This document shows, in pieces, positions 1 to 64,000 of a stretch of DNA of 64,000 nucleotides. Location: positions 4,448,001 through 4,512,000 of the forward strand of contig CBDBGH010000003.1 of assembly GCA_965205265.1 (NCBI GenBank), written 5' to 3'. A program made the translations under genes and the position numbers. This DNA comes from Alphaproteobacteria bacterium (GTDB lineage Bacteria; Pseudomonadota; Alphaproteobacteria; Bin95). Position 1 is the stretch's first letter. Each line of letters opens with the position of its first letter. The notes beneath the pieces are model-generated. The model saw only the letters and a program-made list of their open reading frames with translations. It was not told the DNA's origin and ran no database searches.

Positions 1-459
1 GCAATGCGGCACCTGCGCGGCAATGTCGATGGCGCGCGGGCGCGCCTCCAGCGCGTCGAGATATTCCGGGAAGCTCTCCCAGTCCCAGGTGAGGCCCTCG
101 GCCAGAGCGGCGCCCGGAATGTCCTCCACGCCCTCCATCATCCGGATCAGCGCATGATGCGCGTCAGGGCGGGCGGGCGCGAAGCCGACGCCGCAATTGC
201 CCATCACGACCGTGGTAACGCCGTGCCAGCTGGACGGCGCGAGCTCGCTGTCCCAGGTCGCCTGGCCGTCATAGTGGGTGTGGACATCGACGAAGCCGGG
301 CGTCACCAGCGCGCCGGCCGCATCGATCTCGCGCCGCCCGGGCCCGGCCCTGCCGCCGGCCTCGGCGATGCGCCCGTCCTCGACCGCAATATCGCCGACA
401 AAGGGCTCGCCCCCGGTTCCGTCGAAGATCGTGCCGCCGCGAATGACCAGATCGTGCAT
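1..459 (-). CDS. N-acyl-D-amino-acid deacylase family amidohydrolase (5' part; runs off the window edge)
   Basis: Hand translation of the minus strand from ATG 459: [16 protein letters not shown]...[11 protein letters not shown]...[16 protein letters not shown]; GAGGA RBS upstream. Absent from the ORF track because there is no stop in the window. Confidence 0.85.
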
Positions 460-470
460 GGGGGCTTTCC

Positions 471-1475
471 TCAGTTGTAGAAGGCCTCGAACGCCGCGCC
501 GACGCGCTCGACATCCTCCGGCTCGATATCCCTGTGGACCACCAGCCGCGTCACCGGGCCGGGCGTGGCTATGACGATGTTGCGCGCTTCCAGATGCCGC
601 TTGAGCGCGGCCCCGCCCGGCAGGCCGGCATAGACCATGTTGGTGGAGACGCGCTGCACCTCGACCACGGGCGCAAGACGCTCGCCCAGCGCGGCGGCGA
701 GTTCATGGTCCTCTGCGAGCCGTTCGACATGGGCGTCGAGCGCATGCAGGCCCGCGGCGGCGAGCACGCCGGACTGGCGCATGCCGCCGCCCAGCATCTT
801 GCGGACACGCCTGCCGCGCTGAATCAATTCCTCGTCCCCGGCGAGCACCGTGCCTGCCGGCGCGCCCAGGCCCTTGGACAGGCAAAGCGACACGGAATCG
901 GCTCCGGCAGCGGCCGCAGCCGGCGTCTTGCCGGTGGCGGTGGCCGCATTCAGCAGCCGCGCGCCGTCGAGATGCACCCTGAGCCCGTGCGCGCGGGCGA
1001 GCGCCGCGACTTCCTCCATGTAGCCGTCCGGCAGCACGCGCCCGAGCGTGGTGTTCTCCACCGCGATCAGCCGCGGCACCGGCCGGTGAAAGTCCTCGGG
1101 GCGGATCGCGGCCCGGAGCCGGTCGAGGGCCACCGTGCCGTCCTCCTCGACGGGAAGCGTTATCGGCACGATGGAGCCCACCACGGCGGCTCCGCCCGCT
1201 TCCGAGGCGACCGTGTGGTAGGTCTCGCCGGTGATATAGGCCTCGCCGCGCCCGCAATGGCTCATCAGCGCCGTCAGGTTCGATTGCGTGCCGGAGGGGA
1301 GGAACAGCCCTGCTTCCAGCCCCAGCATGTCGGCGACGCGCTGCTCCAGCCGGGCGACGGTCGGGTCCTCGCCATGCACGTCGTCGCCGACCTCGGCGTC
1401 GGCCATGATCCGGCGCATGGCCGGCGTCGGCAGGGTCACGGTGTCGCTTCGGAGGTCGATCCGGCGGTTGGCCAT
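471..1475 (-). CDS. ltaE: low-specificity L-threonine aldolase
   Basis: [28 protein letters not shown] and CLSKGLGAP motifs; start placed at MANRRIDL. Confidence 0.9.
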
Positions 1476-1491
1476 GCCGTTTCCGTCCATG

Positions 1492-2832
1492 TCAGGCTGC
1501 CTCCCGGCGGCCGAGCCAGCAGTCGAGATCGGCAAGCGCACGGGCCGCATGCGCGCGTTTGCGTTCGCGGCCCCGGAACCGCCCGTCAAGCGGCGGGAAG
1601 AGGCCGAAATTGACATTCATCGGCTGGTAGGCGCCGGCCGAGGCGGGCCGCGGCCCGGTGACATGGGCCAGCACCGCGCCGAGCGCCGTGGTGGCGGGCG
1701 GGGCATCCGTTTCGCCCGCGGCGAAGCGCCCGGCCAGCAGGCCGATGGCCGCGCTCTCGACATAGCCCTCGACGCCGGCAATCTGGCCGGCGAAGCGCAG
1801 ATACGGGGCCGCCTTCAGGCGCAGTTGTTCGTCCAGCAGGGCCGGCGCGTCGATGAAGCTGTTGCGGTGGATGCCGCCGAGCCTCGCGAACCGCGCCCCT
1901 TCCAGGCCCGGAACCATGCGGAAGACGCGCGCCTGTTCGGCGTGGCGCAGCTTGGTCTGGAAGCCGACGATGTTGTAGAGCGTGCCGAGCGCATTGTCCC
2001 GGCGAAGCTGCACGACGGCGTGGGGACGCGTACCGCTGCGCGGGTCGGTCAGGCCCACCGGCTTCATCGGGCCGAAGCGCAGCGTTTCCGGCCCGCGCGC
2101 CGCCATCACCTCCACCGGCAGGCAGCCCTCGAACCAGGGCGTCAGCGCCTCCCACTCCTTGAACTCGATCCGGTCGGCCTCCAGCAGTGCTTCCACGAAA
2201 GCGTCGTAGCCGGCCTCGTCGAGCGGGCAGTTGATGTAGTCGGCCCCGCTGCCGGCCGGCCCCGGCTTGTCGTAGCGGGACTGGAACCATGCGGTGTCGA
2301 GGTCGATGGAGTCCGCATAGACGATGGGCGCGATGGCATCGAAAAACGCAAGCGCCTCCCGCCCGGTCAGCGCCTGTATGGCTTCCGCGAGCGCGCCGTC
2401 GGTGAGCGGCCCGGTGGCGACGATGGCGGAGCCGGACTCCGGCAGGCTGTCGATGCGCCGGCGTTCTATCGCAACGAGCGGCTCGGCCTCCAATGCGGCG
2501 GTGACGGCACCCGCAAAGTCCTCGCGGTCCACGGCGAGAGCGCCGCCGGCGGGCAGCCGGGTCCTGTCGGCGCAGGCCATGACGAGCGAGTCCGCCCGGC
2601 GCATCTCCTCATGCAGCAGGCCGACGGCATTGTGTTCGGCATCGTCGGAGCGGAAGGAGTTGGAGCAGACGAGCTCGGCGAGCTTCCGCGTCCGGTGCGC
2701 GGGCGTCGGCGTTTCGGGGCGCATCTCGAAGAGCACCGAGCGCACCCCCCGCCGCGCGAGCTGCCAGCAGGCCTCCGCGCCGGCAAGCCCGCCGCCGATG
2801 ACCTGGACCGGGGTATCCGTAAAGGCAGCCAT
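1492..2832 (-). CDS. trmFO: tRNA (uracil-5-)-methyltransferase TrmFO
   Basis: [37 protein letters not shown] and [14 protein letters not shown] motifs. Confidence 0.95.
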
Positions 2833-2895
2833 GCCTCCTTATACCCCGGCCCGAACTGGCCGCGAAACTCGCGATGGTTTCGCCTCGCGTTATCT

Positions 2896-4587
2896 TTACG
2901 GCAGCCGGTCGCCGTCCTCGTAGCGTTGCCAGGCGCTGATCTGGAGCGGCGAGGCGCGCACATGCAGCACGACCGGGCGCGAGCGCACCGCGAAGGCCCG
3001 GGCCACCGCGTCCGCTACCTGCGATTCCGCCTCGATGGCGATGCCCTCCGCGCCGAAGGAGCGCGCCCAGGCGGCGAAATCGGGGTTGGTGAGGCGCGTG
3101 CCGGCCATGAAGGGGCGGCCCGGATAGCGCATGTGGCTGTGCATGCCGATGGTGCCGTACATGCCGTTGTCCGCGATCACGGCGATCGGAGCAGCGCCGT
3201 ACTGGCAGGCCGTGGCGAGCTCGTTGCCCATCATCAGCGCGCCGCCGTCGCCCATGAAGGCCACCACCTGCGTGCCCGGCCGGCGCATCGCGGCGGCGAC
3301 CGCCATCGGCATGCCGGAGCCCATCGCGCCCACCACGGACGCCAGGAACACCTGCCCCTGCCGGAAGCCGATATGGCGATGAAGGAAGGTCGCGAAATTG
3401 CCGGCATCGGAGGTGACCGTGGCGTCGGGCGCGAGATGCTTGCCGATCTCCGCCACGACGGCCGAGAAGTTCACCCCGTCCTCGCGCGGCTCCCAGGGCC
3501 GTTCCAGCAGGCGGCGGTGGGTGTTGTGCAGCCCGTCGACCCAGCCGCGGCGGCGCGCGCCGTCGGCGGGCGCGGGCCGGGCGAGCAGCGCCTTCACGAC
3601 CTCATGCGGGCTCGCCGCGATGCCGAGCGTCGGGCGCCAGACGCGGCCGATCTCGTTCGGGTCCGGCCAGATGTGGACCAGCGGCAATTGCGGCTCCGGC
3701 GCGGTCGGGAAGGTGTAGGACTGGCTCACGCTGTCGGTCAGCCGCTCGCCGAGCGCGATCATCAGGTCGGAGCGCTTCATCTCGTCCAGCAGCTCCTTCG
3801 GCACCCTGATGCCCATATAGCCGCCATGGTTCGGGTGGTCGTAGTCGAAGAGCTGCGGCCGGCGGTGGGTCGGCACGACCGGCAGCACCCAGCTTTCCGA
3901 GAGGCGCACCAGGTCGCCGAACAGCGCCGGGTCGCGCACCGCATCCGCCATCGCGCCGCCGCCGGCCAGCAGCAGCGGGCGCTCGGCCGCCCCGATCATG
4001 GCGATGAGCGCGTCCACGTCATCGGGCCGGGGGGCGGGAATCGGGCGCGGGCGCGGCGGCGCGAGCGCCGCGTCGGTCTCCTCGTCGAAAATGTCCTCCG
4101 GCAGGATCACCGCCACCGGGCCCGGCGTGCCGGACTCGGCGAGATGGAAGGCGCGCGCCATCGCTTCCGAGGCCTGCTCCGGCTCGTTCACCTCGATCAC
4201 GTCCTTGGAGATGTCGGAGAGCAGGCGGGAATAGTTCTGCTCCTGGAGGGCGAGGCGGCCCATGTCGCGCCGCTCGACCTGCCCGATCAGCATCACCAGC
4301 GGCGTCGCATCGTGGAAGGCGGTGTGCATGGCGACCAGCCCGTTGGCGAGGCCGGGGCCGCGCGAGACCATGGCGACGCCTGCGCGGTCGCGCATCCGCC
4401 CGTCGGCGGCCGCCATGAAGCCCGCGCCCGCTTCGTGCCGGCAGACCGCGACCTGGATCGAGTTGCGCTCGACCATGGTGCTGGTGAGGCCGATATAGCT
4501 CTCGCCGGGCACGCAATAGACGCGGTCCACATCGTGCGCCTCCAGGCTTTCCACCAGCAGGCGGGCGACGGTTCTGTTCTCCGGCAT
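2896..4587 (-). CDS. thiamine pyrophosphate-dependent enzyme (acetolactate synthase large-subunit-like)
   Basis: VPGESY, RHEAGAGFMA, SRGPG motifs and the GDGG...N TPP-binding motif. Confidence 0.85.
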   Translation of the reverse strand: MPENRTVARLLVESLEAHDVDRVYCVPGESYIGLTSTMVERNSIQVAVCRHEAGAGFMAAADGRMRDRAGVAMVSRGPGLANGLVAMHTAFHDATPLVMLIGQVERRDMGRLALQEQNYSRLLSDISKDVIEVNEPEQASEAMARAFHLAESGTPGPVAVILPEDIFDEETDAALAPPRPRPIPAPRPDDVDALIAMIGAAERPLLLAGGGAMADAVRDPALFGDLVRLSESWVLPVVPTHRRPQLFDYDHPNHGGYMGIRVPKELLDEMKRSDLMIALGERLTDSVSQSYTFPTAPEPQLPLVHIWPDPNEIGRVWRPTLGIAASPHEVVKALLARPAPADGARRRGWVDGLHNTHRRLLERPWEPREDGVNFSAVVAEIGKHLAPDATVTSDAGNFATFLHRHIGFRQGQVFLASVVGAMGSGMPMAVAAAMRRPGTQVVAFMGDGGALMMGNELATACQYGAAPIAVIADNGMYGTIGMHSHMRYPGRPFMAGTRLTNPDFAAWARSFGAEGIAIEAESQVADAVARAFAVRSRPVVLHVRASPLQISAWQRYEDGDRLP

Positions 4588-4737
4588 GGCCTCTCGGGTC
4601 CCCTTCTCCGAATTCCGCGCGCGACCCTAGCTGCCTTCGCCCGGCCTGCAAATGCGGCGGATTGCGGGGTCGGCAGGGCGTTTCCACCCGGTGCGGAAAC
4701 GCTTAGGCTCCGCACCGTCGGAGAGGGGCGGAGCGCC

Positions 4738-5919
4738 ATGGGCGAATTCACGATCAGGGGCAAGGTGGCGGTCGCCGGCGTCGGCGAGACGACCTACTGG
4801 AAGCATGGGCGAAGTCCCCATGCCGAGTTCAAGCTGGCCTTGATGGCGATTCTGGCGGCGGCGGAGGACGCCAGCATCGATCCGACCGAGATCGACGGCT
4901 TCGCCTCCTATTCCAACGACCGCAACGATCCCTCGCGCATCGCCGCCGCGCTCGGCTGCCGGGAGCTTGCCTTCTCCAACATGCAATGGGGCGGCGGCGG
5001 GGGCGGCGGGTCGGCGGCCATCGCGAACGCTGCCGCGGCCATCGTCTGCGGCTATGCGCGCTGCGTGGTCGTGTTCCGCGCGCTCGCCCAGGGACAATTC
5101 CAGCGCTTCGGGCAGGCGGCGGCGGGCGGGTCGGCGGCGGGCCACGACGCCTTCACCGTGCCTTACGGCGTCATGTCGCCCGCGCAGAAATACGCCATGC
5201 GCTACCAGCGCTTCGCCCATGAGCATGGCATCGAGCGCTCGGCGCTCCGGGCGATCTCCATGGCCTCCTACCACCATGCGCAGCAGAACCCGCGCGCCGT
5301 GATGTACGGCCGCCCGCTCTCCGAGGAGGATTACGACGCCTCGCGCTGGATCACCGAGCCCTTCCGGCTGTTCGACTGCTGCCAGGAAAATGACGGCGCG
5401 GCGGCTATCCTGCTGGTGGCGGCCGAGCGCGCGCGCGACCTGCCGCACAAGCCCTGCTACCTGCTAGGCGCGGCGGCGGGCTCCGAATACCGCAACGGCG
5501 CGCCGGTCCACAATGCGCCGCTCTACGGCACGTCGAGCTTCACCACCGTTGCCCCGCGCGCCTTCGCCATGGCGGGGATTTCAGCGGCCGATGTCGATGT
5601 CGCGCAGTCCTACGAGAACTTCACCGGCGGGGTGCTGATGAGCCTGGTCGAGCACGGCTTCTTCGCGCCGGAGGAGGCGAACGACTTCCTCACCCTCGAC
5701 AATCTGCGCGCCGACGGCGGCCGCCTGCCGCTCAACACGAGCGGCGGCAACCTGGCGGAATGCTACATGCACGGGCTGGAGCTGAATATCGAGGCGGTGC
5801 GGCAGGTTCGCGGCCAGTCTCCGAACCAGGTGGAGGGGGCCGAGATTTCCGTCGTCGGCTCCGGGCCGATGGTGACGCCCGTCAGCAGCACCGTGTTCGG
5901 GGCGGAGGCGGCGCTGTGA
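4738..5919 (+). CDS. thiolase-like / lipid-transfer (Ltp2/SCP2-type) protein
   Basis: C-terminal part of ORF 1288..5919: VAVAGVGET, LFDCCQENDGA, YENFT, LNTSGGNLAECYMHG; ATG 4738 with GAGGGG upstream. Confidence 0.85.
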   Translation: MGEFTIRGKVAVAGVGETTYWKHGRSPHAEFKLALMAILAAAEDASIDPTEIDGFASYSNDRNDPSRIAAALGCRELAFSNMQWGGGGGGGSAAIANAAAAIVCGYARCVVVFRALAQGQFQRFGQAAAGGSAAGHDAFTVPYGVMSPAQKYAMRYQRFAHEHGIERSALRAISMASYHHAQQNPRAVMYGRPLSEEDYDASRWITEPFRLFDCCQENDGAAAILLVAAERARDLPHKPCYLLGAAAGSEYRNGAPVHNAPLYGTSSFTTVAPRAFAMAGISAADVDVAQSYENFTGGVLMSLVEHGFFAPEEANDFLTLDNLRADGGRLPLNTSGGNLAECYMHGLELNIEAVRQVRGQSPNQVEGAEISVVGSGPMVTPVSSTVFGAEAAL

Positions 5920-6344
5920 GCCACTTGCCTGAGGGAATGCCGCGCCCGCTCGCGGACGAGCTGACGGAACCCTTCTGGGCCGCTGCGCGCGAGGAGCGGC
6001 TTCTGGTGCAGCGCTGCGCCGACTGCGGGACCTGGCAATGGGGCCCCGAATGGTGCTGCCACGCCTGCCGGTCCTTCGAGATGGGCTGGGCGGAGGCCCC
6101 GACCGGGGGGCGCATCTATTCCTGGGAGCGGAACTACCACCCGGTGCACCCCGCGCTCAGGGGCCGGGACCCCTATGTCGTCGTGCTGGTGGAACTGCCG
6201 GAAGCGGGCGGCGTGCGCATGGTCGGCAACCTCCTCGGCGACCCCATGCAGGACGTCCGCATCGGCGCGGAGGTCGAGGCCGTCTTCGAGCACCATGACG
6301 AGGCGGACCCGCCCTACACGCTGGTGCAATGGCGGTATGTCTGA
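5916..6344 (+). CDS. Zn-ribbon + OB-fold (DUF35) protein, partner of the thiolase-like protein
   Basis: PFW.AARE.RLLVQRCADCG...CHAC, PYVVVLVEL, VRIGAEVEAVF; GTGA overlap with the upstream stop. Confidence 0.85.
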   Translation: MSHLPEGMPRPLADELTEPFWAAAREERLLVQRCADCGTWQWGPEWCCHACRSFEMGWAEAPTGGRIYSWERNYHPVHPALRGRDPYVVVLVELPEAGGVRMVGNLLGDPMQDVRIGAEVEAVFEHHDEADPPYTLVQWRYV

Positions 6345-6370
6345 GGGAGGGACCCTCCGGCCCTGGCCCG

Positions 6371-7039
6371 TCAATCCGGATCGGCTGTTTCCGCCGCCTC
6401 GTCGCCCGTCTCTTCCGCCTCCACCGCCGCCGGCGCCTTGGCGACGCCGACCATCGCCGGCCTCAGCAGGCGGTCGTGGAGGAGGTAGCCGTCCTGGACG
6501 ACCTGGACGACCGTGCCGGGTTCCGCGTCCGCCGACTCCACCTCGAACATCGCCTGGTGGCGGTTGTGGTCGAAGCGTTCGCCCTCCGCCTCGATGCGCG
6601 CGATATGGTGGCGGGCAAAGGCGGCGCTGAGCTCGCGCTCCACCATTTCGACGCCTTCCATCAGCCCCTCGCCGGCACCGCTCTCGAGCGCCCGGCGCAG
6701 ATTGTCGGCAACGCCCAGCAGGTCGCGTGCAAGCCCCGTGGCGCCGTAGCGCGACGCCTCGCCGCGCTCGCGCTCGCTCCGCCGGCGCATGTTCTCGACC
6801 TCGGCGAGCGCGCGCAGCCGCTCGTCCCTGAGCGCCTGCGCTTCCGCCTCCAGCTCGGCGATGCGCGCCGCCTGCTCGGCGAGCGGGTCGAACTCTTCCG
6901 CGCCCGCGTCTTCCGGTTCCGCCTCCGCCGAATCCGGTGCGGACGCTTCCTCCGCGGCCGGCGCTTCGTCGTTCGCTGCAGCCTCCGCTTCCGGCGGGGC
7001 CTCCTCATCCGTTTCCGGTCCGCGCTTCGCGTCCATCAT
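6371..7039 (-). CDS. grpE: nucleotide exchange factor GrpE
   Basis: LRALAEVENMRRR, FDHNRHQAM, GYLLHDRLLRPAMVGVAK; downstream of hrcA. Confidence 0.95.
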   Translation of the reverse strand: MMDAKRGPETDEEAPPEAEAAANDEAPAAEEASAPDSAEAEPEDAGAEEFDPLAEQAARIAELEAEAQALRDERLRALAEVENMRRRSERERGEASRYGATGLARDLLGVADNLRRALESGAGEGLMEGVEMVERELSAAFARHHIARIEAEGERFDHNRHQAMFEVESADAEPGTVVQVVQDGYLLHDRLLRPAMVGVAKAPAAVEAEETGDEAAETADPD

Positions 7040-7044
7040 TCGTC

Positions 7045-8112
7045 TCACCCTCTCTCGGGAGCCAGCATGCGTTCGATCACCCGCGCCGTATAGTCCACCA
7101 TCGGCACGATGCGGGCATAATTCAGGCGCGTCGGCCCGAGCACGCCGATGGCGCCCACAACACGCTCCTGCCCGTCGCGATAGGGGCTGACCACCATGGA
7201 CATGCCCGTCTGGCTGAAGACCGTGTTCTCCGCCCCGATGAAGATCTGCACCCCTTCGCCCGTCTGGGCCGCCTCCACCAGGCGCAGGATGTTCTCGCGC
7301 GTCTCGAGCGCGTCGAACAGGCCGCGCAGCCGCTCCAGGTCCTCGACGGCGTGCACGTCGTCCAGGAGCCGCGCGCGGCCGGTCACGATCAGCCGCCCGC
7401 CGTCCTGGCTGCGCTCTCCGGCCCATACGGCAAGCCCGGCTTCGACAACGCTCTGCGCCAGCGCGTCGATCTCCGCGCGGTGCGTTTCCAGGTCCGCGCG
7501 GATTTCCAGCAGCGCCTCCTCCAGCGTGCGCCCGGAGAGCCGGGACTGGAGATAGTTGGCGGCGCGCTGCAGGGCGTCCGCCGGCAGGCCCGGCGGCAGG
7601 GTCAGCATCCGGTTCTCGACCTGGCCCGTCTCGTCCACCAGCACGGCAAGCGCACGCCCCTCGCCCAGATTGACGAACTCGATATGGTTCAGCCGCTGCG
7701 CCCGCTTCGGCGCCACCACCAGGCCGGCATGGCGCGTGAGGCCCGCCAGCAGGCGGCTGGCCCGCTCCAGACTCTGTTCCAGCGTAACGCCCGCGCCCGC
7801 GCAGAGGGCCTCGATGTCCTCGCACTCGCTGTCGGTCAGCCCGCCGGTCTGCATGATGCCGTCCACGAAGAGGCGCAGGCCGCCGTCGGTCGGCAGCCGT
7901 CCGGCGGAGGCATGGGGCGAGAACAGGAGGCCCAGCTCCTGGAGGTCCGCCATCACGTTGCGGATCGTGGCCGGCGAGAGCGGCCGGCCGAGCTTGCGCG
8001 CGAGCGTGCGCGAGCCGACCGGTTCGCCCGTTTCCATCCAGGCATCCACGATCAGCCCGAAGACCTCGCGCGAGCGCGCGTCGAGATCGGCAAGTCCCGG
8101 CGAGCCGGCCAT
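7045..8112 (-). CDS. hrcA: heat-inducible transcription repressor HrcA
   Basis: [44 protein letters not shown]. Confidence 0.95.
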
Positions 8113-8145
8113 GCAACAAAGACTCTTCCAAGCGGTGCCCGGAGG

Positions 8146-8174
8146 ATTTAGGAACCCGCCGGGCAGGCGTCAAC
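8146..8174 (-). promoter_or_regulatory. putative RpoH (sigma32) promoter of hrcA-grpE
   Basis: Minus strand GTTGAC-N16-CCTAAAT, resembling the alphaproteobacterial RpoH consensus CTTGAA-N15/16-CCTATAT. Confidence 0.55.
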
Positions 8175-8209
8175 CGGGCGCCCGGCCCCAGGAGGCGAGC
8201 AACGATCAC

Positions 8210-8938
8210 ATGACCGAACCCGTCCGTCCCTCGGGACGCCGCCCCGACGAACTCCGCAATGTGGTGCTGGAACCCGGCTGGGCGCCCTATGCGGAAGGCT
8301 CCTGCCTCGCGAGCTTCGGGGCGACGCGCGTGCTCGCCGCGGCCTCGGTGGAAACGCGCGTGCCGCCCTGGCTGCGCGGGCGCGGGCGCGGCTGGATCAC
8401 AGCCGAATACGGCATGCTGCCGCGCTCGACCCATGAGCGCACGGACCGCGAGGCGGCGCGCGGGCGCCAGAGCGGCCGCACGCAGGAAATCCAGCGCCTG
8501 ATCGGCCGCTCGCTGCGCGCTGTCGCCGACCTGCAGGCCCTCGGCGAAATCCAGATCCGCATCGACTGCGATGTGCTGCAGGCTGACGGCGGCACCCGCA
8601 CCGCGGCCGTTACCGGTGGCTATGTGGCCCTTGCGCTGGCCTGCCGGCACCTGCAGCGGATCGGCGCGGTGAAGAAGCCGGTGCTGACCGACTCGGTCGC
8701 CGCCGTCTCCTGCGGGCTCTGGCAGGGCGCGCCGGTGCTCGACCTCGACTATGCCGAAGACAGCGCGGCGGAGGCGGACGCGAATTTCGTGCTGACCGGC
8801 GCGGGCGCGCTGGTCGAGGTGCAGGCGACGGCCGAGAAGACGGCTTTCCCCCGCCACCGGCTCGACGCCCTGCTGGACCTGGCGGAGGCCGGCTGCGCGC
8901 GGCTCGCGGAGGCGCAGCGCCGCGCGCTTGAGCCGTGA
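8210..8938 (+). CDS. rph: ribonuclease PH
   Basis: [53 protein letters not shown]. Confidence 0.95.
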
Positions 8939-9525
8939 CCCGGCGGCTCGACGGCAAGCGGCTCGTCATCGCCAGCCACAATGCCGGCAAGGTCGGCGAG
9001 ATCGCCGAACTGCTGGCGCCTTTCGGCATCGAGGGCGTGGCGGCTTCCGCGCTCGGCCTGCCGGAGCCGGAAGAGACGGGCGCAACCTACCTCGCCAATG
9101 CCGAGCTCAAGGCGCGCGCGGCGGCGACGGCCGGACTGCCTGCCCTGGCCGACGATTCGGGCCTTGCCGTCGCGGCGCTCGGCGGCGCGCCCGGCATCTA
9201 TTCCGCCCGCTGGGCCGGCCCCGGCCGCGACTTCGGGCGCGCCATGGCGGCGGTGCATGACCGCCTTGGGGACCGGCCGCGCGAGGCCGCATTCGTCGCC
9301 GCGCTCGCGCTCGCCTGGCCGGACGGGCATCTCGAGTCCTTCGAGGGGCGGGTGGAGGGCCGGGTGGTATGGCCGCCGCGCGGGAACCGGGGTTTCGGTT
9401 ACGACCCGATCTTCGTGGCGCACGGCCATGACGAGACCTTCGGCGAGATGGACCCGGAAGCGAAGGCGCGCATCACCCATCGCGCGCGGGCCTTCGAGAA
9501 GCTGGCGGCAGCCTGTTTCCCATGA
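8935..9525 (+). CDS. rdgB: non-canonical purine NTP pyrophosphatase (RdgB/HAM1)
   Basis: [38 protein letters not shown]; rph-rdgB-hemW synteny. Confidence 0.95.
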
Positions 9526-10652
9526 CGGACCGGGGCTTCGCCGTCTATGTGCACTGGCCGTTCTGCGAGTCCAAGTGCCCCTATTGCGACTTCAACAGCC
9601 ATGTGCGCGAACGGGTGGACCAGGCTGTCTGGCGCGAGGCCCTTCTGCACTCGCTCGAAAGCTGGGCCGGGGAGACGCCCGGGCGGACGGTCGGCAGCGT
9701 CTTTTTCGGCGGCGGCACCCCCTCGCTGATGGCGCCGGAGACAGCGGCCTCGGTGCTGGAGCGGGTGCGTGCGCTCTGGCCGGTCGCGGACGGCCTGGAA
9801 GTCACGCTGGAGGCCAATCCCGGCTCGGTCGAGGCCGGCCGCTTCCATGCCTTCGCCGAGGCGGGCGTCAACCGGCTCTCGCTCGGTGTGCAGTCCTTCC
9901 GGGACGGTGAGCTGGGCTTTCTCGGCCGCCGCCATGACGCCCGCGCTGCCCGCGCCGCGCTCGAACTGGCGCACCGCACTTTCCCGCGCGTCTCCTTCGA
10001 CCTGATCTATGCGCTGCCCGGCCACACCGCCGCGGAATGGGCCGCCCGCCTCGACGAGGCGCTCGCGCTCGCGGGCGAACATCTCTCACTCTACCAGCTT
10101 ACCATTGAGCCCGGCACGGCCTTCGCGCCGCGCGCGGCGCGCGGCGACATCGTGCTGCCGGAGGAGGACGAGGCGGCCCGGCTCTACGAGACCACGCAGG
10201 ACCGCCTGGCGGCCGCCGGCCTGCCGGGCTACGAGATATCGAACCACGCCCGGCCGGGCGCGGCCTGCCGGCACAACCTGACTTACTGGCGGGGCGGGGA
10301 GTGGGTCGGCGTCGGGCCCGGCGCGCACGGCCGCATCGACACCGAAGAAGGCCGCATCGCCACCGCAGAGCGCCGCGCCCCGGAGGCATGGCTGGCCGAA
10401 GCCGGCCGCCGGGGCCGGGCCGTCGGCGAACGCCGCCTGCTCGAACCGCTTGAAGCCATGCAGGAGCGCATCCAGACCGGTCTCCGGCTGGCGGAAGGCA
10501 TTCCAGCGGACGGGCTGGCGCCGGCCATCGACGCGGACCGGCTTGCGCATCTGCGGGCCGAGGGGCTGCTCTCGGCGCGGACAGACCGCCTCCAGGCGAC
10601 TCCGGCCGGGCGGCAGCGGCTCGACGCGGCGGTCCGCTACCTGCTCATCTGA
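9522..10652 (+). CDS. hemW: radical SAM heme chaperone HemW
   Basis: [40 protein letters not shown]. Confidence 0.92.
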
Positions 10653-11091
10653 GATGGGCGTCGAGCATCCAGGCCGTCTTGTCGTGCTCCGTCATGCGCC
10701 CGATCATCATGTCCACCGTCACCTCGTCGCCTGCCTCCTCGGCGGTTTTCAGCAAGGCGCCCGCCTCTCCGGAAAGCCTCCGGTGGTCTTCGGCAAGCGC
10801 GGCGATCATCGCCTCGGCGGCAGGCGGCGCTGCCGGCGCATCGCCGACGGGGCTAAGCGCCGCAAACGCCCCGAGTCCGCCCGGCGCATGGTCGCCAAGC
10901 GCGCGGATGCGCTCCGCCAGCGTGTCCGACGCTTCCTGCAGCGCGCCGTACTGCTCCTCGAACAGGCCGTGCAGGGCAGCGAAATGCGGCCCTTCGACAT
11001 TCCAGTGAAAGTTCTGCGTCTTGACCGCAAGTGCGGCCGTGCCGGCGAGCACACGGGCCAGTCCGGCGGTCACAGGAGTGTTGCGGGCCAT
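10645..11091 (-). CDS. dps: DNA starvation/stationary phase protection protein Dps
   Basis: KTQNFHWNVEGPHF..LH.LFEEQY, D.LAERIRALG, HDKTAWML; GGAGG RBS before MARN. Confidence 0.92.
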   Translation of the reverse strand: MARNTPVTAGLARVLAGTAALAVKTQNFHWNVEGPHFAALHGLFEEQYGALQEASDTLAERIRALGDHAPGGLGAFAALSPVGDAPAAPPAAEAMIAALAEDHRRLSGEAGALLKTAEEAGDEVTVDMMIGRMTEHDKTAWMLDAHLR

Positions 11092-11105
11092 CGCCGCCTC
11101 CATTG

Positions 11106-11148
11106 TTTGGAATGATTCCAATTTAGGATGCGGCTGCCCGGATTCAAG
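11106..11148 (-). promoter_or_regulatory. putative Irr (ICE) box and RpoH promoter upstream of dps
   Basis: TTTGGAA-TGA-TTCCAAT at 11106-11122 (ICE consensus TTTRGAA-N3-TTCYAAA); minus-strand CTTGAA-N15-CCTAAAT at 11148-11121. Confidence 0.6.
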
Positions 11149-11157
11149 TCCTCCCGG

Positions 11158-12585
11158 TCAGGCGAAGCGCATCAGGAAACGGACCAGGCGGCGGGTCCGG
11201 GGGCCGAACAGCGTATCGGTGTAGTAGCTGCCGGCGGCGCGTTTCGACACCTCGCCGAGTGTCGGATAGGGCGCGATCATGCCTGCCAGCGCCCCGATGC
11301 GGAGCTTCTGGGAGACCGCCAGCACCCATGGCTGGATGAGCTCGCCCGCATGGGGGCCGACAATGGTGGCGCCGAGCACCCGGCCGCCCGGCCCGACCAT
11401 CGCCTTCACGAAGCCCTCCGTATCGCGCTCCGCCCGGGCGCGGTCGTTTTCGGCGAAATCGTGGCGCAGCACGCGCGCCTTCTTCCCGAAGGCCTGTTTG
11501 GCCATCGCCTCGGTCATGCCGACATGGGCGAGCTCGGGGTCGGTATAGGTGACCCACGGCGCCGCGGTCGTGTCCGCCCTGGCCGGCAGGCGGAAGAGCG
11601 CATTGCGGATCGCGATGCCGGCATGGTAGCCGGCCACATGCGTGAAGCGCAGCCCGCCCGCCACATCGCCGACCGCCAGAACGCGCTTGTCCGAAGCGCG
11701 CAGCCGGCCGTCCACCGTCACGCCCTCGGGCGTCCAGGCGATGCCCCCGGCGTCGAGGTCGAGGCCCTCCAGGTCCGGCTGGCGGCCGGCCGCAACCAGC
11801 AGGTGGCTGCCCTCGACCGTCTCCGGCCGGCCGTTCGCCTCGAAACGCAGGGTTACGGCCCCGGACCCCCCCGACGCTTCGCTCACTTCCGCATGTTCGT
11901 GAAGCCGCACGCCTTCCGCGACGAGGCGCGCGCGGATGAGCGCGGCGGCGTCCCCGTCGTCGCGCGGCAGGATCGGCCCGCGCTGCACCACCGTCACCTC
12001 CGCGCCGAGCCGGCGGTGCGCCTGGGCGAGCTCGATGCCGACCGGGCCGCCGCCGAGCACCAGCAGATGCGCCGGCGTCTCCTCGAGGTCGAAGATCGTC
12101 TCATTGGTGAGGAAGGGCACCCGGTCGAGACCGGGAACGGGCGGCACCACCGGCCTGGAGCCCGTCGCCAGCACGATCCAGCGCGCCCGGGCGCGAACGC
12201 CGCCGCCTTCGAGCAGCCGCCTGTCGACGAAGCGGGCCGGCGCCTCGACCACGCGCACGCCGAGCCCTTCGAAGCGCTCGACGCTGTCATGCGGCGCGAT
12301 GGCGGCGATGACCCCCTGGACATGGCGGCGGAGCGCGGCCGGGTCCACCCTCGGCGTCTCGGGCGCGATGCCGAAGCGGCCCGCATTGCGAAACGCCGAG
12401 GCAGCATGGGCGGCGGCGATGGTGGCCTTGGACGGCACGCAGCCATAGTTCAGGCAGTCGCCTCCCATGCGGCCCTTCTCGAACAGCAGCACCGAGGCGC
12501 CCATCTGCGCCGCGCCGGCAGCCACGGAGAGCCCGCCGGAGCCGCCGCCGACCACCGCGATATCGACCCGGACCGTTTCCGTCAT
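11158..12585 (-). CDS. dihydrolipoamide dehydrogenase / mercuric-reductase-like flavoprotein disulfide reductase
   Basis: GGGSGG, GGDCLNYGCVPSK redox disulfide, GGGPVG.ELAQ, YTDPELAHVG, PYPT; no C-terminal Cys-Cys. Confidence 0.85.
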   Translation of the reverse strand: MTETVRVDIAVVGGGSGGLSVAAGAAQMGASVLLFEKGRMGGDCLNYGCVPSKATIAAAHAASAFRNAGRFGIAPETPRVDPAALRRHVQGVIAAIAPHDSVERFEGLGVRVVEAPARFVDRRLLEGGGVRARARWIVLATGSRPVVPPVPGLDRVPFLTNETIFDLEETPAHLLVLGGGPVGIELAQAHRRLGAEVTVVQRGPILPRDDGDAAALIRARLVAEGVRLHEHAEVSEASGGSGAVTLRFEANGRPETVEGSHLLVAAGRQPDLEGLDLDAGGIAWTPEGVTVDGRLRASDKRVLAVGDVAGGLRFTHVAGYHAGIAIRNALFRLPARADTTAAPWVTYTDPELAHVGMTEAMAKQAFGKKARVLRHDFAENDRARAERDTEGFVKAMVGPGGRVLGATIVGPHAGELIQPWVLAVSQKLRIGALAGMIAPYPTLGEVSKRAAGSYYTDTLFGPRTRRLVRFLMRFA

Positions 12586-12713
12586 CCGCCTGTCTCCCTG
12601 CCGCTCGGTATGCCGGACCGTTTCATGCTTGTCTTCCTTTCGGCAAGCCCGGATACTTTATGTGGGTACTCTAAGTCCTTTCTTCGCCCCGGAGCCACGC
12701 CGGAGGGCGTTCC

Positions 12714-13616
12714 ATGAACGCCTCGTCCCTCGAAGAAACGGTCCGGCGGGCTGCCGAATTGCTTGGCGCCGGCGACCATGAACAGGCAGCGCCGCTCTAT
12801 GAGCGGATGCTGGAGGCCGAAGACGGCCGCGCCGAGGGCCATCTGGGGCTGGCGCGAACGCATTTCGGGCAGGGCCGCCCGGACGAGGCCGCCCGGCATT
12901 TGCGTTCGGCGGCGGACTTGCGGCCGGGCGATGCGGAAATCCAGGGAGAGCTCGCGCTGGTGCTGCGCCGGCTGGGCCTCACCGGCGAGGCGTCGGTCGC
13001 GGCGGCCCGCGCCGCCCAGCTCGCGCCGCAGGAGACCGACTTCCACTGGCTGAACGGCGCCTTGCTGCTCATCAACGGGCGCTACGCCGAAGGCTGGGCC
13101 GCATGGGGGCAGGCCCGGGTGCTGGAGGACGCTGCCGCCGATACCAGCCGCTATCGGCCGCCGCGCTGGGACGGCCGGCGGCTCGACGGCGAAACCCTGC
13201 TGCTGGATGCGGGCGGCAATGACATCGATGCCGTGCAGTTTTGCCGCTACCTGCCCGCCGTGCGGACCCGCGGCGCCCTTCCGGCCATTGCCTGCAGCGA
13301 ATCGGCGGCGGAGCTGCTTTCCGGTCTGCCGGGCCTGCTCTGGCTCGCCGCGCCCGGCGAAAACCGTCCTCCCTACGACCTTACGGCCAGTTTCGACGAC
13401 CTGCCGCGCCTGTTCGAGACGACCCCGGCGACCGTGCCGCCGCCCGCCGGCATCGAGGTCAATCCGCGGCAGCGGCGATACTGGCAGGAGACGCTGGCCG
13501 GAGCGCCTTCGCCGCGCGTGGCGGTTGCCTGGACCGGGGCGGAACCCTGGCCGGAAGGGCTTCTCGAAATCGCCGGCGCCCGCTTCTACACCTTCCTCGA
13601 GCCGTGCCCGGCATGA
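12714..13616 (+). CDS. TPR-repeat protein with N-terminal half of a GT-B glycosyltransferase-like domain (5' piece of a probably split gene)
   Basis: TPR helices, G.YAEGW, PRWDG..LDGETLLL, D.VQFCRYLP, DLPRLFETT; ends mid-domain. Confidence 0.7.
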   Translation: MNASSLEETVRRAAELLGAGDHEQAAPLYERMLEAEDGRAEGHLGLARTHFGQGRPDEAARHLRSAADLRPGDAEIQGELALVLRRLGLTGEASVAAARAAQLAPQETDFHWLNGALLLINGRYAEGWAAWGQARVLEDAAADTSRYRPPRWDGRRLDGETLLLDAGGNDIDAVQFCRYLPAVRTRGALPAIACSESAAELLSGLPGLLWLAAPGENRPPYDLTASFDDLPRLFETTPATVPPPAGIEVNPRQRRYWQETLAGAPSPRVAVAWTGAEPWPEGLLEIAGARFYTFLEPCPA

Positions 13617-15178
13617 CGCCGCTTTCCGAGAAGCCGTTCGCGCTGGATGCCGCCGCCGCAATGCTCGAAGAGTTCGAGATGGTGGTAAGCGACGACAACC
13701 CCATCGGCCACCTCGCAGGCACGCTCGGCCGGCCCTGCTGGATGATGCTCGACATCGCGCCCGACTGGCGCTGGCTTCAGGCCCGGCGCGACACGCCGTG
13801 GTATCCGTCCATGCGGCTGGTGCGTCAGGAGCGCGTGGGCGACTGGAGCGCGCCGCTTGCCATCGTGCGGCGCGAGATCGAGCGCGGCCTCGCCAGGCAT
13901 GCCGACCGGCTCGCCGCCGCCGAAGCCGCGCTGGCCGACGGACAGGTGCGGCGCGCGGCAGCGCTGCTCGCCGCGGGCGGCCAGTCCTGGCGCGGAGATG
14001 CGCGGATGCACCGCCTGCTCGGCGACCTCGCCCTGGCGCAGGGCCGCCTGGACGACTCCGCGCGCGCGCTTCACCGCGCCGTGGCCGCCGCGCCGGGCGA
14101 CGCCGGGGTCCACAGCGCCTTCGCCGGCGTGCTGGCGCAGCTCGGCGCCCACCGCGACCGCGAGCGGATGGCGGCCCGCGCCGTGGCGCTGGATCCCTCC
14201 GCCCCGGAACCGCGCCTCCTCCACGCCGACGCGCTGGAGGCGCTCGGCCGGTCCGACGAGGCGCTTGCCGTCTATACCGACGCCCACGACCTTGCGCCGA
14301 AAGACCGCGCCACCGCCGCCGCGCTGTCCTCGGCGCTGTTGAGGCGCGGCAATTTCGACGCGGGACTGCCGCTGCTGCCGGCGGGCCCGCTGCCGCCGGC
14401 GGGGCTCCAGGCCATCGAGGGCGCGGATGTCATCATCGATGCGGTCAATGACGACATCGAGGCGGTCTGGCTGCTGCGCTATGCGCCGCTGCTGGACTCG
14501 GCCGCGCGCGTTCTGGCGGCGGTGCGGCCGGGGCTCCAGCGCCTGGTAACCGGCCAGTCCGGCGTGGACGGCGTGCTCGTCGCCGGGCAGGCCCGGCCGC
14601 CGGGCGCGCTGACGCTCCCGGCCGCGGCGCTGCCGCGGCTGTTCGGCACGACCCTGGAGACGATCCCGGCCGATATTCCCTATTTCCGGGCGAACGAGAT
14701 GCTGGCCCGGCACTGGCGGTCGCGCTTCGCGCGCCCGGCCCGGCTGCGGGTAGGCATCGCCTGGGGCGAACGCCCGCTTCTGGAGGCGATGGCGCCGCTC
14801 TTCGACATCGAGGGCGCGGCTTTTTTCAGCCTGGAGACCGAGTCCGGCTCCCGGACGCTGGCCGCGCTCCGCAGCCGGGCCGGCATCACGGACATCTCGA
14901 CCCGGATCACCGATGCGGCCGAGCTGGCCGCCGCGATCTCCGCCCTCGACATGGTTGTCGGCCCGGACGGCCCGGCGGTGCATGTCGCCGGCGCGCTCGG
15001 CGTGCCGGCGGCCGTGCTGCTCACCCGCCCGGCGCACTGGCGCTGGCTTTCCGACCGGAACGACAGCCCCTGGTATCCCCTGTCCCGCCTGTTCCGCCAG
15101 CGCCGCTTGGACGACTGGACCGACCCCGTCGCGGAGCTCGCCATCGTGCTCAAGCAGGCCGTGTTCGATGCCGACTGA
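13613..15178 (+). CDS. TPR + glycosyltransferase-family-9-like protein (3' piece)
   Basis: Starts with the domain tail HLAGTLGRPCW...DWRW...TPWYPSMRLVRQ, followed by TPRs and a full second domain ending HVAGALG...WRWL..RNDSPWYP..RLFRQ. Confidence 0.75.
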   Translation: MTPLSEKPFALDAAAAMLEEFEMVVSDDNPIGHLAGTLGRPCWMMLDIAPDWRWLQARRDTPWYPSMRLVRQERVGDWSAPLAIVRREIERGLARHADRLAAAEAALADGQVRRAAALLAAGGQSWRGDARMHRLLGDLALAQGRLDDSARALHRAVAAAPGDAGVHSAFAGVLAQLGAHRDRERMAARAVALDPSAPEPRLLHADALEALGRSDEALAVYTDAHDLAPKDRATAAALSSALLRRGNFDAGLPLLPAGPLPPAGLQAIEGADVIIDAVNDDIEAVWLLRYAPLLDSAARVLAAVRPGLQRLVTGQSGVDGVLVAGQARPPGALTLPAAALPRLFGTTLETIPADIPYFRANEMLARHWRSRFARPARLRVGIAWGERPLLEAMAPLFDIEGAAFFSLETESGSRTLAALRSRAGITDISTRITDAAELAAAISALDMVVGPDGPAVHVAGALGVPAAVLLTRPAHWRWLSDRNDSPWYPLSRLFRQRRLDDWTDPVAELAIVLKQAVFDAD

Positions 15179-15224
15179 GACGCGGCCCCTCGATTGCGGC
15201 GCCCGGTCCGGGCTATGTTGCGGC

Positions 15225-15300
15225 GGGCCCGTAGTTCAGCGGTCAGAACCCGCCGCTCATAACGGCGTTGTCGCAGGTTCGAATCCTGCCGGGCCCACCA
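15225..15300 (+). tRNA. tRNA with CAU anticodon, most likely tRNA-Ile2 (lysidine)
   Basis: GGGCCCG acceptor stem, CGCCG-CTCATAA-CGGCG anticodon arm, GGTTCGAATCC T-arm, ACCA end; paired G1 rules out the initiator tRNA and the acceptor stem is Ile-like. Confidence 0.9.
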
Positions 15301-15325
15301 GCCGTCCCCTTATCGACCCGGCCGC

Positions 15326-15808
15326 GTGAGCGCCGTCCGCCTCTACCGGGCGCGCGCCGACGACCGCTCGCTCGCCTGGACCGTCGATGCCTGGCGGCGG
15401 CTCGGCCTCGGCCCCGGCACGGCGCTGTTCACCACCGCAGAGGGTGTGCGGGTCGCTCCGTTCGAGGCCGGCCCGCCGATGGTGGAGGCCGCTTTCGATG
15501 CGCGCATGATGTCCGAACGGGCGGAGCTGCGCTGGCTCGCCGCCGGACGCCGGGAGGGCCTGCGCATCGGGCCGGCGGTGCTGGTCGGCGAGGTCGCGAC
15601 GCCGCTCGTCGAGGGCTTTGCGCGCCTGGACCCGCACGACGCCCATCCGCGCGAGGTCGGCTACACCGTTCCGGCGCTCCTCGAGGGTGAGGGCCGCCCG
15701 GTCTCCGTTGCGCTCCGCCTTGTCGAATATGTCGATTCCGCCGACCCCGACCATCCCGGCCGCGTGGACGAACGCCTCGCCGCCGCCGTAATCCTGCCGG
15801 ACCCGTAG
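15326..15808 (+). CDS. hypothetical protein resembling CRISPR type III-D Csx19 (orphan)
   Basis: FDAR....AELRWL...G.AVLVGE...LRLVEY...D...VDERL pattern recalled from the Csx19/TIGR03984 family; no other cas gene nearby. Confidence 0.5.
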   Translation: MSAVRLYRARADDRSLAWTVDAWRRLGLGPGTALFTTAEGVRVAPFEAGPPMVEAAFDARMMSERAELRWLAAGRREGLRIGPAVLVGEVATPLVEGFARLDPHDAHPREVGYTVPALLEGEGRPVSVALRLVEYVDSADPDHPGRVDERLAAAVILPDP

Positions 15809-15992
15809 CTCCGGCGGCCGCCGATCGGAACCGATAGCGACAGCGTTCCCTGCCGTCGCACGGCTATCCCGCGAGCGGGAAGGGTGAGGTTTGGGCCTCC
15901 CGGTCTCCCTGCATGCCGCTCGGAATTGACTTCTCCCGGCGCCCGCTCGACACTCGCCCGGACCCTGCCCCGAGAAACCCAGGGAGACGCCG

Positions 15993-17069
15993 ATGCGCAC
16001 GGCTTCCGGAGTCCGGCCGACGCGCCGCCGCTTCCTCGCAGGAACGGGCGCTGCGGCGGCGGGCCTCGCCTTCCTGCCGCAAGCGGCGCGCGCCGGCGAG
16101 GAGCCCAGGCTCAATTTCTACAACTGGGACACCTATATCGGCGGGACCACCCTTGCGGATTTCAAGGCAGAGACCGGCATATCGGTCCGGATGGACCACT
16201 ATGCCGACAATGACGAGCTGTTCGGGAGGCTGAGGGCCGGCAATCCCGGCTACGACGTGATCGTGCCGACCGGCGATTTCGTCGAGCGCATGATCGCCGC
16301 CGGCATGCTGATGCCGCTCGACCATGCGGCGATTCCCAACATGGCGAATATCGAGCCGGCCTTCCGGGACGCCGCCTTCGACCCCGGCCGGCGCCATTCC
16401 ATCCCCTATATGTGGGGCACGATGGGCATCGGCTACCGCAAGTCCCGCTGCGACGGCGCGCCCGACAGCTGGCGCTGGCTCTACGACTCGGACCGTTACA
16501 GCGGGCGCTGCGCGCTGCTGAGCGAGGCAGGCGCGGTGCTGGGCGCGGCCTTCAAATATCTGGGCCATCCGCTCAATACGACCGACCCGAAGCTGATCGA
16601 GGCGGCCGAGGCGCTGATTGTCGCGCAGAAGCCGCACCTCAAGCTGTTCGCGCCGGACAACGGGCAGGACCTGCTGCTTGCCGGCGAGGTGGATATCGCG
16701 ATGGAGTGGAACGGCGACATCCTGCAGGCGATGGCGGCGGACGACGACATCTCCTATGTCGTGCCGCGCGAGGGGTCGATCGTGTCCGAGGACGCGCTTG
16801 CGATCCCGCGGGGCGCGCCGCATCCCGAAAATGCGCATGCCTTCATAAACTTTGTCCTCGACGCCGAGGCGGGCGCGGCCATTGCGGAGACGGTCCGCTA
16901 TGCGACGCCGAACGCCGCCGCCAGGGCGCTGCTGCCGGAAAGCTACACCCGGAACCCGGGCATCTTCCCGAGCGAAGAGACGCTCGCGGCCTGCGAGCCG
17001 GCGCTCTACCGGGGGCAGGAGGCCGCGCGGCTCTACGAGGCGGCCTGGACCCGGATCCGGGCGGCCTGA
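15993..17069 (+). CDS. spermidine/putrescine ABC transporter substrate-binding protein (PotD/PotF family), Tat signal
   Basis: TRRRFL Tat motif, LNFYNWDTYI, F..ETGI.V, GYDVIVP, PYMWGT.GI; no permease adjacent. Confidence 0.9.
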   Translation: MRTASGVRPTRRRFLAGTGAAAAGLAFLPQAARAGEEPRLNFYNWDTYIGGTTLADFKAETGISVRMDHYADNDELFGRLRAGNPGYDVIVPTGDFVERMIAAGMLMPLDHAAIPNMANIEPAFRDAAFDPGRRHSIPYMWGTMGIGYRKSRCDGAPDSWRWLYDSDRYSGRCALLSEAGAVLGAAFKYLGHPLNTTDPKLIEAAEALIVAQKPHLKLFAPDNGQDLLLAGEVDIAMEWNGDILQAMAADDDISYVVPREGSIVSEDALAIPRGAPHPENAHAFINFVLDAEAGAAIAETVRYATPNAAARALLPESYTRNPGIFPSEETLAACEPALYRGQEAARLYEAAWTRIRAA

Positions 17070-17131
17070 CCGCAGGGGCCGGGGTTGCCGGGAGCAGGAC
17101 GGAACGGTTCCACCTGAAGCGAGGTCCTCGC

Positions 17132-17767
17132 ATGACCGATACCGGAACGCCGAAACGCAGGCTGATCGAAGGCCGGCCGGCCCTGATCGTCATCGACATC
17201 CAGCAATCCGCCTTCGTGGAAAAGGAGGTCCGCTCGATCCCGCACATGCCGGACTATGCCGAGCGGGTCGCCCGCGCCCGCTTCGCCATCGACCGGGCGC
17301 GCGAGGCGGGAATCCCGATTGTCTTCATCCAGGAGATCCACCGGGCCGACCTGGTGGATTTCGGCCGCGAGCTCGACGGCAGCGAGGACGTCCACTGCCT
17401 CGACAACAATCCGGAAACGGCGCTGGCGAAGGAGGTGACCGGCTTCCGCGACGGGGACTACCTCGTCCAGAAGCGCCGCTATTCGGCCTTTTACGGCACC
17501 GATCTGGAAATCCTTCTGCGGGGGCTCGGGGCCGACACCCTGCTGCTGACGGGCGGACTGACCGATGTCTGCGTCCACTACACCTTCGTCGATGGCCATC
17601 AGGGCGACTATTTCTGCCGCGTGATCGAGGATTGCACCGCCGGCTCCAGCCCGGAGGCGCATGAAGCGGCGCTGCGGGCGATGGAATATCTGCAGACCGG
17701 CGCCCGGCGGTCCCTGGACGAGGTGCTGGCCGCGATGGACAGCTACGGCAGGAGCGAGGCCGCCTGA
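17132..17767 (+). CDS. cysteine hydrolase (isochorismatase family)
   Basis: ALIVIDIQ, KRRYSAFYGTDL, GGLTDVCVHYT. Confidence 0.9.
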   Translation: MTDTGTPKRRLIEGRPALIVIDIQQSAFVEKEVRSIPHMPDYAERVARARFAIDRAREAGIPIVFIQEIHRADLVDFGRELDGSEDVHCLDNNPETALAKEVTGFRDGDYLVQKRRYSAFYGTDLEILLRGLGADTLLLTGGLTDVCVHYTFVDGHQGDYFCRVIEDCTAGSSPEAHEAALRAMEYLQTGARRSLDEVLAAMDSYGRSEAA

Positions 17768-17806
17768 ACGGCCCGGCCGGCTCCGGGAAACGGAGGGAGG
17801 GCGATC

Positions 17807-18280
17807 ATGGTCGCTGCGATGCTCCTGGCGGCGGTGACGCTGCTCTATGCGGGCTACAACCTTCTCATCAAGCTGTCGGGGACCCATGTCCCGGCGTCGG
17901 CCACCACGACGGTGCTGGCGACGGTCTGCCTGCAGGTCGCGGCGCTTTCCACCTCGGTGCTGTTCCTGGGCTTCCTGGCGGCGCAGGGCGGCCATGTCTT
18001 CGCGCTCGCGCCGAGGGCCTATTTCTGGGCCGTGCTGGCCGGCCTGTGCATCGGCGCCGCCGAGATCGGGTATTTCTACCTCTTCGGCGGGATCGGCCTC
18101 GACAGGCCCATGCGGGCGGGCGTCGCCATCCCTGTCATCGTCGCGGGGACGGTCGCGCTCGCAACGGTCGCATCGGTAGTCGTCTTCGGCGAAGCCTTCG
18201 GTTGGCGGCAATTGGCAGGGACAGTGCTGGTCGCGGGCGGGATCGTCCTGATTTTCCTCGAACCGGGCGCCCTCCGGTGA
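17807..18280 (+). CDS. small DMT/EamA-like membrane protein
   Basis: About five hydrophobic helices and FGEAFGWRQLAG C-terminal signature. Confidence 0.7.
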   Translation: MVAAMLLAAVTLLYAGYNLLIKLSGTHVPASATTTVLATVCLQVAALSTSVLFLGFLAAQGGHVFALAPRAYFWAVLAGLCIGAAEIGYFYLFGGIGLDRPMRAGVAIPVIVAGTVALATVASVVVFGEAFGWRQLAGTVLVAGGIVLIFLEPGALR

Positions 18281-18296
18281 GATAGAGTCCGCCGCC

Positions 18297-18866
18297 ATGC
18301 TGGTAGAAATATCCCCGGAGCGCCACGGCGTCGCCTTCGATATCGCCTATGCGCGTGCGGACAATGTCACCGGAAAGCCGATCTATACCCGCCCGGCCGC
18401 GTGGCTCGTGCCGGAGGCGGAGGAGGCCCTTTTGCGTGCGGCCGAACTTGCGCGGGCGCAGGGGCTCGGCCTCCTGCTGTTCGACGCCTTCCGGCCGCTG
18501 GAGGCGCAATGGGCGCTCTGGCGCGCCATCCCGGACCCGGCCTATATCGCCGACCCGCGCCGGGGCGGCATCCACACGCGCGGCGTCGCCGTCGATCTGA
18601 CGCTCACGGGACCCGGCGGCAAGCCGCTCGACATGGGCACGGGCTTCGACGACCTTACGCCCGCCTCGCATCACGGCTCTGCGGCGGTGCCGCCGGAGGC
18701 GCAGCGCAACCGCGCGCTCCTGCTCGGCCTGATGAGCGCCGCAGGCTGGGACTTCTACATGCGCGAATGGTGGCACTACCAGCTCTTCCGCCCGCGCCGC
18801 TATCCGGCGCTCACCGACCGCGAGGCGGGCACGGGCATGATGGCCGCCAGCAACGAATTCCCTTGA
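18297..18866 (+). CDS. ddpX: D-alanyl-D-alanine dipeptidase (VanX/DdpX, M15D)
   Basis: DIAYA..DN.TGKPIY, FDAFRP, HTRGVAVDLTL, DMGTGFD, EWWHY. Confidence 0.9.
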   Translation: MLVEISPERHGVAFDIAYARADNVTGKPIYTRPAAWLVPEAEEALLRAAELARAQGLGLLLFDAFRPLEAQWALWRAIPDPAYIADPRRGGIHTRGVAVDLTLTGPGGKPLDMGTGFDDLTPASHHGSAAVPPEAQRNRALLLGLMSAAGWDFYMREWWHYQLFRPRRYPALTDREAGTGMMAASNEFP

Positions 18867-18936
18867 TCGCCGGCGGCCGGCCCGGCAATGTACGGGTCGA
18901 GGTTCGCGGAACCCACAGCCGGTAAGGGGACGATTC

Positions 18937-19215
18937 ATGACACCGGAACTCGCCGCAATTCTTGGCGTCGGGATCGCGCTGGCCGGTTTGCTCTGGCAGG
19001 GGCTGCGCAACGTCAACGCCCGCATCGACCGTGTTGAGACCAATCTCAACGCTCGCATCGACCGCGTGGAGACCGCTCTCGGCGCTCGTATCGACCGCAT
19101 TGAGGAAGAATTACGGGAAATTCGCGACCGCCTGTCCCGGCTGGAAGGCAAGATGGACTTTCTTGAGGGCTATATCGTGCGCCGCAACGAGCACCCCGGC
19201 GCGCCCGCCGAGTGA
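18937..19215 (+). CDS. small membrane-anchored coiled-coil protein with 11-aa repeats
   Basis: N-terminal hydrophobic helix, three (N/G)ARIDR(V/I)E repeats and an RLSRLEG tail; AAGGGG RBS. Confidence 0.7.
   Translation: MTPELAAILGVGIALAGLLWQGLRNVNARIDRVETNLNARIDRVETALGARIDRIEEELREIRDRLSRLEGKMDFLEGYIVRRNEHPGAPAE
19015..19113 (+). repeat. three imperfect 33-bp tandem repeats within the coiled-coil gene
   Basis: aacgcccgcatcgaccgtgttgagaccaatctc / aacgctcgcatcgaccgcgtggagaccgctctc / ggcgctcgtatcgaccgcattgaggaagaatta. Confidence 0.8.
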
Positions 19216-19244
19216 CGCCCGCCCGCAGATAAGGAACACGTTCG

Positions 19245-19535
19245 ATGACCGCCTATATCGTCGTCCGCGTGAAGGTGACCGACCCCGAGCAATACAAGCG
19301 CTATACGGCCCGCACGCCGGACTGCGTCGCCTCCTTCGGCGGGCGCTTCATCGTGCGCGGCGGCGAGACGGTGACGCTGGAGGGGCCGGAATTCGGCGAC
19401 CGCATGGTCGTCATCGAGTTTCCCTCGCTGGAACGGGCGCAGGAATTCTACAACTCGCCTGAATACACGGAGATCAAGGCGCTGCGCGCCCATGCGGCGG
19501 TGGGCGAGTTCGTCGCGGTCGAAGGGGCGGACTGA
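19245..19535 (+). CDS. DUF1330 domain protein
   Basis: AYIV...VTDPEQY..Y, FGGRFIVRGG..TLEG, VVIEFPS.E.A..FYNSPEY. Confidence 0.9.
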   Translation: MTAYIVVRVKVTDPEQYKRYTARTPDCVASFGGRFIVRGGETVTLEGPEFGDRMVVIEFPSLERAQEFYNSPEYTEIKALRAHAAVGEFVAVEGAD

Positions 19536-19614
19536 CGCCGGACGCGGCGATTCCCGCCCCGCCGCCGAGTCGCTATAAGATAGGCCTCCCCGCCGGACGA
19601 AGGGAGAGGCAGCC

Positions 19615-21765
<2,151 letters not shown>

Positions 21766-21782
21766 AGGCCGCCGCGCGGCGC

Positions 21783-22763
21783 ATGGAGGAAAACGACCCT
21801 TCCGGCCTGGCGGCGGCGGTGCTGGCGGGCGAACGCCGGGCGCTTGCGCGCGCGATCACACTGATCGAATCCTCGCGCCCCGACCACCGGGAACGGGCGG
21901 ATGCGCTTCTGGAGGCGCTGCTGCCGGCAGCCGGCCGGTCGGTCAGACTCGGCGTCAGCGGCGCGCCGGGGGTCGGCAAGTCCACCTTCATCGAGGCGTT
22001 CGGCCGCCATGTCATCGAAGCCGGCCACCGGGTCGCCGTGCTGGCGGTCGATCCGAGCTCCAAACGCTCCGGCGGCTCGATCCTCGGCGACAAGACGCGC
22101 ATGGAGGCGCTGGCGCGGGACGGCGCCGCCTTCATCCGCCCGTCGCCGGCCGGGACGACGCTCGGCGGCGTCGCGCGGCGCACGCGCGAGGCGATGCTCG
22201 CCTGCGAGGCCGCCGGCTTCGACGTGGTGCTGGTCGAGACGGTCGGGGTCGGCCAGTCGGAAACCGCCGTCGCCGACATGGTGGACATGTTCCTGCTGCT
22301 GCTGCTGCCGGGCGGCGGCGACGAACTCCAGGGCATCAAGCGCGGCATCGTCGAGCTCGCGGACCTCGTGCTGGTCAACAAGGCGGACGGCGAACTCGAA
22401 GGCCAGGCAGGCCGCACGGCAGCGGATTACGAGGCGGCGATGCACCTGCTGCGCCCGTCCGCGCCCGGCTGGACGGTCCGGGTGCAGACCTGCTCGGCGC
22501 TCACCGGCGCCGGCATCCCGGAAGCGTGGGAGGCGGTCGGCGCATTCCGTGAGGCGCTCGGCGCCGGGCTGGAGGAACGCCGCGTCCGGCAGGCGACCGC
22601 CTGGATGTGGAACGAGGTTGCCGAGGGCGCGCTGGATGCGCTCCGGCGCGACGGCGCGCTCCGCGCACTTGCCGGCAGGCTGGAGCGCGAGGTGGCGGCG
22701 GGCCGCGCGGCGCCGGCCGCGGCCGCGCGCAGGCTCCTCGCCCGTTTCCTTGCCGGATCGTAA
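21783..22763 (+). CDS. meaB: methylmalonyl-CoA mutase-associated GTPase MeaB
   Basis: [55 protein letters not shown]. Confidence 0.95.
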
Positions 22764-22787
22764 GGCGGCGGCAAGGTTCCGGTAAGG
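22760..22787 (+). promoter_or_regulatory. putative OmpR/CpxR-type tandem binding site upstream of degP
   Basis: GTAAGG-N5-GCAAGG-N5-GTAAGG, exact 11-bp period. Confidence 0.45.
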
Positions 22788-22849
22788 CCGGCTGCCTATC
22801 TTCTGCCGAGCGCGGCGCGAGCCGCACCGTCAGCAGAAGGAAACGCTTC

Positions 22850-24274
22850 ATGCAAACCAGATTGTTCGTGAGCCGGCCCGCCCGGCGCACGGTCGCCGCG
22901 ATCCTGCTCGGGAGCGCGCTAGCGGCCGGCGGGGCCTGGCAGGTGGGCGCGCTCCAGACCTCCGGCCCGCCCGGCGCCGCAACCGCGGCGCTGCCGAGCC
23001 TTGCCGGGACCATCGAGCGGGTAACGCCCGCCGTAGTGAACATCCGGGTCGAGAAGAGCGTCAGGGCGGAGATGCCGGCGGGCCCGCAGGAATTCATGCG
23101 GCGCTTCTTCGGCGACCGCGCGCCCTGGCCGGAAAAATGGCGCGACTGGCAGCCGGTGACGGGCGTGGGCTCCGGCTTCGTCATCTCGGCCGACGGCCAT
23201 ATCGTCACCAACCACCATGTCGTGGCGGGCGCCAGGGAGATCGCCGTCACCTTCCACGACAAGCGCAAGCTCGCCGCGCGCCTCGTGGGCGCGGACCCGA
23301 AGACGGACCTCGCCCTCCTTAAGGTGGAGGCCGAGGAGCCGCTTGCGCATGTGGCGTTCGCCGAGTCCGGCGAGGTCAGGGTCGGCGACTGGGTGGTGGC
23401 GGTCGGCAACCCCTTCGGCCTCGGCCATTCCGCCACGGCCGGCATCGTCTCGGCGCGCGGGCGCCAGATCGGCGCGGGGCCCTATGACGACTTCCTGCAG
23501 ATTTCCGCTCCCATCAACCGGGGCAATTCCGGCGGCCCGACCTTCAATCTCCGGGGCGAGGTCATCGGCGTGAACACGGCGATCTTCTCGCCCAACGGCG
23601 GCAATGTCGGCATCGGTTTCGCCGTGCCCGCGGCGCTCGCGAACGACATCGTGGCGGAGTTGAAAGCGAGCGGCGCGGTCGAGCGCGGGCGGCTCGGCGT
23701 CCGCATCCAGCATATGGACGACGACCTTGCGGAAAGTCTCGGCCTCGAAAAGGCCGAAGGCGCGCTCGTGGCCTCGGTCGATCCTTCCGGGCCGGCAGCC
23801 GCGGCGGGCCTGGAGACGGGCGACGTGATCCTGGAGGTGGACGGCGCGCGCGTGGTCGAAATGCGCCGCCTGCCCCGCATGATCGCCGAGCGGGACCCCG
23901 GCCGGACGGTGAAGCTGAAGCTCTGGCGCGACGGCGCGGAGGCGAGCGTGGAAGCCGTGCTCGCGACCTCGTTGCCGGCCGGCAACGAGGTCGCGAAGGC
24001 CGGCGCGCGCGAAGGCGGCCTTGCGGGGCTCGATCTCGGCGCGGCGGACGGCAAGGTCGTGGTCGCGGATGTCGCGCCCGGCAGCCCGGCAGCCCGCAAG
24101 GGCGTGCGCAAGGGCGACGTGCTCCTTTCCGTGGACCGCCGCGCCGTCGGGACGCCCGGCGAGGTGGAAGGCATCGTCGCCGAGCTCAGGACGGCCGGCC
24201 GCAAGGCCGTGCTCATGCTCCTCAGGCGGGAAAACAGGGACCGGTTCGTGGCATTGCCGCTGGACACGGCCTGA
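22850..24274 (+). CDS. degP: DegP/HtrA serine endoprotease (Do family) with two PDZ domains
   Basis: GSGFVI, TNHHVV, DPKTDLALL, GNPFGL, INRGNSGGP; signal-like N-terminus; AGAAGGA RBS. Confidence 0.9.
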   Translation: MQTRLFVSRPARRTVAAILLGSALAAGGAWQVGALQTSGPPGAATAALPSLAGTIERVTPAVVNIRVEKSVRAEMPAGPQEFMRRFFGDRAPWPEKWRDWQPVTGVGSGFVISADGHIVTNHHVVAGAREIAVTFHDKRKLAARLVGADPKTDLALLKVEAEEPLAHVAFAESGEVRVGDWVVAVGNPFGLGHSATAGIVSARGRQIGAGPYDDFLQISAPINRGNSGGPTFNLRGEVIGVNTAIFSPNGGNVGIGFAVPAALANDIVAELKASGAVERGRLGVRIQHMDDDLAESLGLEKAEGALVASVDPSGPAAAAGLETGDVILEVDGARVVEMRRLPRMIAERDPGRTVKLKLWRDGAEASVEAVLATSLPAGNEVAKAGAREGGLAGLDLGAADGKVVVADVAPGSPAARKGVRKGDVLLSVDRRAVGTPGEVEGIVAELRTAGRKAVLMLLRRENRDRFVALPLDTA

Positions 24275-24374
24275 TCCCCTGCCTCCGGACGCCCGCCGGT
24301 TCCTCCTCCCGCCGGCGGGCGTCCGGCCTTTTCCCGGCCCGGTCCGACGCCGCGCCGTGCTAGGATGGCCCGCC

Positions 24375-25055
24375 ATGCTCAAGATCCTCATCATCGAAGA
24401 CGACAGCGAGACGGCGGCCTATACGGCCAGGGGCCTTCGCGAGGACGGGCACCGCGTCGAGACCGCCGCCGACGGCCCGGAAGGGCTGGAGACGGCGCGC
24501 GGCGGCGGCTTCGATGTGCTGGTGGTTGACCGCATGCTGCCGGGGCTGGACGGGCTCAGCCTGGTGCGGACCCTGCGCGCCGGGGGCGACCGCACGCCGG
24601 TCCTTTTCCTGACGGCGCTCGGCAGCGTCGGCAACCGCGTCAAGGGGCTGGAGGCCGGGGCCGACGACTATCTCGTCAAGCCCTTCGCCTTTGCGGAACT
24701 GCGCGCGCGCATCGAGGCGCTGGCCCGGCGGCGCGCGCCGCCGGCTGCGGCGGAAACCGACTTCACCATCGGCGACCTCGAAATCCGCCGCCTGGAGCGC
24801 CGCGTTTACCGGGCGGGCAAGCCCTTGGCGCTCAAGCCCAGGGAGTTCCGGTTGCTGGAAGTGCTGGCCGAACATGCCGGGCGGGTCGTCACGAGGACCA
24901 TGCTGCTGGAGCAGGTCTGGGACTTCAGTTTCGATCCGGGCACCAATGTGATCGACGCGCAGATTTCGCGGCTGCGCGCCAAGATCGACAGGGGTTTCGA
25001 CACGCCGCTGCTGCATACCGTCAGGGGCGTCGGATACCGCCTTGCGGCCGACTGA
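24375..25055 (+). CDS. OmpR-family response regulator
   Basis: ILIIEDD, VDRMLPGLDG, GADDYLVKPF, LHTVRGVGY. Confidence 0.92.
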   Translation: MLKILIIEDDSETAAYTARGLREDGHRVETAADGPEGLETARGGGFDVLVVDRMLPGLDGLSLVRTLRAGGDRTPVLFLTALGSVGNRVKGLEAGADDYLVKPFAFAELRARIEALARRRAPPAAAETDFTIGDLEIRRLERRVYRAGKPLALKPREFRLLEVLAEHAGRVVTRTMLLEQVWDFSFDPGTNVIDAQISRLRAKIDRGFDTPLLHTVRGVGYRLAAD

Positions 25056-26415
25056 CCTGCTGCGCACCTCGGCCTTCCGGCTGACCCTGGTTTATCTGGC
25101 CGTGCTGGGGGTCTTCGGCTTTGTAGGCTTCCGCTTTCTCTACAGCGCCTCCCTGGAGGCGCTGCGGCAGGAGAGCCGGCACATCGTGCAGGCGGAGCTG
25201 GAGGGGCTGGCGGAGCATTACCGGGCGTTCGGGCCTCTCCGGCTCAGCGCCGTCATAGAGGGCCGAAGCCGGCGCGAGGGCCGGTCGCTTTACCTGCTGG
25301 CGGACCGGCGGGGCCGTAAGGCCGCCGGCAATCTCGGCTCATGGCCCGAGACGGCGCGGGAGCCCGGCCGGTGGCACGATTTCCACTATCTGCGCGCCCA
25401 TGACGGCGAGCCTCCCCACCGGCACACGGCCCGCGCCTATGTCGCCAACCTTCCCGACGGCTTCCGGCTTCTGGTCGCCCACGATATCGACGAGGAAGTC
25501 GCGCTCAGCCGCCGGATCGTCGTCTTCGGCGCCGCGGCCGGGGGACTGATCCTGCTGGCGGGGCTGGCGGCCGGCGTGCTCGTTTCCCGCGACCTGCGCC
25601 GGCGGGCGGAGGCGGTGGACGAGACCGGCCGGCGGATCATGGAGGACGGCGACCTGTCCCGGCGGGTGCCGGTGACGGGGCGCGGCGACGAGTTCGACGA
25701 CCTGGCGAACAGCGTCAACCGCATGTTGGCGCGCATCGAGGTGCTGATGAGCGAGTTGCGCGAGGTCACGGACGACATCGCGCACGACCTCCGCCGGCCG
25801 CTGGCCCGCCTCCATGCGCGGCTGGAGGACGTGTTGCGCGGACCCGCCGATGCGGGAGCCTACCGGGCCGCGCTGGCGGATACCGCGGCCGAAGTCCGGG
25901 AGCTGATAGACACCTTCAACATGCTGCTCGCGATCGTCAGGGCCGAGTCCGGGTCGGAGGCTGCGGTCGCCGTCGATCTCGCGGGGCTTGCAGAGGACGT
26001 GGTCGAGCTCCACCAGCCGCTGGCGGAGGAATGCGGCCTCACGCTTGAGTTCGCGAAGGAAGGCCCCGTCCCCGGGATCGAGGGGCAGCCGGAGCTGCTG
26101 GCCCAGGCGCTCTCCAACCTCATCGACAATGCGGTCAAATACACGCCCCCGGGCGGGCGCGTCTCGGTCGCCGCCGGCCCCGCCGGCATTGCCGTGGCCG
26201 ACAGCGGCCCCGGCATCGCGCCGGAGGACCGGGAGCGCGCGATGGACCGCTTCGTGCGCCTCGACCCGAGCCGCCATCTGCCCGGCAACGGCCTCGGCCT
26301 GGCGCTCGCCGCCGCCGCCGCCCGGCGCCACAACGCCCGCCTGGTGCTGGCCGACGCCGCGCCCGGCAAGAACCCGCCGGGCCTCAGGGCCAGCCTGGAA
26401 TTCGCCGCGCCCTGA
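25042..26415 (+). CDS. HAMP-domain sensor histidine kinase
   Basis: Two TM segments, HAMP, IAHDLRRPL H-box, NLIDNAVKY, DSGPGI, GNGLGL. Confidence 0.92.
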   Translation: MRPTDLLRTSAFRLTLVYLAVLGVFGFVGFRFLYSASLEALRQESRHIVQAELEGLAEHYRAFGPLRLSAVIEGRSRREGRSLYLLADRRGRKAAGNLGSWPETAREPGRWHDFHYLRAHDGEPPHRHTARAYVANLPDGFRLLVAHDIDEEVALSRRIVVFGAAAGGLILLAGLAAGVLVSRDLRRRAEAVDETGRRIMEDGDLSRRVPVTGRGDEFDDLANSVNRMLARIEVLMSELREVTDDIAHDLRRPLARLHARLEDVLRGPADAGAYRAALADTAAEVRELIDTFNMLLAIVRAESGSEAAVAVDLAGLAEDVVELHQPLAEECGLTLEFAKEGPVPGIEGQPELLAQALSNLIDNAVKYTPPGGRVSVAAGPAGIAVADSGPGIAPEDRERAMDRFVRLDPSRHLPGNGLGLALAAAAARRHNARLVLADAAPGKNPPGLRASLEFAAP

Positions 26416-26501
26416 CCCGGCTGGCGCGCCGGCTATGGACCGGACGAGACATGCGAATCCGGCGGCCGGCCGGTATGAAACATGGATTGTTCGAAATAAT
26501 C

Positions 26502-26550
26502 GAGTAATATTTCTCTATAAGGATTGCATTCTCAGAAAGTGTGCTATTAT
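26502..26550 (+). promoter_or_regulatory. putative operator and extended -10 promoter of the element
   Basis: AT-rich island with palindrome GAGTAATATTTCTC (26502-26515), TTGCAT (26524) and TG-C-TATTAT (TG-C-TATGAT in copy 2). Confidence 0.5.
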
Positions 26551-26556
26551 GGGCCC

Positions 26557-26804
26557 GAGGGAAGCGGCGTCCATGGACCGCGTCCCGCCCGCGCCGGCCC
26601 GGTGCGGAGCGACCCCGATTCAGCCGACAGGCGAAGTGCGTCCTGTGCCCGCCTCGCGCGCGGGCAATCAGGCGCGCGAACCGCGCCGCCGCGAAACGCG
26701 CCCGCCCGCGCACAGGCGCCCGCGCAGGATACGCGCGGTAAAGGGTCGCTCCCTGCCGGGCGGTGCGCCGAACGAACGCGAACCGGAACGAAGGAGCCGC
26801 ACCC
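26557..26804 (+). ncRNA. putative structured leader / ncRNA of the TerS-like element
   Basis: GGAGCGACCC (26606-26615) pairs with GGGTCGCTCC (26743-26752); CCTGTGC (26642-26648) with GCACAGG (26710-26716); ~170 nt identical in copy 2. Confidence 0.4.
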
Positions 26805-27731
26805 ATGCCCGTGCTCGACCCGACCCTCTCCCTCTCCTCCCGACAGGAAGCCTTCTGCCGCCACTACACAGCCTCCGGCAATGCCGCAGACGCCGCAAGG
26901 CGCGCCGGCTATGCCGAACGCTCCGCAAGGCAGACCGGCTCCGCCCTGCTGGAACGCCCCTGGATCGTGGAGCGGGTGCGGCGCATCCGCATGTCGTGGC
27001 GGCGCACCGAGCGGGACGAGGCGCAGATCGTGCTCGCCCGTCTGGAGCAGGCCTGGGATGCGGCGGTCGCCAGCGGGTCCGCCTACATGATGGTCCGGAT
27101 CGTCCGCTTCCAGGCGGAGATTGCGGGGCTGACGCAGCCCGCCAACCGGGCGGCGCTCTGGTCGATGCCGGAGGAGGACGAGTTCGGCGAGATCGAGGCC
27201 GGCGAGGCGCAGGAGGCCGGCACCGTGCCGGGACCCCTGGCCGAGGCCGTGCGCCACGGCCGTGCCCGCGCCGAACGCGCCCTTGCCCGCCATTGCGGGA
27301 ACAGGGAGGCGATGGAGGCAGGGGAAGGCTTCGACGGGGCCGCCCATGCGCAGGTTGCCGCAAGGCTCACGGCGGCCGTCGAGGAGCGCGAGAGCCTGCC
27401 CGTCCGCTTCGACCCGCCGCCGCCCGCACCGGCCAACGACCTTCCCCTCGCTGACGACCCGCCCGAAGACACCTACGACCCGGAGCGGTTCCCCGGCGAG
27501 TGGGCCGACGGCGACCGCCCGGGCGAGGAGGAACGCGCCGAGGGCGCGGAAACCGACTGGCTCTACCAGCGCCGCAACGACTATGCCGAGATCCACGACC
27601 CCTGGTCGCCGGAAAACATCGAACGCCGCCAGGCCGACAGCCTCAACCGGCTCGAGAATGGGCCGCCCCCTTCGACCCGCCCCGCAACCCCGGTCTCGCA
27701 CCCGACCATGACATTTCATGACATCCCATGA
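26805..27731 (+). CDS. terminase small subunit-like HTH protein with a long acidic/Pro-rich C-terminal extension (copy 1)
   Basis: LSSRQEAFCRHY..SGNAADAARRAGYAERSARQTGSALL matches the phage TerS (Terminase_2-type) N-terminus; AAGGAG RBS at 26791. Confidence 0.8.
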   Translation: MPVLDPTLSLSSRQEAFCRHYTASGNAADAARRAGYAERSARQTGSALLERPWIVERVRRIRMSWRRTERDEAQIVLARLEQAWDAAVASGSAYMMVRIVRFQAEIAGLTQPANRAALWSMPEEDEFGEIEAGEAQEAGTVPGPLAEAVRHGRARAERALARHCGNREAMEAGEGFDGAAHAQVAARLTAAVEERESLPVRFDPPPPAPANDLPLADDPPEDTYDPERFPGEWADGDRPGEEERAEGAETDWLYQRRNDYAEIHDPWSPENIERRQADSLNRLENGPPPSTRPATPVSHPTMTFHDIP

Positions 27732-27808
27732 CACGCTGCAAACTCCCGGCGTCCGGGGTGGCGAAAAGGAGGGCGCATGATTCCACAGGCATCGGGAGGG
27801 GATGCGGC

Positions 27809-29176
27809 ATGAACGGCATGCGGGAGCTGTTGGACGAGACGGTCCGGCGCGCGGCGCGGTTTCTGGAATCGCTGCCGGAACGCCCCGTGGCTGCGGCGCG
27901 CGGCGCGGGCGAATTGGCGGCGGCGTTGGGCGGCGCGCTGCCGGAAAAGGGGCTGCCGGCTTCCGAAATTCTCTCCCGGCTCGACGAGACCGGCGGGCAG
28001 GGAACGGTTGCAAGCGCGGGCCCGCGCTATTTCGGCTTCGTAACCGGCGGCGTCCTGCCGGCCCCGCTGGCCGCCAACTGGCTCGCAGCCGCATGGGACC
28101 AGAACGCCTTCAGCGAAGCGAGCTCACCGCTCGGCGCCGCGGTCGAGCGTGTCGCGGCGCGGTGGCTGCTCGAAGCGCTCGACCTGCCGGCGGATGCGGG
28201 GACCGCGTTCGTCACCGGGGCGACGATGGCGAACTTCGCCGCGCTCGCCGCCGACCGCCGCGCCGTGCTGCTCGCGCACGGCCATGACGTGGACCGGCAC
28301 GGGCTCCACGGCGCTCCGGAGGTCGCCGTCGCGGTGGGCGAGCAGGCGCACGCCACGCTGTTCAAGGCGCTGGGCATGCTCGGGCTCGGGCGCGACCGGG
28401 TGGTCCGGGTGCCCGTGGACGGCGAGGGCCGCATGCGCGTGGAGGCGCTGCCCGACCTGGACGGCCCGGCGATCGTCTGCGCGCAGGCGGGCAATGTGAA
28501 CACAGGCGCGTTCGACCCGGTGGGCGCGATTTGCGAGGCGGTGCGCGCCGAGGATGTCCGGGTGCATGTGGACGGCGCCTTCGGCCTCTGGGCAAGAGCG
28601 TCGCCCGAGTTCGCGGCGCTGACGCAGGGCATCGAGCGCGCCGACTCCTGGGCGGCCGATGCCCACAAATGGCTCAACGTGCCCTATGACAGCGGCCTCG
28701 CCATCGTGCGCGACGCCGGCGCGCTCAGCGGCGCGATGTCGGTGCAGGCGGACTATCTGCCCGACCCGGAGAACCGGGAGCCGTTCGAATTCACGCCCGA
28801 GACCAGCCGGCGCATGCGCGGGGTCGAGGTCTGGGCGGCGCTGGCGTCGCTCGGCCGCGACGGGCTGGCGGCGCTGGTCGAGCGCAACTGCCGCCAGGCG
28901 CGGCGCTTTGCGGCCGGGCTGCGGGACGCCGGCTTCGAAATCCTCAACGACGTGGCGCTGAACCAGGTGCTCGTTGCATTCGGCGACGACCGGACGACCG
29001 AACGGGTGATTCGCGGCGTGCAGCGCGACGGGACCTGCTGGTGCGGGGGGACCCGGTGGAACGGCCGCGCCGCCATGCGCATCAGCGTCTCGTCATGGGC
29101 GACCGCCGACGATGACGTGGAGCGGAGCCTCGACGCCATCGTCCGGGTGGCAAACGAGGTCCGGGGAAAGGCGTGA
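27809..29176 (+). CDS. PLP-dependent group II (aromatic-L-amino-acid-type) decarboxylase
   Basis: GPRYFGFVTGG, FVTGATMANF, QAGNVNTGAFD, HVDGAFGLW, DSW..DAHKWLNVPYD. Confidence 0.9.
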   Translation: MNGMRELLDETVRRAARFLESLPERPVAAARGAGELAAALGGALPEKGLPASEILSRLDETGGQGTVASAGPRYFGFVTGGVLPAPLAANWLAAAWDQNAFSEASSPLGAAVERVAARWLLEALDLPADAGTAFVTGATMANFAALAADRRAVLLAHGHDVDRHGLHGAPEVAVAVGEQAHATLFKALGMLGLGRDRVVRVPVDGEGRMRVEALPDLDGPAIVCAQAGNVNTGAFDPVGAICEAVRAEDVRVHVDGAFGLWARASPEFAALTQGIERADSWAADAHKWLNVPYDSGLAIVRDAGALSGAMSVQADYLPDPENREPFEFTPETSRRMRGVEVWAALASLGRDGLAALVERNCRQARRFAAGLRDAGFEILNDVALNQVLVAFGDDRTTERVIRGVQRDGTCWCGGTRWNGRAAMRISVSSWATADDDVERSLDAIVRVANEVRGKA

Positions 29177-29212
29177 AGCAGTCGGCGGGTTTGGGGGTTC
29201 CGTCGCCGTGCT

Positions 29213-29788
29213 TCAGGGCCAGAGCGCGTCCAGCGGGAAAGCGATCGCCTCGAAGGGCGGGAAGGATACCGGGTCGTCGTTCCTGGCCGAGCCCGCCGGC
29301 GACCAATTTCCTTCCAGAAGCGCGAACGCCTCCAGCACCCGCGCCGCTGGATCGACGAGCCAAAGATGGCCTACCCCTTCCCGCGCATAGACAGGGCGTT
29401 TCTGTTTGAGATCGAATTTCTGCGTCGAGGGGGAAAGGATCTCGCATACCCAGTCCGGCGCGAGGGTGCAATAGGGCGTCTGCGGGTATTCCGGCATCCG
29501 CTCCCGGCGCCAGCCAGCGAGGTCCGGCACCAGAATGTCCTCGCCGAAGTGGAGCTCCGGCTCGTCGATGATCCACCAGCCGCCCGGCCCACCCCGGCCC
29601 TTCTGGAACGGGCTGACAAGTTCATCGCCGAGAGATGACCCCGCGAGCGCATGCGGCATGGCCGGCCGCGGCTGTGTGTGCAGCGCGCCTTCGACGATTT
29701 CGGCCACCATATGCGGCGGCGCATTCAGCACGTCCCGATACGTCGCCCGGCCCGTCTTCCGTTTGCGAAGCGCCGCGCCCGCGCTCAT
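29213..29788 (-). CDS. Uma2 family endonuclease (DUF820)
   Basis: ATY.DVL.AP.HMVAEIV.G, GGPGGWWI..EPELH, VPDLAGWRRERM, APDWVCEILSPST. Confidence 0.9.
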   Translation of the reverse strand: MSAGAALRKRKTGRATYRDVLNAPPHMVAEIVEGALHTQPRPAMPHALAGSSLGDELVSPFQKGRGGPGGWWIIDEPELHFGEDILVPDLAGWRRERMPEYPQTPYCTLAPDWVCEILSPSTQKFDLKQKRPVYAREGVGHLWLVDPAARVLEAFALLEGNWSPAGSARNDDPVSFPPFEAIAFPLDALWP

Positions 29789-29860
29789 CCCGTCACCCCC
29801 GTTCCATGCTCCCCGTCATGCTACGCCCGCGCTCCAATCCTGTCACCGGCACGCTCTGCC

Positions 29861-30259
29861 TCACGTCTCGACGACGACATAGTCCTCCTCGACGCGGACG
29901 GGCACGGTTTCGGCCCGAAGCTCCTCGGCCGGCTCGGCGGAGACGCGGAAGGCGCGGGTGCGGTGGCGGCGGGGGTCGAAGCGGCTTTCGCCGGTGGCGA
30001 GGTCGAACTCCCAGCCATGCCAGGGGCAGCGCAGGATTTCCCCCGGACGCGAGAAGCTGTAATCGCCCGGCGCGCCCGCCTCGACGAGCCCGGTCAGCAC
30101 CCCTTCGGAGAGCGGTCCGCCCTGGTGCGGGCAGCGGTCCAGCAGGCCGAAATAGCGCCCGCCGACATTGAACAGCGCGATACGCCGGCCCTCCAGCACC
30201 ACGCAGCGCCGCGTGCCCGGCGGAAACTCGGAGACGGGGCCGACGACATGCCGGGTCAC
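29861..30259 (-). CDS. Rieske [2Fe-2S] ferredoxin
   Basis: CPHQGGPL and CPWHGWEFDL motifs. Confidence 0.92.
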   Translation of the reverse strand: MTRHVVGPVSEFPPGTRRCVVLEGRRIALFNVGGRYFGLLDRCPHQGGPLSEGVLTGLVEAGAPGDYSFSRPGEILRCPWHGWEFDLATGESRFDPRRHRTRAFRVSAEPAEELRAETVPVRVEEDYVVVET

Positions 30260-31374
30260 GGCATTTGCCGGCCGTACACCCCGAGCGCGTTGTCGGTGAA
30301 GAAGGCCCGGCGCTTGTCCGTGTCCACCCAGGAGGGCAGCACCCGGTCCGGCTGGTCAAAGTCCCAATGCGGGTAGTCGGTCGCGAAAAGCAGCCTGTCC
30401 CAGCCGATCCAGTCTATGCACTCGACCAGCTGGCGCGGGCGTCTCGGCTCCTCCATCGGCTGGGTGGTGAGGAACACCTGCTCGCGGACGATCTCGCTCG
30501 GCCGGCGCTTGCAGCGATGCAGCTCGTCCCGCATCCGCATCCACACCCGGTCGAGCCGCCAGCAAAGCGCCGGCAGCCAGGCGAAGCCGCTCTCGATCAG
30601 CACCATCCTGAGGCCGGGCAGCCGGTCGAACACGCCCTCGAAGATCATGCTGGTCAGCACGGCCTGGCTGGACTGCGCGTGGCCGGTCATGTCCTCGATA
30701 TAGTAGGAGGGCCAACCGCTGCCGGTGATCGGCGCGCCGCCGAAGCCGAAAGCGTGGACAGCAAGCGGCAGGCCGGCTGCAGCCGCGGCGTCGTAGATCG
30801 GCCAGTAGCGCCGCTGGCCCATCGGCTCGGCCGTGCGGTTCAGCATGAAGACCTGGACGTAGTCCTCCTCGCCGGCGCAGCGCTCGATCTCGCGGACCGA
30901 CGCCGCCGCGTCCTCATAGGGAATGACAATGGAAGCCTTGAGACGCGGCTCCTCGCGGGTCCAGAACGCGATCTGCCAGTCGTTGATGGCGCGGCAATAG
31001 GCATCCGCGAAATCGAGGTTCTGAAGGCCCTGGCCCGACTTGAGCGGGTTCAGCACGCCGAAGCCGACATTGTTGGGGTCGAGATGCTGGGCGCGCATGA
31101 AGGCGAGGTCGCTGCCGGGCCGTCCGCCCTCGGGCGGATAGGCGTCGCGCCGCGCGGCGTCGGGCTGGCCCTTCGGATAAGCCGGGCCGTTCAGGAAAGG
31201 CTGGCGGGGCCGCGCGCCGTAGCGCTCCATATGGCGCTGCCAGCGCCTCTCCAGAAAAGGATAGATTTCGCGCTCAAGCGATTTCGGGCTCGGATGGATG
31301 TCGCAGTCGGCGATCCGGAGCCGGGCTTCGGCCGTCGCCTCCCCCGACGGGCGGTCCAGAACCTCTACCGTCAT
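30256..31374 (-). CDS. amidohydrolase family 2 protein
   Basis: [42 protein letters not shown]. Confidence 0.9.
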   Translation of the reverse strand: MTVEVLDRPSGEATAEARLRIADCDIHPSPKSLEREIYPFLERRWQRHMERYGARPRQPFLNGPAYPKGQPDAARRDAYPPEGGRPGSDLAFMRAQHLDPNNVGFGVLNPLKSGQGLQNLDFADAYCRAINDWQIAFWTREEPRLKASIVIPYEDAAASVREIERCAGEEDYVQVFMLNRTAEPMGQRRYWPIYDAAAAAGLPLAVHAFGFGGAPITGSGWPSYYIEDMTGHAQSSQAVLTSMIFEGVFDRLPGLRMVLIESGFAWLPALCWRLDRVWMRMRDELHRCKRRPSEIVREQVFLTTQPMEEPRRPRQLVECIDWIGWDRLLFATDYPHWDFDQPDRVLPSWVDTDKRRAFFTDNALGVYGRQMP

Positions 31375-32441
31375 GGCTCTTCCTCCCTCAAGCGCGGATA
31401 GGTGCTGAGCGGGTTGTCAACTGCGATACGCCGAACCAGGGCCGCTGGCAAGCCTTCGGGCAGCGCGGCCATGCCGTCGAACTGCCAGTGCGGGTAGTCG
31501 GTGGCGAAGAGCAGCATGTCGTCGGAGCCGAGATGGTCGAGCAGGCGGGCGACCGCGTCCGGCTCCTCGGGCGCATCGAAAGGCTGGATCGTGAAGCGGA
31601 CGCGCTCGCGCACGATCTCCTCCGGGCTCCGGTCCACCCAGGGGATTTCCATGCGCAGCCCCCGCCAGTATTTGGCGAGCCGCCAGAGATGCGCGGGCAG
31701 CCATGCGACGCCCGATTCCGCAAAGACGACTGTCAGGTCCGGGAACTTCTGGAATACGCCCTCGGCGATCAGGCTGGTGAGCGCGGCCTGGAAGGCGGTT
31801 GCCTGCGCGGCGTAGTCCTCGGCGAGATATGAAGGCCAGCCGACCGGCGTCGGCGGGTGCCGGTAGGCGGAGCCCGCATGGAAGGCGACCGGCAGGCCCG
31901 CGCGCTCGGCGGCGGCGTAGATCGGCCAGTTGACCCGCCGGCCGGGCGGCGTCTCGCCCATGACCGGCAGCAGCACCTGCACGAAGCGCCGGTCCTCCGC
32001 CGCGCGCCCGACCTCCTCGGCCGCAAGCTCCGGGGCATGGGGCGGCACGGTTATCGAGGCGCGCAGGCGCGAATCGCGGTCGAGCCATTCGGCCCGGAGC
32101 CAGTCGTTCAGCGCGCGGGCGAAGCCGGCCGCCATGTCCTCGGAATAGAGCATCGGCGCGCCGTAAAGGCAGTTGAGGATGGCGTAGCGCGTGCCGAAGC
32201 CGTCCACCGCGTCGCTGATGAGGCGTTCGGGGTCGCTGCCGGGCCGGGCGCCGCCGTCGCGCCAGTCGGGCCGGCAGGAGAGCGGCGCATTCGGCGGCCA
32301 GGCGATGATCTCCAGCTCATGCAGCCCGCGATGCGCCGCCGCATCGGCCCAGTGCGGCTCCAGATAGGGCATCAGCGCCGAGACTGACGGCGGCGCCGGG
32401 TGCAGGTCGCAGTCGATCGCGCCGGAGGGCAGGACGGTCAT
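31371..32441 (-). CDS. amidohydrolase family 2 protein (paralogue)
   Basis: C-terminal part of ORF 31371..33806 from [15 protein letters not shown]; [13 protein letters not shown]; ATGA overlap with the upstream gene. Confidence 0.88.
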
Positions 32442-33748
32442 TCCGCGGCCGCCCCGTACGGGATGTTGCGGCCGCCGAGGCGGCGGACGCGGATATTGGC
32501 CTGCTCGGCATGGCCGACGAAGCCCTCCAGCATGCAGAGCCGCGAGCAGACCTCGCCGAGCGCCGCCGAGGCCTCGTCGGTCAGGATGCGCTGGTAGGTG
32601 TGCGTCTTGATGAACTTGCCGACCCAGAGGCCGCCCGTATAGCGTGCCGCGCGGCGGGTCGGCAGGGTGTGGTTGGTGCCGATCACCTTGTCGCCGTAGG
32701 AGACATTGGTGCGGGGCCCGAGGAACAGCGCGCCGTAGCAGGTCATGTTCTCCAGATACCACTCGTCCCGGTCGGTCATCACCTGGACGTGCTCCGACGC
32801 GAGGCGCTCGGCCTCCGCCAGCATTTCGTCGTGGCCGGCGCAGAGAATTACTTCTCCGTAGTCCCGCCACGCCGCTCCCGCATTGGCGGCGGTCGGCAGG
32901 ATGGCCAGCAGCCGCTCCACCTCGGCCATGGTGGCCTCGGCGAGCGCGCGCGAGTTGGTGACCAGAATGGCCGGGCTGTCGGGCCCGTGCTCGGCCTGGC
33001 CCAGCAGGTCGGTCGCACAGAGCTCGGCGTCCACCGTCTCGTCCGCGATCAGCAGGGTCTCGGTCGGCCCCGCCAGGAGGTCGATGCCGACCCGCCCGAA
33101 GAGCTGGCGCTTGGCCTCCGCGACGAAGGCATTGCCGGGGCCGACCAGCATGTCCACCGGCGCCACCGACTCCGTGCCAAGCGCCATCGCGCCCACCGCC
33201 TGCACGCCGCCCAGCACCAGGATTTCGTCGGCTCCGCCCATATGCATGGCGGCGACCATGGCCGGGTGCGGGCCGCCGCCCTGCGCAGGCGGGGCCGCGG
33301 CGACGATGCGCGGCACGCCGGCGGCCTTGGCGGTGACGACGCTCATATGCACCGACGCCACGATGGGATACTTGCCGCCGGGCGCATAGCAGCCGACCGA
33401 GTTCACCGGGATGTTGCGGTGCCCGAGCACGACGCCCGGCAGGGTCTCCACCTCGATGTCCCTGAGCGCGGCGCGCTGGTGCTCGGCGAAGCCGCGAACC
33501 TGGGCCTGCGCGAAGCGGATGTCGTCGAGGTCGCGCTTCGCCACCTGCGAAAGCGCCCGCTCGATCTCCCGATCCGACAGCCTGAAGCTCTCCGGCGACC
33601 AGTTGTCGAACTTCTCGGAAAGCCCCCGGACCGCCTCGTCGCCGCGCGCGCCGATGTCGTCCAGGATCGCCTCGACGGCGGCGCGCACCTTGGCATCCGC
33701 CTCCGCGCGCTCGGCCGCCGTCCGGCCCCGCTTCAGATATTCCGCCAT
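32438..33748 (-). CDS. histidinol dehydrogenase-like (HisD paralogue, HpsN-related) NAD-dependent dehydrogenase
   Basis: [56 protein letters not shown]; start at MAEYLKRG. Confidence 0.85.
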
Positions 33749-33860
33749 CCCGCTTCCCCCGCGTTCCGCCGCCGAAAGGCATGGCACTTCCATAGCGGGC
33801 AATCAAGGCGGGGCGCTGTAGGCCGGCTTGCGCTTCGATACGAACACATCAGGGAGAGGC

Positions 33861-34001
33861 ATGAAGACGATAGGCGTGCCGAAGTTCAGGGAGCAATGCC
33901 TGGCCCTGCTGGACGACCTCGGCGACGATGGCCCGGTCATCACCAAGCGCGGAAAGCCGGGATCAGGCGCTGATTCGACCGCCACAGCCGCACGGCGCTG
34001 A
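33861..34001 (+). pseudogene. truncated Phd/YefM-type antitoxin
   Basis: MKTIGVPKFREQCLALLDDL....VITKRGKP with GGGAGAGG RBS; family similarity stops abruptly after GKP. Confidence 0.65.
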
Positions 34002-34170
34002 GCAACGCCAATCGGTGCCTTGCCTGCCTCCGACAGATCCTCAACTTCACCATCGCCCGCGGTCATATCGAAAGCAACCCCGCCAATGGCATTGAGTTCA
34101 ACCGGCGGTCAAAGCTCACCCGGTTCCTGTCCCGGCAGAAACTCAGACGCCTTCACGCCGCCCTCGGCCC
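33962..34170 (+). pseudogene. internal fragment of a tyrosine recombinase/integrase
   Basis: Hand translation IRR*FDRHSRTALSNANRCLACLRQILNFTIARGHIESNPANGIEFNRRSKLTRFLSRQKLRRLHAAL (core-binding domain end and linker); in-frame TGA at 33971. Confidence 0.65.
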
Positions 34171-34417
34171 GGTCGCGGGGGCGGCGAAAGCCTCAGCGAG
34201 GCGCGCCACCTCGCGCCGGTGGATGCCGGCAATATTCGGGTGGATGTCCGGCAGCCTAGCCGGGATGGCAGCAAGCCGGGCGATGATGGCTGGGCAGGGA
34301 TTCGCCGACGCTACCTCGAGCGAAGACAATCCCTACCGCTGGAAACTCGGCTCCGATAGACTGCCGGGTCCGCAGCCCCGGCACTGCCGCGGCGAACGAT
34401 TTCTTTGGAGGTCCCCG

Positions 34418-35734
34418 ATGAAGCACAAGTTCCTGCTGATCGCGATCGGCGCGACGATGGCCGTCGCCCATGCCGGCTCGGCTCTGGCCGCGACCGAAAT
34501 TCAATGGTGGCACGCCATGGGCGGCAAGCTCGGCGAGAAGGTCGTCGAAATCGCCGAAGGCTTCAACGCATCCCAGTCCGACTACAAGGTGACGCCCGTT
34601 TACAAGGGCAATTACACCGAGACCATGACAGCCGCCATCGCCGCGTTCCGCGCGAAGCAGCAGCCGCATATCGTGCAGGTGTTCGAAGTCGGCACGGCCA
34701 GCATGATGGCGGCGAAAGGGGCGATCTACCCCGTTTACCGGATGATGGCTGATGCCGGCGAGGCATTCGACCCGAACGACTATCTGGCCTCGGTCACCGG
34801 CTACTACACCGATACCGACGGCAACATGCTTTCCATGCCGTTCAACAGCTCGACGCCGGTGCTCTACTACAACAAGACCGCATTCGAGAAAGCCGGGGTC
34901 TCCGAAGCCCCGAAGACCTGGCCGGAAGTCGAGGCAGCCGCCAAGAAGGCGCAGGCGGCCGGTTATCCCTGCGGCTTCACGACGGGCTGGCAGTCGTGGG
35001 TGCAGATCGAGAATTTCTCGGCCTGGCACAACCTGGCGATCGGCACGAAGGCCAACGGCTTCGCGGGCACCGACACCGAGTTCACCTTCAACAGCCCGGC
35101 GCATGCCAAGCATATCGGCCAGCTCGCCGAGTGGCAGAAGTCGAAGGTCTTCGACTATGGCGGCCGGCGTTCGGAGAGCGCGCCCAAGTTCTACGGCCAG
35201 GAATGCGTGATGTACATGAACTCCTCCGCGGCCCATGCCGGGGTGAAGGCCAACGCCAAGGACTTCGAGTTCGGCGTCTCCTCGCTGCCCTACTGGCCGG
35301 ATATCGAAGGCGCCCCGCAAAACACCATTATCGGCGGCGCGACCCTGTGGGTGCTGCAGGGCCACGACGCGGGCGACTACAAGGCCGCGGCGAAGTTCTT
35401 TAGCTATCTGTCCTCGGCGGAGGTACAGGCCGACTGGCATCAGTTCACAGGCTACCTGCCGATCACCACGGCCGCCTACGAGCTGAGCGCGTCGCAGGGC
35501 TTCTACGAGAAGAACCCGGGCACCGACGTTGCGATCAAGCAGATGACGGACAAAGCCCCGACCGAGAATTCCAAGGGCCTCAGGTTCGGCAATTTCGTCC
35601 AGATCCGCGACATCATCAACGAGGAGATGGAGTCGATCTGGGGCGGCACGAAGTCTGCGCAGGAAGGGCTTGACGACGCCGTTTCGCGGGGCAATGCGCT
35701 GCTGCGCAAGTTCGAGGCGGCGACCGGAGGGTAG
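34418..35734 (+). CDS. ugpB: sn-glycerol-3-phosphate ABC transporter substrate-binding protein
   Basis: TEIQWWHAM, YKGNY.ETM, QVFEVGTA, SMPFNSSTP, PQNTIIGGA.LWV, KGLRFGNF.QIR. Confidence 0.92.
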   Translation: MKHKFLLIAIGATMAVAHAGSALAATEIQWWHAMGGKLGEKVVEIAEGFNASQSDYKVTPVYKGNYTETMTAAIAAFRAKQQPHIVQVFEVGTASMMAAKGAIYPVYRMMADAGEAFDPNDYLASVTGYYTDTDGNMLSMPFNSSTPVLYYNKTAFEKAGVSEAPKTWPEVEAAAKKAQAAGYPCGFTTGWQSWVQIENFSAWHNLAIGTKANGFAGTDTEFTFNSPAHAKHIGQLAEWQKSKVFDYGGRRSESAPKFYGQECVMYMNSSAAHAGVKANAKDFEFGVSSLPYWPDIEGAPQNTIIGGATLWVLQGHDAGDYKAAAKFFSYLSSAEVQADWHQFTGYLPITTAAYELSASQGFYEKNPGTDVAIKQMTDKAPTENSKGLRFGNFVQIRDIINEEMESIWGGTKSAQEGLDDAVSRGNALLRKFEAATGG

Positions 35735-35813
35735 CCGGCTCCAGGCACTTGTCCGGCGGCTTCACGGATAGGGCCGCGAAGCCGCCGGACGCTCTGCCCT
35801 GCAAGGCCGAACC

Positions 35814-36695
35814 ATGGAAAAACGGGTCGTATTCACCAAGCTGGGCCTGCCGATCCTCCTGGTGGCCCCTCAGATCGTTGTCACGCTGGTCTTCTTCATC
35901 TGGCCGGCGAGCCAGGCGCTTTACCAGTCGGTCCTGCTCGAAGACGCCTTCGGCCTCAGGAGCGAATTCGTCTGGCTCGACAACTTCACCGCCCTTTTCT
36001 CCGACCCCCACTATCTGGACAGCTTCGCCCGCACGGTCGTCTTCTCGGCGGCGACGGCAGGGCTGTCGCTCGGCGTCGCGCTCTTTCTTGCGGTCATGGC
36101 GGACCGGGTCCTGAAGGGTGCCACGGCTTATCGAACGCTGATCGTCTGGCCCTACGCCGTCGCGCCCGCGGTGGCGGGTGTGCTCTGGTTCTTCATGTTC
36201 AATCCGTCCATCGGGGTTCTCGCCTATCTGCTCAAATCCATCGGTTACGACTGGAACCACTATCTGGACGGCACCGACGCCATGATGCTCGTCATCCTGG
36301 CGGCCTCGTGGAAACAGGTCAGCTACAATTTCCTCTTCTTCCTGGCAGGGCTGCAGGCCATTCCGCGCTCGCTCGTAGAGGCGGCGGCGATCGATGGCGC
36401 CCGCCCCTTCAAGCGCTTTTGGACGATTGTGTTCCCCCTGCTCTCGCCGACCGCTTTCTTCCTGCTGGTGGTCAATACCGTCTATGCGTTCTTCGACACG
36501 TTCGGGATCGTGCATGCGACCACGAGCGGCGGCCCGGCGCAGTCCACCACGATCCTCGTTTACAAGGTGTTCAACGACGGCTTCATCGGGCTCGACCTCG
36601 GCGGTTCGGCTGCGCAGTCGGTCGTGCTCATGGCCGTCGTCATCACGCTTACCGTGTTCCAGTTCCGCTATATCGAGCGGAAAGTGGCCTACTGA
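35814..36695 (+). CDS. ugpA: sn-glycerol-3-phosphate ABC transporter permease
   Basis: [39 protein letters not shown]. Confidence 0.92.
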
Positions 36696-36710
36696 GGGGG
36701 CGGACGGTCC

Positions 36711-37559
36711 ATGGTCGAAAACCGCCCCTGGCTCACGGTCCTGTCGCATGTCGTGCTGTGTCTTGGCGTGCTGGTCACCGCGCTCCCGATCTGGATCGCC
36801 TTCGTCGCCTCGACGCATCCGGCGGATTCCATGCTGTCGGGGCGGACGCCGCTCCTGCCGGGCGGCTATCTGCTCGAAAACTACGCGACCGTGCTCGGCT
36901 CCGGCGTGCAGGCCGCGGGCACCGCCCCTGTCGGCATGATGCTCTGGAACTCGCTTGTCATGGCGCTGATGATCGCGGTCGGCAAGATCGCGATCTCGAT
37001 CATTGCTGCCTACGCCATCGTCTATTTCCGCTTTCCGCTGCGCAAGACGTGCTTCTGGCTCATCTTCATCACCCTCATGCTGCCGGTCGAGGTGCGCATC
37101 CTGCCGACCTTCGGCGTGGTGGCCAGCCTCGACATGCTGAACAGCTACTGGGGCCTGTCCGTGCCGCTGATCGCGAGTGCGACGGCGACGTTCCTGTTCC
37201 GGCAGTTCTTCCTGACCGTGCCCGAGGAGCTCGCCGAGGCGGCGCGTATCGACGGGGCGGGGCCGCTTAAATTCTTCCGCGACATCTTGCTGCCCCTCTC
37301 CCGGACCAATATCGCGGCGCTCTTCGTGATTCTCTTCATCTTCGGCTGGAACCAGTATCTGTGGCCGCTCCTGGTCACCACCGACGAGGGCTTCTACACC
37401 ATTGTCATGGGCATCCAGCGCATGCTGCAGGCCGAGGACGCCGAGCCCGCATGGCACCAGATCATGGCGACCGCGATGCTCGCAATGCTGCCGCCCGTGC
37501 TGGTCGTGGTCTTCATGCAGCGCCTGTTCGTGAAGGGGCTGATCGAGCAGGAGAAATGA
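36711..37559 (+). CDS. ugpE: sn-glycerol-3-phosphate ABC transporter permease
   Basis: MVENRP, FITLMLPVEVRI.PT, ASATATFLFRQFF, GWNQYLWP. Confidence 0.92.
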   Translation: MVENRPWLTVLSHVVLCLGVLVTALPIWIAFVASTHPADSMLSGRTPLLPGGYLLENYATVLGSGVQAAGTAPVGMMLWNSLVMALMIAVGKIAISIIAAYAIVYFRFPLRKTCFWLIFITLMLPVEVRILPTFGVVASLDMLNSYWGLSVPLIASATATFLFRQFFLTVPEELAEAARIDGAGPLKFFRDILLPLSRTNIAALFVILFIFGWNQYLWPLLVTTDEGFYTIVMGIQRMLQAEDAEPAWHQIMATAMLAMLPPVLVVVFMQRLFVKGLIEQEK

Positions 37560-37598
37560 CGGCCCGCACTCGTCGGGCGGTTGGAGGGAGTTGACGGC

Positions 37599-38684
37599 AT
37601 GGCCGGGCTGGAATTCGTCGGGGTGCGAAAGACCTATCCCAACGGCGTTCGCGCGATCCACGGGATAGACACGACCGTCTCCGATGGCGAGTTCGTCGTT
37701 ATCGTCGGCCCGTCCGGCTGCGGCAAGTCCACCCTGCTGCGCATGGTCGCCGGGCTCGAAACGGTGACGGAAGGAGAGATCCGGATCGGCGCAAGGCGGG
37801 TCAACGAACTGGAACCCGCGGACCGGAACATCGCGATGGTGTTCCAGAACTATGCGCTCTATCCCCATATGAGCGTGTTCGACAACATGGCCTACGGCCT
37901 GCGCAACCGGCGCACGCCCAGGGACGAGATCGCGCGCCGGGTTGCCGAGGCTGCCGGAACCCTCCAGCTGGAAGGCCTGCTCGACCGCCGTCCCGCACAG
38001 CTTTCCGGCGGGCAACGCCAGCGGGTAGCGATGGGCCGCGCCATCGTGCGCGAGCCCGAGGCCTTTCTCTTCGACGAACCGCTCTCGAACCTCGACGCCA
38101 AGCTGCGCGTGCAGATGCGCCTGGAAATCAAGCGGCTGCAGCGCGCTCTCGGAACCACCAGCCTCTATGTGACCCACGACCAGGTGGAGGCGATGACGCT
38201 CGCCGACCGGCTGATCGTGATGAATGCCGGAGTGGCGGAACAGATCGGCACGCCGCTGGAAATATACGATGCGCCCGCCAGCCTATTCGTGGCGGGCTTC
38301 ATCGGGTCCCCCGCCATGAACTTCCTGCCGGGGACCGTGGCCGGAGACGGGCGCGGCGTGGACCTCGACGGGGCGGGCCGGACGCTGTCCGTTGCGCCGC
38401 CGGCCTCCGCCGCCCGGGGCGGGGTCACCGTCGGCGTCCGGCCGGAGCATCTGGAGCCCGTTTCCCGCGAGGAAGCGGTGTTGGAAATCGCTGTCGAACT
38501 CGTCGAGGCGCTTGGCGCGGACAGCCTGGTCCACGGACAGCTGGCCGGCGGCGGCTCCGGCGCGCCCGTTACGGTGCGTGTGGACGGCGCCCGACAAGTC
38601 GCGATCGGCGAAGCGCTTTCCCTGACCGTCGCGGCGAAGCATGTCCACTTCTTCGATCCCGGCGATGGCAAGCGCCTCGGCTGA
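37599..38684 (+). CDS. ugpC: sn-glycerol-3-phosphate ABC transporter ATP-binding protein
   Basis: [43 protein letters not shown]. Confidence 0.92.
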
Positions 38685-38692
38685 GCGCGCGG

Positions 38693-39607
38693 ATGCTGGA
38701 AATAGAAGGGCATCGCGGCGCGCGCGGATTGCTGCCGGAAAACACGCTCCCGGCCTTCGAACGCGCCATCGCGCTCGGCGTCGATGCGCTGGAGTTCGAT
38801 GTCGGCATGTCCCGGGACGGCATCCTCGTCGTCCATCACGATCCGGCGCTCGACCCGGACCACACGCGTGACGCCGCGGGAGCATGGCTGGCGCCGCCGG
38901 GGCCCCGGCTCCGGGACCTGGACATGGCGGCGTTGTCGGGCTTCGATGTCGGCAGGGCCAGGCCCGGCGGCTCGACAACCGCGAAATTTCCCGAGCAGGA
39001 GCCGCGCGACGGGGCGCGCATCCCCACGCTGGCGGAGGTCTTGGCGCTCGGCCGGCAGCCGGGGGCCGGCGCTATGCGTTTCGGCATCGAAATCAAGCTC
39101 ACGCCGCTGGAGCCGGACAAAACGGCCGGGCCGGAAGTGTTCGCCGGAGCGGTGGCATCGGCGCTGCGGGCTGAGGGGATGGTTTCCCGCGCGAGCGTCC
39201 GGGCCTTCGACTGGCGCGTGCTTCGCGAGATTCGCAGGCTCGCGCCGGAAATCGCCGTGGGCTGCCTTACGGCCGAACAAAGCTGGCGCGACAACATTCT
39301 GCGCGACCGGCCCGAAGCTTCTCCCTGGACTGCCGGCCTGAATATCCACGAGCATGGCGGCTCGGTGCCGAGGATGGTGCACCGTTTCGGCGCCCCGGTG
39401 TGGTCGCCCTACTATTCCGAACTCACCGCCGAGGCGTTTGCCGAGGCCCGGAGCCTGGGCCTCAAGGTTGTCGTCTGGACGGTGAACGAGGTTCGCGACA
39501 TGCGGGCGATGGCCCGGCTCGGCGTGGACGGCATCGTCACCGACTATCCGGACCGCGCCGTGGAGGCGCTGGCGCCCTGGCGTCAGGAGGCGCCGCCGCC
39601 TGCCTGA
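38693..39607 (+). CDS. ugpQ: glycerophosphodiester phosphodiesterase
   Basis: GHRGARG..PENTL.AF, E.DV, VV.HD, IEIK, WTVN, GVDGIVTDYP. Confidence 0.88.
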   Translation: MLEIEGHRGARGLLPENTLPAFERAIALGVDALEFDVGMSRDGILVVHHDPALDPDHTRDAAGAWLAPPGPRLRDLDMAALSGFDVGRARPGGSTTAKFPEQEPRDGARIPTLAEVLALGRQPGAGAMRFGIEIKLTPLEPDKTAGPEVFAGAVASALRAEGMVSRASVRAFDWRVLREIRRLAPEIAVGCLTAEQSWRDNILRDRPEASPWTAGLNIHEHGGSVPRMVHRFGAPVWSPYYSELTAEAFAEARSLGLKVVVWTVNEVRDMRAMARLGVDGIVTDYPDRAVEALAPWRQEAPPPA

Positions 39608-41100
39608 AGATATGCCTCAAGGCGCCGCGCGCCGTCCGCCGGGACGCCGAGACCCTTGCGGGTGCGCCGCCACAATATGTCCTCGGCGGTCCGGGCCCAT
39701 TCGCAACGCACCAGATAATCGACCTCCGCCGCGTAGAGCCCGGCGCCGAAATGCTCGCCCAGGTCCCCGACGCTCCCGCAGCCGGCCAGCAGGGTATCCG
39801 TCTCGGAGCCGTAGTGGCGCATGAAATGCCGGAGAAGCCCAGCCGGAAGCCATGAATGGCGCGCTGCGCATTGCGCCGTGAACGCTGCGATGTCTGCGTC
39901 GGGAATGTCTCCGCCGGGGAGCGGCGCATCCCGGGTCCATCCCGGCCTGCCGATGTCGAGAGGCCGGGCCAGCATGTCCACCGCCTGCTCGGCAAGCCTG
40001 CGGTAAGTCGTGATCTTGCCGCCATATACGGAGAGCATCGGGGCCGGCTCGCGGTCCAGCGCCAGCACGTAGTCGCGGGTGACCCTGCTCGCCTTTTCCG
40101 TCCGGTCGTCGAACAGTGGCCGGATGCCGGAATAGCTCCACACCACGTCGTCTGGCGTGACGGGAGTCGCGAAATAGCGGTTGGCCGCCGCGCAGATATA
40201 GTCGATTTCACCGGGCGCAATCCCGACCCGAGCCGGTTCGCCCTCGAACTCCACATCCGTCGTCCCTAGCAGCGTGTAGTTCTCCTCGAAGGGGATCGCG
40301 AACAGCACGCGCCCGTCTCCACCCTGGAAGATGTAGGGATAGGCATGATCGAACAGTTTGCGCACCACGATATGGCTGCCCTTGACGAGCCTGACCCGCT
40401 GCTCCGCTCCCGCGCCGCCGGCGAGCGACCGGGTGCGGCCGACCCAGGGGCCGGTTGCATTGGCGACGCTTCGCGCCCCGACCACAAACCGTTCGCCGGA
40501 CAGCCGGTCGACCAGCAGGGCCTCCCAGCCGGCATCGCCGGGAGACAGCGACACGCATTCCGTGCGCGTGCGGATTTCCGCGCCCCGGGCCTCTGCGTCG
40601 CGGGCATTGAGCACGACAAGGCGCGAGTCCTGCACCCAGCAGTCGGAGTATTCGAAGGCCCGGCCGTAGCGGCTCTGCAGGACCCGCCCGCTCTCGTGCC
40701 GGCGGAGGTCGATAGCCGCGCAGGGCGGCAGCAGGACGCGCCCGCCGAGATGGTCGTAGAGGAAAAGGCCCATCCGGATCATCCACCAGGGGCGCAGTCC
40801 CTTATGGTGCGGAAGCACGAAACGCAGCGGCCAGACGATGTGCGGGGCGTTGCGCAACAGCACCTCGCGCTCGCGGAGCGAATGGCGCACGAGGCGGAAG
40901 TCGTACTGCTCCAGATAGCGCAGCCCCCCGTGTATCAGCTTGGTGCTGGCGGACGAGGTATGAGCCCCGAGGTCGTCCCGTTCGCACAGCAGGACATCGA
41001 GGCCGCGCCCCGCAGCATCCCGCGCGATACCGGCGCCGTTAATGCCGCCGCCGATGACGAGCAGGTCCGCACCGCGCCGCTGAAGGCCTTTGGAAGCCAT
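39583..41100 (-). CDS. glpD: aerobic glycerol-3-phosphate dehydrogenase
   Basis: IGGGINGAGIARDAAGRGL, TSSASTKLIHGGLRYLE, LVKGSH, GGKITTYR, EDILWRRT. Confidence 0.93.
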   Translation of the reverse strand: MASKGLQRRGADLLVIGGGINGAGIARDAAGRGLDVLLCERDDLGAHTSSASTKLIHGGLRYLEQYDFRLVRHSLREREVLLRNAPHIVWPLRFVLPHHKGLRPWWMIRMGLFLYDHLGGRVLLPPCAAIDLRRHESGRVLQSRYGRAFEYSDCWVQDSRLVVLNARDAEARGAEIRTRTECVSLSPGDAGWEALLVDRLSGERFVVGARSVANATGPWVGRTRSLAGGAGAEQRVRLVKGSHIVVRKLFDHAYPYIFQGGDGRVLFAIPFEENYTLLGTTDVEFEGEPARVGIAPGEIDYICAAANRYFATPVTPDDVVWSYSGIRPLFDDRTEKASRVTRDYVLALDREPAPMLSVYGGKITTYRRLAEQAVDMLARPLDIGRPGWTRDAPLPGGDIPDADIAAFTAQCAARHSWLPAGLLRHFMRHYGSETDTLLAGCGSVGDLGEHFGAGLYAAEVDYLVRCEWARTAEDILWRRTRKGLGVPADGARRLEAYLQAGGGAS

Positions 41101-41328
41101 TCGAACGCCGCCCCCCGCATACCGCCGAAACCCGGGCCCGGCCAATCCGTTCCCGGCGAACCGGTGGATGAAGAGCCGGCACCCGCGCCCGGTGTCAAGC
41201 CTCGGGGATGACTCTGCAAAGAGCCGGGACGCTCCCGGCCCGTCCGTTTCGGGCCGCTGGACAGCCATGCAGCCTGGGAGGATAGTGGCTCATCCGGCCG
41301 ATCTGGCAGCCGGAGAAAGGACCCGAAA

Positions 41329-42660
41329 ATGGAGCGCAAGACACTCACTGCCGCCGCCGCAATTGGAATTCTGGCGGCGGGACTCGCCATGCCGGCCGAG
41401 GCCAAGACAAGAATCGACCTCTGGTACGGCCTCAAGGGCTATCTGGGCAAGCAGGTCATGAAGGTCTGCGAACGCTTCAACGCCGCGCAGGACGATTATG
41501 AGATCGTCTGCACGGGCAAGGGCAACTACGATCAGGCGCTCCAGGCGGGCATCGCCGCCTACCGCGCCAAGAAACATCCCCACATTCTGCAGGGCGTGGA
41601 GACCGCGACGGGGACGCTGATGCTGTCGGGCGCGATCTATCCTGCATACCAGCTGATGGCCGACGCCGGCTACGACGTGGACTGGAGTGACTATATCGGC
41701 TCGATCATGAGCTATTACGCCTCTTCCGACGGCAAGCTCTATTCCTTTCCCTTCAACTCGTCGACGCCGGTGATGTACTACAACATCGACATGTACGAGA
41801 AAGCCGGCATCGCGGGTCCGGCGAAAACCTGGGAACAGTTCGAGGCGGACCTGCGGACGCTGAAGGATTCGGGCGTCGCCTGCCCGATCGCCTTCTCGAC
41901 CTATCTCTGGGTTCATCTGGAGCAGTTCAGCTACATGCATGGCGAGCCGATCGCGACGCGCAACAACGGCTTCGACGGCCTCGACGCGGAGCTGGTCTTC
42001 AACAAGACCTCCTATGTAAAGCATGTCGAGCGGCTGAAACGCTGGTATGACGACAAACTCGGTAGCTACGCCAAGGAGCTGTTCGGGGTCGGCACGCGCG
42101 AGTCCTTCGCGACCGGCAAGTGCGGCCATTATTTCGGCTCCATCGCCTCGCACGGCACGGTGCTGAAGACCGCCAAGATGAACTGGGACGTCGCCCCGCT
42201 GCCGCACAATGAGGGCGTGACGCCCAACAACACCGTCGTCGGCGGCGCGAGCTTCTGGATCATGAAGGGCTTCGAGGAGGCCGAATACAAGGGCGTCGCC
42301 GCCTTCTTCGACTTCATCCGGTCGGTCGAGTCGCAGGAGTTCTGGAGCACCGTCACCGGTTATGTGCCGACAACCAGGAGCGGTTACGACGCGCTCGTCG
42401 CCAAGGGCTTCTACAAGCAGAAGGAATATGCCGGGCGCGAGGTCGCCATCGAAAGCCTGGCCCGCACGCCGCCCACGCCGCTCTCGCGGGGGCTGCGCCT
42501 CGGCTACTTCCGGCAGATCAAGAAGATCATCGGCGACGAGTTGGAGCAGATGCTGGCCGGCAAGAAGACCGCGCAGGCGGCGCTCGACAGCGCAGTGGCG
42601 CGGGGCAACGAGCAGTTGCGCCGCTTCGAGAAGCAGTACGAGGGCCAGTCCCTGCCCTGA
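41329..42660 (+). CDS. UgpB-like ABC substrate-binding protein (second, divergent copy)
   Basis: KGNY, SFPFNSSTP, NTVVGGASFW, GLRLGYF.QI; signal peptide. Confidence 0.85.
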   Translation: MERKTLTAAAAIGILAAGLAMPAEAKTRIDLWYGLKGYLGKQVMKVCERFNAAQDDYEIVCTGKGNYDQALQAGIAAYRAKKHPHILQGVETATGTLMLSGAIYPAYQLMADAGYDVDWSDYIGSIMSYYASSDGKLYSFPFNSSTPVMYYNIDMYEKAGIAGPAKTWEQFEADLRTLKDSGVACPIAFSTYLWVHLEQFSYMHGEPIATRNNGFDGLDAELVFNKTSYVKHVERLKRWYDDKLGSYAKELFGVGTRESFATGKCGHYFGSIASHGTVLKTAKMNWDVAPLPHNEGVTPNNTVVGGASFWIMKGFEEAEYKGVAAFFDFIRSVESQEFWSTVTGYVPTTRSGYDALVAKGFYKQKEYAGREVAIESLARTPPTPLSRGLRLGYFRQIKKIIGDELEQMLAGKKTAQAALDSAVARGNEQLRRFEKQYEGQSLP

Positions 42661-42756
42661 GCCCGCGATGGGCGAACGACAATGGGCGGCGCCCGGCCGG
42701 CCTCCCGCCGGACCGGGCCGCCGCGCCATCCTTGAACAGCGACGGCGCCTAGCCAG

Positions 42757-43644
42757 ATGATCAAACGCGTTCTCTTCCGGAACCGGCTTCTGCCTTATCT
42801 CCTGATATTGCCGGAAGTCCTGATCGTCTTCGTGTTCTTCTACTGGCCGTCGGCGAAGGCGCTGTTCTGGTCCTTAACCCTCGAGCCGCCGTTCGGCGGA
42901 CCGGCCAAGTGGGTCGGCCTCGATAATTTCCGCCAGCTCTTCGGCTCGTCCGAATATTACGAGTCGGCGGGCATCACCCTCATCTTCGCCTTCTGGACGA
43001 CGGCGATCTCCATGGGGCTCGCGCTCCTGCTGGCGATCTTCGTGGACCGGGTGATCCGGGGACTGGTCGTTTACCGCACGGTGCTGATGTGGCCCTATGC
43101 GGTAGCGGCGCCCGCGGCCGCCGTCGCGTTCCAGTTCATCTTCCAGCCGGGCGTGGGCTTCTTTGCCTTCCTGAACGACATCTGGCCGGGAATATGGGAC
43201 CCGAATATCGTCGGGGCGGACGCGATGTTGATGGTCATCATCGCCGCGTCGTGGAAGAGCATTACCTACAATTTCATCTTTTTCCTGGCGGGCCTGCAGG
43301 CGATTCCCCGCACCTTTGTCGAGGCGGCGGCGCTCGACGGCGCAGGCCCGATACGGCGCTTTATCACCATCGTCTTCCCGCTTTTGAGCCCGACCTTCTT
43401 CTTCCTGCTCGTCATCAATGTCACCGATTCCTTCACCGAGGGCTTCGGCATCATCAACGTGATGACCCAGGGCGGGCCGGGCGGCGCCACCAACATCCTG
43501 GTCTACAAGATCTACCAGGACGGCTTCATCGGCCTTGATCTCAGCGGCTCGTCGGCCCAGTCCGCCGTGCTGATGGCTCTCGTCATCGCGCTGACGTTCG
43601 TCCAGTTCAAGTGGATCGAGCGTCGGATTCACTATGCGGAGTGA
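42757..43644 (+). CDS. UgpA-like permease (second copy)
   Basis: WPYAVAAP, WKSITYNFIFFLAGLQ, EAAALDGA. Confidence 0.88.
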   Translation: MIKRVLFRNRLLPYLLILPEVLIVFVFFYWPSAKALFWSLTLEPPFGGPAKWVGLDNFRQLFGSSEYYESAGITLIFAFWTTAISMGLALLLAIFVDRVIRGLVVYRTVLMWPYAVAAPAAAVAFQFIFQPGVGFFAFLNDIWPGIWDPNIVGADAMLMVIIAASWKSITYNFIFFLAGLQAIPRTFVEAAALDGAGPIRRFITIVFPLLSPTFFFLLVINVTDSFTEGFGIINVMTQGGPGGATNILVYKIYQDGFIGLDLSGSSAQSAVLMALVIALTFVQFKWIERRIHYAE

Positions 43645-43650
43645 GCGGGC

Positions 43651-44565
43651 ATGATCGAGCGCACACCCGTATTGAACGCCGTGACCCACACGATCCTCGG
43701 GGTCGGCCTGCTCGTGATGTGCTTCCCGCTCGTGATTGCCTTCGTCGCGGCGACGCTGCCCTACGAGGCGGTGATCGACGTGCCGATGACACTGATTCCG
43801 GGGGGCGAGTTGCTGGAAAACGCGGTCAAGGCGTGGGAGCGCGGCGACTTCGCGACCCAGGGGGTCAACAGCGTGGTCATGACGCTTGGCATCCTGTTCG
43901 GCAAGATCGCCTGCGCTTCGCTCACCGCCTTCGCTATCTGCTACTTCAACTTCCGCTTCCGCATGCTGGCCTTCTGGCTGATTTTCATCACGCTGATGCT
44001 GCCGCTGGAAGTGCGCATCGTGCCGACCTACGAGGTGGCGGCGAATGCGCTGCTGCCGCTGCAGCAGCTGTTGGACGTGCTGTGGCTGACCGATTTCGTC
44101 GCCTGGCTCTCCGGGGTCGAGGTCGCGCTGGAGTGGAACCTGCTCGACACCTATTGGGGGCTGACCCTGCCGCTCTTCGCCAGCGCCACGGCCACCTTCT
44201 TGTTCCGGCAGTTTTTCCTCACGATTCCGGAGGAACTGGCGGAAGCGGCGAAGATGGATGGGGCCGGACCGCTGCGCTTCTTCTTCCAGATCCTGCTGCC
44301 GCTTTCCAAGACCAATATCGCCGCGCTCTCCGTAATCATGTTCGTCTTCGGTTGGAACCAGTATCTCTGGCCCCTGCTGATAACGACGGACCCGGACATG
44401 CGCACCCTGGTGATGGGACTGGAGAATCTCATCCCGTCGGAGGACGAGCTGCCGGAATGGAACGTGGCCATGGCGGGCACCCTGATGGTGATGCTGCCGC
44501 CCATTGTCGTCGTGCTGGTGTTGCAGCGCTGGTTCGTCAAGGGGCTGCTCGGCGGCGAGAAATAG
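43651..44565 (+). CDS. UgpE-like permease (second copy)
   Basis: FITLMLPLEVRIVPT, ASATATFLFRQFF; ~25-aa insertion relative to the first copy. Confidence 0.88.
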   Translation: MIERTPVLNAVTHTILGVGLLVMCFPLVIAFVAATLPYEAVIDVPMTLIPGGELLENAVKAWERGDFATQGVNSVVMTLGILFGKIACASLTAFAICYFNFRFRMLAFWLIFITLMLPLEVRIVPTYEVAANALLPLQQLLDVLWLTDFVAWLSGVEVALEWNLLDTYWGLTLPLFASATATFLFRQFFLTIPEELAEAAKMDGAGPLRFFFQILLPLSKTNIAALSVIMFVFGWNQYLWPLLITTDPDMRTLVMGLENLIPSEDELPEWNVAMAGTLMVMLPPIVVVLVLQRWFVKGLLGGEK

Positions 44566-44580
44566 GGGCGAGGTGGGCGG

Positions 44581-45672
44581 ATGGCGAATGTCAGCTTGCG
44601 GCAGGTGAGAAAATCCTTCGGCACAACGGAGGTCATCCACGGCATCGACATCGAAATCGGCGACGGCGAGTTCGCCGTCATCGTCGGCCCGAGCGGTTGC
44701 GGTAAGTCCACCCTGCTCCGGATGATCGCCGGTCTCGAAGCCGTAACCGCGGGCGAGGTCGCCATCGGGGACCGGGTGGTGAACGACCTGGAGCCCAAGG
44801 AGCGCGATGTCGCCATGGTGTTCCAGAATTACGGGCTCTATCCGCACATGACGGCATTTCAGAACATCAGCTATGCGCTCCGGATCGCGCGCCGGCCGAA
44901 GGCCGAGATCCGCGAACGGGTCGAGCGTGTCGCGCGCATTCTGGGCATCGAAGAACTCCTGGCGCGCAAGCCGAGCCAACTGAGCGGCGGCCAGCGCCAG
45001 CGCGTCGCCATGGGCCGCGCCATCATCCGCGAGCCCGATGTCTTCCTGTTCGACGAGCCCCTGTCCAACCTCGACGCCAAGCTCCGCAGCCAGATGCGGG
45101 TTGAGATCAAGCGCCTCCACGACGAGTTGAAGGCCACCAGTATCTTCGTCACGCACGACCAGGTGGAGGCGATGACCATGGCCGACCGGCTGGTGGTCAT
45201 GAATCAGGGAGTGGTCGAGCAGACCGGCACGCCGCGCCAGATCTACCGCCGTCCGGGTTCGACCTATGTAGCAGGCTTCATCGGCGCGCCGGCGATGAAC
45301 CTTCTGCCTGCGGCTCTTTCCGACGATGGCGCCGCCGTCGAAGGCGGGGGGATGGGGCGCATCGCCTTGCCGAACGGCGCGGGACCGGACGGATCGGGAC
45401 GCCGGGTGGTGCTGGGCATCCGGCCGGAACATCTGGCGGTGGTTGCCGACGGCAACGAGGGCCTGCTGTCGGCCCGCCTGCTGTACGCCGAGGACCTGGG
45501 CGCATCGCGTCTGCTGCACTGCGCCGTCGGCGACGACGAACTGATTGTCCACACGCAGGACGAGAGCGGGAACCGTCCGGGCGAGATGTTGCGCCTGGCG
45601 GCGGACCCGGCGAACCTGCACCTCTTCGATGCCGAGAGCGGCCGGCGCCTCGAGGCGACGAGCCGTGGTTAG
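44581..45672 (+). CDS. UgpC-like ABC ATPase (second copy)
   Basis: [32 protein letters not shown]. Confidence 0.9.
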
Positions 45673-46570
45673 GCTGTTGGCGGCGATTTTCCTCTGGGCC
45701 GGTGCAATGACCGCCGCCGCGAGCGAGCCGGCGACGGTCCTCGGAACCGCGCCGAAGATCGAGCCGGGCGAACTCAGCCGGGTGCCGAACGAGCAGGCCA
45801 TCGCCAGCCGCATCTGGATGCCGGCGCTCGACGCCGGCTTCGTGCCGCAGGGGCTGACCGTGGCGGGAGACCGGGTCCTGGTTGCCGCCTACAGGAGCAC
45901 TTCGCACCGGGTTTCCAGGGGAGAGAGCCGCGTGTTCGCCGTCGATATGAAGAGCGGCGAACTGGTCGGCGCGTTTCGCCTCCCCGACGATGTCGGCCAT
46001 CCGGGCGGTCTCGCCAACGACCGCCGGGGCACGCTCTTCGTTGCCGACCGGGGCAAGCTCTACCGCATCGACCTGGCGCAGGCGCTTGCCGACGGCGATA
46101 CCGGGGCGGCGATACTGGGACGGGCGGACATCGACCGCGAGATCGGCCCTTCCTTCCTTGCCTGGCACGCCGGCCATCTCTGGTTCGGCCCGTATGAGAA
46201 ATATGGCGAGCCGCGTCTTTATCGCTACCCGGTCACCGAGATATTCCCGGAAGACGGCGGCGTTTACCTGACCGCCGCCGACGATGTGCACAGCATCCCC
46301 ATCGATGTCCGCACCCAGGGCGCCGCATTCGACGACGAGGGCCGTCTGTGGCTCTCGCAGAGCGGGGGCGACGGAGGCGTGGTGCAGCGCCTCGACGCCG
46401 AAACCGGCGAGCTGCTCGACCTCTTCGCGGTGATGGCCGGGATTGAAGACCTGTCGTTCGACGAGGCGGGGACGCTCTGGAGCGTCTCCGAGGCGGGCAG
46501 TCTCAGATGGCGCCGCTGGGAAACCTACTTCCCGTTGATCTTCTCTCTCGATGTCGCGCGGTTGAGATAG
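45665..46570 (+). CDS. secreted beta-propeller-like hypothetical protein
   Basis: Signal peptide after GTG 45665; repeated blade-like motifs FVPQGL, HPGGLA, TQGAAFD, IEDLSFD. Confidence 0.65.
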
Positions 46571-46599
46571 AGAGGCCTGCGAGACGGTATTGACATCCA

Positions 46600-47838
46600 C
46601 TACGGCGCCGGCGCCGCACGGGCCAGACGCCGGCGCAACAGCATGAAGACGAGATAGCCGAGCAACGCCATCGATCCCATCGAGAGGAACGCGAGCCCCC
46701 AGGCGGTCGTTCCCCCGAGCGGCGCGGCGTGATCGAGAACCGCGCCCACCAGCGGCGGCGCGAACAGCGAACCGCTGAATCCCAGTGTCGAATGCACGGC
46801 AAGCGTCGCGCCACGATGGCCTACTGGGGAGGTGTTGACGGCTCCGGCGGTGAGCGCCGCCGAGTCGGCCTGGATTGCGGCGGAATAGACGAGGCACAGA
46901 ATTGCCACGACAGCAAAGGGCAGCCCCGACGAGAACCCGACAACGGTGCTGAGCGCGAACGTCGTCAGCATCACACAAGTGATCAGGCGCACGCGCCCGA
47001 TCCGCAGCGCCAGCTCCGCACCGCCAATGCTCGAAGCCACCGCAACGAGAGAGGTCACGGCCGCCAGAAGTGTAGCGCTCAACGTGAATTCGCTGCTGCT
47101 GCCAAGGCAGAACACGAGGAACGGCACGACCCACGAGCGCATGGCGAACAGTTCTGCCCCGTGACCCGCATAACCGACGACGAAGCTCATCGTCTTGCGC
47201 GAGCGCAGTACCGGACGGAAATCCAGCAGGTGGCTGCGGACCTGCTTGGCCGCTTCCGGCTTCTGCGGCACGACCAGAGCCGCGACGGCAATGACGGCGA
47301 GCACCGACCCGGCTGCCGTTAGAAGGAACGCGCCGCGCCAGCCGAACCACTCCAGAGCGATGCCTGCGAGAGCATAGGAGACCGCTGTACCGCCGCTGAA
47401 ACAGGCCGTGTAGAACGCGACGGCACGTGCGCGCGGTGCTTTCGTCGACATGCGGTCGGTGAGCACCTTCAGGCCGGGCATGTAGCATCCGGCCATGCCG
47501 GTTCCGGCGATCACGCGCCAAGGCAGGGCGGACCAGAAGCCCGTTGCCAGGAACGCCAGTCCCACCAGTGCCGCTGCGGAGAGCGCCGCGCCAAGGATGA
47601 AGACATAACGGGCGTCGATCCGGTCTGTGATCGCGGTAAGGAAAGGGACTGCGAGCACATAGCCGCCGAAGAACGCGCCCGAGAGCCAACCGGCTGTGAC
47701 ATTGTTCATCTGCCATTCCGGCTGAAGCACCGGCTGCAGAGACCAGTAGGCCGAAAAGCCGGCCATCGCGAACATCAGGGCCATGCACATCACGCTGACC
47801 AGCATTGCCGGCCGTCGTGCTATGGCCTGCGCAATCAC
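46600..47838 (-). CDS. MFS transporter
   Basis: About 12 hydrophobic segments, TDRIDAR loop motif, YMPGLKVLTD; start uncertain (47805 or 47838). Confidence 0.85.
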   Translation of the reverse strand: MIAQAIARRPAMLVSVMCMALMFAMAGFSAYWSLQPVLQPEWQMNNVTAGWLSGAFFGGYVLAVPFLTAITDRIDARYVFILGAALSAAALVGLAFLATGFWSALPWRVIAGTGMAGCYMPGLKVLTDRMSTKAPRARAVAFYTACFSGGTAVSYALAGIALEWFGWRGAFLLTAAGSVLAVIAVAALVVPQKPEAAKQVRSHLLDFRPVLRSRKTMSFVVGYAGHGAELFAMRSWVVPFLVFCLGSSSEFTLSATLLAAVTSLVAVASSIGGAELALRIGRVRLITCVMLTTFALSTVVGFSSGLPFAVVAILCLVYSAAIQADSAALTAGAVNTSPVGHRGATLAVHSTLGFSGSLFAPPLVGAVLDHAAPLGGTTAWGLAFLSMGSMALLGYLVFMLLRRRLARAAPAP

Positions 47839-48317
47839 GGTGCCCGGTCCGTTACCCACGGCAGGCTGACAAGCTGTGGCAATAAGCGCTTCGCCGTCCC
47901 GGATGCCTGTTCGGGAGGCGCTGCCGGTGGAGGCTCTCTTCCCGCGCATCTGCGAAGACGCTCGATGAGGGACGCCGGGGAGAGGAGGACACAATGAACT
48001 TTATCCATCTCACTGGCACCCATAAGTCAAGGGCGGGCTTATTCGGACACACGCAATCGTGCCGAGGATGCAAGCGACATGGCCCGATGGCGTTCCGCCA
48101 GCCGCGCTTCGCGCTTGGAGTTATGGGGTGCGCCGTGTGCCCTGTACCTCCACGGTCCCATCCGGGGGCCGGATGGGACCGGTTTCGGCACGGCTGAGAC
48201 CGCGGGCGGCAAGCATGACGGCCGGATTCGGGTGCGTAATTTCCCATAACCGCAGTTCTGCGAGAATGTCCGGGCCGGGAGCGAGCGCTTGGCTGTCGCT
48301 TGTGCCGGGCCGCGCCG

Positions 48318-49100
48318 TCATTGGCCGGCCCTCCGGAGCATCTGGTCCCCGAAATTTCTCAACCGCAGGAACGGCAGTTCCCTGATCAGCCTGGAAGGAG
48401 GATACCTCAACCGGTCCGCCAGATCGTTGCCGATCAGTTCGCGGGACACCTGGTACATATAGGCGGCCATAGACCGGCGCGCCCCGGCCTCCGTTATTCC
48501 CAGAACGATCGGCGCGCTGTTGACGATACTGTTGGCCATGATCATCGAGTCTTCGTCGGGGGGAGGTTCGCACAAGGCCCCGATCTCGAATGTGCGGGTC
48601 GACGAGGCGAAATCCCGGAACATGATCTCCTCGGGCACGCCCATGAGCGACCCCGCATATCTCCAGACATGCACATAGCCCTCCCGCTCTTCCGCGCTGA
48701 AATCGCCTCCGAGGTTCCCTACATGCTGCATAAGCCGCCCGGAAAAGGCCGCTGCGCCCAGCAGCATGTGCGCCGTGCTGAGCGGCAGTCCGTACTCCGA
48801 CTCGTCCCACTCCTCCGTCTGCCTTATCAGCCGTCTCGCCTGGGCGTGGATCAGGCGGATCCTGATGCTCAGCCTCCAGCCGTCGCCGCCCGGAAGGATG
48901 CCGCCGGGCATGTATTGGTCCAGGAGTTGCGCCAGGTTCTGTTTCAGCCGGCGAACGCCATTCTCGACGATCCTGCTCCTGATGCGGAACGACTTGCTGA
49001 TCAGGGTCGAGAAGCCCTCGATGATCGCGCCTCCGACAAGCGCCCCGAGCACCATGTCGGAGTTACGCAGAAAGCCCCTGGTCGCCCGCGACCGAACCAT
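48318..49100 (-). pseudogene. oxygenase MpaB/DUF2236 family protein, apparently N-terminally truncated
   Basis: RRL..N, PGG..PGGDGW...IRIRLIHAQAR, W....YGLPLS, HVWRY.G.LMGVP; only ~90 nt separates it from the upstream stop, leaving no room for the usual N-terminal region. Confidence 0.55.
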
Positions 49101-49187
49101 CGGCCGGTCGAAGCTGGTTCCGCTGGCCCTGCCTCCGGAGTGACATTCTTGCGAGGCGGAGCGGGCGACGAGGGTCGCGCTCCTCCA

Positions 49188-50354
49188 TTATCCGGGCGGG
49201 CATTCCTCCCTGGCGCCCTTCCAAATCAGCAGGCGGCCCTGGCCGTCGAGGAAGCAATTGCCGGACCAGCTCCCCGGAGTGCGCGCGCCACCCGCGGTGA
49301 CATAGACCCCCGGCTGCCCGTCCACCGAGCCGTCGCGATACTCGTATTCGAGGCTGTTGCCGCTGGCGTAGCGATCCACCCACCGGCCTTGCTTCATGCC
49401 GTTCACATAGGAGCCTTCATCGACCCTGCCGCTGGCATAGCGGTCCACCCATCGGCCGTGCTTCCTGCCGTCCAGGTAAGGGCCCCGGTCGATTCTGCCG
49501 TCGGCGTAGCGGACGATCCACAGGCCCTGCATCCTGCCGCTGTCAAGTGCGCCGATGAGTTCGGCCGATCCCCCGGCCCACGTTGCCGCCAGCACGCCCT
49601 GTCCATCGGCGACGCCGGCCCGGCATTCGCCCGACCAGGCCCAGCTTATCCGCTGATCGTAGTAGTCGTACCAGAAGCGACAGCCCGGCGGGGCCGCGAG
49701 TTCCCGCCAGCATGCGGCGCCCGGGCTCATGCCTACACATGTCGGCACGAGGTCGGCGGCCGGGTCCCGGGGCGCGGGCTGGACGAGCCGCGAGGCGTGA
49801 ACGAAGGCCGCGCCGCCGTCCGGCGCCTCGATCCTGAGCCACGCCCCGGCCTCGCCCGTCACCCGCACCTCCCGGCCGGCCTCCAGCGCACCGGCCCTGG
49901 CGTGGCCGGTTCCGGGTCCGCTGCGGATGGCAGCCTGCGCCCGCGCCTGCATTACCCGGTCGGCCGGCGTGACGGCGGGCTCGCTGCTTTCGTCCGCAGC
50001 CTCTGCCGCCACCGTGCAGCCGAAGCGGGCGAAGCCTTCGATGCGCACCGGGCCCCTGCCGTCGCAATTGCCGGCCTGGCGCTGGAAATGCGCGGCGCAG
50101 CTCTCCGCCTGCCATTCGAAGACCGGCAGGCAGCGGGCGTATTTCCGGTTGTCGCCGTCGCTCTCGAAGCTCGTGTTCAGCCGGCAAAGTGCGATCCTGC
50201 CCTCGACGCCCTTCCGGCAGATCTCGCGGCTCTGCGACACTTCCGCATAGGAGGCCCCGCCGATATCCCCGAGTTTCGGCTTCAACTCCTTTCCGCCCGC
50301 CGCGGCGAGCGGGGCCAGAAGGAGCGCAAGGCAGGCCGTCCCGAACCGCAGCAT
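49188..50354 (-). CDS. secreted protein with SH3-like domain and MORN-like repeats
   Basis: Signal peptide, Cys-rich N-domain, IRSGPGT...WLRI...AFVHAS (SH3b), WSGEC..G.ADGQG, 23-aa G.W..RYA.G....G.Y..G repeats. Confidence 0.75.
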   Translation of the reverse strand: MLRFGTACLALLLAPLAAAGGKELKPKLGDIGGASYAEVSQSREICRKGVEGRIALCRLNTSFESDGDNRKYARCLPVFEWQAESCAAHFQRQAGNCDGRGPVRIEGFARFGCTVAAEAADESSEPAVTPADRVMQARAQAAIRSGPGTGHARAGALEAGREVRVTGEAGAWLRIEAPDGGAAFVHASRLVQPAPRDPAADLVPTCVGMSPGAACWRELAAPPGCRFWYDYYDQRISWAWSGECRAGVADGQGVLAATWAGGSAELIGALDSGRMQGLWIVRYADGRIDRGPYLDGRKHGRWVDRYASGRVDEGSYVNGMKQGRWVDRYASGNSLEYEYRDGSVDGQPGVYVTAGGARTPGSWSGNCFLDGQGRLLIWKGAREECPPG

Positions 50355-50491
50355 CGGTCAACCTCCATCGGCGGAACCGCCCACGCAGGGCCGGATGCAA
50401 CCTAGCGGTATCGGTTTACCCGATACAAGGCGCCGGCGCGCAATGCGGACGTGTCATGACAGCGAGGAGAAAACCGGGCTAGGTTCGTGCC

Positions 50492-51883
50492 ATGCGATAC
50501 GACCCGAAAACCTTCCGGGGCCTGACCTTCCACGACGCGCTCCCGGCCTTTCGCGAGGGCAGCGATACGCCGCGCGCCTGGCTGGAGCGCTGCCTCGAGG
50601 TGATCGAGGCGCGCGAGCCGGTCCTTCAGGCGCTGGTTGCGACGGACATCGAGGGCGCGCGCGAGGCGGCGGATGCAAGCGCGGAACGCTGGCGCGCGGG
50701 CCGGCCGCTCTCGCCCGTGGACGGCATGCCGGTCGGCATCAAGGACCTGCTGGAAACGCGCACCATGCCGACGGAGATGGGCTGCCGGGCGTATCGGGGC
50801 AATTTCCCGAAACGCGACAATGCGGCGGTTTGGGCGCTTAGGCAGGCGGGCGCGCAGATCCTCGCCAAGACCGTGACTGCGGAGCTCGGCGGCGCGCATC
50901 CGGGACCGACCACCAACCCCTTCGACCCGGCGCGGACGCCGGGCGGCTCGTCGTCCGGCTCGGCGGCTGCCGTGGCGGCGGGGATGCTGCCGGCCGCCAT
51001 CGGCAGCCAGGTGGGCGGCTCCATCGTTCGACCGGCCGGCTATTGCGGCAATATCGCGCTCAAGCCCAGCAAGGGGGCGATCAACCGCGGCGAGCGCCAG
51101 GCGAGCAGCCAGAGCGTCAACGGCGTCCACGCCAACTCCATAGAAGACATGTGGCGAGTGGCGGCCGAGATTGCGAGGCGCGTGGGCGGCGATCCCGGCC
51201 ATCGGGGCCTCTGCGGTCCGGCGCACCCGCCGCCCGGCGAGAAGCCCGGCCGCCTTCTCGCCCTGGAGGGTGCGGGCTGGTCGATGCTCGACGATGCGAG
51301 CAAGGAGGCTTTCCACAGCCTGCTGGAATCGGTGGAAGCTGCGGGCGTGTCGGTGCTGCGCCCGGCGGACGATCCGGCGCTGGCGGCGCTCGATGCCGAG
51401 CTCATGCAGGCGTCTCCGATCTGCTATGCGATCATCGGCTGGGAGAGCCGCTGGCTGTACCGTTCGCTGGCGGACCAGGGGCCGGACGCAATCAGCTTCC
51501 GCGCCCGCCGGTCGCTCGAGGCCGCCGAGGCGATGAGCGTGGCGGACTACCGTGCCGCGCTCGCGGGACGCGAAGCGGCGCAGGCGGCATGGGCGCGCGC
51601 GCTGGAGGTCGTGGACGGCGCGCTGATGCTGAGCTGCCCCGGTCCCGCGCACCCCTGGGCGGGCGACAGGCCGGGCGAGCCGCCCATGGCAAGGCCGACG
51701 GGCGACGCGGTGTTCAACACGCCCGCCTCGATCCTGTTCGCCCCGGCGGTCTCCATGCCGCTCATGGCCGTGGGCGGCCTGCCGGTCGGTGCGCAGGTCA
51801 TGGGCGGGCAGGGGGCGGATGCGCGCGTGACCGGCTTCGCCCGCTGGCTGCTGGATGCGGTCGAGCCGGTCGTCATCGGCTAG
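50492..51883 (+). CDS. amidase signature family protein
   Basis: G.PVGIKDL, T.NPFD..RTPGGSSSGSAAAV, GSQVGGSIVRPA. Confidence 0.9.
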   Translation: MRYDPKTFRGLTFHDALPAFREGSDTPRAWLERCLEVIEAREPVLQALVATDIEGAREAADASAERWRAGRPLSPVDGMPVGIKDLLETRTMPTEMGCRAYRGNFPKRDNAAVWALRQAGAQILAKTVTAELGGAHPGPTTNPFDPARTPGGSSSGSAAAVAAGMLPAAIGSQVGGSIVRPAGYCGNIALKPSKGAINRGERQASSQSVNGVHANSIEDMWRVAAEIARRVGGDPGHRGLCGPAHPPPGEKPGRLLALEGAGWSMLDDASKEAFHSLLESVEAAGVSVLRPADDPALAALDAELMQASPICYAIIGWESRWLYRSLADQGPDAISFRARRSLEAAEAMSVADYRAALAGREAAQAAWARALEVVDGALMLSCPGPAHPWAGDRPGEPPMARPTGDAVFNTPASILFAPAVSMPLMAVGGLPVGAQVMGGQGADARVTGFARWLLDAVEPVVIG

Positions 51884-51913
51884 AATGGGGGAGCGACGGA
51901 GGGAGGAAGCGCC

Positions 51914-52861
51914 ATGATCCCGTTGATCGACCTGTCCCGGAGCCGCGAGGAAGTGGCCGGCGCGCTTGCGGCCACGCTGGAGCATGTGGGCTTCTTCATT
52001 GTCGTGAACCACGGCGTGCCGCAGGAGAAGATCGCCGCCATGTTCGCCGAGGCCGAACGCTTCCACGCCCAGCCGGAAGCCGCCAAGCATGCCGTGCTGA
52101 TGAACGAGCACAATAACGGCTACATGGCGATGGCCCGCTACAATGTGCGCACCTCGCGCGTCAGCGAGGCGGAAGCCAAGCCCGACATGAACGAGGCCTT
52201 CTTCATCAAGCGCGAGCGCGGGGCCGACGACCCGCTGGCCGGGCGGCGCTTCGCCGGGCCCAACCGCTGGCCGGAAAACCTGCCGGGCTTCCGCGAGACG
52301 GTGCTCGACTATTGCGAGACGGTGGACCGGCTGGCGCTCTCTGTCCTGCCGGCGCTCTCGCTCTCGCTCGGCCTGCCGGAGGACTGGTTCGGCCCGCATT
52401 TCACCCGCAGCCAGTTCTCCTTCCGGCTCTCGCACTACCCGCCTGCCGAGCGGGAACCGGGCCGCTACGGCATCGCGCCCCACACCGACACCAACTTCCT
52501 CACCTTCCTCGCCCAGTCCGACGTGCCGGGGCTGCAGATCCGCTCCGAAGGCGGGGACTGGGAGGATGTGCCCTTCGTCGAGGACAGCTTCGTCGTAAAC
52601 ACCGGGGATATGCTGCATCGCTGGACCAACGGGCGCTACAAGTCCACCCCGCACCGCGCGCAGCCGCCCCAGGACCGGCACCGCTACGCCATCCCCTATT
52701 TCTTCGGCCCCAATCTCGACGCCGAAATCCGCTGCGCGCCCACCTGCACCGGCTCGGACAACCCGCCCCGCTGGCCGCCCGTCATCTACGAGGACCACCT
52801 CGCCTGGTGGTACGACGCCAACTACAACGCGGACGACCAGAAGGACCTGGCGGCGGAGTGA
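51914..52861 (+). CDS. 2-oxoglutarate/Fe(II) oxygenase (isopenicillin N synthase family)
   Basis: IPLIDL, GFF.VVNHGV, N.WP, HTD...LT.L.Q, N.GDML.RWTNG..KST.HR. Confidence 0.9.
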   Translation: MIPLIDLSRSREEVAGALAATLEHVGFFIVVNHGVPQEKIAAMFAEAERFHAQPEAAKHAVLMNEHNNGYMAMARYNVRTSRVSEAEAKPDMNEAFFIKRERGADDPLAGRRFAGPNRWPENLPGFRETVLDYCETVDRLALSVLPALSLSLGLPEDWFGPHFTRSQFSFRLSHYPPAEREPGRYGIAPHTDTNFLTFLAQSDVPGLQIRSEGGDWEDVPFVEDSFVVNTGDMLHRWTNGRYKSTPHRAQPPQDRHRYAIPYFFGPNLDAEIRCAPTCTGSDNPPRWPPVIYEDHLAWWYDANYNADDQKDLAAE

Positions 52862-52938
52862 GGTCCGGCGGCTCGGGCGGGGAAACTCCCGGGTTCCGCT
52901 CCGGTCCGGCCGGGGAGGAACCGGAACTCGCGGACGGC

Positions 52939-54558
<1,620 letters not shown>

Positions 54559-54641
54559 CCCGCCTCGCTTGACCGGTTCGCCCCGGGGAACGGCCGTCGC
54601 CATGCGCGCCGCGGGCGGTGTCCTCGCACGAAATGAAAATC

Positions 54642-54718
<77 letters not shown>

Positions 54719-54874
54719 TGTTAATGAGAGGGTGAATTTAGCCCCGGCCCAGCGTCCGCGCAAGCATTGCCGCGAACCGTTCCCCGCCTTTGGAAAACTC
54801 ATTGGCAGAAGCCGCAATAACGCGCTACTGTCTAGCGATGGGCGGAAAACCGGTGACGTTTCAGGCGGAACATT

Positions 54875-55912
54875 ATGCGTAAACGGACAAGCGCGAGCGC
54901 CCTCCTGTTAGGCGGGCTTCTGGGCATTTCAGGATGCGTTAACCCGGATGCCGGCCTGCCGCCCGGCTCGACCCGCGTCGCCGCTCCTGCAGCGCCCGCC
55001 GTCCGCGAGTCGCCGGCTCCGGCGGCCCGGCAGGTGGCTGCGGCGCCTGCGTCCCGGCAGGGCGGGGAGAGCTTCGTCGTCAGCAAGGTCCGCCAGCTTG
55101 CCGGCGAGGCGGATGCGCTTGCCGAGGTGATCGACGGGCTGGAAAAAGCGCATGCGGGCCTCCGGGACGGCGCCCGCCAGCGCGCTGCAAGCTATCATCA
55201 GCGCGTCGGCGCCATCGAGGCGCGCCTCAAGATCGGCACGACCCGCGCCAATCCGAGGCTGCGGGCCGAGTGGAATGTCGCGCAGTCGATGCTGGCAGCG
55301 CTGGACCGCGATGTCGGCGCCTGGGATGTGCTGCGGACACGCGCCGCCGAGGCCGATTCCAGGGCCGCATTCCTCAACGACTCGGTGCTGAACGCCTTCG
55401 AACTGTCCGGCGCGGTGGAGGAAGACCACGAGGCGCTGCACGCCATCGGGGACAGGACGGCGCATATGACAGTCACCGTGACCCGCCTTCTGGACGAGGT
55501 CTCGGCCGCGTCGGAACGGCAGAGCCGGCTGGTGACGGCCGAGCGGCGCGAGCTCGCGCTTCTGGCGGAGGCGATCGACGCCGGCAGCCTCGAGGACGGC
55601 GTGTCGAGCGGGCCCTATGCGGCGCGGGCCGCCGAGGAGCGGCCTCTGGCGGTGGTCCGCTTCGACGATCCGAATGTCGCCTTCGAGGAAGCCCTGTCGG
55701 CCGCCGTCCAGCAGGTGCTCGACCGCCGGCCCGGCACGACATTCGAGGTCGTCGGCGTGTCGCCCGGCGGCAGCATGGCGGCGGCCGCGGACTATGCCGA
55801 CAAGGTCCACAGGAGCCTGCGCCGCATGGGTGTTGCGGCATCCAGGCTCAGGATCGCGACGCGGGCGGACAGCGACCTGAATGTGGAGGAAGTCCGCCTC
55901 TACGTCCGCTAG
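54875..55912 (+). CDS. hypothetical lipoprotein (coiled-coil region plus C-terminal alpha/beta domain)
   Basis: Lipobox ISGC; GTT..NP, LSGAVEEDH, PL.V.RFD, EEVRLYVR; normal codon usage. Confidence 0.7.
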   Translation: MRKRTSASALLLGGLLGISGCVNPDAGLPPGSTRVAAPAAPAVRESPAPAARQVAAAPASRQGGESFVVSKVRQLAGEADALAEVIDGLEKAHAGLRDGARQRAASYHQRVGAIEARLKIGTTRANPRLRAEWNVAQSMLAALDRDVGAWDVLRTRAAEADSRAAFLNDSVLNAFELSGAVEEDHEALHAIGDRTAHMTVTVTRLLDEVSAASERQSRLVTAERRELALLAEAIDAGSLEDGVSSGPYAARAAEERPLAVVRFDDPNVAFEEALSAAVQQVLDRRPGTTFEVVGVSPGGSMAAAADYADKVHRSLRRMGVAASRLRIATRADSDLNVEEVRLYVR

Positions 55913-56204
55913 AGCGGAATCCGACCGGTCTGAAGCGAAGGGCGGCTGCCTTTCGATACGCACTCTCACCCCGAGTAGCCGGGAATCGGTGTATCGAAGG
56001 GGCCTGTCCCGAGCGCCCCGAAGGGAACGGCCGGACTTCCGTTTCGGCTTGTCTGCGGTGCGGGCTGGCCACACCGCGCGCGCGCCATTCGTCGCCTCGG
56101 GCCGGGGCCCATTCATGCTCGCTATGCTTCCGCAGCCGGTGAAAAGAGGGCGGAACCGCCAGGGTCTGCCCCGGACCGCGTCCGGACCGCAGCGCCCTCG
56201 CAGT

Positions 56205-56296
56205 CGTCGCCCCGGACGCCCACAGGGCGAGCCGGGGTCTCCGGGCGAAGGGTTGCCCCTGTTGCACAAGGCCCCGGATCGGGGTCCGGGGCGACG
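56205..56296. repeat. REP-like palindromic cluster
   Basis: CGTCGCCCCGGAC (56205-56217) and its perfect inverse GTCCGGGGCGACG (56284-56296); related CGTCGCCCCGG palindrome at 60461-60490. Confidence 0.55.
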
Positions 56297-56328
56297 CAAA
56301 AGGAGCACCGAGCCTGCATCCTGAGCAG

Positions 56329-57252
56329 TTACGGAATGTCATGAAATGTCATGGTCGGGTGCGAAACCGGGGTTGCGGGGCGGGTTGAAGGGGGCGGCCC
56401 ATTCTCGAGCCGGTTGAGGCTGTCGGCCTGGCGGCGTTCGATGTTTTCCGGCGACCAGGGGTCGTGGATCTCGGCATAGTCGTTGCGGCGCTGGTAGAGC
56501 CAGTCGGTTTCCGCGCCCTCGGCGCGTTCCTCCTCGCCCGGGCGGTCGCCGTCGGCCCACTCGCCGGGGAACCGCTCCGGGTCGTAGGTGTCTTCGGGCG
56601 GGTCGTCAGCGAGGGGCAGGTCGTTTGCCGGAGGCGGCGGCGGGTCGAAGCGGACGGGCAGGCTCTCGCGCTCCTCGACGGCCGCCGTGAGCCTTGCGGC
56701 AACCTGCGCATGGGCGGCCCCGTCGAAGCCTTCCCCTGCCTCCATCGCCTCCCTGTTCCCGCAATGGCGGGCAAGGGCGCGTTCGGCGCGGGCGCGGCCG
56801 TGGCGCACGGCTTCGGCGAGGGGTCCCGGCACGGTGCCGGCCTCCTGCGCCTCGCCGGCCTCGATCTCCCCGAACTCGTCCTCCTCCGGCATCGACCAGA
56901 GCGCCGCCCGGTTGGCGGGCTGCGTCAGCCCCGCAATCTCCGCCTGGAAGCGGACGATCCGGACCATCATGTAGGCGGACCCGCTGGCCACCGCCGCATC
57001 CCAGGCCTGTTCCAGACGGGCGAGCACGATCTGCGCCTCGTCCCTCTCTGTGCGCCGCCACGACATGCGGATGCGCCGCACCCGCTCGACGATCCAGGGG
57101 CGTTCCAGCAGGGCGGAGCCGGTCTGCCTTGCGGAGCGTTCGGCATAGCCGGCGCGCCTTGCGGCGTCTGCGGCATTGCCGGAGGCTGTGTAGTGGCGGC
57201 AGAAGGCTTCCTGTCGGGAGGAGAGGGAGAGGGTCGGGTCGAGCACGGGCAT
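56329..57252 (-). CDS. terminase small subunit-like HTH protein (copy 2)
   Basis: Protein identical to copy 1 except one residue fewer in the Pro run (DPPPPPAND vs DPPPPAPAND); AAGGAG RBS. Confidence 0.8.
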   Translation of the reverse strand: MPVLDPTLSLSSRQEAFCRHYTASGNAADAARRAGYAERSARQTGSALLERPWIVERVRRIRMSWRRTERDEAQIVLARLEQAWDAAVASGSAYMMVRIVRFQAEIAGLTQPANRAALWSMPEEDEFGEIEAGEAQEAGTVPGPLAEAVRHGRARAERALARHCGNREAMEAGEGFDGAAHAQVAARLTAAVEERESLPVRFDPPPPPANDLPLADDPPEDTYDPERFPGEWADGDRPGEEERAEGAETDWLYQRRNDYAEIHDPWSPENIERRQADSLNRLENGPPPSTRPATPVSHPTMTFHDIP

Positions 57253-57605
57253 GGGTGCGGCTCCTTGGTTTCGTCTCATGTTCATCCGGCACACCGCCCC
57301 GGCACCGGAGCGACCCTTATTCGCGCGTCATCCTGCGCGGGCGCCTGTGCGCGGGCGGGCGCGTTTCGCGGCGGCGCGGTTCGCGCGCCTGATTGCCCGC
57401 GCGCGAGGCGGGCACAGGACGCACTTCGCCTGTCGGCTGAATCGGGGTCGCTCCGCACCGGGCCGGCGCGGGCGGGACGCGGTCCATGGACGCCGCTTCC
57501 CTCAGACCCATCATAGCACACTTTCTGATAATGCAAGTCATATAGAGAAATATTACTCAATTATTTCGAACAATATGTGTTTCACGCCGCCCGGCCGTCG
57601 GATTC
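56329..57605 (-). repeat. copy 2 (inverted) of the ~1.28 kb TerS-like element
   Basis: Reverse complement aligns with 26455-27731. Confidence 0.95.
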
Positions 57606-57700
57606 TCCGCTCGGGAACGCGAACAGGCGGGGGCCGGGGCGACAGTCCCTGCGCCTTCTTCGTCACGATCCAACGGGATCGGATGTCGTGCCGGGCGGAC

Positions 57701-58816
57701 TTACACCCCTCCCCAGATTTCCTCGGCAAGCGTTACTACCAATTCGAGCTTCCGCCGCTGGTCGTCATGGCCGATCCTGTTGCCGTGTTCGGTCGAGGCG
57801 AAGCCGCATTGCGGCGCGATGCCGAGCTGGTCGAGATCGACATATCGGGACGCCTCGTCGAACTTCCGCTTGAGGTCGTCGATGCTCTCGAGCTCGGGCG
57901 TCTTGGTGGTGATGAAGCCCGGCAGCACGCGCTGGCGGCCCTTGGCCAGCAGACCCAGCGGCTCCAGCCCGCCGGCGCGCTCGGTGTCGTATTCCATGAA
58001 GAAGATATCGACCCCGGTCCTGTTGAAGACGGCGTCGGCGGCCGGGTCGTAGGCGCCTTCCGCGGCGTGAGCGGACTGGAAATTTCCGCGGCAAAGATGC
58101 ATCGCGACCGTCATGTCGTCCGGGCGGTCCCCGATCGCCTCGTTCATCATCCAGGCATAGCGGTCGATCAGCCGGTCCGGGTCGTGGCCTTGCTGCTGCT
58201 TCTCCGCGCGGTGCTTCGGGTCGCAGAGATAGGCGAAGAAGATGTCGTCGAGCTGGATATAGCGGCAGCCGGCGGCGTAGAACGCCCCGACGGCCTTGCG
58301 GTAGGCGGCCGCGATGTCCGCGAACAAGAGGTCGGTATCCCTGTATTCCGGCACATGAATGTCGTCCGGCGTGAGCCGGAAATGGCAGCAGCTCGGGCCG
58401 GGGATCGAGATTTTGGGCGCCACCGTCGTGTTGGCGGCGACGAACCTGAAATGGTCGAGCATCGGGTGGTCGTCGGGGAAGTCGAGCCGGGCCGTGATCG
58501 TCGGGTAGAGCGGCGGGAGGCGCACGCCGGCGAATTGCACGCCCAGCTCGCGCGTCTCGAACTCGAACCCGGTCAGCATCTCCATGAAGTCGTAATGCCA
58601 GAACAGGCGGCGGTACTCGCCGTCGGTCACCGCCTTCAGCCCGATATCTTCCTGCATGCGGATGGCTTGCACGATCGCCTCGTCCTCGATCGCGCGCAGC
58701 TCGTCGGCCGGCATGGTCTTCTCGTCGAGGCATTTGCGGCGCGCCGCGACGACGCCGGGCGGGCGCAGCAGGCTGCCGACATGGTCGGCGCGGAAGGGCG
58801 GTCGCCGGTCGCTCAT
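57701..58816 (-). CDS. cobalamin-independent methionine synthase II family protein (MetE C-terminal-domain type)
   Basis: PPFRADHVGSLLRP, TDGEYRR, GCRYIQLDD, HLCRGN, F.EYD..RAG, PQCGFAS. Confidence 0.9.
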   Translation of the reverse strand: MSDRRPPFRADHVGSLLRPPGVVAARRKCLDEKTMPADELRAIEDEAIVQAIRMQEDIGLKAVTDGEYRRLFWHYDFMEMLTGFEFETRELGVQFAGVRLPPLYPTITARLDFPDDHPMLDHFRFVAANTTVAPKISIPGPSCCHFRLTPDDIHVPEYRDTDLLFADIAAAYRKAVGAFYAAGCRYIQLDDIFFAYLCDPKHRAEKQQQGHDPDRLIDRYAWMMNEAIGDRPDDMTVAMHLCRGNFQSAHAAEGAYDPAADAVFNRTGVDIFFMEYDTERAGGLEPLGLLAKGRQRVLPGFITTKTPELESIDDLKRKFDEASRYVDLDQLGIAPQCGFASTEHGNRIGHDDQRRKLELVVTLAEEIWGGV

Positions 58817-60027
58817 GGCGTCTCTCCGCTTGCGTCGGTTGCGGACCGGGCGAGCAGGCGCTGGAGCAGGGCCTCGTCGAGGCCCGCCTCGCGCAGCACT
58901 TCCTCGCTGTGCTGCCCCGGCAGGGGCGGCGGCCGGTCGATGACGCCGGAGCCGTGCGCCAATTTGAAGCCGGACCCCACCAGCCGCATCGGCCCCCAGG
59001 GGCCCTCGACATCCTGCAGCACGTCGCGGTGGGCGAGCTGGCGGTGGCCGACCGCGTCCGCGATGCTGCGGATTCGGGCCGAAGGCGCGCCGGCCTCCTC
59101 CAGGCGGGCTTCCCAGACCTCCGCGCCGCCGTCCGCAAAGGCCGCCTCGACGATTTCGCGCAGCTCGTCGGCATGGGCGGTGCGCGCGTCCCAGTCGGCG
59201 AATCGCGGGTCGTCGGGCAGGTCCTCGCGCCCGAGGGCCGCGCACAGCGCCCGGAACTGTTTCTCGTTGTTGACGGCAAGGAGGAGATGGCCGTCGCCCG
59301 CCCTGAACAGGTTGGCGGTCGGCTTGCGGCTCACGGCCTGGTTGCCGTACTGGCCCTGCAGATGGCCGGCGACGAGGTATTCCACCACCGCCGGCGACAT
59401 GAAGGAGAGCGCGGAATCGAGCATCGCGACATCGACCATCTGGCCCCTTCCGGTATGGCTGCGCTGGAAAAGCGCGCTCGCCACGGCGAAGGCGGCGGTC
59501 ATGCCGCCGATGGCATCGCAGACCGCGAAGCCGGCCCGGACCGGTCCGGTCTCGGCATGGCCGGTGACCGACATGATGCCGGAGGTGGCCTGGATGCGCC
59601 CGTCATAGGCCGCGGTCTCCCGGTCGGGCCCGTTCTGCCCGAAGCCCGAAACCGCGCAATAGATGAGCCGCGGGTTGATGTCCGAGAGCGCCTCGTAGCC
59701 GAGGCCGAGCCGGTCCATCACGCCCGGGCGGAAGTTCTCCATCACCACGTCGGCGCCCTTCGCCATGTGCCGGAGCGCGGCGACGGCGTCGGGGTCCTTC
59801 AGGTCGAGCGCGAGATTGCGCTTGTTGGCGTTGGCAGACGCCCACATCGGCGCCATCGCGCGCTCCGCCCACAGCTTCGAGGGCGGGGAGAAGCGCATGT
59901 CCTCGCCGCCCGGCCGCTCGATCTTGATGACATCCGCGCCGAGCAGGGCGAGCTGGTAGCTGCCGAACGGCCCGGCGAAGACCTGGGTGAAGTCGAGGAC
60001 GCGGATGCCGGAAAACGGCCTGGTCAT
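58813..60027 (-). CDS. CaiB/BaiF family CoA transferase
   Basis: GIRVLDF...AGP, LGADVIKIE.P, N.NKR...LDLK, ENFRPG.M.RLGL.Y, GQHS.EVL. Confidence 0.92.
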   Translation of the reverse strand: MTRPFSGIRVLDFTQVFAGPFGSYQLALLGADVIKIERPGGEDMRFSPPSKLWAERAMAPMWASANANKRNLALDLKDPDAVAALRHMAKGADVVMENFRPGVMDRLGLGYEALSDINPRLIYCAVSGFGQNGPDRETAAYDGRIQATSGIMSVTGHAETGPVRAGFAVCDAIGGMTAAFAVASALFQRSHTGRGQMVDVAMLDSALSFMSPAVVEYLVAGHLQGQYGNQAVSRKPTANLFRAGDGHLLLAVNNEKQFRALCAALGREDLPDDPRFADWDARTAHADELREIVEAAFADGGAEVWEARLEEAGAPSARIRSIADAVGHRQLAHRDVLQDVEGPWGPMRLVGSGFKLAHGSGVIDRPPPLPGQHSEEVLREAGLDEALLQRLLARSATDASGETP

Positions 60028-60065
60028 GTTGCGGGTCCTTCCTCGCGCTATGCTTGCGCCGCCAT

Positions 60066-60410
60066 TCAGGCCGCGGGGGCCGCCGGCGCGGGCGGAGGCG
60101 TTTCGGCGGGGATTATCTTCTCAAGTTCGTTTTTCAGCCTCCGTTCGGCATGCCGCAGATCGTGGTTCTGCTGCATCCTGAGCCAGAGGCCCGGATCGTT
60201 GCCGACGAGCCTGCCGATCCTGAGCGCCATTTCAACGGAAACGGGATGCGTGCAGGCCAGAACCCGGTGAAGGTGCTGGCGCGAAACACCGAGCCGGGCC
60301 GCCGCAGCCCCGGTGGACAGCCCCAGAGCCGGCAGAACGTCTTCGCGCAGAATCTCTCCGGGATGAACCGCAGGACGCCGGAGCGGGCGCTTCACGCGAT
60401 ATTCCGTCAT
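60066..60410 (-). CDS. higA: HigA family addiction-module antitoxin
   Basis: HPGEILREDVLP, A..LGVSRQ.L, VS.EMALR, WL.MQ..HDL. Confidence 0.9.
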   Translation of the reverse strand: MTEYRVKRPLRRPAVHPGEILREDVLPALGLSTGAAAARLGVSRQHLHRVLACTHPVSVEMALRIGRLVGNDPGLWLRMQQNHDLRHAERRLKNELEKIIPAETPPPAPAAPAA

Positions 60411-60425
60411 TTCGTCTTCTCCTCA

Positions 60426-60560
60426 GAGACCTTTTGAGAATAGCGGCGGTGCCCCTGCTGCGTCGCCCCGGCTCGGGGGCCGGAGCGACGGTGTTTTTGC
60501 GCTTTCGGCCCGGTCGCCGCGCGTCCGAATATCGCAAGGTGCCCATTCTCAAACGGACTC
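60426..60560. mobile_element. 135-bp MITE with 16-bp terminal inverted repeats and 3-bp TCA/TGA target duplication (IS5-family-like)
   Basis: tca[GAGACCTTTTGAGAAT...ATTCTCAAACGGACTC]tca; 14/16 TIR match. Confidence 0.7.
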
Positions 60561-60614
60561 TCAGTGATACTGCTCCAGATCGACGCGCGGCGCCTCGCCC
60601 TCCCGCCATTCTAA
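60561..60614 (-). pseudogene. C-terminal remnant of a HigB/RelE toxin
   Basis: Minus-strand LEWREGEAPRVDLEQYH*, resembling the HigB C-terminus (..VD.E.YH), directly upstream of higA once the MITE is removed. Confidence 0.6.
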
Positions 60615-60695
60615 CTTACGGCCCGGTCATGTTGCGGGTCCTTTCTCGCGCGCTATGCTCGCGCCACCATAACGCCGAAAGGGGGCAAAGAGGCC

Positions 60696-61841
60696 ATGGG
60701 CGCGCTGGACGGGGTCAGGATCGTGGAATTCGCCGGCATCGGGCCGGGGCCGTTTTGCAGCATGCTGCTTGCGGACATGGGCGCGGATGTGCTGCGGGTG
60801 GACCGTGCGGCCAATGTCGGCAGGGAGGCCGAACACCCGAAGTTCAACACCCTGCTGCGGAGCCGCAAGAATGTCGCCATCGACCTGAAGCACCCCGACG
60901 GGCGGGAAACGGCGCTCCGCCTCTGCGACGGCGCGGACGCCATCGTGGAAGGTTTCCGGCCGGGCGTCATGGAGCGTCTCGGCCTCGCGCCCGACACGCT
61001 GCTCGAGCGCAATCCGAAGCTGGTGATCGGGCGCATGACCGGCTGGGGCCAGACCGGTCCCATCGCGCATACCGCCGGGCACGACATCAACTACATCTCG
61101 CTGTCCGGCGCGCTCTATTCCATTGGCGAGGAGGACGGCCCGCCCGTGCCGCCGCTCAACCTTGTCGGCGATTTCGGCGGCGGCGCCCTCTACATGGCCG
61201 TCGGCATGCTGGCCGGCATCGTCAGCGCACGCACGACCGGCAAGGGCCAGGTGGTGGACTGCTCGATGGTCGAAGGCTCGGCCTCGCTGATGACCCCCAT
61301 GTACGGCGCGCTGGCCTCCGGGGCCTGGATCGAGGAGCGCGGCAAGAACCGCCTCGACAAGGGCGCGCATTACTACAATGTCTATGAGACGGCGGACGGC
61401 AAGCACATCTCGGTCGGCTCCATCGAGCCGCAATTCTATGCGCTGCTGCTCAAGCATACCGGCCTTGCGGACGCCGACCTGCCGGACCAGCTCGACCGGC
61501 CCCGCTGGCCCGAGACGCGCGAGCGCCTGCGCAAGATTTTCAAGACGAAGACGCGCGAGGAATGGACGGCGATCATGGAGCAGACCGACATCTGCTTCGG
61601 CCCGGTGCTCTCCATGTCCGAGGCGATGGAGCACCACCACAATGTCTTCCGCGGCAGCTTCGTCGAGGTGGACGGCGTGCGCCAGCCGGGTCCGGCCCCG
61701 GTGTTCGAAGGCACGCCGAGCGGCGTTTCCAGGGCCCCGGCCCATGCCGGCGAACACACCGACGAGGCGCTCGGCGACTGGGGCTTCGCGGCCGCCGAGA
61801 TCGCGCGCCTGAACGCCGTCGGGGCCGTCAAGCAGCGCTGA
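60696..61841 (+). CDS. CaiB/BaiF family protein (alpha-methylacyl-CoA racemase-like)
   Basis: AGIGPGPF, EGFRPGVMERLGL, GHDINY, NLVGDFGGG, YETADGK...VG.IEPQFY. Confidence 0.9.
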   Translation: MGALDGVRIVEFAGIGPGPFCSMLLADMGADVLRVDRAANVGREAEHPKFNTLLRSRKNVAIDLKHPDGRETALRLCDGADAIVEGFRPGVMERLGLAPDTLLERNPKLVIGRMTGWGQTGPIAHTAGHDINYISLSGALYSIGEEDGPPVPPLNLVGDFGGGALYMAVGMLAGIVSARTTGKGQVVDCSMVEGSASLMTPMYGALASGAWIEERGKNRLDKGAHYYNVYETADGKHISVGSIEPQFYALLLKHTGLADADLPDQLDRPRWPETRERLRKIFKTKTREEWTAIMEQTDICFGPVLSMSEAMEHHHNVFRGSFVEVDGVRQPGPAPVFEGTPSGVSRAPAHAGEHTDEALGDWGFAAAEIARLNAVGAVKQR

Positions 61842-61860
61842 CGCTGCCGCGCTTTACCCG

Positions 61861-64000
61861 ATGATGCCCGCGCCGGCGCCGGTCCGCACCGACATCCTGC
61901 TGATCGGCGGCGGCCATGCGCATGTGGAGGTGCTGCGCCGCTTCGCCATGCAGCCGGTCCCCGGCCTGCGGCTGACCCTGGCGACGCGCGACATGGCCAC
62001 GCCCTATTCCGGCATGCTGCCGGGGCTGGTCGCGGGCGCCTACAGCCATGCCGAGGCGCATGTCGATCTGGCGCCGCTGGCCGCCTTTGCCGGCGCGCGG
62101 CTGGTGCATGGCGCGGTGACGGGCCTCGACCTCGACCGCAACGAAGCCCTGATAGATGGCCGGCCGCCGCTTGCCTTCGACCTTGTCTCGCTCGACATCG
62201 GGTCTGCGCCGTCTCCGGCGGGCATCGAAGGCGCCGGGCACGCCCTGCCGGTCAAGCCGGTGGACCGGTTCCTCGAATGCTGGGAGGAGGTCGAGGGCCG
62301 GGCGGTGGAGGCCGGGGGGCGGTTCCGGCTCGTCACCGTGGGCGCGGGCGCGGGCGGCGTCGAGCTCACGCTCGCGCTGAAACGCAGGCTGGCCGTGCGC
62401 CTGGCGGAACGGGGCATTCCGGAGGAAGGGCTGCAGTTCACGGTCGTCTCGGATAGGCCCGAGGTCCTGCCGGCTTACGGCCGCGCGGCGCGGCGGAGGA
62501 TCGAGGCGGCGCTGCATCGCTGCGGGATCGAGCGGCGGACGGGCGTGCGGGTGGCGGCGGTCAAGCCCGACGGGGCCGTGACGGAGGCCGGAGAACTGCT
62601 GCCGGCGGACGCGGTGGTCCTGGCGACGCCGGCGGCCCCTGCCGGCTGGGTTGCGGCGTCCGGGCTTGCGGTCGATAAGCGGGGTTTCATGGAGGTGAGG
62701 CAAGACCTGCGCTCCCGAAGCCACCCGCAGGTCTTCGCGGCGGGGGATATCGCCGCGTTCGGCGCGCGCGCCCTGCCGAAATCGGGCGTCTTCGCGGTGC
62801 GCCAGGGTCCGGTTCTGGCGGAGAACCTGCGCCGGCTGGCGACGGGCTCCGGCTCCCTGCGCCCCTACAGGCCGCAGAAACGGACGCTCGCGCTGATTTC
62901 GACGGAGAGCGGGCAGGCGGTCGCCTCCTGGGGGCCGTTCGCCGCCGCCGGCGGCTGGGCATGGCGCTGGAAGGATCGCATCGACCGGCGCTGGATGGAC
63001 CGCTACCGCGACCTGCCGGCCATGCCGGGGGCGGCAGACATGCGCTGCGGGGGCTGCGGCGCGAAGCTGCCGGCGGACCCGCTGGCGCGTGTGCTGGCCC
63101 GCCTTCAGGTTGCGCCGCGCGAGGATGTGGCGCTCGGCCTCGGCGACGACGCCGCGGTCGTGCGGCCGCCGCCCGGCCGGGTCGCCGTTCGCACGGCGGA
63201 CCAGTTCCGCGCCTTCATCGACGACCCCTGGCTCTTCGGGCGCATCGCCGCGAACCACGCGCTCGGCGACCTCTACGCCATGGGGGCCGAGCCCCAGACC
63301 GCGCTCGCGCTGGCGACCTTGCCGCATGCGCCCGACGACAAGCTCGAACGGGACCTCGAAGCGCTGTTGCGCGGCGCGCTGGAGGTGTTGAACGACGCCG
63401 GTTGCGCGCTGGTCGGCGGCCACACGGCGGAGGGGGCGGAACTGGCGCTCGGCTTCGCCCTCGACGGCCACGCCCGCGAGGACCGGCTGACGGGCAAGGA
63501 CGGGCTGGAAGCGGGCGACCGGCTCGTGCTCGCCAAGCCGCTCGGGACCGGCGCGATCCTCGCCGCGCATATGGCCGGCCGCTGCCGGGGCGCGTGGCTG
63601 GGGGCGGCGCTTGCCGCCATGCAGCGGTCCAACCGCGAGGCGGGCGAGGCGTTCCGCGCGCATGGCGCGGTCGCCGTCACCGATGTCACAGGCTTCGGCC
63701 TTGCGGGCCATCTCGGCGAAATGCTCCGCGCCTCGGGCCGCGCGGCCGTTCTGTGGCCCGACGCCCTGCCCGTGCTGCCGGGCGCGGCGGACCTCATCGC
63801 GCGCGGCATCCGCAGCACGCTGCACCCCGCCAATGAGGCGGCGGCGGAGGCCTTCGACCCCGAAGATTGCCCGGTGCTGTTCGACCCGCAGACGGCCGGC
63901 GGTCTGCTGGCGGGCGTGCCGCGGGAGAGGGCGGCCGACTGCCTCGCCGCGCTCGCCGCCGCCGGCTACGCGCAGGCGGCGGTCGTCGGCGAGGTGCTGC
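61861..64000 (+). CDS. selD: selenide, water dikinase SelD fused to an N-terminal FAD-dependent (NDH-2-like) domain; runs off the window edge
   Basis: Hand translation from ATG 61861: LLIGGGHAHV, YSGMLPG, PVKP, VFAAGDIA, PKSGVFAVRQG, then MRCGGCGAK, DDAAV, ANHALGDLYAMG, LVGGHT, KPLGTG, TDVTGFGL.GH, DPQT.GGLL. Confidence 0.9.
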   Translation, partial: MMPAPAPVRTDILLIGGGHAHVEVLRRFAMQPVPGLRLTLATRDMATPYSGMLPGLVAGAYSHAEAHVDLAPLAAFAGARLVHGAVTGLDLDRNEALIDGRPPLAFDLVSLDIGSAPSPAGIEGAGHALPVKPVDRFLECWEEVEGRAVEAGGRFRLVTVGAGAGGVELTLALKRRLAVRLAERGIPEEGLQFTVVSDRPEVLPAYGRAARRRIEAALHRCGIERRTGVRVAAVKPDGAVTEAGELLPADAVVLATPAAPAGWVAASGLAVDKRGFMEVRQDLRSRSHPQVFAAGDIAAFGARALPKSGVFAVRQGPVLAENLRRLATGSGSLRPYRPQKRTLALISTESGQAVASWGPFAAAGGWAWRWKDRIDRRWMDRYRDLPAMPGAADMRCGGCGAKLPADPLARVLARLQVAPREDVALGLGDDAAVVRPPPGRVAVRTADQFRAFIDDPWLFGRIAANHALGDLYAMGAEPQTALALATLPHAPDDKLERDLEALLRGALEVLNDAGCALVGGHTAEGAELALGFALDGHAREDRLTGKDGLEAGDRLVLAKPLGTGAILAAHMAGRCRGAWLGAALAAMQRSNREAGEAFRAHGAVAVTDVTGFGLAGHLGEMLRASGRAAVLWPDALPVLPGAADLIARGIRSTLHPANEAAAEAFDPEDCPVLFDPQTAGGLLAGVPRERAADCLAALAAAGYAQAAVVGEVL

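What the first reader, a model, noticed from the sequence alone, without database searches (positions are those of the whole stretch)
26455..27731. Solitary terminase-small-subunit element repeated in the chromosome, with no other phage or transposase gene
Seen: a ~1.28 kb unit occurs twice (here and inverted at 56329-57605), each time in unrelated housekeeping context. It holds an AT-rich promoter, a ~250-nt leader and a 308/307-aa ORF. Homology ends at the stop codon (TGA vs TAA). The coding differences I checked are synonymous (acc/aca, cgg/agg, gag/gaa, gtc/gtg, ggc/ggg, ctg/ctc, tcg/tca) plus one codon indel in a Pro run, which points to purifying selection on the protein. Known: the N-terminal ~110 aa resemble phage TerS, normally adjacent to terL and portal genes; SaPI-type satellites use their own TerS to redirect helper-phage packaging. 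Inference: a possibly undescribed minimal element that hijacks or jams phage packaging, or a domesticated DNA-binding protein spread as a cassette.
Basis: partly seen in the sequence, partly recalled or inferred. Interest (0 to 1): 0.85.

Follow-up and report, generated by a model that had tools for sequence, protein, structure and literature searches.

The report
Multicopy TerS-like gene cassette family
The "solitary terminase" unit is real, but it is one protein-coding member of a family of about 80 small chromosomal elements that share a promoter-like head, a folded leader and a tail of phased CATGAC repeats, and that carry no known transposase, so how they spread is an open question.

Summary
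Two inverted copies (about 96% identical) each carry a 308/307-aa ORF whose first ~110 residues are terminase-small-subunit (TerS)-like. The two ORFs differ by 16 synonymous and 0 non-synonymous changes plus one codon indel.

- **Copy number.** The chromosome holds 7 intact copies, several internally deleted copies, 73 copies of the leader and 81 loci of a 3' array of CATGAC repeats spaced 10 bp apart (about 0 expected by chance).
- **Other members.** Some keep the same head and tail around a different acidic ORF ("fam2") or almost nothing (~420-nt minis).
- **Missing machinery.** No member encodes a transposase. The genome shows no large-terminase (TerL), capsid or Y1-transposase match.
- **Mobility.** Related species have empty orthologous sites. 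Copies cluster by genome even at orthologous loci, and draft assemblies break at the element.
- **Distribution.** The array is found only in 14 of 41 related genomes searched, and 13 of those 14 have the TerS-like gene.
- **Distant relatives.** They keep a diverged array at the 3' end of the gene.

Best reading (about 0.4): a new kind of multicopy element whose TerS-derived protein binds its own pac-like array, with an unidentified catalytic partner. Packaging piracy stays possible but untested.

The parts
26450..26485 (+). Copy A, 5' terminal segment (starts CATGCGAATCCGG). It is shared by copies A, B and D and some minis, but not by all copies.
   Evidence: Seven-copy alignment. Comparison with empty sites places the insertion start near 26450. 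Coordinates.
26486..26551 (+). Copy A, AT-rich head with promoter-like hexamers: TTGCAT at 26524-26529, a 15-nt spacer, then TGc-TATTAT ending at 26550.
   Evidence: Hexamers are conserved in about 70 copies. Coordinates. The consensus scan tool did not call it.
26552..26804 (+). Copy A, ~250-nt GC-rich leader. Outer stem 26606-26615 pairs with 26743-26752. A 33-nt core at 26666-26698 is nearly invariant. Shine-Dalgarno AAGGAG lies at 26791-26796.
   Evidence: Fold z = -3.9. 73 genomic copies. Pair counts and G.U excess on the sense strand. No Rfam match at E<=10.
26805..27731 (+). Copy A, ORF of 308 aa. Residues ~10-106 form a TerS-like HTH plus helical hairpin. The rest is acidic and part disordered, with conserved blocks.
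27707..27733 (+). Copy A, 3' array of three CATGAC(A) repeats at 27707, 27717 and 27727 (10-bp phase). The stop TGA lies in the last repeat.
   Evidence: The pattern is absent from 27 of 41 related genomes, and the reversed-pattern control gave 0.
27735..27766 (+). Copy A, ~32-nt 3' extension beyond the array (small GC hairpin, ends GCGAAA). A similar stretch follows the arrays of L104 and of C3:2926840.
57537..57605 (-). Copy B, 5' terminal segment and AT-rich head.
57510..57536 (-). Copy B, promoter-like hexamers (TTGCAT, 15-nt spacer, TATGAT).
57253..57509 (-). Copy B, leader. Core at 57362-57394. Outer stem 57445-57454 pairs with 57307-57316.
56329..57252 (-). Copy B, ORF of 307 aa. Identical to A except for one missing codon. 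Stop is TAA.
56333..56353 (-). Copy B, truncated 3' array. Two CATGAC repeats remain (56348-56353 and 56338-56343). The third is cut off.
56312..56332 (-). End of another small repeat (terminal sequence GTAACTGCTCAGGATGCAGGC) inserted into copy B's array. It supplies the TAA stop.
   Evidence: In relative G014 (L115) the same kind of repeat sits in an array between duplicated GACATCCC.

Best explanation
The 1.28-kb unit is the main protein-coding member of a previously undescribed family of small multicopy chromosomal elements. I take it to be the likely 'master' of that family.

**Anatomy (shown).** Each element has four parts in order:
- an AT-rich head with promoter-like hexamers;
- a ~250-nt folded leader;
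- an ORF or a remnant of one;
- a 3' array of two to four CATGAC(A) repeats spaced 10 bp apart, which also holds the stop codon.

**Population (shown).**
- The chromosome carries 7 intact TerS-type copies and about 9 copies with a different acidic ORF.
- Dozens of ~420-nt minis keep both ends.
- Related species have empty orthologous sites.
- Copies are homogenised within each genome.

**Mechanism (inferred).**
1. The protein derives from a phage small terminase. Its N-terminal ~110 residues keep the TerS DNA-binding HTH and helical oligomerisation hairpin.
2. It assembles as an oligomer and binds the phased repeats at the end of its own gene, as pac-type TerS proteins bind pac sites that lie inside terS.
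3. This marks element DNA for a cut-and-copy or recombination step carried out by a partner the element does not encode, either a host nuclease or recombination system or a phage TerL.
4. That step places copies at new intergenic sites and drives gene conversion between copies.
5. Members without the TerS gene are propagated in trans through the shared array.

The leader most likely acts as RNA, controlling translation or stability. Its role is not settled.
For: **1. Shared head and tail.**
- The genome has 73 leader anchors and 104 array-motif hits in 81 loci, all on the chromosome.
- 69 of 81 array loci have a leader 100-1600 nt upstream on the same strand. 60 of 73 leaders have an array downstream.

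**2. Deleted copies keep both ends.** They join codon ~21 directly to the array region, as non-autonomous derivatives of mobile elements do.

**3. Signs of mobility.**
- The kinase|decarboxylase spacer is 17-141 nt in 6 of 11 relatives' loci, against 1390 nt here.
- Conversely, G000 is empty where relatives are filled.
- Matches run off contig ends in draft genomes.

**4. Protein and array travel together.**
- The array pattern occurs 15-205 times in 14 of 41 genomes searched and 0 times in the other 27. The reversed-pattern control gave 0 everywhere.
- 13 of those 14 genomes have the TerS-like gene.
- The exception, G008, has the fewest arrays (15), only weak leader matches and no TerS match even with a profile.
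- In two distant lineages (50-57% identity) the gene still ends in, or is followed by, an array of a diverged repeat, CCTGACAATT-like or CCTGACGGAA/CCTTACATCC-like.
- 33 of 37 aligned homologues end in the array-encoded H-D-x-x.

**5. The array is conserved as DNA.** Copies read it in different frames, giving HDIP or HDIS tails, and non-coding minis keep it.

**6. TerS ancestry.**
- PF03592 scores E=4e-13.
- The SF6 TerS DNA-binding domain matches at E~3e-8 and TM 0.82.
- AF2 gives pLDDT above 85 for residues 10-106, with an HTH plus a long helical hairpin.
- Many 130-200-aa proteins, the size of phage TerS, match profile positions ~9-113.

**7. Selection on the protein.** dN/dS is 0-0.38 among the 7 copies.

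**8. Concerted evolution.** Copies group by genome: G000 7 of 7, CBD 9 of 9, CZ 5 of 5, AZ 4 of 4, OZ 9 of 10. Yet loci L034, L037 and L106 are orthologous to G000 copies G, B and E.
Against: - No binding was tested. The link between protein and array is correlation among related genomes, which are not independent.
- The protein has no recognisable catalytic domain and its C-terminal two thirds are helical or disordered. A partner must be postulated, and none was found.
- No terminal inverted repeats were seen and no target-site duplication could be defined. The 5' boundary differs between subgroups.
- About 9 elements carry another ORF (fam2) on the same head and tail. That ORF is also multicopy across the genus and is present in G008, which lacks TerS. 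So the TerS gene may be only one of several cargoes.
- Clustering of copies by genome can come from gene conversion alone, without ongoing transposition.
- The contigs of the four public runs laid showed no trustworthy excision or circle joint.
- G009 has 103 array hits but only fragments of the gene. It is a draft of 280 contigs.
Confidence: 0.4

Rival explanations
1. **Packaging piracy or decoy.** The TerS-like protein recruits the large terminase of an infecting pac-type phage, or of a gene transfer agent, to the arrays. Headful packaging would then start at dozens of chromosomal sites. This would transduce the element with its flanks, or titrate terminase as a defence.
For: - The protein has TerS ancestry.
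- The repeat array lies at the end of the gene, where pac sites of pac phages lie (recalled knowledge of P22, SPP1 and P1).
- Satellites that carry their own TerS are known. I saw search listings only for 10.1101/2024.04.22.590561 and PMC6687093.
- The sponge-lineage genes carry a GAAC-N7-GAAC box in 6 of 6 loci read. The same box sits upstream of both lexA genes of this genome. That suggests SOS induction, as for prophages.
Against: - The genome (98.98% complete) gave no TerL of three Pfam families and no HK97 capsid. The only portal match is sub-threshold, on a small contig.
- Transduction does not explain the rise to 47-205 array hits at new loci within a genome.
- The canonical TerS C-terminal, TerL-binding part is replaced by about 200 unrelated residues.
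- The elements of this genus lack the SOS box in their heads. Only 3 of 73 have one anywhere near.
Confidence: 0.2
2. **Passenger genes on non-autonomous elements.** Head and tail are the ends of an element moved in trans by an unidentified enzyme encoded elsewhere, or now lost. The TerS-like and fam2 ORFs are cargo with another job, for example a regulator or an anti-phage or anti-defence protein.
For: - Two unrelated ORFs use the same head and tail.
- Most members are minis.
- G008 keeps arrays and fam2 without TerS.
- Neither ORF has an enzymatic domain.
Against: - In distant lineages the TerS-like gene keeps the array while the head is quite different. So gene plus array, not head plus tail, is the old unit.
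- No Y1 transposase (RAYT type) is present in the genome.
- No element copy with a transposase was seen among the 73.
Confidence: 0.25
3. **Multicopy regulatory RNA or leader genes.** The promoter plus folded RNA is the functional unit: an sRNA or cis-regulatory leader family, some with small ORFs. It was multiplied by recombination. The TerS-like protein is a transcription factor that autoregulates through the array.
For: - The leader core is the best conserved part. A 33-nt block is nearly invariant in 30 aligned copies.
- The sense strand shows 86% paired cells, against 35-50% when the pairs are slid.
- G.U cells outnumber A.C cells 83 to 34.
- Fold z = -3.9.
Against: - No Rfam family matches.
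- There is no orientation bias towards neighbouring genes: 21 same against 27 opposite by a crude caller.
- Insertion polymorphism between species and breaks in assemblies point to mobile DNA.
- The fold was drawn by me from the same sequences, so the controls flatter it.
Confidence: 0.1
4. **Assembly artefact or collapsed repeat.** This is not a real feature.
For: None found.
Against: - Contigs of run X4 bridge both junctions of copy A with 0 differences (25942-26599 and 27706-28300).
- Contigs of X5 and X7 bridge them with 12-19 differences.
- The family recurs in 13 genomes of the genus and in named metagenome-assembled genomes.
Confidence: 0.01

Closest known systems
Small terminase (TerS) of SPP1/SF6-type pac phages, with its pac site
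   Same: - N-terminal HTH. The SF6 DNA-binding domain aligns at 39-40% identity over 50-51 columns.
- A helical hairpin follows the HTH.
- A cluster of phased repeats lies at or inside the gene. That pac sites lie there is recalled, not tested.
   Different: - No terL, portal or capsid lies next to it or anywhere in the genome.
- The protein is twice as long, with an unrelated acidic tail.
- The gene is multicopy and its array is shared with non-coding elements.
- tblastn found no close relative in 50,697 phage records.
Phage satellites that carry their own TerS (SaPI/PICI, PLE)
   Same: A chromosomal element with a TerS-like gene and no terL. It could redirect packaging.
   Different: - Satellites are single-copy islands of several kb with integrase, regulators and att sites (recalled).
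- Here the units are 0.4-1.3 kb, number 7 to about 80 per genome, have no integrase and sit in many intergenic sites.
MITEs, REPINs and other non-autonomous repeats (Correia, ERIC, RPE)
   Same: Small, intergenic, tens to hundreds of copies, with internal-deletion derivatives. Some known families carry promoters.
   Different: - No terminal inverted repeats.
- No parent element with a transposase.
- No RAYT in the genome.
- Head and tail differ from each other, and the tail is a direct-repeat array.
IS110/IS1111 elements with a bridge RNA
   Same: Anatomy of about 1.3 kb: a structured non-coding leader upstream of a ~300-aa ORF, no inverted repeats, insertion in repeat-rich intergenic DNA.
   Different: - The ORF has no DEDD/Transposase_20 match. 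The only Pfam hit at E<=1 is PF03592.
- A promoter-like pair of hexamers lies inside the element rather than across a circle junction.
Integron gene cassettes
   Same: Swappable ORFs sit between a promoter-bearing platform and a recombination-site-like tail. In the sponge lineage, modules are stacked in tandem, each ending in an array.
   Different: - No integrase was identified (no integrase search was run).
- The tail is direct repeats, not a folded palindrome.
- The units are scattered, not in one array.

Membership tests
Phage small terminase, Pfam PF03592 (Terminase_2) | N-terminal HTH DNA-binding domain | tested here: met
   E=4.1e-13, 50.6 bits against a cut-off of 26.1. PDB 2cmp/4zc3 at E~3e-8. 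Foldseek TM 0.82.
Phage small terminase, Pfam PF03592 (Terminase_2) | Central oligomerisation domain forming an 8-11-mer ring | tested here: inconclusive
   Only profile positions 2-73 of 141 match. AF2 shows a helical hairpin at 52-106. The full-length SF6-like TerS aligns over 126 columns at rmsd 7.7, E 0.04.
Phage small terminase, Pfam PF03592 (Terminase_2) | Works with an adjacent large terminase in a packaging module | tested here: not met
   No PF03237, PF03354 or PF04466 match in the genome. Flanks are housekeeping genes.
Phage satellite (SaPI/PICI/PLE type) | Island with integrase, att sites and helper-dependent excision | tested here: not met
   The unit is 1.28 kb with one ORF. There are 7 copies in different sites. 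Excision is not testable here.
Insertion sequence or MITE | Element-encoded transposase, or a parent element that has one | tested here: not met
   Pfam finds only PF03592 in the ORF and nothing in fam2. None of the 73 leader-bearing copies is followed by an ORF beyond TerS, fam2 or short or read-through frames. One copy is interrupted by a separate 551-aa ORF. I read those ORFs by eye. Only two were scanned.
Insertion sequence or MITE | Terminal inverted repeats and target-site duplication | tested here: inconclusive
   Head and tail are unlike each other. Empty and filled sites are too diverged or rearranged to read a duplication.
REPIN/RAYT system | A Y1 (RAYT) transposase gene in the genome | tested here: not met
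   PF01797 gave 0 matches. The control rang in 6 of 14 known genomes.
IS110 family with bridge RNA | DEDD recombinase (PF01548/PF02371) downstream of the structured RNA | tested here: not met
   Not among the Pfam hits of the ORF at E<=1.
Integron cassette | attC-type folded site and an IntI integrase | not tested
   No integrase search was run. The tail is a direct-repeat array.
Known RNA family (Rfam 15) | Match of the leader to a covariance model | tested here: not met
   The whole window at gathering score gave only two tRNAs. At E<=10, 26400-27800 gave one chance snoRNA hit.

The most novel reading that the evidence does not exclude
A phage packaging-recognition module (TerS plus its pac-like repeat array) has become a self-propagating chromosomal element. 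The TerS-derived protein would be the only element-encoded factor. It would bind the phased CATGAC array and recruit a host or phage nuclease or recombination machinery to copy the element, and its ORF-less derivatives, to new sites and to homogenise copies. That would be a new class of bacterial mobile element with no transposase of any known family.
Probability: 0.2. Interest if true: 0.9.

Novelty: categorically new. Interest (0 to 1): 0.8.

Why it matters
If the reading holds, this is a mobile-element design that fits none of the known families I checked it against. A DNA-recognition protein borrowed from phage packaging would come with a pac-like repeat array and a conserved folded leader. 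The design multiplied to 47-205 array hits per genome in one alphaproteobacterial genus. Related forms occur in other uncultured Alphaproteobacteria, several of them named as sponge-derived in their records.

It would matter in four ways:
- It would show a route from phage parts to transposon-like DNA.
- It would explain why these genomes assemble badly.
- It would offer a compact sequence-specific DNA-binding module with a known candidate site.
- It would make the question 'who supplies the catalysis?' directly testable.

Even under the rival readings (terminase decoys, or passenger genes on a trans-mobilised platform) the family is undescribed as far as my four literature searches reached.

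Tried and rejected
**Rfam.** No family matches the leader.

**Promoter and terminator scan.** It did not call the + strand promoter, because the spacer is 15 nt. It found no terminator in 26300-27900.

**Structure prediction.** The single-sequence AF2 model was poor (pLDDT 51) and was replaced by the alignment-based model.

**Leader alignments.**
- The first MAFFT/RNAalifold attempt gave almost no structure.
- mafft-qinsi failed because MXSCARNA is not installed.
- I did not build a covariance model.

**Public runs.**
- All four runs laid are contigs, which break inside the repeat.
- The only skip joint near the element ends (26359 to 27886, X6, depth 2.2, side 22) is too weak to count as an empty site.
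- Depth peaks over the leader core are sums over contigs and give no copy number.

**Exact boundaries.**
- Empty and filled pairs are too diverged or nested with other repeats to read a target duplication.
- A 21-nt duplication around the G011 copy belongs to a larger block with its own inverted ends.
- A 478-bp flank duplication around the G015 copy is 92% identical and was not seen in the 23 other loci checked.

**SOS control in this genus.** Rejected. Only 3 of 73 elements have a GAAC-N7-GAAC box, and none has it in the head.

**Mobile-promoter idea.** There is no orientation bias to neighbours. The caller was a crude GC3 method, and 24 of 72 downstream flanks were uncallable.

**Similarity of fam2 to the TerS-like protein.** None found.

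**Fused longer forms.** None found, which is weak evidence.

**Literature.** Four searches listed nothing that describes such elements. I saw only listings and the starts of abstracts and read no paper. Supplements were not consulted.

- The search of earlier findings.
- The Atlas, which did not hold the sequence.
- Complex prediction.

Full report
**1. The observation.**
- The window holds an inverted pair, 26455-27732 and 56328-57605, seen as three collinear arms of 276, 667 and 316 nt at 95-97%. A base-by-base alignment confirms it.
- Each copy has one long sense ORF: 26805-27731 (+, 308 aa) and 56329-57252 (-, 307 aa).
- The two proteins are identical except for one codon in a Pro run. By Nei-Gojobori counting the genes differ by 16 synonymous and 0 non-synonymous changes.
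- Pfam gives one hit, PF03592 Terminase_2 (E=4.1e-13). It covers only residues 11-85 against profile positions 2-73 of 141. PHROGs agrees (phrog_51, terminase small subunit, E=5.5e-14).
- The flanks are unrelated housekeeping genes.

**2. It is not a two-copy repeat.**
- The window lies in a 5.46-Mb chromosome (G000, contig C3).
- The genome has 7 full copies at 93-96% nucleotide identity, each with an intact ORF.
- Several shortened copies also exist. In these the leader and the first ~21 codons are joined directly to the 3' end region.
- Among the 7 copies dN/dS is 0-0.38, apart from one near-identical pair with too few changes to judge.

**3. Head and tail are shared with other elements.** BLAST of the leader found 75 HSPs, all on the chromosome. 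Alignment shows a common plan:
- An AT-rich head with conserved TTGACA-like and TATGAT-like hexamers. They are 15 nt apart with a TGn before the second. The consensus scan tool, which asks for 16-18 nt, does not call this.
- A ~250-nt GC-rich leader with a nearly invariant 33-nt core.
- A Shine-Dalgarno sequence and an ATG.
- A variable body.
- A 3' region that ends in two to four CATGAC(A) repeats at 10-bp spacing.

A mismatch-tolerant anchor finds 73 leaders. The array motif has 104 hits in 81 loci, all on the chromosome, where chance predicts about none. 69 of 81 array loci have a leader 100-1600 nt upstream on the same strand, and 60 of 73 leaders have an array downstream.

The bodies are of three kinds:
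- the TerS-like ORF (7 copies);
- an unrelated acidic ORF of ~200 aa, 'fam2' (9 full copies, no Pfam match, one weak PHROG of unknown function, no similarity to the TerS-like protein);
- short non-coding-looking stretches in ~420-nt minis.

No copy carries a transposase. One leader is interrupted by a separate 551-aa ORF that I did not characterise.

**4. The array is a DNA signal.**
- Three CATGA units 10 bp apart put ATG and TGA into all three frames, and the ORF always stops inside the array.
- Copies that differ by a 2-nt indel read the array in different frames, giving ...HDIP or ...HDIS tails. The DNA stays the same.
- Minis keep the array too.
- In copy B the last repeat is replaced by the end of another small repeat, which supplies a TAA. 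In relative G014 the same kind of repeat sits in an array between duplicated GACATCCC.
- In copy A, similarity to other elements in fact runs ~32 nt past the array.

**5. The protein.**
- A profile of 37 homologues hits the DNA-binding domain of the SF6 (SPP1-like) small terminase in the PDB, at E~3e-8 over residues 9-60.
- With that alignment AF2 gives pLDDT above 85 for residues 10-106: a three-helix HTH, then a long helical hairpin (52-90, 93-106). After that come helices separated by low-confidence acidic linkers.
- Foldseek places the HTH on 4zc3/2cmp (TM 0.82). It aligns 126 columns to the full SF6-like TerS at poor rmsd, and about 100 columns to the PaP3 and NV1 TerS.
- In a library of 1.84 billion representatives the profile finds 7867 proteins at E<=0.001 but only 56 at E<=1e-30. 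Many weaker hits are 130-200-aa proteins that match profile positions ~9-113, the size of a whole phage TerS core.
- So the first ~110 residues look like a complete TerS core. The remaining ~200 residues are particular to this family and carry conserved blocks.
- I found no catalytic domain. No longer fused forms turned up, which is weak evidence.

**6. No phage context.**
- The genome (98.98% complete, 7.28% contamination by the tool's figures) gave no match to three TerL families or to the HK97 capsid family. There is one sub-threshold portal fragment on a 43-kb contig.
- tblastn of the protein found nothing in 50,697 phage or 72,556 plasmid records at E<=1e-3.
- Two distant homologues (34% identity, L110 and L111) also stand alone. 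L110 lies beside an exo/endonuclease-phosphatase gene, a GFA-domain gene, a PAS-domain gene and an M81 peptidase gene.

**7. Distribution.**
- By protein search, 12 of 16 other genomes of the genus hold 4-16 matches each. Many matches run off contig ends in drafts. 0 of 8 genomes of the two sister genera hold a close match.
- At least 346 database proteins match, and the best 120 are 63-97% identical over 86-100% of the query.
- The named records that hold relatives are uncultured Alphaproteobacteria or Rhodospirillaceae genomes, several with sponge-related names. Runs labelled sponge or coral-reef metagenome hold parts of the stretch (with X7 laid).
- The array pattern occurs 15-205 times in 14 of 41 genomes and 0 times in the other 27. 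The reversed-pattern control gave 0 in all.
- The three genus members without arrays (G001, G003, G013) also lack the TerS-like gene, even with a profile search. They have no leader, or a single marginal leader hit.
- G008, a complete single contig, has no TerS-like gene, the fewest arrays (15), only weak leader matches and one fam2 copy. It looks like a decaying population.
- These genomes are related, so the co-occurrence is suggestive and not a statistical proof.

**8. Mobility.**
- The histidine-kinase|decarboxylase spacer is 1390 nt here. It is 17-141 nt in 6 of 11 relatives' loci (G012, G016, G007, G015, G008, G011).
- G014 has a TerS-type element in the same spacer. G002 has a different 0.86-kb insert. 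Three loci did not resolve.
- Conversely, G000 is empty where relatives carry an element. One such relative has flanks 95-97% identical to G000 (L104 against C3:2958590-2958696).
- In public runs, contigs of X4 (0 differences) and of X5 and X7 (12-19 differences) bridge the junctions of copy A. So the insertion is real and shared by related strains.
- Intergenic DNA around the elements is crowded with other repeats. I could not read a target duplication or an exact 5' end. The 5' ~35 nt differ between subgroups.

**9. Concerted evolution.**
- A maximum-likelihood tree of 54 TerS-like proteins groups copies by genome: G000 7 of 7 and CBD 9 of 9 (support 100/100), CZ 5 of 5, AZ 4 of 4, OZ 9 of 10.
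- Yet some loci are orthologous between genomes. L034 matches copy G, with flanks 90% identical but the element only 78%. L037 matches copy B, L106 matches copy E, and L036 matches a degenerate copy.
- Copies are therefore overwritten within genomes, by gene conversion or by turnover at the same sites.

**10. Older relatives.**
- In a lineage at 50-57% identity (sponge-derived by record names) the gene is again multicopy.
- It has no long leader. Its AT-rich head has a GAAC-N7-GAAC box just before the Shine-Dalgarno sequence in 6 of 6 loci read.
- That box sits upstream of both lexA genes of G000. It matches the alphaproteobacterial SOS box as I recall it from the literature.
- These ORFs (235-417 aa) also end in arrays of a diverged 10-bp repeat. 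The longer ones contain internal arrays followed by further modules, as if units had been stacked at the array.
- A third lineage (L099, L100) has yet another repeat variant, both inside and after the ORF.
- Gene plus array is thus the old, co-evolving pair. The leader is a genus-level addition.

**11. The leader.**
- The sense strand folds better than shuffles (z = -3.9), and the antisense strand less so (z = -2.67).
- On 30 aligned leaders RNAalifold predicts 22 pairs, 4 of them with compensatory changes.
- A 38-pair structure that I drew by hand gives 86.2% paired cells, against 35-50% when the pairs are slid. 1 of 500 shuffles reaches that value. There are 22 compensatory cells against 13.8 expected (3 of 500).
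- G.U cells outnumber A.C cells 83 to 34. That points to folding of the transcribed strand.
- The structure came from the same sequences and the cells are not independent, so this is moderate support only.

**12. Reading.**
- *Shown:* a large family with a shared head, leader and array; swappable or deleted bodies; insertion polymorphism; within-genome homogenisation; a selected TerS-derived protein; no transposase and no phage partner in the genome.
- *Inferred:* the protein binds the phased array as TerS binds pac, and this recognition underlies propagation, with catalysis supplied in trans.
- I give this 0.4.
- The main rivals are passenger genes on a trans-mobilised platform (0.25), packaging piracy or a terminase decoy (0.2) and a regulatory-RNA family (0.1).
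- None of the known families I tested fits (see the membership table).

Noticed in passing
window 56312-56332 (-), with further copies at G000 C3:4281563, 818543, 1270813, 1833324 and in L115: A separate small repeat with ends like GTAACTGCYCAGGATGCAGGC repeatedly sits inside the CATGAC arrays. In L115 it lies between duplicated GACATCCC, so the arrays seem to be a preferred target for another element.
   Followed up: partly
L200 (G000 C3:1038300-1039750), with 9 full copies listed: 'fam2' is an acidic ~200-aa ORF with an internal duplicated YDGSED...W motif. It sits on the same head and tail and is multicopy across the genus (up to 21 matches in G012). It has no Pfam family.
   Followed up: partly
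L079, L083-L085, L094, L096 (about 5880-5920 in each locus): Sponge-lineage TerS-like genes carry a perfect GAAC-N7-GAAC box between the -10-like element and the Shine-Dalgarno sequence. G000 has the same box upstream of both of its lexA genes (C3:193357 and 5303876). This suggests SOS control in that lineage. G000 also has two lexA paralogues.
   Followed up: partly
G000 C3:4.63-5.46 Mb: No leader copy lies in the last ~0.83 Mb of the chromosome, where about 11 would be expected at the mean density. That region may have a different history.
   Followed up: no
G000 C3:2362115-2362250 and downstream: One leader is cut after ~135 nt by a 551-aa ORF (starts MFVRIKTSPNSP...). It looks like an insertion-sequence transposase. 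I did not scan it.
   Followed up: no
flanks of several elements, e.g. G000 C3:2173455-2173650 and L200:277-477: Another hairpin repeat (CATGCCCGGACTTGTTCCGGGCATGA-like) recurs next to or inside elements. The genome is rich in nested small repeats.
   Followed up: no
L117 (G002), between the kinase and the decarboxylase: The same spacer holds a 0.86-kb insert with two small ORFs that look like an antitoxin/PIN-toxin pair. I read this by eye only, with no family scan.
   Followed up: no
window 37132-38267 and 44138-45246: Four collinear direct-repeat blocks at 72-79% identity lie about 7 kb apart. They are probably paralogous genes.
   Followed up: no
L025 (G015): The TerS-type copy there is flanked by a 478-bp direct duplication (92% identical) of host DNA that is single-copy in G000 (C3:2057247-2057964). 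This was not seen in 23 other loci.
   Followed up: partly
G009, G004, G006, G014: Many short open frames (78-120 aa) match only the C-terminal ~45-100 residues of the TerS-like protein (the WLYQRRNGY...DPW block). Derivatives that keep the last ~280 nt of the gene seem to be common.
   Followed up: no
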